Source: Macrostomum lignano (taxonomy: Eukaryota). From it: a DNA stretch of 64,000 nucleotides. The notes beneath the pieces were generated by a model that worked only from the letters and a program-made list of their open reading frames with translations, did not search any database and had not been told where the DNA came from. Each line of letters opens with the position of its first letter. The first letter of the stretch is position 1. This document shows, one piece after another, positions 1 through 64,000 of the stretch. The DNA lies in assembly GCA_002269645.1 (NCBI GenBank), contig NIVC01000716.1, positions 393,426-457,425 on the forward strand, given 5' to 3'. The translations under genes were made by a program, and so were the position numbers.

Positions 1-3000
1 GCCCGCTCGCGCACGATGGCGTAGCGAATAATGTAGCGGTCGCGCACGCTGGCGGGCATGAGGTGCAGGTCACGTGATTGGTTAATCCGGCACACCAGCA
101 GCCGGCTGAGGGCGTCACTGTCCTGCAGGAGTATTATTTCATACGTATAGATGGAAGCCAACTGAGAATCCCACAAGTTAAAATGCGCAAATAAGTAGAA
201 ATAAGTAGTAGATTCCCACCCGAAATCGGAAGCACACTAGCGAGAAGCGAGTCTTGGCGGCCAGCTGAAATCTCCCATCCTTCAGAAGCTGGGACTCAAA
301 GCTCTGTGCAAGTCGGCAGTGCTGGAAGGAAGAGATAAAGAACAGCGACTTTAAAAGCTAATTAGCTATTGTTTGTGCATGCATGCCACCATGAACAGTC
401 ATTTGTGTTCATGGTAGCATACCACTAGGCTCACCAGTCTGATGTGCCGCTGCAGCCCCTCGACACCGTACAGTCGAATCACAAACCAGAGCTTGAGTGA
501 GCGAAATCGTCGACTTAACGGGATGCCCCAGTCTTTAAGGTCGCAGATCTGCTCTGAGAAATCCGCAAGTCTATGCATGGTTAGTTCAAGCTAAAAACCC
601 AAGTATGACTTTAATTATATATTTTTCTTTTAAAATATATACTTTAGACTCATGAAAAATTTTAAGTTAGCTCTAAAGCTGTAGTATCCATAAGCCGGAA
701 GGCATATTATTAGCATATAAAGCACGCATGGAAAAATGACAGCGAGGACTGTATTAATCCGAGTGTAGAAGGTTTAACACTAGGAATCAAAAACCAGGGG
801 AGATTCCTCCCTGACAATTTTTGCTTCACCAGAACGGAGCAACGCAGGTACACGAAATTCAAGAACGACTAATTGGCTAATTGGCTAATTGGCGCACAGG
901 GGTGAATTGAAGACACCAGCGCTTATGGTAAAAGTCGGAGCTTCTGGCAGAGTTGTTGAATTTCTCCCACGGTTTGAAAGTCTGGCGACTTGATTCTTGT
1001 TCGCGAAGGTGCGCAACAAAACAATTAGTCTGTGTTCTTAAATTTCGCGTGCCTGCATGGCTGCGCTGCTCCGTTCTGGCGCAGCAAATTTTCAGGGGTC
1101 AAGGTGCTAGATTTACTGTTACGAGCATAAAATGCATTCCTTTTAACAATAAAATCAGAAATATTAAAGGACTCTCAAAGAAACCAGTCAATGATGTTTT
1201 ATGCATGCAGTTTTATGTTGTTGTCCAGCATGGCTTTTCAGTCTCACCTTAATGAGCAAAAACTCACCCAGTGGATTCGAAATCGGAGCGTCATCGACCG
1301 GAATCGATGCCCGAGGACCGGAAACAAAGGCGTCCTTCAGCTTGGATTGACTTTTAACCCTGTGAGTGTGTGCAGAAGTGGTGCTGTCTATTAGATAGTT
1401 ACTCTACAGATCGCATATTACTGGTTACTCTTATTTTTTACTACAAAAAATTGGTTTCCCACTCACCAGAGTACGCTGGCGTCGAAAGTGCACAGCAGCC
1501 ATTTGCTCGGATTGAAGTTGAACGAGTCGACTAACTGGAATGCCGAAAATAGATTCATAATATTCAAGCTGCTGGGTTTATAGTGCAACATCTGATCATA
1601 TGTTATGAATGGCTACTATGCTCATAAAATACAAATATCAAAAACCTCAATGCCTTGTAAGAGCGGACGGAACTCCGGGCACACCAGGGCGCCACCGGAG
1701 TACGCGGCGTCAACGTGGCACCAGAGCTGCTCGCGATGACAAACTGCGCCGACATCGCTCAGGTTGTCGCAAGAAGCGCAGGCTGTGGTGCCGAGGACAG
1801 CGCATACCTGAGAAAGCATGGATAGCGTGGGTGTGAAGATGCCATGTTGGAATGCGTGAGTTGCCTAGTTGCTCTTTTAGTGTGGTCGCTACTCAATTAA
1901 GTCGTTGAGTAATCAAAAGTCAATATGTCTAGATTCTGAGTACTTTATGACATTTTTCATTGTTAATTAGGGCTCAATTGATCTCGCATAAAATTTAAAT
2001 GAATAGATAGGTAGAGACCCAAGGGGTAGAGAAAACGGACCAAATATGTACCGTAGGTTACTGTCAGAGGAAGAATGACGATGAACGAGATTAGAAGGAA
2101 ACAGACAACATCCTCTCAAGCAAGCACTGAGCGCAACTGCGCCAGCTCACGTAAAATGGCACCAGGCCGAGCTGCCGGTCCTCCAGTACCGCAGATTCAA
2201 GCAGGTCGCATCGCAGGGCCAGATTTTCGTCGTCGTAGCCGAGCCGGCGCAGCCGGACTCCGCAGATCACGGCCGCTTTGTCAACGCACGGGTGCGCCAG
2301 CTGGGAGCAGTAAGCCACCAGCCGCGACACCGGCAGCGGCTCAGCATCCTTGCCGATGAGCTGCGTCAGCTTCTCCTTGCGAGCGGCGAGCATGCTGACC
2401 AGGACGCAGTCACTCGCTGAGCCCTACGCGGTGTTCGAGGGACATAAGTTTTATCGAATATTCTGCTGATTAAATATTCAAGTTTTACTTCTTTTCTTAA
2501 CTGTTTGAGAGACAATTATTCGAAACTACATGTATCATTATTTGAGCCTAAAATACTAAAAAAGTTTTCGTGTAGTGTAGTGTAAAACCTAAAGGCGAAA
2601 GTATGCTACACCTGATGACACCAACTTGCCACTCATGCCTGATCTGAGCCTGGACTCGCAAAGCTGCGGTTTTCTTTGCCTATGCGGCTCTGCTTATATC
2701 ACGTGACTTGGACAGACAACTACGGAACTATCTTCTTAGGACGTTGATAAACTTTCTTTCACTTTTCGAAGCAAACTGCATCAGGATTTGAGGCTTAAGG
2801 CCAGCTTTTACACAGGCAGTCTTGGATGCTGACTACAGCCCACCCGCACGGCTTGGGTTCGAATACCAGGCAGCACGGCCAGCCATTGTAAGCCGACTTT
2901 CCCGGCAGCAGGGTGCCTGAGTCACAGGCATCGTGAGGCATGTAAGCTTGTCTCTAATCTAATCGGCCGGAATCAATCGCATAAACTACTCCAAGAAATG

Positions 3001-3589
3001 CCAAGCCAAACCTGCAGCGCTCCACCGCCAATGCCGCTGTCATTGCGGAAGTGCGCCGGCATGCCCATCATCTCCGCTAGCCAGTCGAGCATCAAGCGCT
3101 CCAGCTCGGTTAGAGCCGGGTTCGAGCGCCAGGTGAAACCGACCCCAAAGCTGGAGGAGAGCAGGTCGCCAAGGACTGAGGCGTAGCTGATTCCGATCGG
3201 GAAGTAGGCGTTGAAGTCAGGGTGGAGCCAGTGAGCAGTCTGAGGGCAGAAAGTGTTAGCGGTCATGCGGTGGAAATTACGAGCTAAAATCAAGGCCACC
3301 CCAAAAATGACTGTCCGCTAACTGAATGGTAGTGAGTGGGAGTGAGGCGGAGCGCCATAAGTTTAAAAGATGTGCGTCATACCCCGCTGAGTATGTGCTC
3401 CTCCACGTCGCTCATGACCCGCTCCCAGGTCTCTGGCTGGTCCGGCGGTCTCAGGGGCAGCCTTTGCCGAAGATACCCAGGCAGCACTCGAGGCATCGCC
3501 TCCCGCCTGTTGCCATTCAAACTCTCGATGTAGTCGGCAATAAAATCAATCAGCTGCTTGCCGCATCGGCGAAATTCTGCGGCATCCAT
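1..3589 (-). CDS. Group II PLP-dependent decarboxylase (aromatic L-amino-acid/tyrosine/histidine decarboxylase family), 10 exons in window, 3' end beyond position 1
   Basis: Exons 3589-3383, 3239-3012, 2423-2151, 1807-1646, 1534-1467, 1359-1268, 553-435, 321-220, 122-1 join in frame at GT-AG sites. Motifs: [57 protein letters not shown]-lysine motif [32 protein letters not shown]. Confidence 0.95.
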
Positions 3590-3805
3590 TGCGTCAAGTT
3601 GCAGCTCTATGCATCGGCAAAAGAGGAATAAATGCTTTCTGCTTCGTTTTGCTTGGCTTATTAATCCCTCTTGTAGTCTATGGCAGAGGAACTGGGCTCC
3701 GGCTTCTATTTTATTATTAGAACATTGCAAGTGCAAACGTACTCAACGGAAGTTATAGTAAATGAGTTTTGGTGTAAAATGTTGAGCTAATTGAATTAAT
3801 TTTCA

Positions 3806-4181
<376 letters not shown>

Positions 4182-4801
4182 ACCGTAGACAGCCTATCAA
4201 AGTAATTTATCGCAGAAGTTTATGTTTTTAGATCAGTTCTTTAAAAGGAACAAAGAGGGATTCTAAAAACTTAGTTTGTAGCATAGATATTATATTCCCT
4301 AGATAGGCAACTTTGTATTGTGGCAATAGGGAAAGCGCGACCGCTGTTTTTCGTCACTTGTGCAAAAAAAGCCGACATGGGTTGCTTTAATTTTGAGTTC
4401 ACTAGCTTAGGGACATAAACACTCTTTTGAGAATTTGATACAACTCTCAGGAAGTTAAATAAAAAGCTACTCAATAAAACAAATAAGGATGCATGAACTG
4501 CAGAGACTACTGACCAAATTGAGTTCAGTAGTTGATTTTTGCGCTGTCGCGAGTTTGCAGAATTTCTGACACGGGCTTCTACAGCCTCACAAGTGGTTAA
4601 TGAGTGACCCATCTTGTGTAATGTGATCTGTGGCTTGCAGTTCCTGGTACGTATAACTGAGTGCTTATCTGTCTATGGTAAAATCTGTCAAGGAAGAGCG
4701 CTGAGTAGAAAGTTTTGCTGGTCAGCCGGCGTCAACTCTTGCCCCATCCTCAGGTTATGTCGAAATACGAGTAAAGCTCTCCCTCGGCAGCTTAGAGACG
4801 G

Positions 4802-7800
4802 ATGGAAGCCCCCGACGTATCGAAACCGCGACTGCTGCAAAAGCCGAACGATTCGCAGCGCTCCGATGGCTCATTGTCCAAGAGCACACGGTCTGCTACG
4901 AAGCCGTTGCGGCGGAGCCAGCGGGACCTCAGCGACACGACGGACGATGAAATTGACGACCTGCCCAGCAAGGAATTGCGGCGGACCCGGCGGGCGGACC
5001 GGTCCGGCTCCAGCGAGTCGGTGAAAAGTGAGAGACGTTTGCAGCTTTCGGAGACTGTGGGCTCTGTGGTGTTAAATTGAATGTTGAATTAGTTCTGCTT
5101 GAAGTTGGAGTTTCTTCATGAGCAGCTCAGCGATGAGAGACGGATGTTCGATAAAGGTTTAAATATACGAGTAAGCAAGGACCGCACAACTGAGGGAAAA
5201 TAAGACAACGAAAGACATTCAAGTACGAGTACTTCAACTGATTTCAGGGTCTTCTTCTTTTCTTCTGATTCTTTACTTCTTAAAAATCATCCAGTCAGTC
5301 TATAATTGAGTTTTCTTTCAAATTCACAATTTTATAAATTTTCAAGCTTGGCATTCTAGTATGGGACGCATATGAATATCGCGAGTATTTGGTACCCTTT
5401 CGCAAGGAAACTCGGTGATAGTGCCTGACGCACTCGGCAACCAGATGCCTAGTGATGATTACCGTATCCAGTTTTTCAAGGAGCTGGACTACTGCAGCCT
5501 GCTGCAGATGCAGCCGGTGACGCGCGAGCTGCTCTCCGGATGCAGCGGCGTTAACGGGAAACTCAGCGCCACTGGGGACGATGCTTACAAGCAGAACAAG
5601 GTAGAGTTCACTACCAGGTGAGTCACTGCTTTTGAATCGGCAGGGGTGTTTTAGGTGCCATAGTTATTGATTGGGTTTCCCGAGCTGCTCTAACGCTCGT
5701 ATCTACTCAAATAGAATTTGTAGAGAGCTGGCACGAACTAGAGTAGAGGTTGAGAGAGTTTCCATGGGCGGTAAAACGACATGCAAGGCTTTATTGTCCT
5801 ATTACCTCAAAGCATGTCAATTTACAGCAATTTTTGGAAGCAGCTGCTATGCGAAACCAGAAAAGCGTCAGCTTTAAAAGTGCACGGTCTGGAAATAGCT
5901 TCTTACCGCGAAACCATCTTTTTCGCATGAGCGCACTCCAAGTCCAGTTCATTCTAGTCTTTCAACGCAATCCCTCAGGCCGACTCGCAGTCAGCACCGG
6001 TTCAGCCGGGTGCGGCCGCTGCACGTGTGTGCAGAGCACAGCTTTGTCTGCTTTCGCTACAACGGAGACCTGGTGGCAGCGACGCCGAACTCCGTACTGG
6101 TGTACGACAGGCCGCCGGCCGCTTGCGAGCTGAGCTACAAGGAGCTTCTGTACAGCATCCCGATCAGCGGGGTGAGCATGGCGGCTGACCTCAGCCAGAG
6201 CCGCATCCTGGTGCTGCGGCAGGGCAGTTATATGGCTTCTGATGAGGTTTGTCTGCAGCCACCTATGTAATAAATTTTCTTTAATTGGGATTTGCAGAGG
6301 AGGTGCGCGATAAAACAGAAAAAAAATTATCAGAGACTTTGAGAACGACTGTTTATACTAGCACAAAAACAGTGCTGCATCGTCTTGCTTAGCTTAGGGT
6401 TCATGGTCCTAAAGACAAATGGATTTGGGAGATTTCGATTGCCCTAAAAGCGTCCTTTATCAATGAGTAGCAGCCGAAAAACGATGGCTCCTTTCGCCCT
6501 CCCATCAGCGAGCGGCAGACGAGCTGCTGATGGCAGAAGTGGCCACAGGCGACACCCAGTTGATGGCGAAGATCGCCCTGCCTCAGTATTCGATACTGCG
6601 CAGCAAGTCCGACGACCACCTGCTGATGCGGGAGACGGCCTGCAGGCGAGGTGAAGCCACAAAAAAAGACTTGTTTCTTGCACGAGCTACCAATTTTTTT
6701 ACTTGTGAGAGTATTGTAAAAGAGAATAACACGTTTCTTTCTTTTTTACAGAAGTTACTAGTCATAAGGCATACCTAGACTGTAGATCATACCAAACTTA
6801 TTTTGCGTGTTAACTAATCAAGAAATTTTAACTTCAAAGTACACCAGCTTAGTTCTGGACAGTCTGTCTTATTCGCGCCTTGCGAGTGCTCGAGACTGAG
6901 ATTTAGTATGAAAAAGAAACAAAGTCAATTAATGAAATTACATGTAGACAACAAAAGCCCATTAAAAGCAGGGCAGGCACCGGTTCTCCAGACTATCGAG
7001 CAGTTTAGTTATCAGCAGTTTACTGTTCAAACATGCAAAACGGTTTCCAGATGGGGCCGAGTGCCGCGGAATGCAATTCAACCAGACTGAACACAAAGTT
7101 TATCTGCTTTACGAGCACCACCTGCTGGTTATTGACCTGGACATGCAACTGGAGCCATTGGTGATCCGGCTGAACTGTCAGAGCAGCTATGTGAGTTTTT
7201 GAATTTGCTCATTCTTAGCAGATAAAAAAGTGTTGGTACTATAAAACCAATCCACATGCAGTTGAACTTAGCGATTGCGGTCAAGGAAGGCCGGTTCACA
7301 TTACCGCCAGCACGAGCTCGTTGCTCCAAAGATTGCTCAAATCAAATTTAATGTTTGTCTGAACCAACTGTACATTGATTTGACCTTGGTAAAACTGGAC
7401 CTTCAAGGCTGATTCACATTACCCCAGTAGCTCTTGCTCAAATTGCTCAAATCCTTTTTAAACCCTTTTGCTCAAAACCCTTTTTAAACTGATTTGTTTG
7501 TTTGAGCAATTTTTTTACCTGCATAGTTACTATCGGCAGTGTGAACTTTTAGAGCCGGTTAATGGTAAATTTTCACTCAACAGCTTCAACTCCACTGTGT
7601 ACGCAGCAGTTTGAAGCCAGATCAGAACTCAGAGAAGTTAGAAGGCTTAAGCTCCGGCGTACACAGTGAAAGGGTTGAAGTTATTGCAGTAAAGCAATGA
7701 ATGCACACTAATGTACACATTAAATATTGAGTGGCTGAGAGAATTGCAGCTTGAGAAATACTAAGCTTGAGACTGGGTTACAACATACTTTCCGCGACAC

Positions 7801-10800
7801 CATAGAACTTTCTCCCTACGACCTCCGAAAATCTCGGTGGCCCTGCCGTCGCCCTGATGGAATTCGACCACGCAGTTTATGTGCTGACGGCTGGGTCGCT
7901 GCTCCTCGCCTCCAACAAGACCAGTCTGTTCAGCCCTAGCCCAAGCGCCTGCTGCCTGCCGGTGCTGCAGCGACTCGACGACCGCCTGGCAGCTGGAGAA
8001 ATTCGCAGCTGCGTGGTGGACCGGCGCCAGGCCACAGCTTTTTTCAGCGTGCCGCACGGCTGCAAGCTGATCAGCCTGGCCTTCCCTGTGCCTCCGAGTG
8101 ACAGTGAGGCGGCCAGCGCTGCCACCTCGGGCTGCCCGGTGCTGCAGGAACGCCTGTACGCTGTTGCGAGCTGCTCTGATGGGGCCGCGGCTGTGCCATG
8201 TAAGACATCCCGTGGTTAAGATCATGATACTCAGTGGTGTGGTGTATCGCCTAACGCTAAAGGCCTTCATAACTTGTGGTGAAGATGAGCTGAAGCTGAC
8301 CGATGTGAAATGTTGTGATAAAAATGCCGTGATTCAATAAAAGAACACGGAGAAAACGAGTATTGCGCGAGCAATTAAGAGGAATAATTTGATCCGTAAT
8401 TTATTATTTACTCAAAAATTCTATGCCAATGCATTTTGACCAGTTCGGTCATCTTCAGGGCAGCTTTTGAAGATAGACAGCAAGTTATATTCGTACATGT
8501 ATTTAATAACAACACGATTTACAGTATAATTTGTGCAACAAAGGGTCAGGCTTAGGTAGAAGAAGGGGCAGAGAGAGAGAATAGGGTGTAGTAGTCTACA
8601 ACCCTACCCAGAACACGTTGAGTTAATGGCTGGCACCCCCTATAGCTGACTGACAGTTCAAATTAGGCTTCTGAGCTTGAACTGTTCAAAAGAGTCTCAG
8701 CGTTCAGCTCTGGATCACTTTTTTGCACTGTGTTGTCTCAGGATGTCTGCAGCTTGAAGTCCCGTTTCCCTCTACCGCTTACTGCAGGTGTCGTTAATAA
8801 GTTTCAGTGCTCTGAAGAGCAGAGTCTCCTATATAGTGAAAATCAAGCGACACCTGCACACTAGGACTAAGGAGCATTGGACTATGAGTAAAAGATCAGC
8901 AATCCAAGAACACCTGCTCACTCACGTGTGATTCATGAGAACGTTCGCAATTTCTATGATCCAATAACTTCATTCCCCAAAACTCTAGCTGAGAAATAGA
9001 TTTCAAAAACCTTTTCTATTATTTAAGAGCTCATATCGGATGCCGATCTGAAGTTCTTAAATGTTACAACTGGACTGGTTTGTGCGGCGAAAGTGCACAA
9101 ACCGGCTTTAGTGCCCAGCGCGTTGATTGTACATCGCCGCCTGCCCCCCCCCCCTTGGGTGGCAGGGGTGTTTTTAAACCCCCGTCGCGCTCTACTGGCG
9201 GCTCACTTTGCCTTCTCGCAGTGAATTTTTTATTTTTGCTGACGCCGCGTCTCGGCTGCACGAGGGCAGTCAGTTGTTGAATTTTTTGCTGCGCTTTTAT
9301 GGCTCATTGATGCGTCTCACCAATTGCTCGCTTTCCCGGCACACGCTTTCTGCTGCCACATCCGCTTTTCTCCGTTTTCAGGTCGCCAGACTGCGCCAGA
9401 CCACCTCAGCCACCGAGCCCGTGAACTACTCGGTTCCTCCTACGCGGCCCGCTCGAAAAGCGCCATCAGCTCACACGTGCGGTCCTGGCGCGCGTACTGC
9501 TCAGCCAAGGGACTCGACCCCGCCGGGTGTACTGTGTCCACGCTGCTAAACTACCTGGCTGGCCTCACGGGCACGCGCCTGCGAGCCTACAGTAGCGTTC
9601 GCGGTCATGTCAGCTCGCTTTCACTGTGGTTTCGGCTGAACGGCGCTCAGGACCTGACGAAGCACACCCTCACCCAGCATCTGCTGCGGGGCTGCAAGCG
9701 AGCGCTGGGGCTTCAGGTCAACCAGAAGCTACCAATGTCTCCGTCGGTGCTGCAAAAGCTTTGGTCTCTGGTTGACAAGGGCGACAATCGGCAACTGGCC
9801 TGCTGGGCGGTCACCATCACTGCCTGGTGGGGAATGCTGCGAAAATCATCACTCCTTCTATCGTCGCCTCAGTTGGGTAGTGGGATGAAGGTGCAGAATC
9901 TGACACCTCACCGTTGCGGCCTCCTCTTAAGCGTGGACTTTGGCAAGACTATTCAGTTCCGTGATCGAGTCCACCACGTCCTGCTTCCGAAGTTCCCCGC
10001 CTGCCCCGCGCTCTGCCCGGTAGTGGCGATTCGCCGACATCTGTGTGTCAACAAGCTGGCGATGGCCGAGGCGCCACTCTGGTCCTTCATCGATCGCAAT
10101 GGACAGCGGCGCCATCTAGCTGCTCGGGACTTGGACCGGTTTCTTGACTCTAAGCTGCAGAGGGCTGGGTGTGGCGGCAAGCTCTACTCGGCTCACAGCC
10201 TGCGTCGAGGTGGAGCCACCTGGGCAGCTCGCATGGGCCTGCCGGTGGCGGAGATCCAGCGGATCGGCGACTGGAAGAGTTCGGCGGTGGAGCGCTACTT
10301 GCCCCGCTCGGGTGTTGCCACTGCTGCGGCCTCTCTGCATTTTTTTTCCGCCCTTAGTGCTCATTTTTGACGGTGGTCTTCCCGCTGATTTGTTTTTTGC
10401 TCAATGCCTAGCTGCTGCTCTTATCCCCCGTTGTGTTTGGCTTTGGAGGCCTGCTTCGTTTCTGTGCCAAGTTCGTGTTTTAATTGCCTTTGTTGCTGGA
10501 AGCACTAATGGACTGGTTTGTGCGGCGAAAGTGCACAAACCGGCTTTAGTGCCCAGCGCGTTGATTGTACATCGCCGCCTGCCCCCCCCTTGGGTGGCAG
10601 GGGTGTTTTTAAACCCCCGTCGCGCTCTACTGGCGGCTCACTTTGCCTTCTCGCAGTGAATTTTTTTTCTTTTTCGTGTTAAGTTTGCTTTAAGCCAAAT
10701 ATACTCGTAGATTGAAGTTCGAAACACTTTTTTATTGACGGAGGCCTGCTTCGTTTCTGTGCCAAGTTCGTGTTTTAATTGCCTTTGTTGCTGGAAGCAC

Positions 10801-11086
10801 TAATCAACACTTTCCTGCAGGTGCTATGGCTTGGGACCCCACCACTGAGCACCTGCTGGTGCTGGAGTGGGGCTCCGAGAACAACGGCGTCCTCATCACC
10901 GTGGATTTCTCACCCGACGATGGAATCAGCAGCTCCAGACCGGATCGAGAAACCCCGCAGTCCGAGGCGTGGTTGCTGCAGCGGACTTCCGAGAAGCTGC
11001 CCGTTGTGAAGACCTTTGGTCCGCAGGTGCTGAACCCGATGGCGCAGCGGCTGGGTCTGAAGATCTCAGGGGGTCATGCCTGCTGA
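4802..11086 (+). CDS. Uncharacterised multi-exon protein: charged, disordered N-terminus, then beta-strand-rich (possibly propeller-like) region
   Basis: Exons about 4802-5027, 5407-5617, 6042-6246, 6509-6650, ~6970-7190, 7806-8199, 10821-11086. GT-AG sites and phases are consistent except one unresolved junction (6650 to ~6970). No family recognised. Confidence 0.7.
7570..7809 (+). repeat. Dispersed interspersed repeat, related to 30005-30121
   Basis: CAGAACTCAGAGAAGTTAGAAGGCTTAAGCTCCGGCGTACACAGTG resembles the 30051-30099 segment. CTTTCCGCGACACCATAGAACT (7788-7809) matches 30100-30121 at 21/22. Confidence 0.6.
9071..9231 (+). repeat. Split direct repeat A1
   Basis: Matches 10509-10666; contains 9-bp inverted repeat GGTTTGTGC...GCACAAACC. 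Confidence 0.95.
9238..9320 (+). pseudogene. Probable C-terminal remnant of the RT-RNase H ORF (ADAASRL motif)
   Basis: GCT GAC GCC GCG TCT CGG CTG immediately after A1 resembles the AD-x-LSR motif that ends DIRS/Ngaro RNase H. Its frame overlaps the YR frame as in full-length elements. Confidence 0.55.
9324..10370 (+). CDS. Tyrosine recombinase (DIRS/Ngaro-type phage-integrase fold)
   Basis: 348-codon open frame with N-terminal binding-domain-like region (SHVRSWRAYC...LLNYLAGL). Catalytic residues are intact: R (GMLRKS), K (FGKTIQ), HSLRRG, W (GDWKS), Y (ERYL). No ATG near the 5' end; acceptor-like TTTTCTCCGTTTTCAG ends at 9381. Confidence 0.93.
   Translation: MLAFPAHAFCCHIRFSPFSGRQTAPDHLSHRARELLGSSYAARSKSAISSHVRSWRAYCSAKGLDPAGCTVSTLLNYLAGLTGTRLRAYSSVRGHVSSLSLWFRLNGAQDLTKHTLTQHLLRGCKRALGLQVNQKLPMSPSVLQKLWSLVDKGDNRQLACWAVTITAWWGMLRKSSLLLSSPQLGSGMKVQNLTPHRCGLLLSVDFGKTIQFRDRVHHVLLPKFPACPALCPVVAIRRHLCVNKLAMAEAPLWSFIDRNGQRRHLAARDLDRFLDSKLQRAGCGGKLYSAHSLRRGGATWAARMGLPVAEIQRIGDWKSSAVERYLPRSGVATAAASLHFFSALSAHF
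10445..10509 (+). repeat. Split direct repeat B1
   Basis: 65 bp identical to 10740-10804; abuts A2 and shares the T at 10509. Confidence 0.95.
10509..10666 (+). repeat. Split direct repeat A2
   Basis: Matches 9071-9231. Confidence 0.95.
10740..10804 (+). repeat. Split direct repeat B2
   Basis: Identical to 10445-10509; forms the right end of the element. Confidence 0.95.
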
Positions 11087-12401
11087 GTCACAATGGAATT
11101 CGACTCCAGTGCCAGCGACCGATCGACTGACTACCGTTGTTCAGGATTTATCTGTCTCATTGTTTCTATTCTCCCGTTAGACGCGTATATATCATACACT
11201 TCATGATTATTTTGAACCAATGCAGTTCCACAGAATCAGATAAACAGTTTTACTAATTCGCTGAAAGTAATAAAATCTTCTAATTAAAGTAAAAAAAACG
11301 ATGGATCCTTCCAAACCCAAAGAGCATGTGGCTTTCTATTTTAGTACTCTAAAGTTAAATTCTGCAAGCAAGGAAGAAGTCCAAGCGTGCCGTCAAACAC
11401 AGGCGAATCTAACACTGGAACGATTTTAGAACGTGATGTAACCGCCCTTGACGTCCGTCCGCTCCATTCCGAGGCGAACGTATGACCATAGGGGGCAATG
11501 ACCGTAGGCTGCCTATGACCGGGCAATGACCTGATGGACCTCCAGCACCAGACTGTCCTGCCCACATGATTGATAGCTTTGGTAGCGCTTTCGTGACCAG
11601 AGGGCCAAGGACCCACATGGACCCCACCTGTAGCCAAGGTGCAATAGTTGGTCACTCGGACATAGCATGACCGAGTGGCTGCCACCACTCTATGTGACCT
11701 GGCGCACCTGGATCTTACTACCAAACCTTTCGAGGCTAGAGCCCCGCCTGGATTGGTTACCAGGTGATTTAGGCTAACAGGGGAGACGCATGCAGCCGAG
11801 TACAGGGACTCTGCTTGGGGCATGATCGGGAACTCTGGGATCAATCTGGAGGATTTCTCAGCAGGGGATCCTTTGTGGCTGTGAACGAGGCGGACTTACG
11901 GTTTCAATTACTAAGAGTAGTGTGAGGCGAACATGTACTAGCTATAGTTTAGATTGCTCAGGGCGAAGGGACGCGTAAGCAGGGTGCTGCAACCTTCCTG
12001 CTGCCATTCTGTGCCAAGACCCGCTACTTCCCTCTACTGCACGCACATACGGACCCGCAGCACGCACACACAGGCGAGCTTTGCACGGGGAGAGGCCATT
12101 AGCTTACCCAAACTTCCTTATGCTTTGCCACCCAGGGAGAAAGGCTTAGCAAGCCATCAATGAAATGATGGTGAAAGCACAGAAGTGAAAGTGTGAATAA
12201 TGAGGAGCTTAGTATTGGTTAATAATTAGGCCCTTGGGCAAAATAAACAAGCAATTAGGCGGCTTCCCTATTGAATAAAATACAGCAAAGATACGGTAAC
12301 GCAATTGGCTCAGTTCTCTAAGCAAGCAATGGGAAATAAGCAAACCCCTGATAAGCAAAGGCAATTAGAGCACAAATCAGTACAGGAACTCACCGGCAGC
12401 T

Positions 12402-12406
<5 letters not shown>

Positions 12407-12449
<43 letters not shown>

Positions 12450-12450
12450 C
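12407..12450. repeat. (GA)n microsatellite
   Basis: Directly visible. Confidence 0.95.
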
Positions 12451-14362
12451 GACAGAGTGACTGAGGGCGGCTGTTGGCTGCGAACAGGCAGGTAGTGAAT
12501 CGGTGATGCGCTGAAGCGACGAGGCGCTGATGTAGCTCAGGTGATGCTGAGGATGCTGGGCGGTATCAGACCGCGGGCCGGCAGATGAGCTCGCTTGGGG
12601 AGCTAAAGGAACTTGGCGGTATCAGACCTCGGACCGGCAGAGGTTCATCCTATAGACGAATGGGTCAGATCAACGTCTGACAGCAAGTCCAAAGAAGGAC
12701 CACTTCGGAAAGAATCTGAGGGTTCTCATGCCGAAAACCGCTTCCTTAAATAGGCCTCACAGCCGCCGCTCCAAGGTCGTTTCCATGACTCCCTCTCTCT
12801 GATTGGCTGCCGGAGAAATGACGTCAGAATGAGTCATGATGAGAAACATGAGAACGCCATAGCAACATGAGAAATGGGGAAATTGCGCAATCCGGAGGTG
12901 GGGTGGGTGGATAATGAGCACAGCGGGGGGTTGAGAAAATGTTGCGCAACCAAAAATTGAGAACAATGGGGCTCGGGTTGAGAACAAAGGAAATGGAAAT
13001 CGGGGATAATTGGGGAGAACCGAGAACAATAGAAAAGTAAACATTGGAGAAAAGGTGCTAATTAGGTGCAAAAAGGAGAACAATAGAAAGAGAAAATCTG
13101 GGAAAATGTGATAATTACACTGTAGGTGCGAAAACGAGAACAAAAGAATCAAAAACGAGAACAATAGAAGCAAGCGGAGGTGGGGTGGGTGTTGCATGAG
13201 AAATCTTGAGAAGAGAACAATAGCATGAGAAAAGGTTGCGCAAGAGGAGGGTGATGAGTCATGATGAGTCATCGGGGGGAAGGAGGGATCAGAGGCCTTG
13301 CGTCACCGTTTGGGATTCTAAAAGGAACTGTTGTTTTGTTGAAATTGATCGAGAAACGGTGTACTAGGCAGCAAAACGAGGCAACGAGCAACCAGCGAAC
13401 CTCATGTTTGCTGCGCGTGTAGCCTGCAACATATCGAATTGATCAATTTAAGTCTCCGGTTTCGAGGGATCAATCTTTGCTGAGTGCAAGTTTGAGAACT
13501 GCACATTTCAATTTTCAAAGTGAGCTTCTCCTCCGACATCAAGAATTTTGACCCGTTATGAAATTTAAAAAACACGAAGTCATTCCTATGATTATTTTTA
13601 CCGTTTCTCTGCAGAGGAAATATACGTTCATAGTTGTCTATGACCAATTCTAAGAATTTCAAAATGCCGAGTCATTTTTATTGCGTAATTGCTTAAAATG
13701 ATGCAATGCAGATATCATTGTAACAATGCAGCTGTGTCGCCTTTAAGAACGGAATGAGAATGTAATGGAATGATCTCTGTGGCGATAAACCCACCACTAG
13801 AATAGAACGGCGGCCAAGACTGCAAAAAATCAAAATGAAGTAAAATCAAAATAAACTTGCTCAGATTGGCAATCCATGCTATTACTTAATACCTATTATT
13901 AAAGTTGAAGGCTTACTCTAAGGTACTCTAAATAGCACATGTATTAGTTTATAGTATTTAATGAATAAGAGTAAAGGCAATGTTCATTAATACAGTAGAA
14001 ATATAGCATAGAAATATACAAGAACAAGCATCGGCGAGCAGAATGACGAACGTTAAAATATTCGGAGGTATTTGCTACGCCGTCTTTGCATACTATATAG
14101 ATTAAAAGAATTCGCGAAAACAGTACTTAGAGTTGCTTTTGTCCGCCAAAAACTTTTTGCACCGTATTGATTTTACAGCTCAGGGTGACGAAATACGCAA
14201 GTGTCAGTAAGAATTATGCAGAATCATATGCCTCGTACAAGGGATCTTATATCTGCCATTTGAAACCAGTAATTACTAAAGTAGACTTTTATTTGTCGAT
14301 ATTTCTATGACAACCAATGCAGCAAGTAGTATTGAAGAGTTCGAGAAATCAGAGAAGGACCT

Positions 14363-16438
14363 TCAGACTTTCTTGGCTGCGAACTCTTTCGTGGCCCAGA
14401 AGACGTCCCACGGCCAAGACTTGAAGTCCTCGCCCAGCCGCACCAACCGGGTGCCGACCAGGTTGTGCGGCAGCAGGCCGTGTGAATTGTAGAACTCGAT
14501 GATGTCGGGAGCTATATCCGAGTGGTGCATTTTCGTGCCTATCCACTCCATCATGATCACGGACACTTTGAAGCGCTTGAAGACTTTGGCACCGGTGGCT
14601 TTGACCAGCCACTCCTGCGCTTCCATGTCGACCTTCACTACGAGCTCGCTGACGCCGGAGAAGCAGCCGTCTCCGACGGCGATCTCGTCAAGGGAAGCCG
14701 TTCGCACGTCGATAAAATCAGATATCCTGGTGTCGCCTTTGCTCGCGGGCCCGCCACCTCCAGTGTTGCAGGTGCTGGGCAGGGCGATGTTCATCTTGCC
14801 ATTGCTCTTCAGACCAAGGGCGTTCCAGTACACCCGCATTCGGTCTTGAAAGCCGTTTGCTGTCACCGAGGCGAAGAGGCGGATGGAGTTCTGCAGAATT
14901 CAAAATCGGATTGCGGTGAAGGGTGCGCGTGCACTCTTGATGCACATCTGAATTTCGATGCTTGAAAGGATCGCGCACCAAAACTTTGTTTTGAGAGATT
15001 TTTTGAGTCTTCCTAAAACTCAGAATGTTTCAATTATAAACTTTACGAACAGTTGAACTATTGAAATAGGCAACTGATCATGTTGGCGACAGTCATATTG
15101 AGAAGTGCCTAATCGTCCTCAATTTTTTTACCTTTTTAGAGAGTAGCCAGCCTTTTTGCATAATATACGCTCGTACGAGTATTAGCTTGACTTCACTTGC
15201 TGCAATGGGTTCCGGGCATCCGACGTCGAGGCGTCGACGCCGATTCCCCTACCCCCTGGCGATCAGTACTGGCTGCTTCGGTGTCTTTATGGACGAGATT
15301 TCAGCTGATTCGAGCAGGTAATGCTGTTTTGAAGATTTACAGCAAACTCCGGTCTCTACGTCCGGTCCTCGGATCTTTTGAAGCTTCAACATGGCAATCC
15401 GGTCTGCTCAAGGTTTGTCTCTTCTTTTCTTTTTCCTCTCTCCTCTCTCATCCCCTTTCTCACCTATCTCCTCTCTACTCTTCTCTCATATCGTATCTCC
15501 TCTTTTCTCTTCTCCCTCCTCCATTCCGTCCCCTTTTCTCTCATCTCATCTCATCTCATCTCATCTCAAGTAAAAAAAATTTCATTGTCTAACCACAACA
15601 TAAGCTACAGCTGGTTTACCTGGTAGAAGGCGTCGATCGCCACAACCTGGCGTCCCATCTGCGCAGCGTGCAGGCTGTAAGCTCCCAGCTGGCTGCCGAC
15701 GTCCAGAAGCCCTGCGCCTGGCAGCAGCTCCAGAGCGCTGCGAATGAAATTTGTCTGCTCCGACTCCCACACGTTCTTGCTTGTGATGTCCCGTGAGATC
15801 GTGTCCCAGGAAGGGTGAACCATCATGGTGATGTAGCCGGTGGGGTGTCTCAGACGGGCCGTCTTGAACTCGCTGCGGTCCAGGTGGGCGATTGTTGCAA
15901 TGCGGCAGATGGCGGGGTTCGGATTCGAGGTGCAGCTTTTGTCCAGCTGCAATGCTCGCAATTAAAAAAGCTGATTTTTCAAGTGGAGGTCTATTGAAGC
16001 TGCTTAAAGGCCACGAATCTTTTCGAAAAAAATTCCACTTTGAGTTGCTTGAGCAAGAGGCACTCATAAGAAGTGTTCCTATTAAACATTTCTATCAAAA
16101 TGGCTCATCCTCAAGTCTATCAATTGAAACCCAAATACAAGCAAAGTTAATTGCTTCTATAAAAACAAGTAACACCTGAAACTCACCGCCTCTTGCAAAA
16201 ATTTCACTTTGAAGCACGTCGTTTTTGTCTTCACTTGCTTTGTTGCGGCGGTCTGGGCGGCTTGTGCAGATTGGGTGACAGGAGCTTTCGGAGACATTAG
16301 TGAGGCTTCATTGACAAAGGTTTGCTTTGCAGACGCTTGGGCATCAGAGGCTTGGGCGCCAGAAGCTTGGGCAATTATCAAAGAGGCCTCAGCTGCTTCA
16401 GATTTCGAGATCCGGACGCTGCTGGAGCCATTTTTCAT
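14363..16438 (-). CDS. FkbM-family (Methyltransf_21-like) SAM-dependent methyltransferase
   Basis: Exons 16438-16187, 15946-15620, 14890-14363 join in phase 0. Motifs: LLDVGSQLGAYSLHAA, VVAIDAFYQN, VVKVDMEAQE. A hydrophobic stretch lies in frame upstream of the ATG, so the true start may be further 5'. Confidence 0.85.
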
Positions 16439-16519
16439 GCCAGAGTTCGATGCTCGACTATAAACATGCGCGCCAAGCAAGAAAACAAGTGCACAGAAAA
16501 TGAGAAACCAAACCAAAAG

Positions 16520-16702
16520 GTTGCAGCCAAGTGCATGGAGACGGCGATCTTTGGCGCCTGCTGCAATGTTCGCACGAATCTCGTGAGCGTTGAAGACGCC
16601 GACTTCAAAGCAAAAACGGCCACCGAGGCAGAGGAACTTCAAAAGCACGCAGCTGAGAAATGCCAGGCTGTGCTGAAGCTCCTGGATGACCGAAAGGAGT
16701 GA
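16520..16702 (+). pseudogene. FTCD: Isolated terminal exon of formiminotransferase-cyclodeaminase (C-terminal cyclodeaminase helices)
   Basis: VAAKCMETAIFGACCNVRTNLVSVEDADFK...LLDDRKE* resembles the FTCD C-terminus (VAAKALE.GVFGA..NV..NL....D..FK). Preceded by AG; AATAAA at 16823-16828. No upstream FTCD exons recognised in the window. Confidence 0.75.
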
Positions 16703-17888
16703 ACTTTCTGCTTGAAGCGCTTGACAATGCGCAGTTCTCTCTCATGTGGAGGACTAAATCGGCTTTTTCAATAGGTACATCAATCATTAAATTGTGCACT
16801 CATTTATTAGGTGCCATTATTCAATAAAATTGTGATACTGTTCCCTGAACGAATTGAGGGTAGCCTTAAGATCCTCTCTTCGACTGATAACTACGTCCAG
16901 TATCGGACTGAATGTTTCATAAAATTTATCGGACCGAAGTATTTCAATCATATGCCCATCTATTGCACAAACGACTGCTTAAAGAAGCGCTCTTCAATCT
17001 GAAAATCAGAAACAAATCTTGCGGATGTGAAGGGAAGAAAAGCAGAACTTCGAAAAGCATATTAAACTGTGCGTTACCAAGGGCATGTGGCGTAGAGAGA
17101 GGCGAAACTGACTACCATTTTCTACCGTTTACTGACTACCAGCTTCAAAAAAATTGACATAAGTTGCATAAGTACCAAAATTTCAAACTTTGCATATGGT
17201 AATGCACATGGAGTTCAGATTTAGTACCATCCAAGAACGAAAGAAAGAGAAGGATTGAGAGTAGAGTGGGGCAACTAAGGGTGTAAAGGCGCTTTTTGGT
17301 CTCGGAGTGAGTAAAATACTACACTTGGTACTTAGTACACAGTAAAAACACTTAAAAAACTGTAGCCGGGACTTACAACTTTAAAACTGATAGGACTTAG
17401 GAGAGCCGATTGAGGAGCGAACGGTGACAAGAAAGGAATGAACGAAAAACCGGAACCATTGCTCGGCCGTGGCTCCCGTTCAGACTATACTTTGGTCTAG
17501 TAGCCGTTTAATCTATAGATCGTTGCGCACGTTTATAGACTAGGCACTTAAGCTAGTGCATCTTCTGTAGCTTTCTGTTGAAATAGTATTTGACGCGGAT
17601 GTTTCAGCTCAAAGAACTTGGACAGATTGCTGACCAAGGGACCCCATTCATTGCACCATGCAACGAATGAAATATTTGGTATTTATATTTCCACAGTGTA
17701 TGCATCAATGCAAAGCAGGTGCGTTGCAACTTTGAAGTGAAATACACGATGATGTACGCCTCCCGTCACCAGCCACCAATGATTTTAACCCCAAAGCTGC
17801 TGGGACCAGCCAGTTTTGCGCGTCCTACGGCCTGTCGCAGCATGTCCTCAATGGGGGTGTTTTCCTCTGACTTCAAAGCCCTGCCCCT

Positions 17889-18247
17889 TTTTTATTAGAG
17901 GCAGGGGGTTGTGTGCACCTTGGCGCACTTTAAGCGACATAGGCACAAAACCGGCGAGAGGCATCACTGCCCATTCCGCCGACTCCCCTGAGCAGGCACA
18001 CAAGCGCGCGGATATGTACGCAGGCACACACTCACACAGGAGTGTACAGCGTCCCTAACTTTATTTTATCGTTAGGCATGTACACTTCACTGCGCCTTGG
18101 GGGGTTGTCTCTCAAGGCCGTTAATTGCACGAGAAGAGCCAAGCCGAGATTCCAATTCAGCCCCAAATTAATGTGACTGCACTTGGAATCGAGCCTGGGT
18201 CGCTGGCACACCTGAGCCTGCGCTAGACCGCTGGGCTACGGCCCCCT
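17889..18247 (-). mobile_element. tRNA-derived SINE, copy 1
   Basis: A/B-box head at about 18180-18246, A-rich tail, 13-bp TSD AAGCCCTGCCCCT (17876-17888 and 18248-18260). Highly similar to 25463-25828. Confidence 0.9.
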
Positions 18248-19309
18248 AAGCCCTGCCCCTAGGGAGTCACTAAGGAGCTCGCGGCCAGGCTGGAGCGAGT
18301 CACCGATGCTGGTCCGCGGTAATCGTAGTTTTGGAGCAAATGAGCACCAGCGCTTGACTTATAAACTCCTGGGGTGACCGTTTTCTGTTCCGCACCTTGG
18401 GCATTGCTGCCCGTATCGCGAGCTTTGCATACAGCCAGGGTGTTCTCATGTTTCAGTCTGGCAGCACGCTTCTTCAAGTGATCTGTGTGACACGCCTGAC
18501 TTATGCACTGCTGACTGAGCGAGAAAGCCATTAATAGGAGTCTGCTAATACGGCGTACATGTACAAGTTCACGAGTAACTGGGATGTCACCTCGAGAAGA
18601 TGAATTCTCGACTGTTTCGTCTGCGCTCGCAGTTATTTATTTTCAAGTTTATTCTGGGCAAATTCAAGTTAAAAGGCTGTCACAGCCGCATGGAATACGG
18701 CATATGCCGCATGTATGCAAAAAGAAGGTATGAGATGCCATTCGAGTACCGCTCACCTGGCTGTCACCGCGGCTATGAATGCAAGCCAAATCATGCATTT
18801 ATTTGTCTGACAGCAATATAAAGCTGATCTCATAAGAATTTATTTATTAAAGGGGTGCAAATAGAGGTGCAGAGCTGAATGTGACGACTTTTACATACTC
18901 TAGGGAAAGAAGCATTTGAAAATCCCTTTTCCCTTCTATTTCAGAGACAGGTGAGCCATTTTAGTGTCCCATATTTCGCTAAGAGATCTCCCATGACTCC
19001 AAGGTGATGCCACTCTTGCCCTCAAAGACTTCTCCATGACCCGTAAGGATTTATCTATTGCCCCTGAAGAGGTGTCACTTAAAAAACACCTGAGATTTCC
19101 GTGTAGACTCAAAGCTACTTCTGTTGAGCCCCAACGCTTGAGTATGCAGCACATAGCCAAAATGGGATATGCAGCGATAACACGGTAAAATTTATAATTT
19201 TGTGCAACACACCAATGAATGATCTGATTTCTTCATGAAGTGTCATAGGCATGGATACTTTGTATCAATTGAATGAAAAAGCAGTGCTCAGAAATTCGAT
19301 AACAGTTAG

Positions 19310-19657
19310 TTATAAGTACAGCGCGGTGACCATCGCAGCAAATGTCGACGCCATCACCATGGCAACGCCGGCAGCAGGGCGCGCAGGCCCGGCGTTGCAC
19401 AGGGCGGTGTTGCAGCAGTACACCATCTTGGGAATCGGGGTGCAGGAGCTCACGGCGGCCCTGCTGGTCTCGCCCAGCGTCACCGACTTGCGGCAGTAGC
19501 GGCCCGTGGCAGTGGGGGTGGTGATGCCCACCGAGCTGCACTGGTCGCACGAGAAGCACAGGGTGTCGCCTTCCTTTACTTGCGCCGTGGCTGGGGCTGC
19601 AAAGGCCACGAGCAGAAGGCTGACTGCCAGGACTTGAGCCAGAGGGTTTGCTAGCAT
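19310..19657 (-). CDS. Ly6/uPAR (three-finger, CD59-like) GPI-anchored protein, intronless
   Basis: Signal peptide, LCFSC start, CCNTALCN end motif, and a hydrophobic C-terminal GPI signal. Confidence 0.9.
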   Translation of the reverse strand: MLANPLAQVLAVSLLLVAFAAPATAQVKEGDTLCFSCDQCSSVGITTPTATGRYCRKSVTLGETSRAAVSSCTPIPKMVYCCNTALCNAGPARPAAGVAMVMASTFAAMVTALYL

Positions 19658-20599
19658 GGCTGCGGGCTTCTGGGTTCGGCAAGCAGAGATTTCTTGGAAT
19701 TGCGATCCGTTGTCTCAGGGTCCTGCACAGGCGGAGACACAGCTATAAATTTATAAAATTTTTTGCCCGTGGCGCATGGATTACTGCACCTAAGCATCTG
19801 GATTGGAAATCGCTATTTCCATTTCACATCGCTATTCCCAGCCCGCATGTCAATATATTGTGCTCCATAGAACTCCTGGCTTTTTCTGTTTCAATGACTA
19901 GCAGATGCTTTGCATACTTGGGTGTACGCAGCTTGGTCATATCCTTTCCCATCAAGTTTGTGCTTTAGTAGTCCATGGAGTCTATTTGTCAGCTTGGGGG
20001 GGGTAGAATGTACGAGCAGCAATGTTTCTGTTGAGAGCGGCGCCATAGATTAACAACTGGTTAATCGCCCACAATGCCCTGGGCTCAGCAACAGCCCACA
20101 CACAAGCAGCCTGGAATGCAGTTGCCTTGAGCTGAGCAATTGTTATTCTCCGAAAAAGCTCTGGCGCCAGTGGGGGCAGCAGGGAGGGTGAGTTGTGCAT
20201 TCGGTCCTGAGGCTTAGGGCTTTCTTCTGCCCTGGCTGCTGCGTCAGAGTGGAGACGCGAGCTAGTATTTTCGCATGTTCTTCTTTGCAAGCTTGGAATT
20301 TTCTGTTGCTTTCATGGAGGACAATCGAGAGGTGTATTTTCACAGCTCTTGTTCTTTCGACTGGAACGGCCCGAGGGAGCAAAGGTCCTGCAGCGGGCTC
20401 TTGAGCATGAGATAAGATCGAGCAGAAAGAGATCTTAGTGCACAAAGCTTACTCGGAAAAGCGTTATCTAAAGGCTTTTCAAGAATAGGTAAACAGCTTG
20501 TTGATCAAACAAAGTACTTTTACATTCTGCCAAGAAAATACCCCCAACGTACGGACAAGTCTCTGACGTCACCTGTGTATCCAGCGCCACCAAGTCTCA

Positions 20600-20800
20600 G
20601 TGTGACCTTCAACTGCCCCATTTTTCATCTTCGCGCAAGCCTCTAGAGTCACCTTAACTGCCGCCCCCTTTGCCATCTTAGCCAAGCCTCCAGAGTCACC
20701 TTAAACTGCCGCCCCCTTTGCCATCTTAGCCAAGCCTCCAGAGTCACCTTAAACTGCCGCCCCCTTTGCCATCTTAGCCAAGCCTCCAGAGTCATCTCCA
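20600..20800. repeat. 48-bp tandem repeat, about 3-4 copies
   Basis: Unit AGAGTCACCTTAAACTGCCGCCCCCTTTGCCATCTTAGCCAAGCCTCC. Confidence 0.95.
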
Positions 20801-21269
20801 GCTGCTCCACGTGCTTCAGCCGTCACCTGAACGTACGATACGATACAGTACAGCACAGAGCCAACTTGCTGTCAAACCGGGATGCAGTGAATTAAAGCAC
20901 TAAAAAGACTCCACAGCGGGATAGTTCGACTTTTTAAGCAATTTCAAATGAATTTGAATTCTCTAAATAAATATATTTGCCAGTATATTGAGCACTTTGA
21001 ACAAGCTTGTAATATTTAATTCGCAACAGTTCTGACAAATTTCAAAAAGCAAAAAATTGCCGAATTAACAAAGGAAATGACTTTTTGCAGCATCAGCACA
21101 GTGGGTGTTGGTGCACCTTCCGCGGTGACAGCTTCAACCCCCGCAACCAGCGAGGCCAGCAGTAACACCCATCCGCTGACCCCTGGCACAGATACGTTCG
21201 AAGTCACGCATCACCCATTGGAGTGTCATCTGGCTTAACTTTCCAAGAATCAAGAATTTAGCTCAAGGA

Positions 21270-21422
21270 CGCCAAAATAAGCCAAAATGAGTGCCTGCAG
21301 CGCCCAAAATCAGTACTAAAAGCGGATTACCAACACAAATTCCCAAAATAATACAGGATTTTTGCGTGTAAGATTTTCAGTTAAGTTCCCCCCCAACCAT
21401 ATCATCCATGGCGGCACCCCTG
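21270..21422 (+). mobile_element. Partial, diverged copy of the hAT-type MITE at 34162-34617
   Basis: Contains GCCAAAATGAGTGCCTGCAGCGCC (the internal unit) and a 3' end CCATGGCGGCACCCCTG; no 5' TIR found. Confidence 0.55.
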
Positions 21423-22070
21423 CTGCAGTGCATGTACTGCCAATCGTTGTCAGTGTACATATCGATATCCTAAAAAAATCGAGCTTTGTAAACCGAAAAA
21501 AACTAAAGAAGTGAAACCACGTACCGGACGTGCCAGATGGAGCGGTGGCGAGCTCGAAAGGTAGCTCAGAAACAATCAGAGTCGAACATTGGCACTAAAC
21601 TGACCAGCAAAGTGAAAGGCGGCAGCTAATCAGCAACAAAGACTAAGCCTGAAATCAAGAAAAATACTAGAAGAAAATAGCAAGGCTCGGAAATAAAATG
21701 TGCAACTCTGTGCAGGCGCGCAGCGCAATGAAAAGAGTTTAAAACGAAATAGTGGACCGTTTGAGGCCCCATCTGCTGAGACCCACCTCTGCTGAGGCAC
21801 AAGAGGCTATTATAAAAAACATATGAACACAAACACAAGAGGTCAAATGAGTTCAATCCAAGTCGCACAAGGTCCCGAGGGGTCAATCCAAGTCACAGCG
21901 GGTCAACCTATATCTCACGGGGTCAATCCAGGTCAAGATCAATCCAGGTCACCCCAAGCGACACAAGTTGGCCTCAGGTCCACATAGGTCATTCAAAGTT
22001 GCACTCCGCCGCAGAGCAACTACTCTAACGCGTTTAAGCGGTCACAAAGAATGAAAGTGGAATCGAATAA

Positions 22071-33905
<11,835 letters not shown>

Positions 33906-34161
33906 CTATAATATAGTTGAGGGCATTTAGTTATTCGGACAGTGTTTTTTATTGTAATTTATGTGATGGGGAATTGAAACTGCATTGAAAATCTATCACA
34001 GTACTCCAACTACAGATACAGCAGCGTAAATACTAACTAATACGAATCGTTCGTGAATTGCTAAATATTGCGTGATTGCTATGTTGTTTATAAAGAAAGA
34101 TTTAATGAATTTACACTGTGATATCTCTGCTACTGCTAGTAGAACTACGAGTACATTTCAA

Positions 34162-34617
34162 CAGGGGCGTCGCCACCGGGGGGGGGGACAAGGGGGACAT
34201 GCCCCCGCCAGTAAAATCTATGGTGGGGACATGTCAATGTTTTGTCCCACCCCCCATCCCACCAATTGTGACCCGTTATGGAAATTAGTAATTTTGCCTC
34301 ATGGCGACAAAATATAGCGCCTGCGGCGCCAAAAAGTGTCTGCAGTGCCAAAATGAGTGCCTACGGCGCCAAAATGAGTGCCTACGGCGCCAAAATGAGT
34401 GCCTGCGGCGCCAAAATGAGTGCCTGCTACGCTAAAATGAGTGCCTGTGGCGCCAAAATGAGTGCCTGTGGCGCTAAAATGAGTGCCTATGGCGCTAAAA
34501 TGAGCGCTGGTAACACTGATTCTGAAAATAATGTCATGTAGGAATTTAGTCATGTACATGTGCATGTAGAATTCTTGGCTTTGACCCCCCATCATAAAAT
34601 CCATGGCGACGCCCCTA
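34162..34617. mobile_element. hAT-type non-autonomous element (MITE), 456 bp
   Basis: TIRs CAGGGGCGTCGCCA and TGGCGACGCCCCTA; 8-bp TSD CATTTCAA (34154-34161 and 34618-34625); internal 21-bp tandem repeat at about 34340-34510. Confidence 0.9.
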
Positions 34618-58382: not shown

Positions 58383-61300
58383 TCAGACAGCGCCGATGAA
58401 CAGCCGGCTGAGCTCCGGGTCGGAGGCGCGCACCGTCATGTTCATGGTGACGCCCTGGCCCGACGCTGCCAGGCGGCACCGCGCCAGCACGTCGTGGCCG
58501 CCGCGGAACACGCCGGCCAGGTGGAGGGTGTGGGTGGACTTGCCCGGGTCTGGCTTGTCCGAGCGGTCGCAGGCGGCCAGGCCGAGGACCTTCACCAGGT
58601 TCTGCACCGCGTCAACAATGGAGGCCATGCTGGTGAGGGCGAAGGTGTCCTCCAGCTCCGAGTCGGGCGCCAGCTCCTCCCAGGCCGCCGAGAAGTTCGG
58701 CTTGATGACCGGCTGAACAAAATCGCACACGCCAATGTCCAGCTCCTCGAGCACGTACTCATCCGCGTAGCCCTCGTCTGAGTCGGGCTGCCCGGTAGCC
58801 GGGTCGCAGTCCTTCACCACGAAGCGCAGGGTGCACGACAGGCTGCAGGCGGACGGCTCGGTGGGCCGGAACACCGAGTAGCAGGTGGCCGGGGTGTTGT
58901 AGGGCAGCGCGGGTGCCGGGATCACCTGGTGCGATGGGATGCCAGTTTTGTAGGGTTCAACAGGGTTTCGAAAGGTTGCAGCCTGCATTGAGGGATCTGG
59001 GAGGGTTGCAGCCTAAATTATTAGGAGAAAAAGCACAAAGCCGCCTCACCTTGACCAGCTCCCAGTCCTCCGAGGGCACGCAGTCTACGTGGACATCCTC
59101 AAGCCGCTGATCTGGCAGAGTGTTGAGCAGGTCGAACTGCAGCAGCAGGTAGTCGCTGAATGCGTGCTTGACACAGGTGACGGAGTACTCGGTCTCCTCC
59201 TCGGTGAGACGCACCGGCTCGGAGCTCTTGAACAGGCTTCCCAGCGCTGACAGCTCGGGCACGGCGGCCAGCTGCTTGGCGTAGCGATCCGCCTGCGTCT
59301 CCAGCGACTTGGCCGGCTGCTTGGCAGCGAAGGCCTCCGGCAGCTGCTCGTCCGGCTTTGGCCTGGCGGCCGGGTGTGCACCGGCACGGAGCGTAGGTCG
59401 AATTTCTGCTGCAGAGAGTCGGCAGACTGTTGCGTGTACCTGGCGATGGGGAGTGCGAGCGGGGACTGCTGCGGCACCGCGCTACTCATAGTAGGCAAAA
59501 TGAGATCCGACTCGCGAAAAAGAAAATTAGAAATATAAAATAATATTCAAATATTCATCTTGGCTACGACTTTCGATCTCCTTGGATAGGCACTCAAGCT
59601 TGACCAGATCAGCACCCGAGTCTGACCAGATCAGCACCCAAGCCTGACCAGATCAGCACCCAAGTCTGACCAGATCAGCACCCAAGCCTGACCAGATCAG
59701 CACCCAAGTCTGACCAGATCAGCACCCAAGTCTGACCAGATCAGCACCAGAGTCTGACCAGAGAAGCAGCCGAGTCTGACCAGAGCAGCACCCAAGTCTG
59801 ACCAGAGCAGCACCCGAGTCTGACCAGAGTAGCACCCAAGTCTGACCAGAGCAGCACCCAAGTCTGACCAGAGCAGCACCCAAGTCTGACCAGAGCAGCA
59901 CCCGAGTCTGACCAGAGTAGCACCCAAGTCTGACCAGAGCAGCACCCAAGTCTGACCAGAGCAGCACCCAAGTCTGACCAGAGCAGCACCCAAGTCTGAC
60001 CAGAGCAGCACCCAAGTCTGACCAGAGCAGCACCCAAGTCTGACCAGAGCAGCACCCAAGTCTGACCAGAGCAGCACCCAAGTCTGACCAGAGCAGCACC
60101 CAAGTCTGACCAGAGCAGCACCCAAGTCTGACCAGAGCAGCACCCAAGTCTGACCAGAGCAGCACCCAAGTCTGACCAGATCAGCACCTGGTCCCAAACA
60201 CTCACCTGAGCAGCACCTGGTCCCAAACACTCACCTGAGCAGGGCCTGCTCCAGGCCCACAACGGAGAGCTGCATGGGCTGCAGGACGAACTTGGAGGCC
60301 AGCTGCTCGTTGCGCAGCGACAGCACTCGGTGGTAGAAGGTGGCCCGGTCGCGGACCTCATCGTCGGTGTCCAGCTTGCAGCGGTCGAGCAGCACCAGCA
60401 CGGAATCCAGCAGCGGGGCGTGCAGGGCGCCGAACTTGGCGAGGGCGGCCACAGCCGCGGCGCGCACCAGCGGAACCTCCAGGATGACCCGGTTGTAGAT
60501 GTACCTGCGGCGGAGGGCAGATGGGGGAAGAATGCAGCTGGGGCTTCAGTCTGGCTGAACTATTGCACAGATTGGCCTATACAGCTGGGTTAGCCCAGTT
60601 TGGCGCACCTGATGTACTTGGACGGCCGCATCGTCTTTGGGCCTTCGTCGCCGAGCAGGTGCAGCGTCTTGACGGCCAGCACGGGGTGCTCGCAGTCCTC
60701 GATGAACTCGCACAGGTGGGACAGGCCGGCCTCCTTGGACTCCGGGTTGTCCTCAATGACGGCCAGCAGGGCCTCCACGATGGACCGCTTGTAGTCGTAG
60801 CTGCCCTCCTCGCGCAGCATCTGGCTGAGGAAGGTCATCATGACGGCCTGCTTGCGCGGGTACTTGCTGCACAGGGCGCGCACGCTCTGCACCACAACTA
60901 TTTTGAACTCGTCCGAGATGTCCGTCATGAAGGTGGAGATCTGCTTCATCAGCCGGTCAACGGAAGCCTCGGAGCCTGTTTTCAGCAGGGTGGTGATGGC
61001 CAAGGTGGCGATTGACCTGGTGAGGGTAAACGGCAGGAGTAACTATAGTGTCTAAGTTCCTCGTCATCTAATTAGCAAAACCTTGACACCATAGCTTTTT
61101 GCGCCACACTCTACACTTTCTACTACCACTACCAGTAGACGAACTCAGACAATAACCAACCAACCTGTTTGAGTCGGCGATGAGCTGCTCCAGGTCCAGA
61201 TTGCAGGCGGTCACAGCGGCCGGGTGCTTCATGGCCACCTGGTTGAGTGTTCGAACGGCAGCAAAGCGAAGCACCGCCTTGGGCGAGCTGAGGAACATCT

Positions 61301-63981
61301 GCAGCACGGAGACGGCCGGGGCCAGTTCCTTGGCCGAAGTCTGCTCCAGGGCCACAATAGCTCTGGCGGCCTCGTACACAACCAGCTCCGACTTGTTGCG
61401 CAGGCAGCTCTCCAGGAACTCGAAGGAGGCCGCGTCCTGGCCCGAGGAGCTCTCCTGCGGGATACCATTGAGGGGCGATTCTCAAGGGAATTGAGGAGGG
61501 AATTGAGGGGCGATTCTCAAGGGAATTAAGGGGCGATTCTCAAGGGAATTGAGGAGGGAATTGAGGGGCGATTCTCAAGGGAATTGAGGGTGGATTCTCA
61601 AGGAAATTAAAGGGCGATTCCCAAGGGAATTGAGGGGCGATTCTCAAGGGAATTGAGGAGAGAATTGAGGGGCTATTCTCAAGGGAATTGAGGAGGGAAT
61701 TGAGGGGCGATTCTCAAGGGAATTGAGGAGGGAATTGAGGGGCGATTCTCAAGGGAATTGAGGAGAGAATTGAGGGGCTATTCTCAAGGGAATTGAGGAG
61801 GGAATTGAGGGCGATTCTCAAGGGAATTGAGGAGGGAATTGAGGGGCGATTCTCAAGGAAATTGAGGAGAGAATTGAGGGGCGATTCTCAAGGGAATTGA
61901 GGAGGGAATTGAGGGGCGATTCTCAAGGAAATTGAGGAGGGAATTGAGGGGCGATTCTCAAGGGAATTGAGGAGGGAATTGAGGGGCGATTCTCAAGGGA
62001 ATTGAGGAGAGAATTGAGGGGCTATTCTCAAGGGAATTGAGGAGGGAATTGAGGGGCGATTCTCAAGGAAATTGAGGAGGGAATTGAGGGGCGATTCTCA
62101 AGGGAATTGAGGAGGGAATTGAGGGGCGATTCTCAAGGGAATTGAGGAGGGAATTGAGGGGCGATTCTCAAGGAAATTGAGGAGAGAATTGAGGGGCGAT
62201 TCTTAAGGGAATTGAGGGCGATTCTCAAGGAAATTGAGGAGAGAATTGAGGGGCTATTCTCAAGGAAATTGAGGAGAGAATTGAGGGGCGATTCTTAAGG
62301 GAATTGAGGGGCGATTCTCAAGGAAATTGAGGAGAGAATTGAGGGGCTATTCTCAAGGAAATTGAGGAGCGATTCTCAAGGGAATTGAGGAGGGAATTGA
62401 GGAGCGATTCTCAAGGGAATTGAGGAGGGAATTGAGGAGCGATTCTCAAGGGAATTGAGGAGAGAATTGAGGGGCTATTCTCAAGGAAATTGAGGAGCGA
62501 TTCTCAAGGGAATTGAGGAGGGAATTGAGGAGCGATTCTCAAGGGAATTGAGGAGGGAATTGAGGAGCGATTCTCAAGGGAATTGAGGAGAGAATTGAGG
62601 GGCTATTCTCAAGGAAATTGAGGAGCGATTCCCAAGGGAATTGAGGAGGGAATTGAGGGGCGATTCTCAAGGGAATTGAGGGGGGAATTGAGGAGCGATT
62701 CTCAAGGAAATTGAGGAGCGATTCCCAAGGGAATTGAGGGGCGATTCTCAAGGGAATTGAGGGGGGATTCTCAAGGAAATTAAAGGGCGATTCCAAGGGA
62801 ATTGAGGGGCGATTCTTAAGGGAATTGAGGGGCGATTCTCAGGAAAATTGAGGGGCGAATTGGAATTGAAGGGTGATTCCCAAAGAAATTGAGGGGCGAC
62901 TCTCAAGGGAATTGAGGGGTGATTCTCAAGGGAATTGAGGAGGGAATTGAGGAGCGATTCTCAAGGGAATTGAGGAGAGAATTGAGGGGCTATTCTCAAG
63001 GAAATTGAGGAGCGATTCCCAAGGGAATTGAGGGGCGATTCTCAAGGGAATTGAGGGGGGATTCTCAAGGAAATTAAAGGGCGATTCCCAAGGGAATTGA
63101 GGGGCGATTCTTAAGGGAATTGAGGGGCGATTCTCAGGAAAATTGAGGGGCGAATTGGAATTGAAGGGTGATTCCCAAAGAAATTGAGGGGCGACTCTCA
63201 AGGGAATTGAGGGGTGATTCTCAAGGGAATTGAGGAGCGATTCTCAAGGGAATTGAGGAGAGAATTGAGGGGCTATTCTCAAGGAAATTGAGGAGCGATT
63301 CCCAAGGGAATTGAGGGGCGATTCTCAAGGGAATTGAGGGGGATTCTCAAGGAAATTAAAGGGCGATTCCCAAGGGAATTGAGGGGCGATTCTTAAGGGA
63401 ATTGAGGGGCGATTCTCAGGAAAATTGAGGGGCGAATTGGAATTGAAGGGCGATTCCCAAAGAAATTGAGGGGCGACTCTCAAGGGAATTGAGGGGTGAT
63501 TCTCAAGGGAATTGAGAAGCAATTCCCAAGGGAATTGAGGGGCGATTCTCAAGGGAATTGAGGGGCCATTCCCAAGGATTCCTAAATAATTCAACTCCAA
63601 CCTGAATAAGCCGGCTGGCCACGCGGATGAGGTAGCAATAGGCCAGCGGAGACCGCAGCGAGCTCTTGCTGTACTTCTGCACCAGCTTGGTGACGGCCAG
63701 GCGGTCGGAGCGCCGGATCTGGTGCAGCAGCCCCAGGGCGTGGTACTGCACCATCACCGAGTCGGAGTTGACGGCCTCCTGGACCTCGTTGCTCCATCGG
63801 CGGACAACATCTTGGCTGGAGCGGAACATCTGGTAGGCGCTGACCAGGGCGGCGCTGCTCACTGGGGGTGAGCGGTCAACGATGGCCTGCTTCATGAAGC
63901 GCTCGATGCTCTGCAGCATCCCGGCGTCAGTGATGCGGCACAGCGCCCGGATCGACGGCGCGCGGAAGGCGTCCTCCTTGC
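58383..63981 (-). CDS. COPG: Coatomer subunit gamma (COPI), 3' six exons; N-terminus beyond the window end
   Basis: Exons 63981-63602, 61454-61165, 61016-60609, 60504-60235, 59439-59050, 58925-58383. Motifs: [73 protein letters not shown]. One apparent 1-nt deletion in exon 59439-59050. Confidence 0.97.
59600..60185. repeat. Intronic 22-bp minisatellite
   Basis: Unit TCTGACCAGAGCAGCACCCAAG. Confidence 0.97.
61465..63575. repeat. Intronic compound purine-rich minisatellite (23-bp and 12-bp subunits with higher-order blocks)
   Basis: GGGAATTGAGGGGCGATTCTCAA plus GGGAATTGAGGA; larger blocks recur at about 62.7-63.5 kb. Confidence 0.97.
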
Positions 63982-64000
63982 CTGCGTTGAAGGGGCATCT

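What the first reader, a model, noticed from the sequence alone, without database searches (positions are those of the whole stretch)
9071..10804. Minimal recombinase-only element with Ngaro/TOC1-type split direct repeats
Seen: a 1,734-bp unit arranged A1(161)-YR-B1(65)A2(158)-73-bp spacer-B2(65). B1 and B2 are identical and A1/A2 differ only in a poly-C run, so the copy is very young. The only coding capacity is an intact tyrosine recombinase. Known: this split-repeat layout defines YR retrotransposons (Ngaro, PAT, TOC1), which normally also encode gag, RT and RNase H, while RT-less YR elements (Cryptons) lack such repeats. Inference: this is either a semi-autonomous retroelement that borrows gag/RT in trans but brings its own integrase, or a circle-forming DNA element. 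The B1A2 junction (GCACTAAT/GGACTGG) is the expected circle junction.
Basis: partly seen in the sequence, partly recalled or inferred. Interest (0 to 1): 0.88.

Follow-up and report, generated by a model that had tools for sequence, protein, structure and literature searches.

The report
Internally deleted Ngaro retrotransposon copy
This is a recently inserted 1.7-kb copy of a Ngaro-type retrotransposon in the flatworm Macrostomum lignano that has lost its gag and reverse-transcriptase genes by an internal deletion, keeping all its repeats and the recombinase reading frame; this is an ordinary kind of defective mobile element, not a new class.

Summary
B1 and B2 are identical, and A1 and A2 differ only in a poly-C run.

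The window comes from Macrostomum lignano contig NIVC01000716.1. A second, syntenic contig of the same assembly has an empty site exactly at 9071/10804. This shows a real insertion of 1,733 bp with no target duplication, sharing a single T with the target.

The element is not a designed "recombinase-only" unit.
- Directly after A1 come about 26 codons of the C-terminus of an RNase H ORF. They match a full-length M. lignano Ngaro and the closest metagenomic relative.
- In 35 of 37 related loci an RT/RH ORF lies just upstream of the recombinase.
- The paralogous contig carries a complete 4.5-kb Ngaro with the same layout.
- About 2.7 kb (leader, gag, RT and most of RNase H) is therefore deleted, starting at the 3' edge of A1.

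The recombinase frame is open and its catalytic residues are intact. It has no ATG for its first ~160 codons. It overlaps the RNase H frame in the -1 register, as in the full-length relative, so it probably depends on the deleted upstream ORF for translation.

Whether this short form has multiplied could not be tested with these tools.

The parts
9071..9071 (+). The single T shared by the target and the element (left junction). The same T occurs at 10804 and once in the empty site.
   Evidence: Empty site in L085 reads ..TTGCAACT|CAACACTTT..; occupied site reads ..TTACAACT|GGACTGG...CACTAAT|CAACACTTT...
9072..9231 (+). Repeat A1 (160 bp). It begins with a 12-bp hairpin with a GAAA loop (9072-9107) and ends in GAATTTTTT.
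   Evidence: Direct repeat with 10510-10667. Fold. The same end motif GAATTTTTTT closes A in the full-length relative in L085.
9225..9237 (+). Internal deletion junction. The 3' edge of A1 is joined to the RNase H codons I-F-A-D. The hexamer ATTTTT occurs on both sides of the junction.
   Evidence: A1/A2 homology stops at the T-run. Homology to the RNase H tails of L001 and L085 starts at ATTTTTGC.
9232..9309 (+). Remnant of the C-terminus of the RT/RNase H ORF (frame 1: IFADAASRLHEGSQLLNFLLRFYGSL). The frame stays open to the stop at 9547-9549.
   Evidence: tblastn with the L001 RH tail gives 78% identity over 27 aa, E 2e-10. BLASTP gives 54% over 57 aa to L001 and 46% over 52 aa to the RT/RH ORF of the full-length L085 Ngaro.
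9282..9288 (+). The only canonical X XXY YYZ heptamer (T TTT TTG) in the RH-frame/YR-frame overlap. It is a candidate -1 frameshift site and lies upstream of the only frame-1 ATG (9310).
   Evidence: Scan. No notable downstream structure.
9243..10370 (+). Tyrosine recombinase reading frame (stop-to-stop 9243-10367, stop 10368-10370). Catalytic R173, K208, H291, R294, W317 and Y325 are present (numbering of ORF 9324-10370). The first in-frame ATG is at 9735.
   Evidence: The family profile matches Cre over its full length, E 1e-16. Pfam Phage_integrase scores 24.9 bits, below the cut-off of 27.1.
10445..10509 (+). Repeat B1 (65 bp), ending in CACTAAT.
   Evidence: 100% identical to 10740-10804. 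The B end motif CACTAAT is shared with the L085 Ngaro.
10510..10667 (+). Repeat A2. With B1 it forms the internal B|A junction CACTAAT|GGACTGG.
10668..10739 (+). AT-rich spacer between A2 and B2.
   Evidence: Equivalent spacers of 41-72 bp occur in relatives L003, L028 and L045, and 68 bp in L085.
10740..10804 (+). Repeat B2. This is the right end of the element.

Best explanation
The 1,733-bp unit is a non-autonomous, internally deleted copy of a Ngaro-type tyrosine-recombinase retrotransposon of Macrostomum lignano.

A full-length parent would be about 4.4 kb, laid out as A1, leader, gag, RT/RNase H, YR, B1A2, spacer, B2. The parent lost everything from the first base after A1 to about 26 codons before the end of the RT/RNase H ORF.

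Because the left breakpoint coincides with the repeat boundary, I infer that the deletion arose by a template switch during reverse transcription. The copy would then have arrived already shortened.

It integrated conservatively, with no target duplication, by recombination between the B|A junction of a circular intermediate and a target that shares one T with it (shown by the empty site).

It keeps every non-coding repeat needed for another round of replication. It would need gag and RT/RNase H from a full-length partner.

Its recombinase frame is intact but has no start codon. In this lineage it overlaps the RT/RNase H ORF in the -1 frame, so I infer it is normally made as a frameshift fusion. 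With the upstream ORF deleted, this copy's recombinase is probably not translated, so the recombinase would also have to come in trans.
For: Insertion
- The window is NIVC01000716.1 of M. lignano.
- The syntenic contig NIVC01000869.1 has a precise empty site.

Deletion
- An RNase H tail remnant lies directly after A1.
- No RT or gag is found anywhere in the window.
- 35 of 37 related loci with at least 1 kb upstream of the YR have RT/RH directly upstream.

Full-length relatives with the same layout
- L085 13067-17539 reads A1 167 bp, SAP-domain ORF1, RVT_1 + RT_RNaseH ORF2, YR, B1A2, 68-bp spacer, B2.
- L003 and L028 show the same arrangement.
- The two M. lignano families share the B end CACTAAT and the A end GAATTTTTT. 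In L085 the gag ATG follows the T-run by 9 nt, which puts the window's breakpoint exactly at the A1 edge.

Recombinase expression
- The YR frame has no ATG before 9735. A1 has no ATG. The only frame-1 ATG (9310) lies downstream of the only canonical heptamer.
- The L085 YR also has no ATG for 139 codons. It overlaps ORF2 by 280 nt in the -1 frame, with T TTT TTA at the point where conservation changes frame.
- 10 of 47 metagenomic relatives also lack an early ATG.

Age
- The repeats carry no substitutions, while the flanks differ by about 5% between the paralogous contigs.
Against: - Copy number in the genome is unknown, so the copy could belong to an amplified short family rather than being a dead-end product.
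- No full-length partner with the same A and B repeats was found. Only about 90 kb of M. lignano DNA could be read, and the protein searches found nothing closer than 49% identity.
- The frameshift route is inferred from ORF geometry and heptamers only. No stimulatory structure was predicted, and the heptamer position is not conserved between the window, L085 and L001.
- The closest relative, L001, has an in-frame ATG. The missing ATG in the window could therefore be a private loss or a different expression strategy.
- Deletion in place after insertion of a full-length copy cannot be excluded.
Confidence: 0.72

Rival explanations
1. Semi-autonomous short family. The deletion derivative has multiplied, borrows gag and RT/RNase H from a full-length Ngaro, and supplies its own recombinase. 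The recombinase would be translated by some non-standard route, for example from ATG 9310 plus a frameshift, or by non-AUG initiation.
For: - All cis repeats and the complete recombinase frame with catalytic residues are kept.
- The copy is young and was truly inserted.
- The breakpoint at the repeat edge suggests the short form went through reverse transcription.
- Non-autonomous derivatives of YR retrotransposons are known, such as SIRE from VIPER (PMC6681497).
Against: - There is no start codon for the recombinase, and no canonical slippery site between ATG 9310 and the frame-1 stop at 9549.
- The spliced-leader acceptor TTTCAG at 9381 would put the leader's ATG in the wrong frame (leader sequence from PMC8629364).
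- No second copy was seen in the window or in L084-L086.
- In a copy this young an intact ORF says nothing about selection.
Confidence: 0.17
2. A full-length Ngaro inserted here and later lost 2.7 kb in place, through replication slippage or repair. This copy would then never have moved as a short element.
For: ATTTTT occurs on both sides of the junction. Truncated and incomplete YR retrotransposon copies are the majority in surveyed genomes (PMC3783388).
Against: - The left breakpoint falls exactly on the A1 boundary defined by A2 and by the full-length relative. For a random deletion this has a chance of well under 1%.
- The repeats show no other decay.
Confidence: 0.07
3. A Crypton-like DNA element that moves only as an excised circle through its own recombinase, with no RNA step.
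For: Insertion is conservative and leaves no target duplication. The B1|A2 junction could recombine with the left end to release an A-YR-B circle. This is inference only.
Against: - An RNase H remnant is present.
- The recombinase clade is coupled to RT/RH in 35 of 37 loci.
- The recombinase has no start codon.
- Cryptons lack long split repeats (PMC13465315, PMC4157794).
Confidence: 0.03
4. Assembly artefact: a collapsed or chimeric representation of a full-length element.
For: The genome is repeat-rich and polyploid (PMC10468722). The poly-C length difference may be a long-read error.
Against: - The junction has no long repeat across which a collapse could occur.
- Both flanks are collinear with the paralogous contig up to the exact element ends.
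Confidence: 0.01

Closest known systems
Ngaro-like retrotransposons (order DIRS; Goodwin and Poulter 2004, as summarised in PMC9210276, PMC8547959 and PMC6681497)
   Same: - Split direct repeats in the order A1, ORFs, B1A2, B2.
- A Cre-like tyrosine recombinase as the last ORF.
- Repeats identical at insertion.
- Insertion without target duplication.
- Full-length relatives in the same genome (L085) and in metagenomes with gag, RT/RH and YR and no methyltransferase.
   Different: This copy lacks gag, RT and nearly all of RNase H, and is 1.7 kb instead of about 4.5-6 kb. In the M. lignano lineage the recombinase frame has no ATG and overlaps RT/RH by about 300 nt.
Non-autonomous or truncated derivatives of YR retrotransposons: SIRE from VIPER, ORF1-deleted and 5'-truncated Ngaros and solo AB repeats in Cafeteria, TOC1 in Chlamydomonas (the last from my own knowledge)
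   Same: A defective derivative that keeps the terminal and internal repeats of its parent and could only move with functions supplied in trans (PMC6681497, PMC8547959).
   Different: SIRE and solo AB repeats keep no coding sequence. Here the whole recombinase frame is kept while gag and RT are removed cleanly from the A1 edge.
Crypton DNA transposons
   Same: A tyrosine recombinase is the only long ORF, and insertion is conservative at a site with minimal homology.
   Different: Cryptons have no long split direct repeats and no RT/RNase H remnants, and their recombinases belong to other groups (PMC3212892, PMC13465315). This element fails those features.
Cre recombinase of phage P1
   Same: The recombinase family profile aligns with Cre over both domains (E 1e-16). 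It has the same catalytic set at almost the same positions: R173, K208 (K201 in Cre), H291/R294 (H289/R292), W317 (W315) and Y325 (Y324). The Cre numbering is from my own knowledge.
   Different: It is eukaryotic and retrotransposon-borne. No loxP-like site is defined, and the crossover occurs at a single shared T.

Membership tests
Ngaro-like YR retrotransposon | Split direct repeats ordered A1, internal region, B1A2, (spacer), B2 | tested here: met
   The same order and a 41-72-bp spacer occur in relatives L003, L028, L045 and L085.
Ngaro-like YR retrotransposon | Tyrosine recombinase ORF at the 3' end of the coding region, belonging to the retrotransposon YR clade | tested here: met
   The catalytic residues are conserved and the profile hits Cre. 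Homologues lie directly downstream of RT/RH in 35 of 37 loci. No formal tree against reference Ngaro, DIRS, PAT or Crypton sequences was built.
Ngaro-like YR retrotransposon | Reverse transcriptase / RNase H ORF | tested here: not met
   Only about 26 C-terminal codons remain, and no RT is found in the window. This copy is therefore a deletion derivative, not an autonomous member.
Ngaro-like YR retrotransposon | gag-like ORF1 | tested here: not met
   Absent from this copy. Present in L085 (SAP-domain ORF1) and in L002 and L003.
Ngaro-like YR retrotransposon | No methyltransferase domain (this separates Ngaro from DIRS-like and PAT-like elements) | tested here: met
   ORF2 of the full-length M. 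lignano relative has only RVT_1 and RT_RNaseH. This cannot be tested on the deleted copy itself.
Ngaro-like YR retrotransposon | Conservative integration without target-site duplication, with ends matching the internal B|A junction | tested here: met
   Comparison of the empty and occupied sites.
Ngaro-like YR retrotransposon | Replication through an RNA intermediate and a circular cDNA | not testable with these tools
   Needs RNA-seq, outward PCR or a marked-element assay.
Crypton | No long terminal or split repeats, only short direct repeats of a few bp | tested here: not met
   160-bp and 65-bp split repeats are present.
Crypton | No reverse-transcription genes or remnants of them | tested here: not met
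   An RNase H tail remnant lies at 9232-9309.
Amplified non-autonomous family (SIRE/TOC1-like) | Several copies at different loci sharing the same internal deletion junction | not testable with these tools
   The M. lignano genome is not searchable at the DNA level here. There is one copy in the roughly 90 kb that could be read, and there were no hits in the metagenome, GTDB or viral scans.

The most novel reading that the evidence does not exclude
The short form is a successful semi-autonomous lineage. It would be an amplified 1.7-kb Ngaro derivative that kept its recombinase selectively and expresses it by an unconventional route. It would spread either by borrowing RT in trans or by recombinase-only excision of an A-YR-B circle. 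That would make it a living intermediate between YR retrotransposons and Crypton-like DNA transposons.
Probability: 0.12. Interest if true: 0.7.

Novelty: new member of a known kind. Interest (0 to 1): 0.3.

Why it matters
By itself this is a defective retrotransposon copy, which is ordinary.

Its value is as a clean natural record of how Ngaro elements behave. The empty and occupied pair shows base-exact, duplication-free integration at the B|A junction through a single shared nucleotide. The deletion that starts exactly at a repeat edge points to a template switch in the poorly understood replication of split-repeat elements.

Together with the full-length neighbour on the paralogous contig, it also shows two things:
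- M. lignano, a transgenesis model, carries young and probably active Ngaro families that I did not find described in the searchable literature.
- The recombinase of these families seems to depend on translation of the RT/RNase H ORF.

If the short form proved to be amplified, it would bear on how recombinase-only transposons and YR retrotransposons are related.

Tried and rejected
1. A 68-nt mini-intron (ATGC|GTCTCA...TTTTCAG|GT) would put ATG 9310 in frame with the recombinase. I rejected it as weak. The donor does not fit the M. lignano GT[G/A]AG motif (PMC8629364). In L001 the equivalent ATG is already in frame, so conservation does not argue for splicing.

2. Spliced-leader trans-splicing could donate its terminal ATG. 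The good acceptor at 9381 gives frame 1, not the recombinase frame.

3. I looked for a stimulatory RNA structure downstream of the candidate frameshift heptamers and found none above shuffled controls.

4. I searched for other copies or a full-length partner.
   - An exact look-up of the recombinase protein found nothing.
   - The homologue search found nothing above 49% identity.
   - The RNase H-tail ORF search gave no hits.
   - The metagenome scan with the protein gave nothing.
   - The junction pattern gave nothing in the GTDB genomes or viral contigs.

5. I looked for RT or gag elsewhere in the window and found none.

6. I tried to see whether the neighbouring genes are annotated on the window's own contig. 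Look-ups of the 86-aa and 92-aa genes returned only the paralogous contig. No conclusion about the effect of the insertion on the neighbouring gene is possible.

7. Pfam on the recombinase alone was below threshold. The family profile against PDB was needed to establish the fold.
Full report
**Observation**

Reading 8700-11200 and running the repeat finder confirmed the layout.
- A1 is 9072-9231.
- B1 is 10445-10509 and is identical to B2 at 10740-10804 (65/65).
- A2 is 10510-~10667. It matches A1 except for a poly-C run (11 vs 8 C) and the length of the terminal T-run.
- A 72-73-bp AT-rich spacer separates A2 from B2.
- Diagnostic 35-36-mers of A and B each occur exactly twice in the window, with none expected by chance.
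- The only long ORF is 9324-10370 on the plus strand.

**Identity of the ORF**

Pfam gives only a sub-threshold Phage_integrase hit (24.9 bits against a cut-off of 27.1). The protein has 34 homologues in the large protein collection, the best at 49% identity.

An alignment of nine of them keeps R173, K208, H291-x-x-R294 and Y325 invariant, and the window protein also has W317 in the GDW motif. A profile of that alignment matches Cre recombinase over both domains with E about 1e-16. It is a Cre-like tyrosine recombinase (YR).

**Genomic company of the recombinase**

The contigs of homologues P0012 and P0008 carry ORF1, RT and YR in that order.

A metagenome scan with the alignment returned 80 further loci. 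I built RT/RH and YR profiles from these loci and scored all six-frame ORFs. In 35 of the 37 loci with at least 1 kb upstream of the YR, an RT/RH ORF lies directly upstream on the same strand. The loci were picked by YR similarity alone, so this is a fair test: the window's YR belongs to a retrotransposon clade.

Relatives L003, L028 and L045 show the same A1, ORFs, B1A2, spacer, B2 order, with spacers of 59, 72 and 41 bp.

**The remnant that decides the matter**

Between A1 and the YR, frame 1 reads IFADAASRLHEGSQLLNFLLRFYGSL. This is the conserved C-terminal end of the RT/RNase H ORF.
- In the closest relative, L001, the same peptide follows recognisable RT (YLDDF) and RNase H sequence.
- tblastn gives 78% identity over 27 aa.
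- BLASTP gives 54% over 57 aa to L001 and 46% over 52 aa to a full-length M. lignano element.

No RT or gag sequence exists anywhere else in the 64-kb window. The unit is therefore a Ngaro-type element with its leader, gag, RT and most of RNase H deleted. It was not built as a recombinase-only element.

**Host and empty site**

An intronless GPCR ORF at 45591-46619 is 99% identical to a Macrostomum lignano protein. Its contig, NIVC01000716.1 of assembly GCA_002269645.1, is 100% identical to window 30600-64000.

The 86-aa ORF just right of the element (10826-11086) is annotated on a different contig, NIVC01000869.1. A pyridoxal-decarboxylase gene lies upstream there, in the same order as in the window.

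That contig (L085) aligns with the window at 95-97% up to 8799 and at 90% for 8798-9071. The alignment then jumps to 10804-12112 at 94%.
- The empty site reads ..AAATATTGCAACT|CAACACTTTCTTGCAG.
- The occupied site reads ..AAATGTTACAACT|GGACTGG ... GCACTAAT|CAACACTTTCCTGCAG.

The insertion is 1,733 bp, runs from the first base of A to the last base of B, and made no target duplication. One T is common to the target and to both ends. The internal B1A2 junction CACTAAT|GGACTGG is the right end joined to the left end through that single T.

This is the outcome expected if a circular intermediate carrying a B|A junction recombined conservatively with the target. It is analogous to the model in which DIRS elements integrate at a short sequence shared by the circle junction and the target (PMC7192593).

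M. lignano is a hidden polyploid (PMC10468722), so the second contig is a homeologue or a haplotype. Either way the insertion is younger than about 5% sequence divergence, while the paired repeats show no substitution in about 215 bp.

**A full-length relative next door**

The paralogous contig has a 6.6-kb block that the window lacks. Inside that block, at L085 13067-17539, lies a complete 4,473-bp Ngaro of another family.
- A1 is 167 bp and 100% identical to A2.
- ORF1 has a SAP domain.
- ORF2 has RVT_1 and RT_RNaseH above the Pfam cut-offs.
- ORF3 is a YR 46% identical to the window's.
- B1A2, a 68-bp spacer and B2 follow.

The two families share the B end CACTAAT, the A start ..GGTTTG.GCG and the A end GAATTTTTT(T). 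In the full-length element the gag ATG follows that T-run by 9 nt. In the window the T-run is followed at once by ATTTTTGCTGACGCC, the RNase H codons I-F-A-D-A.

The deletion therefore starts exactly at the 3' edge of A1 and removes the equivalent of about 2.7 kb. A random in-place deletion would hit that edge with a chance well below 1%. I infer a misdirected template switch during reverse transcription, with ATTTTT on both sides of the junction. The short form itself would then have been integrated. This step is inference.

The L085 element's ends share AATGCA with both flanks and with its B|A junction. This fits a short crossover homology.

**Can the recombinase be made?**

The YR frame is open from 9243 but has no ATG until 9735. 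A1 contains no ATG. The first ATGs of the element are 9299 (a 3-codon ORF) and 9310, which is in the RNase H frame and stops at 9549.

The full-length L085 element shows the same arrangement: no ATG for 139 codons, and a 280-nt overlap with ORF2 in the -1 register. It has the canonical heptamer T TTT TTA at the point where amino-acid conservation passes from the RNase H frame to the YR frame. Ten of 47 metagenomic relatives also lack an ATG in the first 100 codons, and most overlap the RT ORF out of frame.

I infer that in this lineage the YR is translated as an extension of RT/RNase H by frameshifting. The support is limited:
- No stimulatory structure was predicted downstream of the heptamers.
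- The window's only canonical heptamer (T TTT TTG, 9282) is at a different position from the L085 heptamer.
- L001 has its own in-frame ATG.

If the inference holds, the short element has lost the entry point for translating its YR. The heptamer lies upstream of the only frame-1 ATG. The M. lignano spliced leader ends in ATG and its acceptor motif is YTNCAG (PMC8629364), but the acceptor at 9381 would place that ATG in the wrong frame. The claim that the element brings its own integrase is therefore doubtful.

**What could not be settled**

The host genome cannot be searched at the DNA level with these tools.
- The recombinase and the RNase H-tail ORF have no close relatives among the called proteins.
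- The pattern scans of metagenomes, prokaryotic genomes and viral contigs were empty.
- No second copy exists in the roughly 90 kb of M. lignano DNA I could read.

Copy number, and hence the choice between a one-off product and an amplified family, remains open.

**Comparison with what is known**

Truncated and incomplete copies are the majority of YR retrotransposons in surveyed genomes (PMC3783388). Non-autonomous derivatives such as SIRE, and ORF1-deleted or solo-AB forms, are documented (PMC6681497, PMC8547959). A deletion derivative that keeps only the YR is a new example of that known kind.

I found no paper that mentions Ngaro or DIRS together with M. lignano.

**Verdict**

The novelty is that of a new member of a known kind, and the interest is modest (0.3). 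The interest lies mainly in the base-exact integration record and the breakpoint at the repeat edge.

Noticed in passing
L085 13067-17539 (NIVC01000869.1, the contig paralogous to the window): An intact-looking full-length Ngaro retrotransposon of 4,473 bp from a second M. lignano family. Its A repeats are 100% identical. Its ORFs carry a SAP domain, RVT_1 plus RT_RNaseH, and a YR. It has an HIV-type T TTT TTA heptamer at 16039 in the RT/RH-YR overlap. Its ends are flanked by AATGCA, which is also present at its B|A junction.
   Followed up: partly
window 10805-10828: The element sits 10 nt upstream of a CTGCAG acceptor (10815-10820, matching the M. lignano trans-splice motif YTNCAG). It is 21 nt upstream of the ATG of an 86-aa gene that is annotated on the paralogous contig. 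Whether the insertion disturbs that gene could not be determined.
   Followed up: partly
window 9072-9107: The first 36 nt of repeat A form a 12-bp hairpin with a GAAA loop, right next to the recombination point. The A repeat folds better than shuffles (z = -2.4). The other M. lignano family keeps the outer CGGTT/AACCG pairing at the same place but not the overall stability.
   Followed up: partly
L001 (JGI metagenome 3300040801, 2,840-bp contig): The closest relative of the window's recombinase (49% identity) lies on a metagenome contig with frameshifted RT and RNase H ORFs upstream. The contig ends in an 11/9-nt tandem array (TTCACTTGACA). The host is unknown.
   Followed up: no
metagenome loci L002-L070: In this YR clade the recombinase ORF often has no early ATG (10 of 47 loci). 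It usually overlaps the RT/RH ORF in the -1 or +1 frame, which suggests that fused or coupled translation is widespread among Ngaro-like elements.
   Followed up: partly
window 20600-63600: There is an extraordinary density of minisatellites with periods of 17-84 bp and up to 55 copies, plus long (CAGA)n, (TCTA)n and (CTGT)n runs. Many of the long 'ORFs' in the window are just these arrays.
   Followed up: no
window 45591-46619 (+) and 2091-3736 (-): Two host genes were identified. One is the rhodopsin-family GPCR Mlig012459.g2, whose annotated gene model spans about 15 kb. The other is the 5' exons of a pyridoxal-dependent decarboxylase.
   Followed up: partly
L085 11284-13066 and 17540-17856: The full-length Ngaro on the paralogous contig lies inside a further ~2.1 kb of sequence that the window also lacks. 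It is therefore nested in another insertion, or the window has a deletion there. The flanking DNA is rich in TGCAATGCA motifs.
   Followed up: no
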